NCBI GenBank assembly: GCA_030614005.1 | Contig: JAUWKS010000023.1 | Span: 1 to 32,000, forward strand | From: Candidatus Heimdallarchaeota archaeon | GTDB lineage: Archaea; Asgardarchaeota; Heimdallarchaeia; JABLTI01 | Length of the DNA: 32,000 nucleotides | Reading direction: 5' to 3' | Shown here: positions 1 through 32,000 of the stretch, piece after piece | Position numbering within the stretch: the stretch's first letter is position 1 | Layout of the letters: the number at the start of each line of letters is the position of its first letter | Program-made: the position numbers and the translations under genes | The notes under the pieces: model-generated | Database searches by the model: none | What the model saw: the letters and a program-made list of their open reading frames with translations, nothing else | Told to the model about the DNA's origin: nothing

Positions 1-8972: not shown

Positions 8973-9608
8973 TTAAGTTTTTCCTTTAAAACATTTCAAA
9001 AATTCATCGCTAAGATTCTCTTTCTTCCCGAAATAAGCAAACATCAGCATCGTATCAATAACATATTTTGCTCCTAAGACATCTGGGGAAGTTAAAAGCT
9101 TCATAATTTCGGGATTAGTGATTTCATTTATTTTTGATATCTCTCTTCGCTTTTCATCTACGAACTCCTCGTATATCTTCTTGAAACATTTTTCATCGTA
9201 TTCTTCGTATCCAAGAATTTCACAGAGAAGGGCACCAATTTGCTTAAAGTAAATATTACTCTTCTTTTCATCTATATCGATGGCAATATAGAAAACTTTT
9301 GCAGTGCGCGAATATAAAGCCAATGTCTTAATGTGACTCTCAGAAAAAGTAATTAAGCGTTTACCAGTTTCCATTACAAGCTCAGCTTTCTTTAATTTGT
9401 TTAAATATCCATAAATGGTTTTATCTGATTTCTCTGATTGAACACTCTTGAAAGCTTGTTTGAGATCTTCAAAAGTCATTGGTCTTTCTAAAAGAAAGGA
9501 AAGCAAAAGTTGACAATTTTTATCATCTGAGAGACACTTTGCACTTTTCTTATCATAGATTGTTTTGACGATTTTCTCTGGATTTATTATTACATCCTGC
9601 GTTTTCAT
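8973..9608 (-). CDS. ArsR-like winged-helix protein, paralog 1
   Basis: FLLERPMTFEDL...KSDKTIYGYLNKLKKAELVMETGKR...LYSRTAKVF. Confidence 0.85.
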   Translation of the reverse strand: MKTQDVIINPEKIVKTIYDKKSAKCLSDDKNCQLLLSFLLERPMTFEDLKQAFKSVQSEKSDKTIYGYLNKLKKAELVMETGKRLITFSESHIKTLALYSRTAKVFYIAIDIDEKKSNIYFKQIGALLCEILGYEEYDEKCFKKIYEEFVDEKRREISKINEITNPEIMKLLTSPDVLGAKYVIDTMLMFAYFGKKENLSDEFLKCFKGKT

Positions 9609-9691
9609 GAGTAGTTCCCGTTAAATTACTGTACTAACTTCTTTTAATGTTTTTCACAAAAAATTAGTAAAATGTCCCAAAATGGAAATAA

Positions 9692-10330
9692 TTACTTGAA
9701 GCATTTGGTAATTTCATTTACTGCTTCAGGTTTCTCATTTAAGAGTATAATCCAACTGACTGTATCCAAAATCGGGTAGAGTTCATAGATATCCATTGTT
9801 TGAATAAGGTTCATTAATTCTGGGTTTTCAGAACTTTGGAAATGATCAGCTATTAAACTATTCTTGGCCTTAGAAATGTTATCAATTTGTTTTTGAATAC
9901 AAGACAAATCAGCGTCTTTTCTTAGTTTCAAACGTTCTTTAAGTAGCATGCTAGTAATTTTTAGAGCTGTTTCTTTTAACTCGGGTTTGCTCTCCATTTT
10001 ACTATGAGGAGTAAAGATTACTTTTGCTACTCGAGAGAACAATGTTTGAGTTTTAATTTGGTCATTATTATCTGTAAAGATTCTTTTCCCTGCTGCTATA
10101 ACTAGACCAGCTTTTTTGAGCTTTTTTAAATAGCGATAGATAGTCTTCCCTGATTTATCGTTCCCTGATTTTTGAAATTCAATTTTAATTTCTTCAACAG
10201 TCAAAGGTTGTTTCACTAAGAAATGTAACAGAAATCTATGATTGTTATAATCTAATACATTTCCAACAGATGTATCTGATAACACCTTTACAAGCTTTTG
10301 TTGATTAGTTATGATATCTTGATGCGTCAT
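9692..10330 (-). CDS. ArsR-like winged-helix protein, paralog 2
   Basis: FLVKQPLTVEEI...KSGKTIYRYLKKLKKAGLVIAAGKR...LFSRVAKVI; clearly homologous to 8973-9608. Confidence 0.85.
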   Translation of the reverse strand: MTHQDIITNQQKLVKVLSDTSVGNVLDYNNHRFLLHFLVKQPLTVEEIKIEFQKSGNDKSGKTIYRYLKKLKKAGLVIAAGKRIFTDNNDQIKTQTLFSRVAKVIFTPHSKMESKPELKETALKITSMLLKERLKLRKDADLSCIQKQIDNISKAKNSLIADHFQSSENPELMNLIQTMDIYELYPILDTVSWIILLNEKPEAVNEITKCFK

Positions 10331-10562
10331 TGCATTCTCTCTTCTATGACACTCTTTATTACATTTTTTTAAGTGTTAATTCTCTTAATAAATCTACTAA
10401 TATATAAAATTAAATGTTTCTATTATATTAAATGCATAAATAAAGGAACATTTCAAGAACTTCTCACTTGATAATATACAAGCTCAAGTCAAAATATAAT
10501 CCAATTTCCTTTTAGATGATTATCTTAGTTATAAATAAGGCAACAAATTGGAGCTCAATAAA

Positions 10563-12224
10563 ATGTCTAACCCAGAAGATAATTTAGAAATTGACAATTC
10601 TAAAGAAAAATCTTCTCAAAACGAAAATAAAGACATTCTCATTTTGGAATCGGAAGAAAAGGGTGTAAGGATTTTTTTTAAAAAAACCTGGTTCTGGCTG
10701 AAAGAAAGTAAACAAAAAACCTTTTCTCTTGTATTTCTCTTGTTATTTATTGCATTTATGATTTTCTTGGGAGTATTCGAAAATGATCCAACTTCATTAA
10801 TGCTCGAGCTAGTTTATTGGTTTCAAGATAAAACAGGAGATATAGGGTTATACATTGGTGTAGGAGTTATCTCAATTTTTGGTAATTTTGTTATGTTTAT
10901 ACCAGTGTTCTATGCAGCTGTTATAATGTTTGTAGCAGTGATACCTGGGATAAATGTTTTTTTCCTTGGAATAGCAGCAGGAATTGGTGCTTCCATAGGA
11001 CAAATAGCTTCCTGGTTTGTAGGGAGAGCTACTCGAGAAGTAGCTGGAGATAAACTAGAAAAACAACTAAGAAAAACGCAAAGATGGGTTGAAAGAGGCT
11101 TGGCTCCAATAATGATTTTTATTTTTGCTGCAACTCCACTTCCGGATGAAGTATTGCTAATAATGATTGGCCTAATTGGTTATTCACTCGGAAAAACATT
11201 GATTTACTGTTTTATTGGAAAAATAGTTTTAACATTGAGTATATCTGTCGTTGCTAATCTTTTTAGTACAACTGCTGTGGGTGAATGGTTTCTTGAAACA
11301 CTTTTCGGTCTCACAAGAACAATGTTAATTGAGCAAGAATTGCCTGCTGGAAATAATATTTGGACGTCTATTGCAATTTGGATTATAGCTGCAACATTGG
11401 TTGTTGCAGTGACATTTGTTGATTGGGTGGATATATATGATAACTTTTTATGTAAAAAAGAGGAGAGACAGCTAAAACAAATTTTTGAAGTAGCTAAAGC
11501 ATCTTATAAATTGGATGATTCAGCAATTGTGCTCAATCACAAAGATAGGGCAATTTCAATACAACTATTAGAAGAACAAAAGCAAGAACATTTCCCGGAA
11601 GAGTCTCTTTGGTTCTTTCAAGAAAAATTATCAAAAAAGAAAGAAGTATTCTTTCGTAAAAGCCTCATAGCAATTGATACTATTGCAAATACAACAGTTG
11701 ATATTATTTTAAATAAAGAATGGTTAGAAAATTTCAGAGCGAATATTCAAGGCTTAAAATTTAAATCTTTGAAAAACAGATCAACGGAGCTCATTAAATT
11801 CCCACAAAAAGTGCTGGATATTGGGTTTATCGTATCAGAAAGTAGATTGATCGAGTTTCAAATTAAATTAAAGCACATTCTCCCTGAAGAAAATATGACA
11901 GATTTGTTGGATAAATCTAATTTTAAGAAACGAGAGAAACGACAATTAATGCGAGCAAAAGTCAATGTAGAAGTCTTAATTGAAACTTTATCTAGCAATG
12001 AAACAAAAGTTTGGGCGATTGGTTTAAAAGAAGGGACCCATATCAATAAAATCTACAAATTTAGAAAAGTAGAATCAATATTCTATTGGTTACAATTATT
12101 AAATTGTTTAAGCGATCAGCCAAGTAAAGTGAAAGGGTTATTAATTTTAAATTTGATTGATACATCAGGTGAAGATATCGAAATTACTACTCCAAAAGAT
12201 ATCTTAAATAATTGTCCGATTTGA
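10563..12224 (+). CDS. DedA/VTT (SNARE-associated) family membrane protein with long soluble C-terminal extension
   Basis: Multiple TM segments, GIGASIGQIASWFVGR, FIFAATPLPDEV and FIGK motifs. ATG 10563 follows GGAG; the track uses TTG 10548. Confidence 0.85.
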   Translation: MSNPEDNLEIDNSKEKSSQNENKDILILESEEKGVRIFFKKTWFWLKESKQKTFSLVFLLLFIAFMIFLGVFENDPTSLMLELVYWFQDKTGDIGLYIGVGVISIFGNFVMFIPVFYAAVIMFVAVIPGINVFFLGIAAGIGASIGQIASWFVGRATREVAGDKLEKQLRKTQRWVERGLAPIMIFIFAATPLPDEVLLIMIGLIGYSLGKTLIYCFIGKIVLTLSISVVANLFSTTAVGEWFLETLFGLTRTMLIEQELPAGNNIWTSIAIWIIAATLVVAVTFVDWVDIYDNFLCKKEERQLKQIFEVAKASYKLDDSAIVLNHKDRAISIQLLEEQKQEHFPEESLWFFQEKLSKKKEVFFRKSLIAIDTIANTTVDIILNKEWLENFRANIQGLKFKSLKNRSTELIKFPQKVLDIGFIVSESRLIEFQIKLKHILPEENMTDLLDKSNFKKREKRQLMRAKVNVEVLIETLSSNETKVWAIGLKEGTHINKIYKFRKVESIFYWLQLLNCLSDQPSKVKGLLILNLIDTSGEDIEITTPKDILNNCPI

Positions 12225-12366
12225 ACTCTTTTTCTGCAACACAGAACATTTGTAAAGAAACCTGAAGAACAGATAAACCAACGATAAAAACAGCAATGAA
12301 AAAAACATTCAGATGAAAAAGGACTTAATATCACTTCAGTCTTTCTCATACTTAAGGGGTCAATAA

Positions 12367-13149
12367 ATGAGTAAAAAAGAAGAACTTGATTATGAAATGC
12401 TAAATATCGAAGGCGTTTATGCTCTATTAGAAAGCAAATTATCTCGAGCGGAAGATCTCTTCAAGAAGGCATGCACTTTGGAGGAGAATTGCTTTGAAAG
12501 CAAGTGTAATCTAGGAAAATTATTTATTATCAAAGAAGATTTTGATGGTGCGATAAAATATTTTAAAGAATCATTAGAAATGAACCCAAAATTCATCGAA
12601 AGTTTACACAATATAGCAGTTGCATATTATAAATCAGGGAAATTAAAAGAGGCAATAAAATTCTACAAAGAAGCGCTCACAGTTGATGAAAATTATTTCC
12701 AAAGTTCATTTAACCTAGGAAACAGCTACTATCAGCTAGCTGATAAAGAAGAAGCAATAAAGTGGTACAAAAAATCTATTCAATCAAACAAAAGTTTTCT
12801 GGATGCACGATTCAATCTTGCAAACACTTACAGAGAAATCAAGCAAATTGATTTGGCAATAAAGACTTATGAAGATATATTAGTCACTTGGCAAAATGAT
12901 GCATCAGTTTTCTATAATTTAGCTTGTACGTATCATTTGCAAGAGAAATTGGATAAAGCAATTGAAAATTATCTCAAAGCTATAGAATTTAAAAAAGATT
13001 ATTTGAAAGCAATTATCAATTTGGGTTTAGCCTATGAGATGAAAGGTGAGCAAAAGAAAGCTTTAGAATATCTTGAAAAAGCATTTGAGATAAATCCAAA
13101 ATTAGATTTTGTTGTTGAAAAAATTAATGCTCTTAAGAAAGGAAAATGA
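12367..13149 (+). CDS. Tetratricopeptide repeat protein
   Basis: About 7 consecutive 34-aa repeats of the pattern NLG..Y...G....AI..Y..AL...P. Confidence 0.93.
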   Translation: MSKKEELDYEMLNIEGVYALLESKLSRAEDLFKKACTLEENCFESKCNLGKLFIIKEDFDGAIKYFKESLEMNPKFIESLHNIAVAYYKSGKLKEAIKFYKEALTVDENYFQSSFNLGNSYYQLADKEEAIKWYKKSIQSNKSFLDARFNLANTYREIKQIDLAIKTYEDILVTWQNDASVFYNLACTYHLQEKLDKAIENYLKAIEFKKDYLKAIINLGLAYEMKGEQKKALEYLEKAFEINPKLDFVVEKINALKKGK

Positions 13150-13289
13150 TTTTAATAAAAAAATTCAAGAAAAAAGAAATTTCTAATTAATAAATTCTAG
13201 AAAAGTGCTCATTTATATCTTTATTAAGAAAATAGTACAGTGTCTATCGACAATAACTACTGTAGCGTAAAAACTACTACTTAGAGACC

Positions 13290-13361
13290 TAGATTTTTTA
13301 GGGGTGCACCATCTCCAAAAATAGAACACCACTCATTTTCGTCTGGCACCCTTAAAATCTA
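13290..13361. repeat. Imperfect inverted repeat (16-bp stem with 2-nt bulge, 38-nt loop)
   Basis: TAGATTTTTTAGGGGTGC (13290-13307) pairs with GCACCCTTAAAATCTA (13346-13361). Confidence 0.6.
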
Positions 13362-13446
13362 CAAATTAAAGGTATCTTTATTCCAAAAGAGTAAAAAGCA
13401 TTCATTTAAACAAAGTAGTGTGAAATAATAAACAGGTTGTTAAGAA

Positions 13447-14115
13447 ATGAAAGTAACATGGTTAGGCCACGCGGGAATTATGATTGAAGATGAAGGAAAG
13501 ACAATTTTAATTGATCCTTGGTTAAATGGTAACCCCGTTGCAACAATGAAAGTGGAAGATATCAAGAAAGCAGATGCTGTTTTTGTTACCCATGATCACG
13601 GAGATCATGGTTACGCGGAAGCTGTAGAGATCTGTAAGAATACAGGTGCTACTTTTGTCAGTATTTTTGAATTAGCAAATAAAGCTCAAAGCGATGGAGT
13701 AAAAAATGTCTTAGGTGGTAATATTGGCGGAACTGCTGAGGTTGCTGGAATAAAATTTGTTTTCACCTTAGCACTCCATAGCTCGAATATCGGTCATCCT
13801 CTCGGTTTTGTAATCATGCTTCCAAGTATGACTGTTTATCACGCTGGAGACACTGGCATCTTTACAGATATGCAATTACTAGGTGAATTATACAATATTG
13901 ATCTTGCCTTCTTACCTATTGGAAGCCTATTCACCATGGGTCCAAAAGAAGCTGCAAAAGCACTACAATTACTTAATGTTCAAAAAGTAGTACCAATTCA
14001 CTACAAAACATTTCCGGTATTAGTTCAAGACCCCAAGGAATTTATTGATATTGCTGGAGATAAAATAGAGGTTCATGTATTAGAGCCTGGCACAGTAAAA
14101 GAAATCGGAAAATAA
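13447..14115 (+). CDS. Metal-dependent hydrolase, metallo-beta-lactamase fold (UPF0173-like)
   Basis: KVTWLGHAG, IDPWLNGNP, THDHGDH, YHAGDT, LPIG and PIHY. Confidence 0.93.
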   Translation: MKVTWLGHAGIMIEDEGKTILIDPWLNGNPVATMKVEDIKKADAVFVTHDHGDHGYAEAVEICKNTGATFVSIFELANKAQSDGVKNVLGGNIGGTAEVAGIKFVFTLALHSSNIGHPLGFVIMLPSMTVYHAGDTGIFTDMQLLGELYNIDLAFLPIGSLFTMGPKEAAKALQLLNVQKVVPIHYKTFPVLVQDPKEFIDIAGDKIEVHVLEPGTVKEIGK

Positions 14116-14240
14116 CCTTTTTTTCCTGTTTCATATTTTTTCTTTTCTATTGTCAAAAGTTGAAGGAATAATTAAAAAGGAGTAAATTTGGTAAAATATA
14201 GTAACGCTGTTAGATTTATTTGTAACTGCGAGGGATTCCA

Positions 14241-15521
14241 ATGAAGTGCGTTTATCATCCAATCGAAGAATCTGAAGAAAGATGTGCTATTTGTAACGTT
14301 CCTATCTGTAAAACTTGTGTAACAGAAGCAGAACTTGAAAATAGTGGTGCATGTCATGCTTGCACTCGACAAGGAAAAATCGGTAAATTTTATCAATACT
14401 TCCGAATAGCTTCTTGTGGGCTCGGAATTGCATGGTTAATTGCCGCAATGTTTATTTTTACCAGTGCGCCTAGCTTTTTTACGAAAATTTCATATGGTAT
14501 TTATGGTCTCTTAGGAGCTTTTGTACTTAATTTCCTCGCTGCTTTTGTTCTTACTCGAATAATGATTTCTGATCTTAAACCACACCAACGAGTTTTTGTT
14601 GGTTTATCTAGATATGCTATTACTGGAAGTAAAACATTCTTCAATCAAGCATTAAAGGCGATGAGTAAAGTTGAAGATATGTCCATATATAAAGATGCAA
14701 TGTTTGATCAAATTGTAACAGTTTTGATTCTTCAACCATATGATTTACCTTATGATTGGGTTGGTTTCTTAGCAACAAATTTCAAAATCACTGAGCAAGA
14801 GTTATTGGATGGTATATTAGAATTCGGAACAGATGTTTTTTATGAGAATATCTTTAATCATTACCATTATCAAGCTATGGAACCCTATATTGAAATTTTG
14901 AATCGCCAAGAAAGAGATGATCTTTACAATAAACTTCTTGATGATATCATTTTACGATTAAAAGATGTTGATTTAAAAGAAATAAACAAACCCCCTGAAT
15001 ATATTCCAGGGCAACCTGGCCAACCTAACACAATGAAAAAACAGGAACCAAAAATCATTCGTCAAAAAGCATTCCTTACACAGCTTACTATGATTGATGA
15101 AGAACTTGGTGAATTTCTCAAGCGAGTTGGTCGTGAAAAAGATCACAAGAAAATTCTCGAATTTACTGAAAATTACGAGTTGCCTGCAGTTCCAAAAAGC
15201 TCATTTGATGCTGTAAAAGCGCTTGCAAGAGGTCAACAACCACAACAAGGTCAACAACAACAAACACAACAAACTCGACAACAAATACCCACTTCTCCTC
15301 GAAGTGATTTAATTGCACCACCACAACAAAATGAAGAAGTAGAACCTGACGATACAGTCCAACTCAGAACCTGTGCAGAGTGTGGGGGATCTTTTCCAAA
15401 GCATGAATTATCTTCGTACACATACGAGAAACTTAAAGTCAAAGTATGTTCAAAATGCAATAAGGCTCTTGAAGCCGATGGCCACCGTGAACCTAAACTA
15501 CTTGCAAAGATGAACAAATAA
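14241..15521 (+). CDS. Membrane protein with N-terminal B-box-like zinc finger, two TM helices, Gln-rich segment and C-terminal zinc ribbon
   Basis: CVYHP...RCAICNVPICKTC...CHAC, two hydrophobic helices, QQPQQGQQQQTQQTRQQ and CAECG...VCSKC. Confidence 0.85.
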   Translation: MKCVYHPIEESEERCAICNVPICKTCVTEAELENSGACHACTRQGKIGKFYQYFRIASCGLGIAWLIAAMFIFTSAPSFFTKISYGIYGLLGAFVLNFLAAFVLTRIMISDLKPHQRVFVGLSRYAITGSKTFFNQALKAMSKVEDMSIYKDAMFDQIVTVLILQPYDLPYDWVGFLATNFKITEQELLDGILEFGTDVFYENIFNHYHYQAMEPYIEILNRQERDDLYNKLLDDIILRLKDVDLKEINKPPEYIPGQPGQPNTMKKQEPKIIRQKAFLTQLTMIDEELGEFLKRVGREKDHKKILEFTENYELPAVPKSSFDAVKALARGQQPQQGQQQQTQQTRQQIPTSPRSDLIAPPQQNEEVEPDDTVQLRTCAECGGSFPKHELSSYTYEKLKVKVCSKCNKALEADGHREPKLLAKMNK

Positions 15522-15643
15522 GGTCTAAATTGGCTTTTTTTGAAAGCAAATTAGCTTTCATTCTTTTCTTCTTTCTATTTATAAAGATAAAAAAATAGAA
15601 ACTCTATTATTTGACTTAATGTTATCATTATTGGGTATAGAAA

Positions 15644-16594
15644 ATGCGTCCTCCTTGTGAAATCGTAACTCAAAATCTTTTACCACTCATTCGTGGAATG
15701 GTTGCTCAAGAATTGATAAATCACATGACTCAGCAAGAAGTTGCTGAAAAAATGGGTGTGAGTCAACCAACAATAAGCAGTTATCTTAAATCCTTGGCTA
15801 CAATTCGTGCAGAAGGTGAGGAGGAATATCTCGAAAGTAATACTGTTAAGACTTTAGTAAATGATATTGTTGCTAGCACTATCAAAAATGCTTCTCCCGA
15901 AGAAATCATTAGAATGATCTGTTCTAGTTGTGTTAATCTTCGAATAAGTGGTTTAACCTGCAGAAAACATGTAAAAAGTTACCCAGGATTAACTGCTGGA
16001 TGCCAGGGATGTTTACCAATAACAGATGAAGTTTTAATCGAAAGTAGAAAGAAAGTTATTACAGAATTATTAGAAGCATTATCTTCGATGGAGCGAAAGG
16101 AGGATTTTGTAAAGATAATGCCTGAAGTATTGCTCAACATATGCAAATGCTTAACTGAACCAAAAACTATTGATGACATTGCTGCGTTTCCTGGAAGAAT
16201 AACTAAAATTCGAGGGAAAGCTCGTGCACTTCTTCCACCTGAATTTGGTGCATCAAAACACATAGCCCAAATACTGTTGACAATAAATGCTTGTTCTCCG
16301 TCTTTCAATAGTACAATTAACATAGTAAATAACAATAAAGTTCTTCGGATAATGGAGAATTTAGCTATAAAATATTATACTTTTCCAAATAGCGAATTTG
16401 TTAAATTATTCAAGGAGAAAAAGACGAAAAAAGCACAAGCAATATTATCAGAATTAATTGAGCCAGTGAAAGTAGGGGGAATCTTTGCAATTCTAAATTC
16501 AGGAGGTATTGGAATTGAACCGATTACCTATCTTTTTAGTAATTCTTTGCAAACCCTCATAGAAACTACATTCAAAATAGCAGATCGTCTGTAA
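15644..16594 (+). CDS. thiR: ThiR-like regulator: HTH + Cys-rich linker + ThiN (thiamine-phosphate synthase-like) domain
   Basis: HTH: MRPPCE...MTQQEVAEKMGVSQPTISSYL. ThiN: MPEVLLNI...DDIAAFPGRIT...PEFGASKHIA...GGIGIEP. Confidence 0.8.
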   Translation: MRPPCEIVTQNLLPLIRGMVAQELINHMTQQEVAEKMGVSQPTISSYLKSLATIRAEGEEEYLESNTVKTLVNDIVASTIKNASPEEIIRMICSSCVNLRISGLTCRKHVKSYPGLTAGCQGCLPITDEVLIESRKKVITELLEALSSMERKEDFVKIMPEVLLNICKCLTEPKTIDDIAAFPGRITKIRGKARALLPPEFGASKHIAQILLTINACSPSFNSTINIVNNNKVLRIMENLAIKYYTFPNSEFVKLFKEKKTKKAQAILSELIEPVKVGGIFAILNSGGIGIEPITYLFSNSLQTLIETTFKIADRL

Positions 16595-16730
16595 TTTAAG
16601 AATAAGTATTGAAGAAACCTTTTTTTAGAAAGACCTTCTAATCTTTTTTTAGTCTTGGATTTAGAAAAAATAAAAATGACTCTTTTCTAAATTCAATGTT
16701 TAGTAAAAATAGATTACGCGAGTGTAGACT

Positions 16731-19679
16731 ATGAAGAAAGGAACTATTCTAGGTTTAAGTCTTCTATCATTATTCATTTTATCCGCTGCTGGACCATCAT
16801 TAATAGCTAATATTGATGTATCTGCTTTTAGTACTATAGAGCCATCTTTGTATACTAAAGAAGTAATTGATAATAATGGAGATAAAATAGATGACAAATT
16901 GTTGAGTTCTACGGTTTTTACCAATGGATACTCAGATGAGATTGCTATCAAATTTAATCATAACATTGATTCTCTTGATTTGCAAAAACTGAATAATCTT
17001 GGTGCAATTTGCTCCAACGAGATTTGGGATGCAGGGACAAGAATAAGAATCACTGCAACAGAAGACTCACTTACTCAAATTGCAGAATTGGATGATGTTA
17101 CATTTATCACAACAGCAGAAATAAGACTTATTATGGTTGCTATTGTGGGAACTGATTTCTCAGACTTGACAGCATTATTAACTTATGAAAACAGTGAGAT
17201 ATTCTGGGAAACAGGTTGTGCCTTAGTGCCTTATTATTCTGGTGTTGAAAATGATATCAAAAGTCTTGGTGCCTATACAGCAATAGCTGATACAACAGAC
17301 ATTTACTATACATTAGATACTATTGAAAATGATGCTGACTATTCTTTTTCTCCTGATACTTTAACAAATGCAAACACAATCAATGCAACTCAATTAGTTT
17401 CAGCTGGGTTTGATGGAGGCGGAGTAAAGGTTGGAATTCTTGATACCGGTATCCGATCAAGTCATGTTGATTTAATTGGTAGAGTTGGTAAAAAACAAAG
17501 TTTCGTTTTAACAACTTATGGATATGATTATTCTGATACATCCAATGATGATTTTGTAGGACATGGAACCCATGTTGCTGGTATAGTTGGTGGAGATGGA
17601 ACAGGTAATTCTCAAAGAATAGGTATTGCTCCTTCAGTAACATTTTATGCAGCAAAAATTGGTGATCATCAAGAAGATGGTGCACCCGCAACACTCGCTT
17701 CAATGGTTGCTGGTGCAAACTGGCTTGCTGCACAAGGTGCTGATGTTATCAATATGAGTTTTGGAGCAGGTGGAGAACCAAACGTCAATATTCTAGAAGC
17801 TGCTATTGCAAATGTCGTTAATAATAAAGGTATCAAATTTGTTCATTCAAATGGCAACGAAGGAGAAAATGGTGTTTATTCCACAGATTCCCCAACTGCA
17901 GCTATTTCTGTAGGTGCAGCAGATGACTCTTCGTTCCCCTTAGATATGGCTTATTTCTCATCTCAAGGTCCAAATGCTGACAATACAATGAAACCAGATT
18001 TAATTGCCCCTGGTTATGATATTTTATCTTGCAGTCATCTTTCAGATAGTAGTTATGTTTTAAAAAGTGGAACTTCTATGTCCGCGCCACAAATTGCTGG
18101 TGCAGCTGCTTTATTGGTTGATGTCTGTAAAACAGAAGGTATCTCATACAATCCTGGAGCAATTAAAAGTGCTTTGATGAGTACATCCGATCCATTACCA
18201 TCATCTACATTTGATTACCTAATTCAGGGTAGAGGTATGGCTAATGTTGGTGCTGCAGCAACTTTGTTAATAAATGCTGACCAAGAAGGCACTCTCCCAA
18301 TCATTGGTGCTTTAAATCCACTTATGAATCCAGTTTCAATTTATGCTGAATTGCTTCAAGGTCAAGTGATTGAACAATTTGTAACTTGTGTATCTCCTTT
18401 TAGAGATGACAATTTAACATTGGAAGTCACAGGTGATGCCGCAGATTTATTAGTATTAGACGAAGTTACTAATTTCTATTCAGCAACTGCAAGAGTAACC
18501 TATACGATTCCGGTAGAAACTGCACCTGGTACATACGAAGGAGAATTTACTTTCAAATACAAAGGTACCGTATTGGATATTGTTGATATTGAAATTACTG
18601 TTGTTCCAAGTCATGGTGAACATAGAATGCTTCTAAATTATCGAACTACCGACTGGATGATCGATCACATGTATGGTCAATATAAACACTTTACCGCTGA
18701 TTTAATAGCAAGAGGATGGGTTATCAGTGAACAAAGTGTTGTCCTTACTGCTGATATACTAAGTGATTATGAAGCAGTCTGGTTCCCAGATCCATTCAGC
18801 ATTCGTTTTAATGATGCAATGGTAAGTTCTACCTATAATCCTCTATCTACAGCTGAATTAACAGTATTAGATAATTTTGTAACTGCTGGTGGAAGTGTTT
18901 TCATTGATTTCAATGGAAATGCCTATGATGAAGAAAACTCAGTAATTTATGGAACAAATGTAACTCACGTCAATGAATTTACAGAAAATTATGGTATACA
19001 TGTTAGAGATGATATTTGGGGTTCACCTTCAACAATCATTGTAAACCCAGTAGGCAGTCATGCTCTCACTGCTGGAGTTACAGGGGTAGATCATTATGGA
19101 TGTACTTTAGAAACATCTGGTGATGCTGTTCAAGTCACTGAAATTTCTGCTGGATCACAGTATTCCACTCTTGCATATTACCAAGCTTCTTCTGGTGGTA
19201 GAGTAATTGTTATGTCAACAAACTTCGCACTAGATACAGATGGTTATAAAAACAAATACAGTGGAAGTGGTACACAGAACGATATTTTCGGTCGAAATCT
19301 TGTCCGATGGGCAACAGCAGAACATCGAATTAAACAATACAATTACACTTTCACTGCTGGAACAATGAACATGACTTACGAATACATAGGCGGTCCTGGT
19401 GCAGACTTTGGTGGATATGTTATCACACCTGATGAAACCCGTCACAACCTTACTTGGGTAGAATTATCCAGTGGTATGTGGTCATTCACTTATAATTGTG
19501 AAACCCTTGGTACCTATCATTTCTATCCTGAATGTGGAGAAACTGGTGTTGACGAATTTGATTACCTACTCTTTGAGTGCATTGAAACGTTTAAGAGTGG
19601 ATTTACACCAATAATTCTAATTTCAATTAGTATTTTAGGATTAGCCGGTAGTTATCTCATTTCAAGACGAAAGAAGTAA
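16731..19679 (+). CDS. Secreted, C-terminally membrane-anchored S8 subtilase with Ig-like and GATase-like C-terminal domains
   Basis: Signal peptide; catalytic D238 (ILDTG, 17442), H278 (HGTHVAG, 17562) and S449 (GTSMSAP, 18075); oxyanion NGNEG; C-terminal TM followed by RRKK. Confidence 0.95.
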   Translation: MKKGTILGLSLLSLFILSAAGPSLIANIDVSAFSTIEPSLYTKEVIDNNGDKIDDKLLSSTVFTNGYSDEIAIKFNHNIDSLDLQKLNNLGAICSNEIWDAGTRIRITATEDSLTQIAELDDVTFITTAEIRLIMVAIVGTDFSDLTALLTYENSEIFWETGCALVPYYSGVENDIKSLGAYTAIADTTDIYYTLDTIENDADYSFSPDTLTNANTINATQLVSAGFDGGGVKVGILDTGIRSSHVDLIGRVGKKQSFVLTTYGYDYSDTSNDDFVGHGTHVAGIVGGDGTGNSQRIGIAPSVTFYAAKIGDHQEDGAPATLASMVAGANWLAAQGADVINMSFGAGGEPNVNILEAAIANVVNNKGIKFVHSNGNEGENGVYSTDSPTAAISVGAADDSSFPLDMAYFSSQGPNADNTMKPDLIAPGYDILSCSHLSDSSYVLKSGTSMSAPQIAGAAALLVDVCKTEGISYNPGAIKSALMSTSDPLPSSTFDYLIQGRGMANVGAAATLLINADQEGTLPIIGALNPLMNPVSIYAELLQGQVIEQFVTCVSPFRDDNLTLEVTGDAADLLVLDEVTNFYSATARVTYTIPVETAPGTYEGEFTFKYKGTVLDIVDIEITVVPSHGEHRMLLNYRTTDWMIDHMYGQYKHFTADLIARGWVISEQSVVLTADILSDYEAVWFPDPFSIRFNDAMVSSTYNPLSTAELTVLDNFVTAGGSVFIDFNGNAYDEENSVIYGTNVTHVNEFTENYGIHVRDDIWGSPSTIIVNPVGSHALTAGVTGVDHYGCTLETSGDAVQVTEISAGSQYSTLAYYQASSGGRVIVMSTNFALDTDGYKNKYSGSGTQNDIFGRNLVRWATAEHRIKQYNYTFTAGTMNMTYEYIGGPGADFGGYVITPDETRHNLTWVELSSGMWSFTYNCETLGTYHFYPECGETGVDEFDYLLFECIETFKSGFTPIILISISILGLAGSYLISRRKK

Positions 19680-19687
19680 ACTTTGAT

Positions 19688-19713
19688 GCGAAACGAGTAA
19701 GCTCGTATTTCGC
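19688..19713 (+). terminator. Stem-loop plus T-tract terminator after the S8 gene
   Basis: GCGAAACGAG-taag-CTCG(ta)TTTCGC followed by a long T-rich run. Confidence 0.65.
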
Positions 19714-19870
19714 TTTTCTTTCCTTTTTTTTCTATTTTTTTATTCTTTTAATTAGAGAGGAGACCATTTGCCGCAATTGAAAGTTTTTTACATCAACCAT
19801 AGGACTTAATAAATAAGTTGTTAAAATAAATTTGACAAACATTTAACGTCATAATAACATTTGTAGAAAA

Positions 19871-20254
19871 ATGAATGATGGAGATACCAAGTTGACATTT
19901 GAATCAGAAGCTGCAAGATTACAGAATGATGGTGTAGTAGGAGCGCTCGCTTTAGTAGGGGCTGATGGTGCTGTCCATTGGCAAACACAGAATTGGCAAG
20001 TAGATGGACCATCCATGATTGATTCATGGACAAAAAAAGCGCCTTGGATTGTAATACAAGGAATAAAATATTCAACAATAGACATTACAAATAGTCGAAT
20101 GATTTGTACTAACACCCAACAGCAAGGACATATAGTTATTGCAAAAACTCCATTCTGGCAAGGTTTCGTGATGGCGTGGTGTTCACCTGCTCATCAAGTT
20201 AGATCTGCCTACGTTGATATTGCTCGTTTAGCATCTGAAGTGAAACCTGGTTAA
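19871..20254 (+). CDS. Asgard-type profilin
   Basis: 127 aa. ALVGADGAVHWQTQNWQVDG...WIVIQGIKYS...RMICTNTQQQGHIV...AYVDIARLA matches the Asgard profilin pattern. Confidence 0.88.
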   Translation: MNDGDTKLTFESEAARLQNDGVVGALALVGADGAVHWQTQNWQVDGPSMIDSWTKKAPWIVIQGIKYSTIDITNSRMICTNTQQQGHIVIAKTPFWQGFVMAWCSPAHQVRSAYVDIARLASEVKPG

Positions 20255-20320
20255 TCATAAAACCAACATTCACTTTTTACTTATTTTAAATAATATTAAA
20301 AACCTTTTTTTTCTTCTTTC

Positions 20321-23300
20321 TTAATTATCTTGTCCAAAAATATTTGGATTTGAGAATATTTCTGTGGCGGTAATATATACAGTTCCTTTCTCTACTACTT
20401 GGATTCTCGAAAGATCAATACCTGTAACAATCATTTTTGAAAGATAATGCCCGTATTCTGCTAATGTTTGTATTTTTCTTCCTACAACGAGTGTTTTCAA
20501 AATATTATGTGGACATAATGAATCTCGTAACTCTACTCCAATGCTTCCGATTACTGAGTCTGAAATATCTGTCATAATTTGTTTTTCCACAGTTGCATTT
20601 GTGAAAAGTCCAACCATTTCTCGAGATAATTTTTCAGAGATGAGAAGAACAGGTTTATCTGATAATGAAATTCCCAAACAGGTTCCCAAATGTCGACCAT
20701 TTGTTGTTCGTACACGTAAGCATTCAATTGGAATTACTTCAGAAGGATGGAAAACTCGTGCTGAATTTTTCAAAGTAACTTTGTTTCTCTTGATACTATT
20801 GATGGATCCACCTGAAATAAATACTCTATAAGAGTTGAGAATTTCATGGGGAAGTATCGGAAAACCTCTTTGTAATGAATAGTTAATCAATGTCTTTGGT
20901 TTGAGAGCTTCGCCTTCTGGAAGGCGCAACTGCTTAGCAATGAGATATTTCAATAACCAAAGTCGTTCTGTTGGATCATCTTCAGAGATATTTAATCTCT
21001 GAACTAAATAATTGACAATTGATTTATCTGGTTGCTTTGTATCTACTAGAAAAATTTTCCCCATAAGTGGATGTTTCACTGAAGCAATGATTGTACCAAA
21101 TGAAATTCCATGATGAAATAGACAATTTTTACCTATCGGATTATTATCTTCATCATCGAAATCTTTAGCTAACCATGGAGCAGTTCTGTATGGTTTTTGT
21201 GGTAAAATCTCGTCTAAATTACAAATAATTGATCCTCTTTTTATTCTTATCTTATTGATTGGTACTAAGCCGAGAATTTCTGGCTTTCCAATTTTATCAG
21301 AGCTAGGGTAACTGATATTTCTAAAATTAGCGAATTCTTGTAACTTTGAAATGTGTAAAGCTACATCTCTTTCTATCTGTAATGAATCAACTACTTCCTG
21401 AATAACAAAGATTTTTCGTTTTGTCGCTGATTCCAATAGCTCTTCCGTAACCCAAAGTGGTTTGATTTGATCAAATATTTTATCAATAATTACTTGATCT
21501 CCAATAGGCTCTGTTACCAATGTATACCCGAGTTTATTTTTATCATAAACAACTGCTTCTTGTAAGTAACCATAAAATTCGCGTGAACCATCATCTTTTA
21601 GATTAAATAGAGCTTTCCCTGTTAATTTCCATGCTTCAGTAGCTGCTTCCAATAATTTTTCTGAAATCATAGACGTTTTTTGTGGTTTTACCAGATTTTC
21701 TTCGATAATTTGGCGAGAAGGACTTTTTACTTCTCCAGTTTCTTGTGGAGTTTGTATTGGTGGTGAAGCTTCCTCTACTGAAGAAGCAGTTAAGGGCGTG
21801 GAACTTACATCTACATCCGGAATTGATGGTATCTCTGCAATAGCATCTATAGGTTTACTTGCTGGAATTTCTGTCTCAGTGGTTTCTATTGCATCTAATT
21901 CATCTGGTTGCAAAGCATTGATTTCTTTTACTTCAGTTATTTCACCAAATGTTTCACCTATTTCTTGAGCTTCAATAATGCGTTCAGAATCAATTTTTGC
22001 AGGTTTTGTAATATCAGAAGTTTTTCGTTTTTCTACTTCCTCTGCTAAACTTGAGAAGGTTACTTTTGTTATTACTTGTTTGCTTTGTGTTTTTTGCACT
22101 TCTTTTGGTTTTGGTAGTTCTTCAACTTCCTTAACTTCCTTTGAATCCAAAAGTTTAGTTAGAAATTCTTCAAAAGAGTTGAGAATAACTTTTTCGGTTA
22201 ACTCGTTCATCCTTTTTGGTGAACCTTTAATATTATATTGTAAATTAAAATCTTCCATACCAACAATTTCTAAATCAATATCAGGAGTAATTGTTAATTG
22301 AGGTGTTTGAGGTATGCGTAATTTTGCATCTATTTCTTCCGATTCAAAAGGTATTTCATCTTCTTCACTAGTATCTTCAATATCTAATGTATCAATTAAA
22401 AAGAAAGTATTTTCAAACTTTTCTTCCTCAATTGACAAAGTTTCAATGAGTGGATCAGTTGCTATTTCAGAAGCTGCAATTTTGCTTTCATCTGCCGAAT
22501 GAGATGAATGGGCACTTGCACTAGAATCAACTTCAATCCCAAATTGATCTTCAACAAATAATTCGTGTGATTCATCCATTTTTAAATGGTCTTTATCTAA
22601 ACGACATAAACAATTATTGTAATTTTTAATATCCTTAGTTAATAATTTAATATAATCAAGAAGCTCATTTATTGTTTGTTGAAATTCGCGTAACTTTTTG
22701 AAATCAGGAAGAGAACCGATTTTTGATGAGGAACGAATTTCTAATTGAGTTGCTTTAAGTGTTGCAAGTAACTCTGCTAAGGCATCACGATATTTATTTC
22801 TTAAATTAATTTCTTTCTTTAAATCTGTAGAGATAGTTGATAATTCAGCATCGTTTGCAACACCATGACCATAAGAGAACTGCAAGAAGTTTTGCAAAGT
22901 AAATTTAAGTAGATAACCTTTTGATGGATTTCGTTTCAGATATTTCTCTCGAGCACCAAACCGATTTCTGGCTAATCTGAGATCATATTCTAATGTTTCT
23001 AGTTTTCTGGCAGCCGAATCTTGATTTACTTTTTTCTCAGCTAATAAAATTTTTATTTTGTGCATATCATGCTCTAATTTCTTAACATTCCTCTCTAATT
23101 CACTAATTTCTCTACGAATTTTAAGATGTCTAAAGAATGTTCGAGGAACTTTATAGTTGGGTATTAAGTCTTCAATTGATATTTTGCCAATTAAACTATT
23201 AGCACTCAGAGGGATTTCCTTTGTATCTATTGCTTCTCGTAATTCTTCGTCTGTTAGTGCAGTTGCTTGTTGAAATTGTTGTTCTAATACTTGTATTTTA

Positions 23301-23398
23301 GTTTCGAAAACTTCAGAATCAATTTTCTCAAGAGCGTATTGCTTTTCGATTTCCATTATATCTTTAAGAATTTTAATCCTGGAGTTCATATGTTTCAT
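20321..23398 (-). CDS. Large protein: N-terminal coiled coil, acidic low-complexity linker, three tandem PRC-barrel-like repeats; start uncertain (ATG 23398/23389; track TTG 23509)
   Basis: Long ORF with heptad-rich N-terminus. Repeats begin LTGKALF...YGYLQE, PIGKNCLF..GISFGTI and ECLRVRTTNGRHLGTC, and end VPINKIRIK, ISGGSINSIK and IDLSRIQVVE. Confidence 0.85.
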   Translation of the reverse strand: MKHMNSRIKILKDIMEIEKQYALEKIDSEVFETKIQVLEQQFQQATALTDEELREAIDTKEIPLSANSLIGKISIEDLIPNYKVPRTFFRHLKIRREISELERNVKKLEHDMHKIKILLAEKKVNQDSAARKLETLEYDLRLARNRFGAREKYLKRNPSKGYLLKFTLQNFLQFSYGHGVANDAELSTISTDLKKEINLRNKYRDALAELLATLKATQLEIRSSSKIGSLPDFKKLREFQQTINELLDYIKLLTKDIKNYNNCLCRLDKDHLKMDESHELFVEDQFGIEVDSSASAHSSHSADESKIAASEIATDPLIETLSIEEEKFENTFFLIDTLDIEDTSEEDEIPFESEEIDAKLRIPQTPQLTITPDIDLEIVGMEDFNLQYNIKGSPKRMNELTEKVILNSFEEFLTKLLDSKEVKEVEELPKPKEVQKTQSKQVITKVTFSSLAEEVEKRKTSDITKPAKIDSERIIEAQEIGETFGEITEVKEINALQPDELDAIETTETEIPASKPIDAIAEIPSIPDVDVSSTPLTASSVEEASPPIQTPQETGEVKSPSRQIIEENLVKPQKTSMISEKLLEAATEAWKLTGKALFNLKDDGSREFYGYLQEAVVYDKNKLGYTLVTEPIGDQVIIDKIFDQIKPLWVTEELLESATKRKIFVIQEVVDSLQIERDVALHISKLQEFANFRNISYPSSDKIGKPEILGLVPINKIRIKRGSIICNLDEILPQKPYRTAPWLAKDFDDEDNNPIGKNCLFHHGISFGTIIASVKHPLMGKIFLVDTKQPDKSIVNYLVQRLNISEDDPTERLWLLKYLIAKQLRLPEGEALKPKTLINYSLQRGFPILPHEILNSYRVFISGGSINSIKRNKVTLKNSARVFHPSEVIPIECLRVRTTNGRHLGTCLGISLSDKPVLLISEKLSREMVGLFTNATVEKQIMTDISDSVIGSIGVELRDSLCPHNILKTLVVGRKIQTLAEYGHYLSKMIVTGIDLSRIQVVEKGTVYITATEIFSNPNIFGQDN

Positions 23399-23586
23399 TT
23401 CCCAGTGTCTTTTATTATTATTATTATCTTGTTCTTTATGCTTTAATAAATCTAACATATTGAATTTAATGTTCACAGCATATTTACTATTATATGAGTC
23501 TTTCAGCAAGCTCAGAAAATAATTAAATAAGATAAAGGTTTTTTAATATCCCATATTAATTTAGTAACTCTTTTGGTTTGAAAAAT

Positions 23587-24351
23587 ATGAGCTTCATTGA
23601 ATGGTACAATAATTATCAAGATTGGATAATGCTTGTGTGCATGATTGTTGTTTTAGTAGTTATCCTTGCTGTGTTCTATTTGTTAAGCAAAAAGGGAATG
23701 GATGTTTTTTTTACACGAAAAGGAGTTCACATTTCTGGAGGATGTTATTCCTTCTTTTGGCTTATGGCTTCTGATAATAGTTGGGCAAGATGGGTTGGTG
23801 CAATCTTACCATTTGTTACAGCAATCATTTTCTTGTTTATTGGGTTGAAAGTTATACCTGGTCGTTTTATGGTAGATAGCATGTCCCGAACAGGCGAGCC
23901 ATTTGATTTAATTAAAGGAACTCTATTTTATGCATTAGTAATGACTTTGCTTTGTATCTTTATTTGGAAAGATCAACCATGGGGTTTGATCATTATTATG
24001 ACCATTGCTTGGGGAGATGGTATAGCTCCAATAGCAGGTAGATATTTTGGAAAACATAAGTATCGCACTATTGGTGGAGTAGAAAAATCTCTAGAAGGGA
24101 GCATTGCTATGTTCATTTTTTCTGTAGCTTTCAGTTATCTCATTGTCTTTTTATTCGGTTTTGTTCATGGAGAGAATTGGTTATTTGGAGCAATTTATCC
24201 CTGGCTCTGGGGGAAAATACTCATACTAGCATTTGCTGCTACAATAGCAGAAGGTTTAAGCCCGACAGATTTTGATAATCTGACTGTTCCAATAGTTATG
24301 GTTTTAATTTCTTGGGCAATGGGACTTCAATGGTTAAATCCCTTATTATAA
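23587..24351 (+). CDS. CTP-dependent prenol kinase family (phytol/farnesol/dolichol kinase-like) membrane protein
   Basis: RKGVHISGG, AWGDGIAPIAGRYFGKHKY, KSLEGS and DFDNL. Confidence 0.9.
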   Translation: MSFIEWYNNYQDWIMLVCMIVVLVVILAVFYLLSKKGMDVFFTRKGVHISGGCYSFFWLMASDNSWARWVGAILPFVTAIIFLFIGLKVIPGRFMVDSMSRTGEPFDLIKGTLFYALVMTLLCIFIWKDQPWGLIIIMTIAWGDGIAPIAGRYFGKHKYRTIGGVEKSLEGSIAMFIFSVAFSYLIVFLFGFVHGENWLFGAIYPWLWGKILILAFAATIAEGLSPTDFDNLTVPIVMVLISWAMGLQWLNPLL

Positions 24352-24362
24352 AAAAAGGAGAA

Positions 24363-24848
24363 TCATTGAAGATTCTCTATAATATAAAGTAACTCTTCTT
24401 CGAGTGTTTCTTTGTGTTCTGGATTTTCAATCATTTCTCCTACTTGAACGCCCTCTGAATTAAGTATATAGAAGGTTGGAATTTTGCGAAGATCAAAATC
24501 ATCTACTTCGGGAGGTGATGGTGGAACTCTCCATCTGATATCAGGATCTAAAGGTGCAGTCTTTATACCTCCGAAAAAGATTACATCAATATCAGGTTGC
24601 TTTTCCAAAATTTTTGCTAATGCTGCAACATTCGTTTTGCAATCTTTACACCAAACAGCAGAAAAAACAACAAAAGTGTATCCCTTAGCTTTTTCAGCAA
24701 GAGCTGCAATTACATCCTCTTTTGGTTCATATGATTCACAGTTGGTTTTTATTTCTTCACCACTCTTTCCTTCTAAACAACTCATATAATCATCGACTGA
24801 TTTACCATTTTTCTTAAGTTGAGCTAAATCGTGTTTTTGTTTTACCAT
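24363..24848 (-). CDS. Thioredoxin-family protein
   Basis: FSAVWCKDC active site and IPTFYI...GEMIENP. Confidence 0.9.
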   Translation of the reverse strand: MVKQKHDLAQLKKNGKSVDDYMSCLEGKSGEEIKTNCESYEPKEDVIAALAEKAKGYTFVVFSAVWCKDCKTNVAALAKILEKQPDIDVIFFGGIKTAPLDPDIRWRVPPSPPEVDDFDLRKIPTFYILNSEGVQVGEMIENPEHKETLEEELLYIIENLQ

Positions 24849-24929
24849 TTCAAATTCTCCTAATATTTACAAAACTAATTTTGTTATAACTTTACTATTA
24901 ATAATAGTTCTTTCTTTGATATTGAGATA

Positions 24930-26363
24930 TTATCTTCTTTTTTGTTTAGATATTAATCTAAAAGTAGTTAAAAACAGCGTTATAACAATAAATATTGAAG
25001 TCGAAAAAACAATACCAATACTTGCAACAGTGTTTGTAATATGAGTGCTGTTTGTTGTTGGAGTTGGGGAAGGTATTTCCGGCAATGTTATTGGTGGCGA
25101 AATTTCAACATCAGGGAAATCAGATGCATTAAGAGGATCTGTATTGAAGTAAATTTCAAAACCATCGTAATATTGATCTCCATCTGTATCGTTTTCTGTT
25201 TTATTAGTACCATGAACTTCTTCTTGAATATCTGCAAGTAAATCATTGTCAGAGTCTACACCAAGTATCTCGAGACCATCTGAACCATCTGCAACAAATA
25301 TCAGATTATTACTTCCATAAAGTCCAATATCTGTATTATATGAAGTACCTCCATCTGAATAATAACCTCTTAATTCAATAGTAAACAAATCGTAAACACA
25401 ATATTCAATGCCATCCCAGGAATCTGAAACAATCACACCATCGATATAAGGAGTGAAATCATTTGCATAGCCACTATCACTGAAAAATGCAAGTGTTTGA
25501 GGATCAAACCACCCTCCAGACCAATAAGCATAACTAATGCCATTCTCACCATTAGCAATCCAAGAAATATGCGTTCCAGAATTATTTGTACTGTAAACAC
25601 CATTTGTATTGTACGAATATGAAATATAGTTTTCATAAGCAGGTAAGGAAGGGTTTGATATATCGAAATAAATTATTCCGAGAGAACCATATGCCAAAGC
25701 AAGAATATCTAATTCCTCGCTAACAGAAAGATCATGGGCAAATGCTCCTACAATATCAAAAGATATTGCATGCAATTTTTGAATCGAATAAAGATTTTCT
25801 ATAACATAAATTTCTAACCCATCGGAACCATCTGCTAAGTAAAGAATATCACCAATAATTTCAAGTTCTTGAGCGTTTCCTCCATCAAAATAGGAATTCA
25901 CTTGCTCAATATTCATTGGATTAGAAATATTTAGGATAACTATGCCTGCAAGTCCATTAGCAACAAAAAGTAAGTCATTATGTTTTATTATAGAATTTGG
26001 GTTGCTAGTAAGTGCAATTGAATTTATTTCAACCGGATTGAAGATGTCTGTAGAATTTATTACTCTGATTTTGTTGGAATAACAAGAAATATAGCTAATA
26101 TTTCCATCTACTAAAACATCTATTGCTTCATCGTCGTTAAAAACCAACTCACTCAACTTCCAAAAACCAGAACTTTTTACATTTGGAATAATATTGAATT
26201 CATTAGAGAAAATACTTACTTCCTCATTGGTTCTTCCAGAAATTATTGTAGTAGTATTCGAATAATTTGGTGCAAAACTAAATACTGAACAGAAAAGAGA
26301 AATAATTACTACTCTTTTGTATAGAAATTGAATAGTATGCATTTGGATATTCTTTGCACTCAT
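24930..26363 (-). CDS. LVIVD-repeat beta-propeller surface protein with TSP3-like Ca-binding repeats, Pro/Thr linker and C-terminal TM anchor
   Basis: Repeated LFVANGLAGIVILNISNP / LYLADGSDGLEIY / FVADGSDGLEIL; DSDNDLLAD and DTDGDQYYDGFE...TDPLNASD; hydrophobic C-terminus. Confidence 0.9.
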   Translation of the reverse strand: MSAKNIQMHTIQFLYKRVVIISLFCSVFSFAPNYSNTTTIISGRTNEEVSIFSNEFNIIPNVKSSGFWKLSELVFNDDEAIDVLVDGNISYISCYSNKIRVINSTDIFNPVEINSIALTSNPNSIIKHNDLLFVANGLAGIVILNISNPMNIEQVNSYFDGGNAQELEIIGDILYLADGSDGLEIYVIENLYSIQKLHAISFDIVGAFAHDLSVSEELDILALAYGSLGIIYFDISNPSLPAYENYISYSYNTNGVYSTNNSGTHISWIANGENGISYAYWSGGWFDPQTLAFFSDSGYANDFTPYIDGVIVSDSWDGIEYCVYDLFTIELRGYYSDGGTSYNTDIGLYGSNNLIFVADGSDGLEILGVDSDNDLLADIQEEVHGTNKTENDTDGDQYYDGFEIYFNTDPLNASDFPDVEISPPITLPEIPSPTPTTNSTHITNTVASIGIVFSTSIFIVITLFLTTFRLISKQKRR

Positions 26364-26513
26364 AATAAACAGTGGAATTTACTCAAGTTCTAAATAATAA
26401 ATCATCGTTTTGGTCTCAGAAAGAATTTCCGCTTTTTTTCGGAATTTTTAAAAAGAATAAAATATACTTTATGATTATAAAACAATTGTTTAAAGAAAAG
26501 AGAGCTGTAAAAT

Positions 26514-27470
26514 ATGCCTGGGTTATCGTATTCAAATGAAGAATTAAATAATTTTCTAATGGAACTTTTCCAATCAAAATTAGCGGTTGCAATATTTAAT
26601 CAGCTTGTTGAAGATGGAGGAAATACTGTGATTGGAATAGTTGAGAGTTTGCAAGAAAAAGGAATGAAAGCTTCAAAAACATGCGTTTATGAAGAAATAT
26701 CACATTTAGTTGCAAAAGGAATGATCAATAGAGTTTCTAAAAGACCTCCGGTTTATACCATTAATTTAGCTCGGGAAAATTTAGAAGAACTTGCAAGTCA
26801 ATTTTTTATGGATACACGAGAAGAACTTTTGAGACGGTGGGCTGCAACTTATCCTTTCTTACCAGAATTTTTGAAAACAAGTCAAGATTCTTCAACTAGT
26901 CTATCGAGTATTCCAATGATTAGCTTTAATCCCTATCCAATTGTAGATATTTTCAAAACTGATGCAGCGGGATTGCAGAGATATATGATACGAGTTTTCC
27001 AATCAAATATCATAATGATTTCTGAATCACTCATTGGAACTTTACTAAGTGCTGATTCAATTCGATCACAATTTGAAAAGGAAAATTTCAGACCACTTTT
27101 TGCAATTATGCAAAAAAACTTTGAAAGAAATGATAAAATAACACTAAAAGTCCTTGTTACAATGAAGAGTAAAGAGATTATTAATTTAACTCAAATAAAT
27201 AAAGTACCTGATTTTTACAAGAAATATTTTAAAATAATTAATTATGAAATAAGGGAACCCTCTACTAAGTTAACTAGTTTCGTTATTGCTGATGATAAGA
27301 TTCTATTTCCAATTGGAATTGGGGGTTCTAACCCTAGAACATATTTAATCATTGAGATTAGAGATTCTAAAATGGTTAAAAAAGCTCATTCTGCTTTTGT
27401 TAAGACATGGAATAAAGCAAAACCAATTATGAAGATTGAAAATGGTAAATATCAAGAATCTGTTAGTTAG
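26514..27470 (+). CDS. TrmB-like transcriptional regulator (wHTH + PLD-like C-terminal domain)
   Basis: KTCVYEEISHLVAKGMINRVSKRPPVY; C-terminal FVIADDKIL...DSKMVKKAHSAFVKTWNKAKP. Confidence 0.75.
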   Translation: MPGLSYSNEELNNFLMELFQSKLAVAIFNQLVEDGGNTVIGIVESLQEKGMKASKTCVYEEISHLVAKGMINRVSKRPPVYTINLARENLEELASQFFMDTREELLRRWAATYPFLPEFLKTSQDSSTSLSSIPMISFNPYPIVDIFKTDAAGLQRYMIRVFQSNIIMISESLIGTLLSADSIRSQFEKENFRPLFAIMQKNFERNDKITLKVLVTMKSKEIINLTQINKVPDFYKKYFKIINYEIREPSTKLTSFVIADDKILFPIGIGGSNPRTYLIIEIRDSKMVKKAHSAFVKTWNKAKPIMKIENGKYQESVS

Positions 27471-27486
27471 GGTAAAAAGGAGTATT

Positions 27487-27514
27487 GGGGAGATAAAGTT
27501 CTCCCCGTTTTTTT
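27487..27514 (+). terminator. GC-rich hairpin plus T-tract after the TrmB-like gene
   Basis: GGGGAGA-taaagt-TCTCCCC followed by GTTTTTTT. Confidence 0.7.
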
Positions 27515-27688
27515 GCTTCTGCTTTCTCTTTTCAAACCCCAATCATCGTTAATAATATATAATTCAGACAAAATTAAGCCCCCATAAAAATGCTTTTTAT
27601 TTCACGATAATATTAATCCTTCAAATTTTTCTTTTTTTCTATTTTCTTACTTCTTCCATCAAAAAAGGCTATTTTTAATTTTAGTGTC

Positions 27689-27762
27689 AAAGGAAAATAC
27701 TCTTATATTAAAAAATAGTTTGAATTGTTGTTGACAATAATAGTCAATTAGTTTATGAGGTA
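27689..27762 (+). promoter_or_regulatory. Promoter of TM2 copy 1: BRE/TATA-like AAAGGAAAATACTCTTATATT, palindrome TTGAC-N7-GTCAA (27731-27747), SD TGAGGT
   Basis: All elements recur at an identical 371-bp offset before copy 2. Confidence 0.7.
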
Positions 27763-27768
27763 TTATAA

Positions 27769-27969
27769 ATGGCTGAAGACAAAGACAACGACAAATTAAT
27801 ACAAATTCTAATAACCTGGTTATTAGGTTATTTAGGAATTCACAGAATGATGAAAGGTTACTGGGTATCAGGTATAGTCTATCTATGTACTTTTGGACTT
27901 TTCTCAGTCGGTTATATAATCGACCTTATTTATGTCATAACTGATAAACCACTAATGTGGCAAAAATAA
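27769..27969 (+). CDS. TM2-domain small membrane protein, copy 1
   Basis: LITWLLGYLGIHRMMKG...GIVYLCTFGLFSVGYIID, the TM2 'LG.HRFY.G...G..YL.T.G..G....D' pattern. Confidence 0.9.
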   Translation: MAEDKDNDKLIQILITWLLGYLGIHRMMKGYWVSGIVYLCTFGLFSVGYIIDLIYVITDKPLMWQK

Positions 27970-27978
27970 AAAAATATC

Positions 27979-28020
27979 GATTCAATGAATTTAATTCATT
28001 GATTCATTTTCTCTTTTTTT
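27979..28020 (+). terminator. Hairpin TCAATGAAT-tta-ATTCATTGA plus T-tract after TM2 copy 1
   Basis: Perfect 9-bp stem; conserved after copy 2. Confidence 0.6.
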
Positions 28021-28059
28021 CCCCTCTAAATAGATAAATACTATCTTTTTTGATTTGAT

Positions 28060-28133
28060 AAAGGAAAACACTCTTATATTGAGATTATATATCAACTGCT
28101 ATTGACAATGATGGTCAATAAAATTATGAGGTA
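28060..28133 (+). promoter_or_regulatory. Promoter of TM2 copy 2: AAAGGAAAACACTCTTATATT, palindrome TATTGAC-N7-GTCAATA (28100-28120), SD TGAGGT
   Basis: 20/21 identity with the copy 1 BRE/TATA block; the palindrome core starts 38 nt before the ATG in both copies. Confidence 0.7.
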
Positions 28134-28139
28134 TTAAAA

Positions 28140-28331
28140 ATGGCTGATAATGACAAACTCATACAGATATTAATTACTTGGTTTTTAGGTGCTTTAGGCA
28201 TCCACAGAATGATGAAAGGTTACTGGTTATCCGGTATCGTCTATCTATTTACAGGTGGACTTTTCTTCATTGGTTGGTTATATGATCTTTATTGTGTTAT
28301 AACCGACAAAGCATTGTTCTGGCAAAGTTAA
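28140..28331 (+). CDS. TM2-domain small membrane protein, copy 2
   Basis: LITWFLGALGIHRMMKGYWLSGIVYLFTGGLFFIGWLYD; tandem paralog of copy 1. Confidence 0.9.
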   Translation: MADNDKLIQILITWFLGALGIHRMMKGYWLSGIVYLFTGGLFFIGWLYDLYCVITDKALFWQS

Positions 28332-28340
28332 GAAACCTTT

Positions 28341-28385
28341 GATTCAATGAATTATATTCATTGTTTCTATTTTTTCTTTTTTTTT
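28341..28385 (+). terminator. Hairpin CAATGAAT-tat-ATTCATTG plus T-tract after TM2 copy 2
   Basis: Perfect 8-bp stem homologous to the copy 1 hairpin. Confidence 0.6.
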
Positions 28386-28409
28386 AATTTAACAAAAAAA
28401 TGAACGATT

Positions 28410-28757
28410 TTATTTTTCTGTATTGAAAGCGTCGAGTAATTCTTGAGTACTTGCATGACCACGTTTCTTTGCTATTTGTCCTAAAGACCATTCAGCGGAA
28501 ATTTTTACCTTTTCACTTTCATCATTATTCTTTGATGTTATTAGTGTTTTAATAACAGAATCAAAATGCCCAAATAGAGCAAAAGCTTCAGCAAAAATGG
28601 ATCGAACATTTTCATCTTGTTCTTTTTTGAATGCACTAATTATTGATGGGACAGATTCATCTGCACCCATTTCTCCGAGATTCATCACAGCTTTACTGCG
28701 AGTATCTGCATTAAGATCTCTAAGCTGCCTAGTTAAAGTATTAATACTTTTGCTCAT
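28410..28757 (-). CDS. HEAT-repeat (PBS-lyase-like) protein
   Basis: LRDLNADTRSKAVMNLGEMG, DENVRSIFAEAF and SEKVKISAEWSLGQI. Confidence 0.88.
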   Translation of the reverse strand: MSKSINTLTRQLRDLNADTRSKAVMNLGEMGADESVPSIISAFKKEQDENVRSIFAEAFALFGHFDSVIKTLITSKNNDESEKVKISAEWSLGQIAKKRGHASTQELLDAFNTEK

Positions 28758-28928
28758 TTTATTACTTCCATAAAATAATGTACTTTTCTACTATTTATAC
28801 TAAATGATTCCAACTACAAAAATTTGGTTATATAAACTAGTTTGGTAGTAAAAGTTATTAATTTCGAGATAATAATGGTAATTAACTTCCTGGAGGATAA
28901 GAAGTGAATACACTCTGGGGGCGATGTA

Positions 28929-29306
28929 TTGTTATCGCCCAGAAGAACGGTACTTTCTAAGAATCTTATCCAGTTGAAAATAGGTGGTAAATTATTAATT
29001 GCTCTTTTTTTTAGCATTATTTGTTCAAGTAGATTTACCCATTGTAAACCATTTTCAAATGAATTCGAAAATCTTAGATTAAAATGGATATTTGGGTTGC
29101 CAGAACCTTCTATTTCTGGATGTAAAAAAGATTTTTACTGCCAAATGAGATTACACAGAACAAGCAAAAAAGCTTATAATTACTTTTACTTCTCGAAATT
29201 AAAAGACCTAGTAGTTCTACGAAGGATAATAAAATCTTTACGCTTGGCAAAGAAAAAATATTGGTTGAAAATTCAATCAGAAAATAAAAGTGGTGCACAA
29301 AAATGA
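28929..29306 (+). CDS. Doubtful basic hypothetical ORF overlapping the valS start
   Basis: 125 codons are open in AT-rich DNA and the TGA overlaps the valS ATG (ATGAATG). There is no motif and only a weak TTG start. Confidence 0.3.
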   Translation: MLSPRRTVLSKNLIQLKIGGKLLIALFFSIICSSRFTHCKPFSNEFENLRLKWIFGLPEPSISGCKKDFYCQMRLHRTSKKAYNYFYFSKLKDLVVLRRIIKSLRLAKKKYWLKIQSENKSGAQK

Positions 29307-31792
29307 ATGCGAAAAAACAGAAAACAAATGGTGATGGTCCTCAACCTAAACTTGAAAAACACTATAATATAGCAGAGGCTGAAAAACGAATACAAGACTT
29401 ATGGACTACAAAAGAGCATTACGAAGCAGTATATGGTTTTGATTTCAAAGATACTGAAAAACCGCTCTTTGCTATAGATACTCCTCCTCCCTTCACAAGT
29501 GGATTACTCCATATGGGTCATGCTTATTGGTGCAGTATTTCCGATTTAATAGGACGATACAAACGTATGAGAGGATATAATGTGCTTCTTCCTCAGGGAT
29601 GGGATACGCAAGGATTACCTACAGAGTTAAAAGTGCAGTATAAATGGAATATCTCTCGAGATGATCGTCCTCATTTTAAAGCCAAGTGTAGAGAATGGAC
29701 TGAGTTAATGATTAAAGATATGAAGGATGTCATCGCAAAAATTGGTTATCGACCTGATTGGGAGGCATTTGAATATCGAACAATGGATAAATCATATCAA
29801 AAGCGTGTTCAGAATTCTCTTCTAGAAATGCACCAAAAAGATGAAGTTTATTTTGATAACTTCCCGAATATGTGGTGTACATATTGTGGGACAACAATTG
29901 CTCAAGCTGAAACAGGATATATAGAGAAAAAAGGGTTCATGAATTGGGTGAAGTTTCCAATAGAAGGTGAAGAGGACAGTTTCATTGAAATCGCCACATC
30001 ACGCCCTGAACTTATTCCCGCTTGCCAAGCAATTTTGATCCATCCTAAAGATAAACGTTTCAAAAAATATCTTGGTAAAAAAGCGGTGATACCTATTTTT
30101 GGTCGCGCTATTCCGATAATTGGTGATGAAGAAGTTGATATGGAATTTGGCACTGGTGCAGTAATGAACTGCACTTTCGGTGACGAACAAGATATCAAAT
30201 GGCAGCAAAGACATAATTTGCCTATCAAAAGTATTGTCTCTCGAGATGGTAAAATAATTGATACAGGATTTCGGTACGATGATATGTTGCTTAAAGATGC
30301 ACAAAGAGAAATATCCATCGCTTTGAAAGAAGCAGGTTTTATCTCAAAACAAGAACGAATTAAACATAGGGTTCTTTGTCATACTGAAAGAGGTGACTGT
30401 GAAACTCCAATGGAATTTCTCACTACAAAGCAATATATGATTAAATTGAAAGATTTTGCTCCTGAACTAATCAAAGCAGCAAAGAAGATGAAATGGTATC
30501 CTTCTCTCTATCTTAGACGAGCTACAGATTGGATACAAGCTTTAGAGTGGGATTGGATAATCTCTCGGCAAAGACTTTTTGGAACACCTATACCATTCTG
30601 GAGTTGTTCTGATTGTAATGAAGTAATAGCTCCTTCACCAGATATGGAACTTCCAATAGATACTTCATTAATAGATCCACCTGTAACCAAATGTCCAAAA
30701 TGCGGGTCAAAGAATATCTCTGGCACCACGGATGTTTGCGATTGTTGGGTTGACTCAAGTCTAACACCATTAACCATTACAAAATATTATGAGGATCCTG
30801 AGTTTGCCAAACGATGGATATCAAATAAATCAAATGATATCATTAGATTACAAGGGCATGATATAATTAGAACCTGGTATACTTACACTACATTTAGAAC
30901 TCTGAAATTAACTGGTGGTAAGATGCCTTACGGTAGTGTTCTTATTAATGGTCATGTTCTTGGTCCAGACTCAATGAAAATGTCCAAGTCAAAAGGAAAT
31001 GTTGTTGATCCTCGTGATGGAATCGAAAAATATGGTGCAGATGCTATTAGGCAGACAATTTTAGGGAAGAAAGTTGGCTATGATTTTCCATTCCAGTGGG
31101 ATAAAGCTCAATACGGTAAGTCCTTCTTACAAAAACTGTGGTCAGTTTCGAGATATCTTAGTATCTACATCGATGATGTTCCGGATGGAAAATCAAATTA
31201 TTCACCAATAGATATTTGGTTATTGTCTGAACTTGAAAAAACAAGAAAAGAAATAACAGTAACATTGGATAAATATGAATTCCATACTAGTTTGCAATTA
31301 ATACATGAATTTACTTGGAGAAAACTTTGCGATAACTATCTCGAGAGTGTGAAATCGTTTTTCAGAACTGATGACGCTGTAAGGTCCGCTACAGTAAAAC
31401 GTATTTTACGAGATACCTTGTGGACTGTGCTGCGATTACTTGCTCCATTCTGCCCACATATTACTGAAGAAATCTACTTGAAAATGTTCAAAGATAACAT
31501 AGGTGCTGTATCAATACATGCAACATCTTGGCCTGAAAGGGAACGAAGAAAGCTTGATCCAGAAAAAGCTGAGCTCGGTGGATTACTAATAGAGCTAATT
31601 GCACAGATACGACAATGTAAAGCAACGAAGAGAATAGCCTTGAATCAACCAATAAAATCTGCAACTGTGACTGCACCAGCTGATAAAATCGAACAAATAA
31701 AAGAATTTGAGCATTTAATAAAATTACCAGTTCATGTTGGTGAAATAATAATAAATGCCGGAGAAGAAATTTCTGCAGAAATTGAAGAATAA
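29303..31792 (+). CDS. valS: Valyl-tRNA synthetase, archaeal type
   Basis: DTPPPFTSGLLHMGH (HIGH motif), GWDTQGLPTE, ATSRPEL, WIISRQR, QGHDIIRTW and KMSKSKGN; no bacterial C-terminal coiled coil. Confidence 0.97.
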   Translation: MNAKKQKTNGDGPQPKLEKHYNIAEAEKRIQDLWTTKEHYEAVYGFDFKDTEKPLFAIDTPPPFTSGLLHMGHAYWCSISDLIGRYKRMRGYNVLLPQGWDTQGLPTELKVQYKWNISRDDRPHFKAKCREWTELMIKDMKDVIAKIGYRPDWEAFEYRTMDKSYQKRVQNSLLEMHQKDEVYFDNFPNMWCTYCGTTIAQAETGYIEKKGFMNWVKFPIEGEEDSFIEIATSRPELIPACQAILIHPKDKRFKKYLGKKAVIPIFGRAIPIIGDEEVDMEFGTGAVMNCTFGDEQDIKWQQRHNLPIKSIVSRDGKIIDTGFRYDDMLLKDAQREISIALKEAGFISKQERIKHRVLCHTERGDCETPMEFLTTKQYMIKLKDFAPELIKAAKKMKWYPSLYLRRATDWIQALEWDWIISRQRLFGTPIPFWSCSDCNEVIAPSPDMELPIDTSLIDPPVTKCPKCGSKNISGTTDVCDCWVDSSLTPLTITKYYEDPEFAKRWISNKSNDIIRLQGHDIIRTWYTYTTFRTLKLTGGKMPYGSVLINGHVLGPDSMKMSKSKGNVVDPRDGIEKYGADAIRQTILGKKVGYDFPFQWDKAQYGKSFLQKLWSVSRYLSIYIDDVPDGKSNYSPIDIWLLSELEKTRKEITVTLDKYEFHTSLQLIHEFTWRKLCDNYLESVKSFFRTDDAVRSATVKRILRDTLWTVLRLLAPFCPHITEEIYLKMFKDNIGAVSIHATSWPERERRKLDPEKAELGGLLIELIAQIRQCKATKRIALNQPIKSATVTAPADKIEQIKEFEHLIKLPVHVGEIIINAGEEISAEIEE

Positions 31793-31820
31793 AGAGATCT
31801 TTATCTCTTTCGTTCTTTTT
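31791..31820 (+). terminator. Hairpin AAAGAGAT-cttt-ATCTCTTT plus T-rich tail after valS
   Basis: Perfect 8-bp stem directly at the stop codon. Confidence 0.6.
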
Positions 31821-31896
31821 TCTAAACTAACTGCTATTTTTGAGCAGTAGCTTAAAAATTTATAAAATATGCATATCAAAAATAACATTACATATT

Positions 31897-32000
31897 TTAT
31901 AATTCTAAACTATTTAACAATTCTAATAGAGCTTCTCTAATACCTTCTTCATTAATGGAAGAGGATGGTAGTACTTGTACTCCATTCATATTTAGAAGTT
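31897..32000 (-). CDS. 3' end of a gene running in from beyond the window, resembling a small GTPase C-terminus
   Basis: The minus frame reads LLNMNGVQVLPSSSINEEGIREALLELLNSLEL* (stop 31899-31897), resembling a G5 'SA..G.G' motif plus helix 5. Confidence 0.5.
   Translation of the reverse strand, partial: LLNMNGVQVLPSSSINEEGIREALLELLNSLEL

What the first reader, a model, noticed from the sequence alone, without database searches (positions are those of the whole stretch)
16731..19679. Membrane-anchored subtilase with a Site-1 protease (MBTPS1/SKI-1)-like architecture
Domain order is signal peptide, prodomain, S8, Ig-like, GATase-like alpha/beta domain, TM, basic tail. After the catalytic Ser it has NPGAIKSAL and QGRG, and later DWMIDHMYGQYKHFTADLIARGW (from 18651) and GTNVTHVNEFT. 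From memory these parallel human S1P NPASMKQAL, QGHG, DWNGDH...LRSMGY and GANIPALNELL. Established: S1P initiates regulated intramembrane proteolysis of SREBP and ATF6. Inference: an Asgard relative of the S1P ancestor, possibly processing surface or membrane proteins.
Basis: partly seen in the sequence, partly recalled or inferred. Interest (0 to 1): 0.75.

Follow-up and report, generated by a model that had tools for sequence, protein, structure and literature searches.

The report
Asgard membrane subtilase built like S1P
This Asgard archaeal gene encodes an apparently active, membrane-anchored subtilisin-type protease whose outer part has the same three-domain build as the eukaryotic site-1 protease, which suggests, but does not prove, that this body plan is older than eukaryotes.

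Summary
ORF 16731-19679 (+) encodes a 982-aa protein. Its order is signal peptide, two tandem propeptide units, intact S8 domain (D238/H278/N376/S449), beta-sandwich, GIFT domain, extra Ig-like stalk domain, TM helix and SRRKK tail. All quoted motifs lie where stated.

Human S1P is the top PDB hit for the whole AlphaFold model. It is the only solved chain spanning all three domains (593 residues, rmsd 3.4 A). S1P orthologues fill the top five Swiss-Prot places. The post-S8 module folded alone again finds S1P first.

A profile of 80 diverse relatives aligns to S1P in one stretch through S8, beta-sandwich and GIFT (290 bits). The module occurs in 297 of 300 Asgard genomes sampled. Nearly all named relatives are Asgard.

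Three points do not support descent. The S8 domain is closer in sequence to Tk-SP and subtilisin than to S1P. The GIFT domain scores as well against IFT52. No tree with eukaryotic S1P could be built. The propeptide junction has no RxxL-type site, and a role in regulated intramembrane proteolysis is untested.

This scan found the same family before on other DNA, including a paralogue in this genome.

The parts
16731..19679 (+). Whole gene: 982-aa membrane-anchored S1P-like subtilase (P0001), stop codon included
   Evidence: ORF list and translation. Orthologues of about 985 aa occur in Heimdall-group MAGs.
16731..16802 (+). N-terminal signal peptide or signal anchor (aa 1 to about 24: MKK, a hydrophobic run, then SAAG)
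   Evidence: Read directly from the sequence. The model shows a helix at aa 2-27 followed by a low-confidence linker. The cleavage site is inferred.
16908..17114 (+). Prodomain unit 1 (aa ~60-128), beta-alpha-beta-beta-alpha-beta
   Evidence: Secondary structure of the model. Swiss-Prot S1P models align from query residues 56-61 onwards.
17115..17300 (+). Prodomain unit 2 (aa 129-190), I9/subtilisin-propeptide-like; it ends in the conserved D-T-T-D-x-x-hydrophobic motif
   Evidence: Pro-subtilisin E and pro-Tk-subtilisin structures align from model residue 130. Junction alignment.
17349..18275 (+). S8 catalytic domain (aa 207-515) with D238, H278, oxyanion N376 and S449
   Evidence: Pfam Peptidase_S8, E 4e-46. 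The four residues are invariant in 36 close relatives and in 80 distant ones. Z is about 40 to subtilisins.
18276..18605 (+). P-like beta-sandwich (aa 516-625)
   Evidence: Models. It aligns to S1P residues 480 onwards, the S1P P-like subdomain 479-616 defined in PMC11231238.
18606..19325 (+). GIFT (GATase1-like alpha/beta) domain (aa 626-865); contains the DWMIDH and GTNVTHVNEFT motifs
   Evidence: Profile A3 against PDB: S1P 6e-16 and IFT52 GIFT 9e-16. VIA: IFT52 Z 23.4, OST48 Z 19.5. Pfam GIFT-type families hit below their cut-offs.
19326..19580 (+). Membrane-proximal Ig-like beta-sandwich (aa 866-950)
   Evidence: Seven or eight strands at pLDDT above 90 in the model. Weak filamin-type profile hits at this position.
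19602..19676 (+). C-terminal TM helix (aa 958-977) and basic tail SRRKK (aa 978-982)
   Evidence: Sequence and coordinates. Helix at aa 959-981 in the model. The same type of tail occurs in most of the 150 listed relatives.

Best explanation
The gene encodes a type-I membrane-anchored ecto-protease of an Asgard (Heimdall-group) archaeon. It belongs to an old, multi-paralogue family found across the phylum, whose mature part (S8 catalytic domain, P-like beta-sandwich, GIFT domain) has the same body plan and inter-domain packing as eukaryotic site-1 protease (S1P/MBTPS1).

Shown here: an intact catalytic tetrad; the domain order; rigid-body superposition on S1P; one continuous profile alignment to S1P; near-universal presence in Asgard genomes.

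Inferred: the protein is exported by its signal peptide. It folds with the help of its tandem propeptide and cuts the propeptide off itself after the conserved DTTD-x-x-hydrophobic segment. It then stays tethered by the C-terminal helix, with the Ig-like domain acting as a stalk. The GIFT domain packs on the S8 loops that carry the oxyanion Asn, as described for S1P.

The most likely job is housekeeping cleavage (maturation, trimming or shedding) of proteins at the cell surface, at a fixed height above the membrane. The shared architecture most likely reflects common descent of the three-domain module. This protein is not an orthologue of S1P with S1P's specificity or its signalling role.
For: Intact S8 domain: Pfam E 4e-46. 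D238, H278, N376 and S449 are invariant in 36 close relatives and in 80 distant ones.

Whole model (pLDDT 85, pTM 0.77, no templates):
- Foldseek against PDB puts S1P 9csd_A and 8uw8_A first (E 4e-35, 752 columns, TM by target 0.66); the next hit, Vpr, is at 1e-27.
- VIA-align gives 8uw8_A Z 42 with 593 residues aligned at rmsd 3.4 A, model 207-945 against chain 190-877. It is the only chain that spans all three domains.
- In Swiss-Prot AFDB the top five hits are all S1P orthologues, from Arabidopsis SBT6.1 at 9e-38 to human at 9e-35.

Post-S8 module alone (pLDDT 95):
- S1P is first by Foldseek (3.8e-15, against IFT52 at 3e-10).
- S1P is the only chain covering both domains (313 residues aligned, model 10-354 against S1P 480-877).
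- In the ESM Atlas, eukaryotic MBTPS1 clusters are the best two-domain matches (TM 0.71-0.72).

Sequence level: profile A3 hits S1P at 6e-16. Profile A4 aligns S1P 193-853 as one stretch, 290 bits.

Distribution: the P-like+GIFT module is in 297 of 300 Asgard genomes and in 70 of 70 genera. All but two source names are Asgard or the old 'Korarchaeota' label for Njord. This genome has three S8+GIFT paralogues.

S1P domain definitions and the GIFT-oxyanion loop contact come from PMC11231238.
Against: The S8 domain is not specially close to S1P. Tk-SP scores 312 bits and BPN' 261 bits on S8 alone. S1P scores 290 bits over all three domains, so roughly 229 on S8 by my estimate.

The GIFT domain is generic by sequence. 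IFT52 scores as well as S1P. Pfam IFT52_GIFT and ABC_transp_aux hit more members than MBTPS1_4th does. This protein reaches only 11.9 bits on MBTPS1_4th, whose cut-off is 27. The reverse Pfam search finds nothing in this genome. The narrow-clade profile A2 does not find S1P at all.

The propeptide junction has no basic RxxL/K-type site.

No tree with eukaryotic sequences was made. Function, topology and autoprocessing are all inferred. The inter-domain packing is predicted, not solved.
Confidence: 0.65

Rival explanations
1. Convergent assembly. S8, a beta-sandwich and a GIFT domain were joined independently in Asgard archaea and in the eukaryotic stem, so the likeness to S1P reflects shared domain types and not descent of the whole module.
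For: By sequence the GIFT domain is as near to IFT52 as to S1P, and it is nearer to the IFT52 and GldG-type Pfam models than to MBTPS1_4th. Structurally the GIFT part alone is closest to IFT52 (Z 23.4, rmsd 2.3 A). The S8 domain is nearest to Tk-SP, which already carries a C-terminal beta-sandwich. Bacterial clusters join other catalytic domains (M28 peptidase, GH88) to a beta-sandwich plus GIFT-like module.
Against: One continuous HMM alignment runs through all three domains. 593 residues superpose as a rigid body, so the inter-domain packing is the same. S1P is the only PDB chain that matches the two-domain post-S8 module. The S8+P-like+GIFT combination was seen only in Asgard archaea and eukaryotes. 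The family is universal in the phylum from which eukaryotes are thought to derive.
Confidence: 0.2
2. Same protein, different job: a nutritional surface protease that degrades environmental proteins to peptides for uptake, with broad subtilisin-like specificity, rather than a specific processing enzyme.
For: The S8 domain is most like the broad-specificity enzymes Tk-SP and subtilisin. The propeptide junction offers hydrophobic residues, not a dibasic or RxxL site. There are several paralogues per genome. From general knowledge, many Asgard archaea are predicted or shown to ferment peptides and amino acids.
Against: The family is near-universal (297 of 300 genomes). Each paralogue is kept separately at 45-50% identity with conserved synteny. 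That pattern fits housekeeping roles better than scavenging enzymes, which tend to be patchy. A membrane tether with a fixed stalk limits reach to substrates near the cell surface. No peptide or oligopeptide transporter lies beside the gene in this window.
Confidence: 0.3
3. A true functional analogue of S1P: it makes the first, extracytoplasmic cut in a membrane-bound regulator, which an S2P-type M50 protease then cleaves within the membrane (regulated intramembrane proteolysis).
For: S1P-like architecture. Three M50 (S2P-family) genes are in this genome. One orthologue locus has an M50-PDZ gene about 6.5 kb upstream.
Against: M50 proteases occur in all 14 control genomes, so their presence says nothing. 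The M50 neighbour is absent from the other four orthologue loci. No substrate candidate was identified. No RxxL-type autoprocessing site is present. In bacteria, site-1 cleavage is done by unrelated proteases.
Confidence: 0.1
4. The Asgard genes were acquired from eukaryotes by horizontal transfer.
For: None specific. It would explain the shared architecture.
Against: The module is present in 297 of 300 Asgard genomes and in all 70 genera sampled, with deep paralogues. The S8 domain is closer to archaeal Tk-SP than to S1P. S1P's GIFT domain carries long insertions that the archaeal proteins lack (alignments).
Confidence: 0.03

Closest known systems
Eukaryotic site-1 protease (S1P / SKI-1 / MBTPS1; plant SBT6.1; PDB 8UW8, 8UWC, 9CSD)
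   Same: The order is signal peptide, long prodomain, S8A domain, P-like beta-sandwich, GIFT domain, single TM and short basic tail. 593 residues superpose at rmsd 3.4 A. The profile alignment is continuous over S1P 193-853. Motifs are shared after the catalytic Ser (NP..[IM]K.AL, QG.G) and in the GIFT domain (DW..DH, G.N[IV]..[LV]NE[LF]).
   Different: Structure-based identity is only 13-20%. Pfam MBTPS1_3rd and MBTPS1_4th are not reached. There are no RxxL/K autoprocessing sites. The prodomain has two I9-like units. An extra Ig-like stalk domain is present. S1P's long GIFT insertions are absent. No SPRING-type cofactor, SREBP or ATF6 substrates are known in archaea. The S8 domain is closer to Tk-SP and subtilisin.
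Tk-SP of Thermococcus kodakarensis (PDB 3AFG, 9UES) and related pyrolysin/Vpr-type S8A subtilases
   Same: It is the best sequence match for the S8 domain (312 bits; Z 43). It is an archaeal S8A enzyme with a propeptide and a beta-sandwich after the catalytic domain.
   Different: Tk-SP has no GIFT domain, no C-terminal membrane anchor and a single propeptide. It lacks the short insertion before the 'NP..K.AL' helix that S1P and this family share.
GIFT domains of IFT52, OST48/DDOST and bacterial GldG / ABC_transp_aux proteins
   Same: The alpha/beta domain at aa 626-865 is a canonical GIFT fold: IFT52 Z 23.4 with 204 residues aligned at rmsd 2.3 A, OST48 Z 19.5. The family profile hits IFT52 at 9e-16.
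   Different: Those proteins carry no protease domain. Here the GIFT domain is fused to, and predicted to pack against, an S8 domain.
Other Asgard S8-GIFT proteins noted earlier in this scan, including a paralogue in this genome and a degenerate-protease subunit of a Thorarchaeota ABC operon
   Same: The same S8 + beta-sandwich + GIFT family. The paralogue on contig C69 is 49% identical over 914 residues.
   Different: This copy has an intact catalytic tetrad and stands alone as its own gene in a different, conserved neighbourhood (profilin downstream), not in an ABC operon.

Membership tests
Peptidase S8 (subtilase), subfamily S8A | Asp-His-Ser triad in that order, plus the oxyanion Asn, within a domain that passes Pfam's cut-off | tested here: met
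   PF00082 scores 158 bits against a cut-off of 21.8. D238, H278, N376 and S449 are invariant in alignments A1 and A4.
Site-1 protease (S1P/MBTPS1) | P-like beta-sandwich directly after S8, superposable on S1P 479-616 | tested here: met
   Model residues 10-354 of the post-S8 module align to S1P 480-877, with 313 residues aligned and Z 19.2. Foldseek puts S1P first at 3.8e-15.
Site-1 protease (S1P/MBTPS1) | GIFT domain after the P-like domain, packed on the S8 domain | tested here: met
   593 residues of S8+P-like+GIFT superpose on 8uw8_A at rmsd 3.4 A. Profile A3 hits the S1P GIFT domain at 6e-16. The packing comes from a predicted model (pTM 0.77).
Site-1 protease (S1P/MBTPS1) | Type-I topology: signal peptide, one C-terminal TM helix, short basic cytosolic tail | tested here: met
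   Read from the sequence: hydrophobic N-terminus, TM at aa 958-977, tail SRRKK. This is a prediction only.
Site-1 protease (S1P/MBTPS1) | Matches to the S1P-specific Pfam models MBTPS1_3rd (PF23094) and MBTPS1_4th (PF23090) above their cut-offs | tested here: not met
   MBTPS1_4th scores 11.9 bits against a cut-off of 27, and MBTPS1_3rd is not reported. There is no match in this genome. Some other Asgard lineages do pass: 8 of 101 genomes, against 0 of 14 controls.
Site-1 protease (S1P/MBTPS1) | S8 domain groups with S1P rather than with other S8A subtilases | tested here: inconclusive
   By profile score Tk-SP (312 bits) and BPN' (261 bits) exceed the S8 share of S1P, which I estimate at about 229 bits. 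No tree could be made because eukaryotic S1P sequences were not obtainable with the tools.
Site-1 protease (S1P/MBTPS1) | Autoprocessing and substrate sites of the type R-x-(hydrophobic)-(L/K) | tested here: not met
   The propeptide/S8 junction in 36 relatives is D-[TV]-T-D-x-x-hydrophobic followed by a variable linker, with no conserved basic residue. The S1P P4-pocket residues (D218, Q282, S307; PMC11231238) map to generic subtilase positions or to a variable loop, so specificity cannot be read from them.
Site-1 protease (S1P/MBTPS1) | Acts upstream of S2P on membrane-bound transcription factors, and is licensed by SPRING | not testable with these tools
   M50 genes exist in the genome but are universal. 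No substrate or cofactor was identified.
GIFT domain (IFT52 / GldG / OST48 type) | GATase1-like alpha/beta fold with sequence similarity to GIFT models | tested here: met
   IFT52 gives Z 23.4. The family profile hits IFT52 at 9e-16. Pfam IFT52_GIFT hits 34 of 106 members, best E 4e-14, though this protein itself is below the cut-off (18 bits against 27.2).

The most novel reading that the evidence does not exclude
The S8 + P-like + GIFT + TM protease was already present in the Asgard ancestor of eukaryotes and was inherited vertically as S1P. If so, the first enzyme of the SREBP/ATF6 regulated-proteolysis pathway is a eukaryotic signature protein of archaeal origin. The Asgard GIFT domains would then be the nearest prokaryotic kin of the GIFT domains of S1P, and possibly of IFT52 and OST48.
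Probability: 0.5. Interest if true: 0.8.

Novelty: new variant of a known kind. Interest (0 to 1): 0.62.

Why it matters
S1P starts regulated intramembrane proteolysis of SREBP, ATF6 and related factors in the Golgi. Its GIFT and P-like domains were defined structurally only in 2024, and its origin has not been traced.

A family with the same body plan, present in nearly every Asgard genome sampled, would add a secretory-pathway protease to the list of eukaryotic features with archaeal roots. It would also give a simpler, SPRING-free model for asking what the GIFT domain does for a subtilase. The question becomes testable by phylogeny and by biochemistry in cultured Asgard archaea.

None of my five searches of the open literature pairing Asgard with S1P terms (site-1 protease, MBTPS1, GIFT domain, SREBP, subtilisin) found a paper describing such a family.

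If the likeness proves convergent, or the enzyme proves to be a feeding protease, this is just one more multidomain archaeal subtilase.

Tried and rejected
- Single-sequence PDB search with the post-S8 part gave only antibody noise.
- The narrow-clade profile A2 found IFT52 weakly and did not find S1P. Only the broad profiles A3 and A4 reach S1P.
- I tried to bring eukaryotic S1P sequences into the session for a tree. A test of that 130-residue region against PDB showed that single sequences cannot see S1P at all. I judged that ordinary subtilases would crowd S1P out of the candidate list.
- The search for related loci in genomes used a single peptide pattern. It returned only 12 Heimdall-group loci, so it says nothing about other phyla.
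- Distribution outside Asgard could not be surveyed with the genome search, because no centre outside the phylum was available. It rests on source names and on AFDB and Atlas taxa.
- Reading specificity from the S1P P4-pocket residues was uninformative.
I therefore could not inspect the GIFT/S8 interface, or which propeptide residues sit in the active site.
- ESM feature search put a eukaryotic MBTPS1 cluster first, but at a score of 0.85, which is only a lead.
Full report
**What is there.** The window holds an uninterrupted ORF at 16731-19679 on the + strand, encoding 982 residues. Pfam finds one confident domain, Peptidase_S8 at residues 229-493 (E 4e-46). Only sub-threshold hits to GIFT-type families fall at about 640-765: ABC_transp_aux, IFT52_GIFT and MBTPS1_4th (E 0.15). 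The catalytic Asp238, His278, oxyanion Asn376 and Ser449 are invariant in 36 close relatives and in 80 distant ones. The enzyme therefore looks active.

**Anatomy.** An AlphaFold2 model built on 36 relatives, without templates, has pLDDT 85 and pTM 0.77. It shows these parts in order:
- an N-terminal hydrophobic helix (signal peptide);
- two tandem beta-alpha-beta-beta-alpha-beta propeptide units (aa ~60-128 and 129-190);
- a disordered linker;
- the S8 domain (aa 207-515);
- a beta-sandwich (aa 516-625);
- an alpha/beta domain (aa 626-865);
- a second beta-sandwich (aa 866-950);
- a TM helix (aa 958-977) and the tail SRRKK.

It is incomplete only for the doubled propeptide and the membrane-proximal Ig-like domain.

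**Comparison with S1P, whole protein.**
- Foldseek against PDB ranks the two S1P-SPRING entries first (9csd_A and 8uw8_A; E 4e-35 and 3e-34; about 752 columns; TM by target 0.66). The next subtilase, Vpr, is seven orders of magnitude behind.
- VIA-align aligns 593 residues of 8uw8_A at rmsd 3.4 A, model 207-945 against chain 190-877. Every other high-Z chain covers at most the propeptide, the S8 domain and the neighbouring beta-sandwich, with none reaching the GIFT domain.
- In Swiss-Prot AFDB the five best hits are Arabidopsis SBT6.1 and the hamster, mouse, rat and human MBTPS1 (9e-38 to 9e-35; query 56-862). Vpr follows at 5e-28.
- In the AFDB clusters, the matches with long coverage and TM near 0.5 include entries named MBTPS1 and archaeal S8 proteins. 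Bacterial T9SS-type subtilases score TM of about 0.3.
- The S1P paper (PMC11231238) defines S1P as prodomain, S8, P-like subdomain 479-616 and GIFT subdomain 617-998. It describes the GIFT domain as buttressing the loops that carry the oxyanion Asn.

**Comparison with S1P, C-terminal module alone.** I folded residues 515-880 on an alignment of 106 diverse relatives (pLDDT 95).
- Foldseek again puts S1P first (3.8e-15, 429 columns), ahead of IFT52 (3e-10).
- An exhaustive VIA search of 48,161 chains shows S1P as the only chain covering both domains: 313 residues aligned, model 10-354 against S1P 480-877, Z 19.2.
- The GIFT part on its own is nearest to IFT52 (Z 23.4, rmsd 2.3 A) and OST48 (Z 19.5).
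- In the ESM Atlas the best two-domain matches are eukaryotic clusters carrying Peptidase_S8 + MBTPS1_3rd + MBTPS1_4th (TM 0.71-0.72, 315-319 residues aligned).

The C-terminal domains do superpose on S1P.

**Sequence-level link.**
- The protein alone, and a profile of its own clade, do not detect S1P beyond the S8 domain.
- A profile of the post-S8 region from 106 diverse family members does. S1P is the top PDB hit (6e-16), aligned from the end of the P-like domain through the GIFT core. IFT52 is practically tied at 9e-16.
- A profile from the S8 start to the GIFT end (80 sequences) aligns S1P 193-853 as one unbroken stretch of 290 bits.
- S1P and the family also share a short insertion before the 'NP..K.AL' helix that Tk-SP lacks.

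**What does not point to S1P.**
- On S8 alone, Thermococcus Tk-SP (312 bits) and subtilisin BPN' (261 bits) outscore S1P. I estimate the S8 share of S1P at about 229 bits, by subtracting its 61-bit GIFT score.
- Structure-based identity is 36-38% to subtilisins and about 20% to S1P.
- Across the family, Pfam IFT52_GIFT (34 of 106 members, best 4e-14) and ABC_transp_aux (28 members) hit more often than MBTPS1_4th (7 members, best 2.6e-7).
- The reverse search with the eukaryote-derived MBTPS1_4th model finds 14 of 101 Asgard genomes, 8 of them over the cut-off, and 0 of 14 control genomes. It finds nothing in this genome.
- The propeptide/S8 junction is a conserved D-[TV]-T-D-x-x-hydrophobic segment followed by a variable linker. 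It carries no basic RxxL/K-type site like S1P's B and C sites.
- The S1P residues that hold the P4 Arg (D218, Q282, S307) map to generic subtilase positions or to a variable loop. Specificity cannot be read from them.

**Family and distribution.**
- A word-index search found 44 close relatives of about 985 aa. All but one of the names their sources give are Heimdall-, Thor-, Gerd- or 'Asgard group' archaea.
- An exhaustive profile search of 1.84 billion representatives found 285 proteins. Most of the 150 listed are about 1,000 aa long, with S8 motifs and a C-terminal TM helix plus basic tail.
- Apart from generic functional labels, the source names among 30 sampled are Heimdall, Hodarchaeum, Thor, Njord and 'Korarchaeota', which I take to be the older label for Njord. 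One short fragment is labelled Latescibacterota and one close relative Bathyarchaeia.
- In 300 genomes spread over the window's phylum, 297 carry the P-like+GIFT module at E <= 1e-10. That includes 90 of 90 high-quality genomes and 70 of 70 genera, usually with several copies.
- This genome has three S8+GIFT genes: this one, a 987-aa paralogue 49% identical on contig C69, and a 734-aa form on C85. It also has a GIFT-only ORF.
- Another Heimdall MAG carries both long paralogues, so the duplication is old.
- Most distant members have a single propeptide, with S8 starting at residues 110-170. The doubled propeptide marks this clade.

**Surroundings.**
- Upstream is an HTH-ThiN gene. Downstream, after a hairpin and T-runs, is a profilin-like gene.
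- Then follows a convergent ORF of 1,062 aa without a Pfam match, and a thioredoxin_9 gene.
- This block is kept in four of five orthologue loci at 46-85% protein identity. The block is TPR, metallo-beta-lactamase fold, a roughly 415-aa protein, sometimes ThiN, the protease, profilin, the giant ORF, a 254-aa ORF, then thioredoxin_9.
- The block is not kept in the fifth locus, which has an M50-PDZ gene 6.5 kb upstream and an Arf-like GTPase downstream.
- Nothing in the block suggests a substrate. M50 (S2P-family) genes exist in this genome (three) but also in all 14 control genomes.

**Interpretation.** I consider three things shown. This is an intact S8A subtilase. It has the S1P body plan, including the predicted inter-domain packing. 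It belongs to a core Asgard family.

Common descent of the three-domain module with S1P is inferred. The grounds are as follows:
- the alignment is continuous through all three domains;
- the fit is that of a rigid body;
- the combination was seen only in Asgard archaea and eukaryotes;
- the family is universal in that phylum.

I put this at roughly 0.5 to 0.6. Convergent assembly remains possible, at about 0.2, because each domain on its own has nearer relatives elsewhere.

For function I favour housekeeping processing or shedding of surface proteins by a tethered, self-activating ecto-protease. A feeding protease is the main rival. An S1P-like signalling role is the least supported.

**Earlier notes.** This scan had already flagged the same family in other genomes and on another contig of this genome, with the same overall verdict. 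My tests agree. They add the module-only fold searches, the continuous S1P profile alignment, the phylum-wide count, the reverse Pfam search and the synteny.

Noticed in passing
window 12367-24848; loci L020, L021, L022, L024: A gene block is conserved in four of five orthologue loci at 46-85% protease identity. The order is TPR protein, MBL-fold protein, a roughly 415-aa membrane protein, (HTH-ThiN), S1P-like protease, profilin-like protein, a convergent ORF of about 1,020-1,060 aa, a 254-aa ORF, thioredoxin_9. Whether this reflects function or slow gene-order decay is open.
   Followed up: partly
window 19871-20254 (+): A 127-aa ORF directly downstream matches Pfam Profilin below the cut-off (E 2.8e-4, 21.4 bits against 25). 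A 120-125-aa ORF holds the same position in four orthologue loci.
   Followed up: partly
window 19680-19740: Just after the stop codon lies a GC-containing hairpin (GCGAAA...TTTCGC type) followed by long T-runs. It looks like a terminator, so the protease gene is probably its own transcription unit.
   Followed up: no
G000 contigs C69:38415-39884, C85:16143-17144, C54:35834-36316 (loci L013, L015, L016): This genome has two further S8+GIFT genes, of 987 aa (49% identical) and 734 aa. It also has a 342-aa ORF with a GIFT-type match only.
   Followed up: partly
L023:1-480 and 13238-13780: In one distant orthologue locus, an M50 peptidase with PDZ domains (S2P-like) lies about 6.5 kb upstream of the protease, and an Arf-family small GTPase lies about 3 kb downstream. 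Neither is seen in the other four loci.
   Followed up: no
proteins P0169, P0175, P0178, P0180: Some distant family members do not end in a short basic tail. They end in CxxC-containing acidic tails (such as ...CLKCG... and ...CLSCG...), possibly cytoplasmic zinc ribbons behind the membrane anchor. That could hint at signalling variants.
   Followed up: no
one search matches, e.g. G075:C1:1260158-1261189, G124:C12:16402-17436, G205:C22:28176-29270: One Asgard family (f11) carries many anchorless S8+P-like+GIFT ORFs of about 660 aa. Several profile matches there include one to three in-frame stop codons (TGA or TAG). These may be matches running past the ORF end, or broken copies.
   Followed up: no
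ESM Atlas rows 4 and 8: Bacterial clusters (Bacteroidota GH88-type, Chloroflexota M28 peptidase) match 244-270 residues of the beta-sandwich + GIFT module. GIFT-like modules are therefore also joined to other catalytic domains in bacteria.
   Followed up: no
window 10548-12224 (+): A 558-aa ORF carries a VTT/DedA-type domain (PF09335, 34.4 bits, just over the cut-off). It is conserved at the same relative position in two orthologue loci.
   Followed up: no

What the first reader, a model, noticed from the sequence alone, without database searches (positions are those of the whole stretch)
20321..21640. Three tandem PRC-barrel-like repeats, each with the same inserted helical subdomain
Repeats span ~21630-21230, ~21140-20770 and ~20730-20370. 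Each opens with PRC strands (xGK...G.l..) and closes with ip...I..i...v.l. Between these, each carries a related insert: VVDSLQIERDVALHISKL, IAKQLRLPEGEALKPKTL and VIGSIGVELRDSLCPHNI. I know of no described PRC variant of this kind. Tandem barrels could mimic the oligomers or filaments formed by single-domain archaeal PRC proteins.
Basis: partly seen in the sequence, partly recalled or inferred. Interest (0 to 1): 0.7.

Follow-up and report, generated by a model that had tools for sequence, protein, structure and literature searches.

The report
Triple split PRC-barrel module, Asgard scaffold
The flagged stretch encodes the C-terminal body of a roughly 1,020-residue Asgard-archaeal protein: three ancient copies of a PRC beta-barrel, each split by the same small helical insert, in a gene family with no database annotation that stays next to the actin regulator profilin in several deeply diverged lineages.

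Summary
Window 20360-21637 (minus strand) encodes three tandem units of about 130-145 residues. They are only 11-16% identical, so BLASTP and profiles of close homologues see no repeat. Profiles that include 25%-identity homologues do (hhalign E 3e-8, 2e-6, 2e-5; scores 36-52, shuffled maximum 17).

AlphaFold2 gives a confident model (pLDDT 89, pTM 0.85). Each unit is three strands, then 3-4 helices, then three strands. Searches of 48,161 solved chains that do not rely on Foldseek place only PRC barrels above Z 5, for unit 1 alone and for the whole module. With the inserts cut out, units 2 and 3 match a profile of canonical Asgard PRC domains (Prob 91% and 77%). Pfam PRC itself does not hit the gene.

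The three inserts are homologous to each other, so the insert predates the triplication. No single-unit protein was found.

The family occurs in 80 of 399 genomes of the phylum. Profilin is an adjacent gene in three lineages, in different arrangements, and DUF167 in four.

Function is inferred, not shown: a protein-interaction platform on a coiled-coil scaffold, probably linked to the actin cytoskeleton. This scan noted the same gene only in this genome, not on other DNA.

The parts
20321..23398 (-). Whole gene. The longest ORF runs to a TTG at 23509 (1062 aa). Homologues begin at the residue matching M41 (ATG at 23389), and a second ATG (M38) lies at 23398, so the likely product is about 1022-1025 aa. 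The stop codon is at 20321-20323.
   Evidence: ORF list; 22-sequence alignment A1, whose consensus starts at M41; sequence at the start. No transmembrane segment (maximum Kyte-Doolittle 19-residue mean 1.26).
22520..23389 (-). N-terminal conserved helical/coiled-coil region (residues 41-330 of the 1062-aa ORF).
   Evidence: Many invariant columns in A1. No Pfam family, including none for CdvA. An HMM of this region finds only members of the window's own family-level lineage.
21659..22519 (-). Acidic, low-complexity linker (residues 331-617; pI 4.3; 23% D+E). Many orthologues carry poly-proline runs here; this genome's copy has none.
   Evidence: Composition; poly-Pro census.
21209..21637 (-). 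Unit 1: a split PRC barrel (ORF residues 625-767). Strands 1-3, then the insert, then strands 4-6, preceded by a short helix.
   Evidence: AF2 secondary structure. VIA-align wide search: 2dyi Z 6.3, 3htr Z 6.3, CdvA 9s9g Z 5.9; all 7 hits with Z>=5 are PRC barrels. ESM-Atlas neighbours are PRC clusters.
21281..21511 (-). Helical insert of unit 1 (residues 667-743; four helices; contains VVDSLQIERDVALHISKL).
   Evidence: AF2 helices at model residues 55-65, 72-76, 78-93 and 103-112. Insert-only profiles: R1i-R2i Prob 93%, E 2.3e-7, 65 columns; shuffled maximum 14.9.
21152..21208 (-). Conserved connector between units 1 and 2 (PYRTAPW motif in the close homologues; its last Pro is nearly invariant across the family).
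   Evidence: Alignments A1 and A2.
20759..21151 (-). Unit 2: a split PRC barrel (residues 787-917), the best conserved unit and the most PRC-like in sequence.
   Evidence: VIA-align: 7cq1 Z 7.6 (70 of 77 residues), 1pm3 Z 7.5, 8onw_D Z 7.0, all spanning model residues 164-305. With the insert cut out, it matches a canonical Asgard PRC profile at Prob 91.5%, E 8.6e-7, 63 columns; shuffled maximum 13.5.
20828..21040 (-). Helical insert of unit 2 (residues 824-894; contains IAKQLRLPEGEALKPKTL and the conserved FPILP).
   Evidence: AF2 helices at 212-221, 229-244, 254-264 and 270-275. W234 and P270 are invariant in A2. Only weak matches to small helical bundles (Z 3.9-4.9).
20360..20740 (-). Unit 3: a split PRC barrel (residues 924-1050).
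   Evidence: VIA-align: 2f1l (RimM PRC domain) Z 8.3, rmsd 2.5, 64 residues on model 306-437; 8onw_A Z 7.9. Insert-deleted core against the canonical PRC profile: Prob 77%, E 2.1e-5, 58 columns.
20429..20635 (-). Helical insert of unit 3 (residues 959-1027; contains VIGSIGVELRDSLCPHNI).
   Evidence: AF2 helices at 346-349, 358-373, 383-392 and 399-409. Insert profiles: R1i-R3i Prob 83%, R2i-R3i Prob 84%.
19871..20254 (+). Profilin gene, convergent with the scaffold gene and separated from it by a 66-nt gap. It is a conserved neighbour, not part of the protein.
   Evidence: Pfam Profilin E 2.8e-4, below the cut-off. A profile of 11 neighbours matches solved Asgard profilins: 5zza E 5e-28, 7pbh E 2e-20, 6yrr E 6e-16. 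Adjacency in other lineages.

Best explanation
**What it is (shown here by computation).** The stretch encodes the conserved C-terminal core of a cytoplasmic Asgard (Heimdallarchaeia-centred) protein family that has no annotation. The core is three tandem PRC-barrel domains. Each is interrupted between strand 3 and strand 4 by a homologous helical subdomain of about 70 residues with 3-4 helices. AlphaFold2 predicts that the three units pack into one compact body. The unit of barrel plus insert arose once and was then triplicated long ago.

**How it works (inferred).** The triple module would act as a multivalent protein-protein interaction platform, as single PRC barrels do in CdpB/SepF, CdvA/ESCRT-III and RimM/S19. 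An acidic, probably disordered linker ties it to an N-terminal coiled-coil region that probably oligomerises or localises the protein. The gene stays next to profilin (and DUF167) across deep divergence and through local rearrangements, so the most likely pathway is regulation or anchoring of the actin cytoskeleton.
For: **Repeat.** hhalign gives E 3e-8 to 2e-5, with shuffled and reversed controls scoring at most 16.7.

**Fold.**
- AF2: pLDDT 88.8, pTM 0.85; unit 1 alone pLDDT 90.6.
- All solved-structure matches with Z>=5 are PRC barrels, in two searches that do not rely on Foldseek, and every row listed in the second look at Foldseek's own matches is a PRC barrel.
- Foldseek's own top hits are CdpB1/CdpB2, E 0.027.
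- ESM-Atlas neighbours are PRC and RimM clusters.
- Insert-deleted units 2 and 3 match canonical Asgard PRC profiles at Prob 91.5% and 77%, with controls.

**Inserts.** The inserts are mutually homologous at Prob 83-93%.

**Core of the family.** The C-module is found in 80 of 399 genomes of the phylum. The N-terminal HMM finds only the window's own lineage.

**Location.** No transmembrane segment.

**Context.**
- Profilin lies convergent downstream in the window's own family-level lineage.
- It lies downstream in a second lineage.
- It lies divergent upstream in a third lineage, in 5 of 5 genomes from 4 genera.
- The profilin identity is confirmed against solved Asgard profilins.
- DUF167 is operonic or adjacent in four lineages.
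Against: - Pfam PRC (PF05239) does not hit the gene, neither in a protein scan nor in a six-frame scan of the genome.
- Z-scores of 5-8 are middling in absolute terms.
- Unit 1's barrel core has no significant sequence match to canonical PRC (Prob 4%).
- The structure is a prediction from 33 sequences.
- Nothing tests binding. Gene neighbourhood is the only functional evidence.
- Profilin is not adjacent in two other lineages that carry the family (10 loci), nor next to the shorter paralogues.
- The poly-Pro tracts that would suggest profilin recruitment are absent from this genome's copy.
Confidence: 0.6

Rival explanations
1. It is a cell-division adaptor of the CdpB/CdvA kind. The PRC barrels would bind SepF/FtsZ or ESCRT-III rather than the actin system, and the coiled coil would polymerise at the division site. 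The profilin adjacency would be incidental.
For: Every experimentally characterised archaeal PRC protein I found in the literature acts in division (papers read). CdvA also combines a PRC barrel with a coiled coil. Structural matches include CdvA at Z 5.1-5.9 and the A. fulgidus PRC1/PRC2 and CdpB1/2 proteins at Z 6-7.9.
Against: CdvA and CdpB score no better than RimM or reaction-centre H. No Pfam family at all, CdvA included, matches the N-terminus, and the domain order is reversed. Genomes of the same genus also carry ordinary PF05239-positive PRC genes that could fill the CdpB role. No ftsZ, sepF or ESCRT gene turned up in the neighbouring genes examined.
Confidence: 0.2
2. It is a nucleic-acid- or ribosome-associated factor. 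The barrels would act like the RimM PRC domain, which binds a ribosomal protein, or the helical inserts would act as helix-turn-helix-like DNA or RNA binders presented in triplicate.
For: RimM PRC domains are among the best structural matches (2f1l Z 8.3, 7cq1 Z 7.6-7.7). The unit 2 insert weakly resembles a lambda-repressor-like protein (Z 3.9). Unit 2 is basic (pI 9.7).
Against: There is no RimM N-terminal domain and no HTH Pfam hit. The insert matches are below any meaningful Z and are mixed with PG-binding-like bundles. The module as a whole is near neutral, and the linker is strongly acidic. No translation or DNA-metabolism gene is a conserved neighbour.
Confidence: 0.08
3. There is no real repeat or PRC fold. 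The motif resemblance would be chance, and the AF2 model would be over-confident.
For: Pairwise BLASTP and close-homologue profiles see nothing. Pfam PRC is silent.
Against: Profile scores are 2-3 times the best of 15 shuffles for every pair. Independent lines agree: sequence profile against canonical PRC, two AF2 models, and three structure libraries.
Confidence: 0.03

Closest known systems
PRC-barrel domain (Pfam PF05239; RimM C-terminal domain, reaction-centre H subunit, MTH1859, 3HTR)
   Same: The same small six-stranded barrel. Whole PRC domains superpose on each unit (64-77 residues, rmsd 2.4-3.5, Z 5-8.3). Units 2 and 3 keep the G-K/hydrophobic strand-1 and G-x-hydrophobic strand-2 signature and the closing 'iP...I..i....i.l' strands.
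   Different: The barrel is split by a helical subdomain of about 70 residues where canonical PRC barrels have a loop or a short helix. Three such units are fused in one chain. The sequence is too diverged for the Pfam model.
CdpB1/CdpB2 (archaeal division PRC proteins; PDB 8QZO, 8ONW)
   Same: Archaeal cytoplasmic PRC-barrel proteins that work as hetero-oligomeric adaptors. They are Foldseek's top hits (E 0.027) and reach VIA Z 6.0-7.9.
   Different: CdpB proteins are single-barrel proteins of 150-170 residues. They are not orthologues: separate PF05239-positive genes exist in this genus. There is no evidence here of a SepF link.
CdvA (Thermoproteota; PDB 9S9G, 9S9I)
   Same: It combines a PRC barrel with a coiled coil and forms polymers. 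Barrel match Z 5.1-5.9.
   Different: CdvA has one uninterrupted barrel at the N-terminus followed by the coiled coil. Here the coiled coil comes first, then a 290-residue acidic linker, then three split barrels. No CdvA sequence signal and no ESCRT context.
Formin FH1-FH2 and Ena/VASP (functional analogy only)
   Same: In many orthologues, poly-proline runs lie in a disordered region 26-115 residues upstream of a folded C-terminal module, in a coiled-coil protein encoded beside profilin.
   Different: There is no homology to FH2, EVH1 or WH2. The window's own protein and the other profilin-linked lineages lack poly-Pro runs. No actin or profilin binding has been shown.

Membership tests
PRC-barrel superfamily (PF05239 and relatives) | Sequence match to the Pfam PRC model at or above its gathering score | tested here: not met
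   No PRC hit for the protein or its C-terminal 439 residues even at E<=1. A six-frame PF05239 scan of the whole genome finds only another gene on contig C4.
PRC-barrel superfamily (PF05239 and relatives) | PRC-type beta-barrel fold that superposes on solved PRC domains over the whole domain | tested here: met
   Predicted models only. Unit 1: 7 of 7 hits with Z>=5 are PRC barrels. Units 2 and 3: the top 10 hits at Z 5.1-7.9 are all PRC barrels, up to Z 8.3. Targets are covered almost end to end, for example 7cq1 residues 1-77 of 77.
PRC-barrel superfamily (PF05239 and relatives) | Profile-level sequence homology to bona fide PRC domains | tested here: met
   Insert-deleted unit 2 gives Prob 91.5%, E 8.6e-7. 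Unit 3 gives Prob 77%, E 2.1e-5. Both were compared with a profile of 22 PF05239-positive Asgard domains, and shuffled profiles score at most 13.5. Unit 1 alone is inconclusive (Prob 4%), but it is tied to units 2 and 3 by the repeat.
PRC-barrel superfamily (PF05239 and relatives) | A contiguous domain of about 80 residues | tested here: not met
   Each barrel is interrupted by 69-77 residues of helices between strands 3 and 4. This is the feature that makes it a variant.
CdpB1/CdpB2 division proteins | Single PRC barrel protein orthologous to HVO_1691/HVO_1964 that binds SepF at midcell | tested here: not met
   The architecture differs (three split barrels in a protein of about 1,020 residues). 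Canonical PRC genes are present separately in the genus. SepF binding cannot be tested with these tools.
CdvA | N-terminal PRC barrel, then the CdvA coiled-coil domain (PF18822), then a C-terminal ESCRT-III-binding tail | tested here: not met
   No Pfam family of any kind matches at E<=1, PF18822 included, and the domain order is reversed. The barrel-only structural match of Z 5.1-5.9 is no better than the match to RimM.
RimM | N-terminal RimM domain (PF01782) followed by a PRC barrel | tested here: not met
   No PF01782 hit. Only the PRC half is matched structurally.
Formin / Ena-VASP type profilin-actin recruiters (works-like question only) | Poly-proline tract that binds profilin, next to an actin-binding module | tested here: inconclusive
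   Runs of PPPP to P11 occur in most orthologues of the window's own lineage, but not in the window's protein nor in the other lineages. No FH2, WH2 or EVH1 Pfam hit. Binding has not been tested experimentally.

The most novel reading that the evidence does not exclude
The family is an Asgard-specific actin-assembly or anchoring factor. It would be a coiled-coil oligomer whose C-terminal triple split-PRC body engages profilin, actin or the membrane. In poly-Pro-bearing orthologues, an FH1-like tract would feed profilin-actin to it. That would make it a non-homologous functional counterpart of formins or Ena/VASP, and the missing natural partner for polyproline-binding Asgard profilins.
Probability: 0.12. 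Interest if true: 0.9.

Novelty: new variant of a known kind. Interest (0 to 1): 0.55.

Why it matters
PRC barrels have recently emerged as core adaptors of archaeal cell division, but only as single, uninterrupted domains, or as domains that are duplicated or fused to others. Here the barrel has taken in a helical subdomain and been triplicated into one body. That body is the conserved core of a large scaffold family found in nearly all sampled genomes of several Heimdallarchaeia lineages. No database model detects it.

Its gene keeps company with profilin through rearrangements. This gives a concrete, cloneable candidate for a regulator or anchor of the Asgard actin cytoskeleton. Published work shows that some Heimdall and Thor profilins bind polyproline weakly, but names no confirmed native ligand (PMC8410842). 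The poly-Pro-bearing orthologues of this family make that question directly testable.

Tried and rejected
**Repeat detection.**
- BLASTP self-comparison of the units found nothing significant.
- hhalign with close-homologue profiles only was not significant. The repeat needed the distant homologues from the 1.84-billion-protein search.

**Family and fold searches.**
- Pfam scans of the protein, its parts, distant homologues and the paralogue found no family.
- PDB sequence searches with the C-module and with a unit 2 profile found nothing.
- A search for stand-alone single units of 75-272 aa, using the unit 2 profile, found only fragments of the same family.
- The ESM Atlas feature search of unit 2 gave no usable hit.

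**Complex prediction.** Complex prediction of the C-module with profilin gave no verdict (ipSAE 0.00 in both runs, controls not run). This is neither for nor against binding.

**Expression.** In the sequencing-run look-up for RNA, no RNA holder was listed.

**Other searches.**
- The search for related loci with A2 failed for lack of a conserved stretch. It was repeated with A1 and recovered only close relatives, labelled Heimdallarchaeota or Promethearchaeati MAGs.
- The genome-wide Pfam Profilin scan did not ring anywhere, including in the control genomes. Profilin identity therefore rests on the PDB profile match.

**Readings considered and rejected.**
- Poly-Pro as a universal feature of the family: it is confined to one lineage and is absent from this genome.
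- The helical insert as a known domain: only Z 3.3-4.9 matches to assorted small helical bundles (SleB N-terminal and PG-binding-like domains, a lambda-repressor-like protein).
Full report
**The gene.** The flagged coordinates are the 3' third of one long minus-strand ORF, 20321-23509 (1062 aa from a TTG). A 22-sequence alignment of full-length homologues starts at the residue matching M41 (ATG at 23389), and another ATG lies at 23398. The real product is therefore about 1,020 residues. It has three parts:
- a conserved helical N-terminal region (residues 41-330);
- an acidic low-complexity linker (331-617; pI 4.3; 23% D+E);
- a conserved C-terminal 445 residues.

There is no hydrophobic segment long enough for a membrane helix.

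**Is the repeat real?** It cannot be seen in this sequence alone. BLASTP between the proposed units gives E 0.5-11. hhalign with profiles built only from homologues of 41-87% identity gives E 0.14-0.85.

An exhaustive HMMER search of 1.84 billion cluster representatives found only 20 relatives. Fourteen of them are distant (20-27% identity, 479-786 aa), and those inspected also have a helical N-terminal part upstream of the matched C-terminal module. Adding the distant homologues gave a 33-sequence alignment (A2).

| Pair | Prob | E-value | Columns |
|---|---|---|---|
| R1-R2 | 95% | 3.1e-8 | 122 |
| R1-R3 | 89% | 2.4e-6 | 68 |
| R2-R3 | 79% | 1.7e-5 | 78 |

Fifteen column shuffles and a reversal per pair never exceeded a score of 16.7, against observed scores of 52, 41 and 36. 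Identity between the units of the window's protein is 11-16%, and the DNA shows no repeat. The triplication is therefore old.

**Is the fold PRC?** AlphaFold2 on A2 gives mean pLDDT 88.8 and pTM 0.85 for the 445 residues. Each unit reads as three strands, then 3-4 helices, then three strands. Unit 1 folded alone gives pLDDT 90.6 with the same elements.

The structure searches all agree:
- Foldseek against the PDB is weak, but its top hits are CdpB1/CdpB2 (E 0.027).
- VIA-align on Foldseek's candidates lists only PRC barrels among its 50 rows. Examples are RimM 2f1l (Z 8.3, rmsd 2.5, 64 residues) on unit 3, and 7cq1 (Z 7.6, 70 of 77 residues), MTH1859 (Z 7.5) and 8onw (Z 7.0) on unit 2. Reaction-centre H subunits and CdvA also appear.
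- Two searches of 48,161 chains that do not rely on Foldseek agree. For unit 1 alone, all seven hits with Z>=5 are PRC barrels (Z 5.2-6.3). For the whole module, the top ten (Z 5.1-7.9) are all PRC barrels.
- ESM-Atlas neighbours are almost all PRC or RimM clusters.

In absolute terms these Z-scores are middling. The weight comes from four things. The family dominates the top of every list. The target domains are covered end to end across the insert. All three units and two models agree. And there is independent sequence evidence.

For the sequence evidence I collected 23 PF05239-positive domains from relatives' genomes; 22 of them, free of stop codons, went into the profile. I then compared them with the units after cutting out the inserts at the AF2 boundaries:
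- Unit 2 gives Prob 91.5%, E 8.6e-7 over 63 columns.
- Unit 3 gives Prob 77%, E 2.1e-5 over 58 columns. Both halves of the barrel align in the right order.
- Unit 1 is not significant by itself.
- Shuffled PRC profiles score at most 13.5.

The Pfam PRC model itself never hits this gene. By that criterion it is not a recognised member.

**The insert.** Profiles of the inserts alone match each other better than the barrel cores do:

| Pair | Prob | E-value |
|---|---|---|
| R1i-R2i | 93% | 2.3e-7 (65 columns) |
| R1i-R3i | 83% | 8.5e-6 |
| R2i-R3i | 84% | 7.3e-6 |
| barrel cores | 3-19% | 1e-3 to 1e-2 |

These values are, with controls. The helical subdomain was therefore already in the barrel when the unit was triplicated. 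Canonical Asgard PRC proteins carry a short 'WEELxExLG' segment at the same place, between strand 3 and the 'PviP' strand 4. The insert thus looks like an expansion of an existing loop or helix.

The insert has a recurring motif, roughly hydrophobic-x-[KE]-x-L-x-[IV]-x(3,4)-[AS]-L-x-P-x(2)-hydrophobic. It has no convincing structural relative: Z is 3.3-4.9 to assorted small helical bundles. A profile search for free-standing single units of 75-272 aa found only fragments of this family.

**Family and distribution.** The homologues that carry a source name are called 'hypothetical protein', from MAGs labelled Heimdallarchaeota, Asgard group or Promethearchaeati. Two carry labels that look like binning errors.

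A six-frame search of 399 genomes of the phylum finds the C-module in 80. In the tool's family-level groups (f-numbers), the counts are:

| Family-level group | Genomes with the module |
|---|---|
| f1 (the window's own) | 11 of 11 |
| f3 | 29 of 30 |
| f6 | 21 of 22 |
| f7 | 2 of 2 |
| f24 | 6 of 7 |
| f25 | 5 of 5 |
| a few others | 5 in all (f22, f29 and three further groups) |
| f20 (the largest group) | 0 of 135 |

The full-length matches of f1, f3, f6, f32 and f33 cover nearly the whole model, so those proteins have all three units; many matches in f7, f24 and f25 are partial. An HMM of the N-terminal region finds only the window's own lineage, so the triple module is the conserved core and the helical N-termini vary. 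A shorter paralogue (536 aa) exists in this genome (G000 contig C82) and in its genus.

**Context.** The downstream convergent gene (19871-20254) is a profilin. It falls below the Pfam cut-off, but a profile of 11 such neighbours hits solved Asgard profilins at E 5e-28 to 9e-12.

Profilin is adjacent in three lineages, in different arrangements:
- convergent downstream in the window's lineage (loci from ten further genomes, all close kin);
- downstream in a second lineage, convergent in two of its genomes and on the same strand in a third; this includes the 25%-identity homologue P0036;
- divergent upstream, 120-230 bp away, in a third lineage (5 of 5 genomes from 4 genera).

Profilin is not within 5 kb in two further lineages (10 loci), nor beside the paralogues.

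A second small gene, DUF167/YggU (PF02594), follows the scaffold gene directly, overlapping or within about 30 bp, in nine loci of one lineage, and abuts it in one further locus. In the two other lineages it follows profilin. In this genome it lies elsewhere. An ancestral cluster of scaffold gene, profilin and DUF167 is the simplest reading. The same linkage was noted independently by this scan's follow-up of the N-terminus (e1-5383211). I re-derived it here.

**Poly-proline.** Seventeen of 22 close homologues carry runs of PPP up to P11 in the linker, 26-115 residues before the module. The window's protein has none, and neither do the other lineages. Published work shows weak polyproline binding by one Heimdall and one Thor profilin, and names no confirmed native ligand (PMC8410842). 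The tracts are suggestive for those orthologues, but they cannot explain the family-wide linkage.

**Mechanism.**
- Shown by computation: a triplicated split PRC barrel that forms one confident body. It is cytoplasmic and tethered by an acidic, probably disordered linker to a coiled-coil region.
- Inferred: a multivalent protein-binding platform, by analogy with how PRC barrels work in CdpB/SepF, CdvA and RimM, acting in the actin/profilin pathway on the strength of gene neighbourhood.

The rivals are a division adaptor (0.2), a nucleic-acid or ribosome factor (0.08), and an artefact (0.03). A complex prediction of the module with profilin returned no verdict and counts neither way.

**Novelty.** The fold is known. 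The architecture is new: a barrel split by a helical subdomain, triplicated, in a scaffold protein of about 1,020 residues. The family is also unannotated and, as far as my searches reach, undescribed. I rate it a new variant of a known kind, and of moderate interest. It would become high if the actin link holds.

Noticed in passing
Orthologues P0010-P0031, loci L001, L013, L014 and L092-L093 (linker region matching window ~21700-22000): Most close orthologues carry 1-6 poly-proline runs (PPP up to P11) 26-115 residues upstream of the triple PRC module. The window's own protein has none, and neither do the other lineages. This FH1-like tract sits beside a profilin gene.
   Followed up: partly
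L040:5214-5498, L036:8242-8547, L004:4344-4664, L005:5184-5450; own genome G000:C67:776-991: DUF167/YggU (PF02594) is a second conserved neighbour. It follows the scaffold gene directly, overlapping or within about 30 bp, in one lineage (9 loci) and abuts it in one more locus. It follows profilin in two lineages. In this genome it is unlinked.
   Followed up: partly
G000:C82:48477-49223 (locus L050:4746-6353): A 536-aa paralogue with a coiled-coil N-terminus and a diverged copy of the module is present in this genome and across the genus. Neither profilin nor DUF167 lies within 5 kb of it.
   Followed up: partly
window 5277-6785 (-): This 502-aa ORF has an N-terminal stretch (residues ~14-84) that weakly resembles a canonical PRC barrel (local HMM 5.7 bits; hhalign E 0.01). 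A basic linker and a helical-repeat-like region follow. No Pfam family matches.
   Followed up: partly
window 21152-21208 (-): The connector between units 1 and 2 carries a PYRTAPW motif that is conserved among the close homologues; only its last Pro is kept in the distant ones. It may form part of an inter-unit interface.
   Followed up: no
window 386-1543 (+), 10548-12224 (+), 6987-8495 (+): Other eukaryote-flavoured or notable genes lie in the window: a Folliculin/longin-like protein (PF11704, E 1.4e-6), a VTT/DedA-domain membrane protein (PF09335) and a NurA-domain protein.
   Followed up: no
P0010 and P0027: Two orthologues are deposited under the names 'candidate division Zixibacteria bacterium' and 'Candidatus Bathyarchaeia archaeon'. 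Given 63-71% identity to the C-terminal region of Heimdallarchaeota proteins, these labels are probably binning or labelling errors.
   Followed up: no

What the first reader, a model, noticed from the sequence alone, without database searches (positions are those of the whole stretch)
22600..23398. CdvA-like coiled coil at the N-terminus: a permuted, giant CdvA-type division protein?
Two segments, KQYALEKIDSEVFETKIQVLE (~23345-23285) and KIKILLAEKKVNQDSAARKLETLE (~23060-22990), resemble the 'L..geIs.e.y....l' helix-turn-helix I recall from the CdvA coiled coil (and from SHOCT). Established: crenarchaeal CdvA is PRC-barrel + coiled coil and recruits ESCRT-III at midcell. Here the same two module types occur in reverse order, separated by a long acidic Pro/Glu linker (~22500-21640). 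Inference: a membrane-remodelling or division scaffold.
Basis: inference. Interest (0 to 1): 0.75.

Follow-up and report, generated by a model that had tools for sequence, protein, structure and literature searches.

The report
Profilin-linked hairpin and PRC-barrel scaffold
The flagged stretch is the helical front end of a roughly 1,020-residue Asgard-archaeal protein that shares building blocks with the division protein CdvA but is not shown to be a CdvA relative, and whose gene sits beside the actin regulator profilin across deeply diverged lineages.

Summary
The two flagged segments are real. They lie at 23344-23282 and 23059-22988 on the minus strand, are conserved in 23 homologs, and sit at the turns of two predicted alpha-hairpins. 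The gene spans 20321-23389/23398 and has three parts:
- an N-terminal hairpin domain
- an acidic linker (pI 4.2)
- a C-terminal module of three PRC-barrel-like units, each split by a helical insert

Real CdvA proteins do carry the same "G-E-I...Y" turn motif twice, but the similarity is weak. Profile-profile P is 0.03 for this family and 0.002-0.003 for its wider relatives. It is also not specific to CdvA. Among 32 N-termini, 23 give sub-threshold GvpG hits, 2 give SHOCT hits and 1 gives a CdvA hit. No ESCRT, FtsZ or SepF gene is nearby.

The one neighbour kept across deeply diverged relatives, despite three different flank sets and two orientations, is profilin, and this is the genome's only detectable copy. 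About two-thirds of the close homologs listed carry runs of four or more prolines ahead of the C-module, but the window protein has none.

Verdict: the module composition is right, the claim of a "CdvA-type division protein" is unsupported, and a profilin-linked scaffold is the best lead. This is a new variant of a known kind, of moderate to high interest.

The parts
20321..23389 (-). Whole gene. It encodes 1,022 aa from the ATG at 23389, or 1,025 aa from the ATG at 23398. The mechanical ORF from the TTG at 23509 is 1,062 aa, and residue numbers in this report follow that ORF (P0001).
   Evidence: ORF list. The start was set by alignment with 22 homologs. An A/T-rich TATA-like stretch lies about 20 nt upstream.
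22475..23389 (-). N-terminal all-helical domain, residues 41-345, with 69% mean column identity among 23 homologs.
   Evidence: Alignment A3. AlphaFold2 model: pLDDT 74.5, pTM 0.62, nine helices.
23267..23380 (-). It is a SHOCT/GvpG-like bihelical motif with its turn at E-K-I-D.
   Evidence: GvpG 23/32, SHOCT 2/32, CdvA 1/32, all sub-threshold. This is the best hhalign match to the first CdvA motif, P 0.033.
22931..23143 (-). It is a long alpha-hairpin with its turn at E-K-K-V-N.
   Evidence: Model pLDDT 85-94. It superposes on generic hairpins: CHMP4B Z 10.9 at rmsd 1.8 A over 74 residues, and also designed hairpins. The motif recurs in distant relatives.
21689..22474 (-). Acidic, poorly conserved linker, residues 346-607. 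It contains a conserved island at about residues 395-455 (window 22145-22327).
   Evidence: pI 4.17, net -37, D+E 23.7%, P 7.3%. The conservation pattern is shown. Runs of four or more prolines occur in 21 of the 32 close homologs listed, but not in this protein.
20324..21688 (-). C-terminal module, residues 608-1062, with 75% mean column identity. It is made of three PRC-barrel-like units, each interrupted by a helical insert.
   Evidence: Model pLDDT 77.7, pTM 0.71. Nine of the top 10 VIA rows are PRC barrels or known PRC-barrel proteins. CdpB1/B2 tops the Foldseek PDB list. PRC-barrel proteins dominate the AFDB and Atlas lists.
21212..21646 (-). PRC-like unit 1, residues about 622-766. The barrel strands are 622-667 plus 742-766, and the helical insert is 670-739.
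   Evidence: Secondary structure. CdvA PRC barrel 9s9g_A Z 5.5 on model residues 15-159.
20744..21166 (-). PRC-like unit 2, residues about 782-922. Its helical insert (828-894) holds the most conserved motif of the superfamily, W851...K859...E865-G-E-A-L869...P884..P887 (window 20840-20959).
   Evidence: RimM C-domain 7cq1 Z 7.7 at rmsd 2.5 A over 69 residues; MTH1859 Z 7.2. Conservation across 26 superfamily members.
20357..20740 (-). PRC-like unit 3, residues about 924-1051. A short tail follows, ending in a conserved N-I-F (20336-20344).
   Evidence: A. fulgidus PRC1/PRC2 (CdpB) 8onw_A Z 7.6; RimM 3h9n Z 6.9. hhalign pairs its first strand motif with the CdvA/PRC G-R-x-L-G motif, P 0.056. 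N1056 and F1058 are nearly invariant.
19871..20254 (+). Profilin gene, convergent on the large gene with a 66-nt T-rich gap. It is the conserved genomic partner of this protein family.
   Evidence: PF00235 E 2.8e-4. It is the only profilin-like match in the genome. Adjacency is conserved in five deeply diverged sublineages.

Best explanation
The flagged stretch is the N-terminal alpha-hairpin domain of one large cytoplasmic protein with no predicted membrane span. The protein has three parts:
- A 300-residue helical domain. Its first two hairpins carry the short bihelical turn motif also seen in SHOCT, GvpG and the CdvA coiled coil.
- A 260-residue acidic, largely disordered linker with a few conserved islands.
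- A compact C-terminal module of three PRC-barrel-like units, each split by a helical insert.

Shown: this architecture, its conservation, its restriction to a few Asgard lineages, and its persistent adjacency to profilin.

Inferred: it works as a multivalent scaffold.
- The hairpin domain would self-associate or sit at the inner face of the membrane, as proposed for SHOCT-like domains.
- The linker would act as a flexible spacer carrying short docking motifs. About two-thirds of close relatives have polyproline tracts there.
- The PRC module would dock a protein partner through the highly conserved W...EGEAL...P..P surface of its second insert.

Because profilin is the only neighbour kept through deep divergence, the pathway served is more likely actin-cytoskeleton control than Cdv/ESCRT division.

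It is not a demonstrable CdvA homolog. I put about 0.85 on the architecture and about 0.35-0.4 on the profilin/actin link.
For: Architecture:
- Alignments A1-A3.
- Models with pLDDT 77.7 and 74.5.
- Nine of the top 10 VIA rows for the C-module are PRC barrels or known PRC-barrel proteins: RimM Z 7.7, CdpB Z 7.6, MTH1859 Z 7.2, the RC-H subunit Z 6.1 and CdvA Z 5.5. Foldseek PDB, AFDB and Atlas agree.

Hairpin motif class:
- GvpG is hit by 23 of 32 N-termini, SHOCT by 2 and CdvA by 1.
- Three 'SHOCT domain-containing' AFDB clusters are among the top 22 fold hits.
- PMC11237479 proposes that SHOCT-like bihelical domains assemble or anchor other domains at the membrane.

Profilin link:
- Adjacency holds in the window's own GTDB family and in families f32 and f33.
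- It also holds on the contigs of P0035, P0036 and P0045.
- The flanks differ in three ways: thioredoxin/S8 peptidase, nitroreductase/DUF167-ligase, and DHNA/NUDIX.
- Both convergent and tandem orientations occur, the tandem ones with a gap of about 130 bp.
- On the C-module tree, all adjacent members fall on one side of a 96/97-supported branch, with subclades more than one substitution per site apart.
- The window's profilin is the only one detectable in a genome that is 90% complete.
- Runs of four or more prolines (1-5 per protein) lie 40-90 residues before the C-module in 21 of the 32 close homologs listed.
- Heimdall profilin binds polyproline in vitro (PMC8410842).
Against: - The profilin link rests on gene order alone.
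- Most pairs are convergent, so they cannot be co-transcribed.
- Adjacency maps to a single branch, which means one origin. It could be slowly decaying ancestral synteny.
- The other half of the superfamily lacks the adjacency. Group B has the context M24 peptidase | gene | DUF167, and family f6 also lacks it.
- The window protein and all distant relatives lack polyproline runs.
- PRC-fold Z scores are below 8, a range the tool flags as possibly just a common arrangement. The Pfam PRC model finds nothing in the window contig.
- The three units are not similar to each other by profile comparison (P 0.36-0.38).
- Neither self-association nor membrane binding of the hairpin domain was tested.
Confidence: 0.45

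Rival explanations
1. The protein is a circularly permuted, enlarged CdvA homolog that polymerises at the membrane and recruits ESCRT-III/Vps4 for division or membrane remodelling.
For: - It has the same two module types as CdvA.
- CdvA carries the same turn motif twice.
- hhalign pairs motif with motif. For the Heimdall family P is 0.033. For the wider family P is 0.002-0.003, collinear over 88 columns and above all shuffled controls.
- One distant relative, P0045, hits PF18822 at E 9e-4.
- The CdvA PRC barrel appears among the fold hits at Z 5.5.
- CdvA-like proteins fused to Glu-rich disordered regions exist in Bathyarchaeia (PMC11188069).
- The genome encodes three Snf7 proteins.
Against: - There is no PF18822 hit on the window protein or its contig at E<=10.
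- hhalign probability is 1.5-12%.
- The motif matches GvpG far more often than CdvA, 23 versus 1 of 32.
- The CdvA filament aligns to the N-model at rmsd 16 A.
- The domain order is reversed and there are three barrels.
- The C-terminal tail (N-I-F) is unlike the CdvA E3B strand.
- The Snf7 genes are on other contigs.
- The conserved neighbour is profilin.
- The family is absent from most Asgard genomes that have ESCRT, being found in 20 of 399.
Confidence: 0.05
2. The protein is a PRC-barrel component of the FtsZ/SepF division ring. It would be a fused, three-barrel counterpart of the small CdpB1/B2/B3 proteins, with the hairpin domain and linker tethering it to the membrane or ring.
For: - CdpB1/CdpB2 (8qzo, 8onw) are the top Foldseek PDB hits, and Z 7.6 in VIA.
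- PRC-barrel proteins are division-ring components in Haloferax (bioRxiv 10.1101/2023.03.28.534520, 10.1101/2023.03.28.534543).
- The genome has SepF and two FtsZ genes.
Against: - The genome already has small PRC-barrel proteins that fit CdpB better (126 and 123 aa).
- The family is confined to a few Asgard lineages, whereas FtsZ/SepF are widespread (PMC11188069).
- It has no division gene as a neighbour.
- RimM-type barrels match equally well.
Confidence: 0.15
3. The protein is a scaffold or adaptor with a role unrelated to both division and actin, for example in envelope, ribosome-related or stress-related assembly. On this reading the adjacency to profilin is a neutral relic of ancestral gene order.
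For: - Adjacency has a single origin on the tree.
- It is mostly convergent.
- It is lost in group B, where a different neighbour (DUF167/YggU, 0-40 bp downstream, same strand) is conserved.
- PRC barrels and SHOCT-like hairpins are generic interaction modules with many roles (RimM, RC-H, YlmC).
Against: - The pair survives while every other neighbour changes, across branch lengths above one substitution per site, and through an inversion of the profilin gene.
- Polyproline tracts, a known ligand of Heimdall-type and eukaryotic profilins, appear in the linker of about two-thirds of close homologs.
Confidence: 0.3

Closest known systems
CdvA (Pfam PF18822 coiled-coil domain plus an N-terminal PRC barrel; arCOG04054) of Thermoproteota
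   Same: It has a PRC-type barrel and alpha-hairpins whose turns carry the G/x-E-I-x-x-x-x-Y/F/A motif. It also has an acidic or Pro-rich region, and in CdvA a filament-forming scaffold role is known.
   Different: The order is reversed, and there are three split barrels instead of one. The protein is about four times longer. There is no significant PF18822 match, no E3B-like C-terminal strand and no cdvB/cdvC neighbour. It occurs in Asgard lineages rather than in the TACK group.
SHOCT and SHOCT-like bihelical domains (PF09851), and the C-terminal motif of GvpG (PF05120)
   Same: It is a short helix-turn-helix with a conserved turn, found at protein termini fused to unrelated globular domains. 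The family's first hairpin gives its most frequent sub-threshold Pfam hits to these models.
   Different: All hits are below the gathering thresholds. Here the motif is embedded in a 300-residue helical domain and is repeated, rather than standing as a free terminal tag.
Archaeal PRC-barrel division proteins CdpB1/CdpB2 (PDB 8qzo, 8onw), and the RimM C-terminal PRC domain (7cq1, 3h9n, 2dyi)
   Same: These are the best structural matches for C-terminal units 2 and 3 (Z 6.8-7.7, rmsd 2.5-4.4 A over 64-69 residues).
   Different: Those are single small barrels without the 60-70-residue helical insert. There is no sequence-level PRC (PF05239) match here. Neither SepF binding nor ribosome binding has been shown.
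Eukaryotic FH1-bearing actin assembly factors (formins, Ena/VASP), as a functional analogy only
   Same: Most close homologs have a helical N-terminal region, then 1-5 polyproline tracts immediately before a conserved C-terminal module. The gene is linked to profilin.
   Different: There is no FH2, EVH1 or WH2 domain, and the C-module is beta-barrel based. The window protein itself has no polyproline run. No actin or profilin binding has been shown.

Membership tests
CdvA (PF18822 / arCOG04054) | A significant sequence-profile match to the CdvA coiled-coil model. | tested here: not met
   There is no PF18822 hit at E<=10 on the protein, its segments or the window contig. hhalign against 8 real CdvA gives probability 1.5%, P 0.033. 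Only 1 of 32 family N-termini hits PF18822, and that hit is sub-threshold.
CdvA (PF18822 / arCOG04054) | Domain order: a single N-terminal PRC barrel followed by the helical hairpin region. | tested here: not met
   Here the hairpins are N-terminal and three PRC-like units are C-terminal.
CdvA (PF18822 / arCOG04054) | A C-terminal E3B peptide that binds the winged helix of CdvB. | not tested
   The tail ends in a conserved N-I-F motif that is unlike the hydrophobic V-K-V strand at the end of the CdvA sequences I fetched. No binding test was run.
CdvA (PF18822 / arCOG04054) | Genomic linkage to ESCRT-III (cdvB) and Vps4 (cdvC). | tested here: not met
   The Snf7 genes lie on contigs C9 and C107, not on C57. 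The neighbours are profilin, an S8 peptidase, a thioredoxin and a membrane protein.
PRC-barrel superfamily (PF05239) | The PRC-type small beta-barrel fold. | tested here: met
   Nine of the top 10 of 48,161 chains are PRC barrels or known PRC-barrel proteins, at Z 5.3-7.7. AFDB lists PRC-barrel clusters at probability 0.93-0.97. The Atlas top rows are RimM/PRC families. Caveat: every Z is below 8 and the structure is a prediction.
PRC-barrel superfamily (PF05239) | A sequence match to the Pfam PRC model. | tested here: not met
   There is no hit at E<=10 on the C-terminal segments or on the window contig. The same search finds small PRC proteins elsewhere in the genome.
SHOCT / SHOCT-like bihelical domain (PF09851) | A short helix-turn-helix with a conserved turn motif at a protein terminus. 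| tested here: met
   The predicted hairpin is helices 4-19/25-41 of the N-model. The motif is conserved across the superfamily. SHOCT-named AFDB clusters are among the top fold hits.
SHOCT / SHOCT-like bihelical domain (PF09851) | A Pfam match above the gathering threshold. | tested here: not met
   SHOCT matches 2 of 32 members, best E 0.027 at 14.7 bits against a cut-off of 27. GvpG matches 23 of 32, best 22 bits against a cut-off of 30.6.
CdpB-type archaeal division PRC proteins | A small single-barrel protein that binds SepF or other CdpB proteins at the division ring. | not tested
   The size and architecture differ, with three split barrels in a 1,022-aa protein. The SepF interaction was not tested. 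The genome has separate small PRC proteins.
Formin (FH1-FH2) | An FH2 domain preceded by polyproline FH1 tracts. | tested here: not met
   There is no FH2 (PF02181) hit and the C-module is barrel-based. The window protein has no run of three or more prolines, whereas 21 of the 32 close homologs listed have runs of four or more.

The most novel reading that the evidence does not exclude
This family may be an Asgard-specific partner of profilin. On that reading it is a scaffold built from PRC barrels and SHOCT-like hairpins that recruits profilin or profilin-actin, through polyproline tracts or the conserved insert of its second barrel. It would then play the role that FH1-bearing factors such as formins and Ena/VASP play in eukaryotes. 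That would make it an independent archaeal solution to profilin-guided actin assembly, and a natural ligand for the polyproline-binding activity already measured for Heimdall profilin.
Probability: 0.15. Interest if true: 0.9.

Novelty: new variant of a known kind. Interest (0 to 1): 0.6.

Why it matters
Asgard archaea have actin, profilin and gelsolin, but no known factor that uses profilin-actin. It is also unclear what the polyproline-binding activity of Heimdall profilin is for. This uncharacterised protein family stays beside profilin through deep divergence, and most close members carry polyproline tracts. That makes it a concrete, testable candidate for the missing link.

The family also shows a PRC-barrel variant that I did not find described in the searches run: three tandem barrels, each split by a helical insert.

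A practical lesson follows for annotation. The CdvA-like turn motif is a generic SHOCT/GvpG-type hairpin, so it should not be used alone to call Cdv-type division proteins.

Tried and rejected
- **Sequence searches.** Pfam, NCBIfam and PDB searches of the whole protein found only coiled-coil noise (SMC E 8e-5, CENP-H E 0.31). PDB profile searches with A2 and A3 gave no hit at E<=10.
- **N-domain fold search.** Foldseek PDB found nothing below E 0.09. VIA found 284 chains at Z>=8, so the match is a generic hairpin and I rejected it as evidence for either an ESCRT-III or a CdvA relationship.
- **Protein Atlas by features.** The N-domain gave no usable hit.
- **Internal repeats.** Profile comparison of the three C-terminal units gave P 0.36-0.38, so the repeat is visible only in the fold.
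- **DUF2666.** It is the top AFDB hit (E 7e-5), but there is no Pfam-level support on the C-terminal segments. I did not pursue it.
- **Complex prediction.** I submitted N-domain plus first linker half (41-459), the C-module (608-1062) and profilin as the partner. Eight submissions failed because the machine was busy. The job then ran and returned no verdict (score 0.00). This counts neither for nor against binding. The polyproline-bearing part of the linker and the cognate pairs from polyproline-rich homologs were not included.
- **Earlier-scan look-ups.** Searches by relatives and by words returned nothing.
- **Literature.** Searches found no description of this family or of a neighbour of profilin.
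- **Promoter and terminator scan.** It uses a bacterial consensus and was not informative here.
Full report
**What is there.** The finding lies inside one long ORF on the minus strand, 20321-23509, giving 1,062 aa from a TTG.
- Alignment with 22 homologs puts the real start at M41, the ATG at 23389. The ATG at 23398, three codons upstream, is also possible. Residue numbers below follow the 1,062-aa ORF (P0001).
- The protein has three parts:
  - a conserved N-terminal region, 41-345, with 69% mean column identity
  - a variable acidic linker, 346-607, with pI 4.17, net charge -37, D+E 23.7% and P 7.3%
  - a strongly conserved C-terminal region, 608-1062, with 75% column identity
- Pfam, NCBIfam and PDB sequence searches give no meaningful hit.
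- All close homologs are hypothetical proteins of about 1,000 aa. Those that carry a source name are mostly from Heimdallarchaeota or Asgard metagenome bins.

**Folds.** The N-domain model (pLDDT 74.5) is all-helical, with hairpins at model residues 4-41 and 83-153 and two further long helices. Both flagged segments sit exactly at the hairpin turns.

The C-terminal model (pLDDT 77.7, pTM 0.71) shows three beta-barrel units, each interrupted by 60-70 residues of helix.
- In an all-against-all VIA search of 48,161 chains, nine of the top ten rows are PRC barrels or known PRC-barrel proteins:
  - RimM C-domain, Z 7.7
  - A. fulgidus PRC1/2 (CdpB), Z 7.6
  - MTH1859, Z 7.2
  - two further RimM structures, Z 6.9 and 6.8
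  - 3htr, Z 6.4
  - an RC-H subunit, Z 6.1
  - the S. islandicus CdvA filament, Z 5.5
  - CdpB1/B2, Z 5.3
- Foldseek against the PDB ranks CdpB1/B2 first.
- AFDB clusters and the ESM Atlas list mainly PRC-barrel and RimM families.
- All Z values are below 8, but the agreement across libraries makes the PRC-like assignment reasonable.
- The Pfam PRC model sees nothing here.
- The three units are not similar to each other by profile comparison.
- This agrees with earlier first-reader notes on the same gene.

**Testing the CdvA claim.** I obtained real CdvA sequences by locating Thermoproteota genomes with a 16S probe. I then searched them with PF18822, which hit at E 1e-30 to 1e-44, and aligned eight of them (A4). 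They do carry the recalled motif twice, for example S-G-E-I-P-E-K-A-Y-K.
The score is only 21.9, P 0.033, probability 1.5%.
- Reversed controls score 17, and 30 column shuffles reach 20.6.
- An exhaustive profile search with the C-module found 21 distant relatives of 480-814 aa. Their N-termini carry more canonical versions of both motifs.
- Their N-profile aligns with the CdvA coiled coil over 88 collinear columns, at score 27-29 and P 0.002-0.003. That is above all 60 column shuffles (maximum 14.5), all 60 seven-residue block shuffles (maximum 22.5) and the reversed controls at 17.5-18.7.
- So the motif-level likeness is real. It is not specific, however. Among the first 60 residues of 32 family members, GvpG is hit by 23, SHOCT by 2 and CdvA by 1, all below threshold. 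SHOCT-named clusters head the AFDB fold list for the N-domain.
- The N-domain aligns to the CdvA filament at rmsd 16 A. It is tied with 284 other chains at Z>=8, including ESCRT-III and designed hairpins.
- PF18822 finds nothing on the window contig.
The similarity goes beyond a generic coiled coil only in being a generic SHOCT/GvpG-type hairpin.

**Context and distribution.** The genome has SepF, two FtsZ genes, three Snf7 genes and small PRC proteins, all on other contigs.

In 399 Asgard genomes, the 1,000-aa form occurs only in the window's own GTDB family, in 10 of 11 genomes. Weaker relatives occur in one other family of the same class (6 of 22) and in two families of other classes (3 genomes).

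The unexpected result concerns the gene's convergent neighbour, profilin (PF00235). It is the only profilin detectable in this genome.
- Profilin remains adjacent in every group-A lineage examined:
  - four further contigs of the same family and genome G100
  - family f32, in convergent orientation
  - family f33, on the same strand with a gap of about 130 bp
  - the contigs of P0035, P0036 and P0045
- The other neighbours differ completely between these groups.
- On a tree of the C-module, all adjacent members fall on one side of a 96/97-supported branch, and its subclades are more than one substitution per site apart.
- The other side, group B, has the context M24 peptidase | gene | DUF167 and no profilin.
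- Among the 32 close homologs listed, 21 carry one to five runs of four or more prolines, 40-90 residues before the C-module. P0028 and P0029 have five tracts each.
- The window protein, its nearest relatives and all distant relatives have none.
- Heimdall LC3 profilin binds polyproline weakly in vitro, and no natural ligand is known (PMC8410842).

**Interpretation.** I read the protein as a multivalent scaffold, and these roles are inferred rather than shown.
- The SHOCT-like hairpin domain would serve for self-association or membrane-proximal assembly, the role proposed for such domains in PMC11237479.
- The acidic linker would carry short docking motifs.
- The triple PRC module would dock a partner. 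Its most conserved surface is the W851...E865-G-E-A-L...P884..P887 motif in the helical insert of unit 2.
- The profilin link is the only specific functional lead. It is based on gene order alone and has a single origin on the tree, so I give it about 0.35-0.4.
- A true CdvA-type, ESCRT-recruiting role gets about 0.05.
- A CdpB-like FtsZ/SepF role gets about 0.15.
- An unrelated scaffold whose profilin adjacency is a relic gets about 0.3.
- A complex prediction of the N- and C-domains against profilin returned no verdict, so it is not used as evidence.

**Novelty.** The folds are known and the family is unannotated. I found no description of the split triple-PRC architecture or of the persistent pairing with profilin in the searches I ran. 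I class it as a new variant of a known kind, with interest 0.6.

Noticed in passing
L153, L154, L160, L161 and the P0041 contig (relatives P0037, P0038, P0050, P0039, P0041): Group-B relatives (660-763 aa) have a different conserved context. A Peptidase_M24 gene lies upstream. A DUF167/YggU (PF02594) gene lies 0-40 bp downstream on the same strand, which looks like an operon. In G406 and L152, profilin sits between the large gene and DUF167.
   Followed up: partly
P0028 and P0029 (locus L003), residues about 497-590: There are five polyproline tracts of 4-7 prolines within about 90 residues, directly before the C-terminal module. The layout recalls a formin FH1 region. The window protein has lost or never had such tracts.
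   Followed up: partly
window 386-1543 (+): This 385-aa protein has a folliculin/DENN-type N-terminal match (PF11704, E 1.4e-6). It may be a eukaryote-like membrane-traffic regulator.
   Followed up: no
window 23578-24351 (+): This 257-aa multi-pass membrane protein has no Pfam hit. It is divergent from the large gene and syntenic in all same-family contigs examined. Its G-D-G...K-S-x-E-G-S pattern recalls CTP-dependent lipid kinases and cytidylyltransferases, but that is from memory and was not tested.
   Followed up: no
window 5277-6785 (-): This 502-aa ORF has no Pfam hit. The Pfam PRC model does not detect it in six frames. I did not fold it.
   Followed up: partly
L144 and L145 (Thermoproteota genome G010, contig C2): Two adjacent coiled-coil proteins (239 and 181 aa) give weak PF18822 hits (E 7e-4) and carry several G-x-I-x-x-x-x-Y turn motifs. 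One has a Cys-rich N-terminus. They probably correspond to the CdvA-related arCOG03733/03734 pair described in PMC11188069.
   Followed up: no
window 19871-20254 (+): Orthologous profilins start at M-T/S-F-E. The window gene therefore probably starts at the TTG near 19889, not at the annotated ATG at 19871, which adds seven residues.
   Followed up: partly
window 10548-12224 (+) and 16731-19679 (+): The first is a 558-aa protein with a VTT/DedA domain (PF09335). The second is a 982-aa S8 subtilase with a hydrophobic, membrane-anchor-like C-terminal tail. Both are conserved in the same-family synteny block.
   Followed up: no
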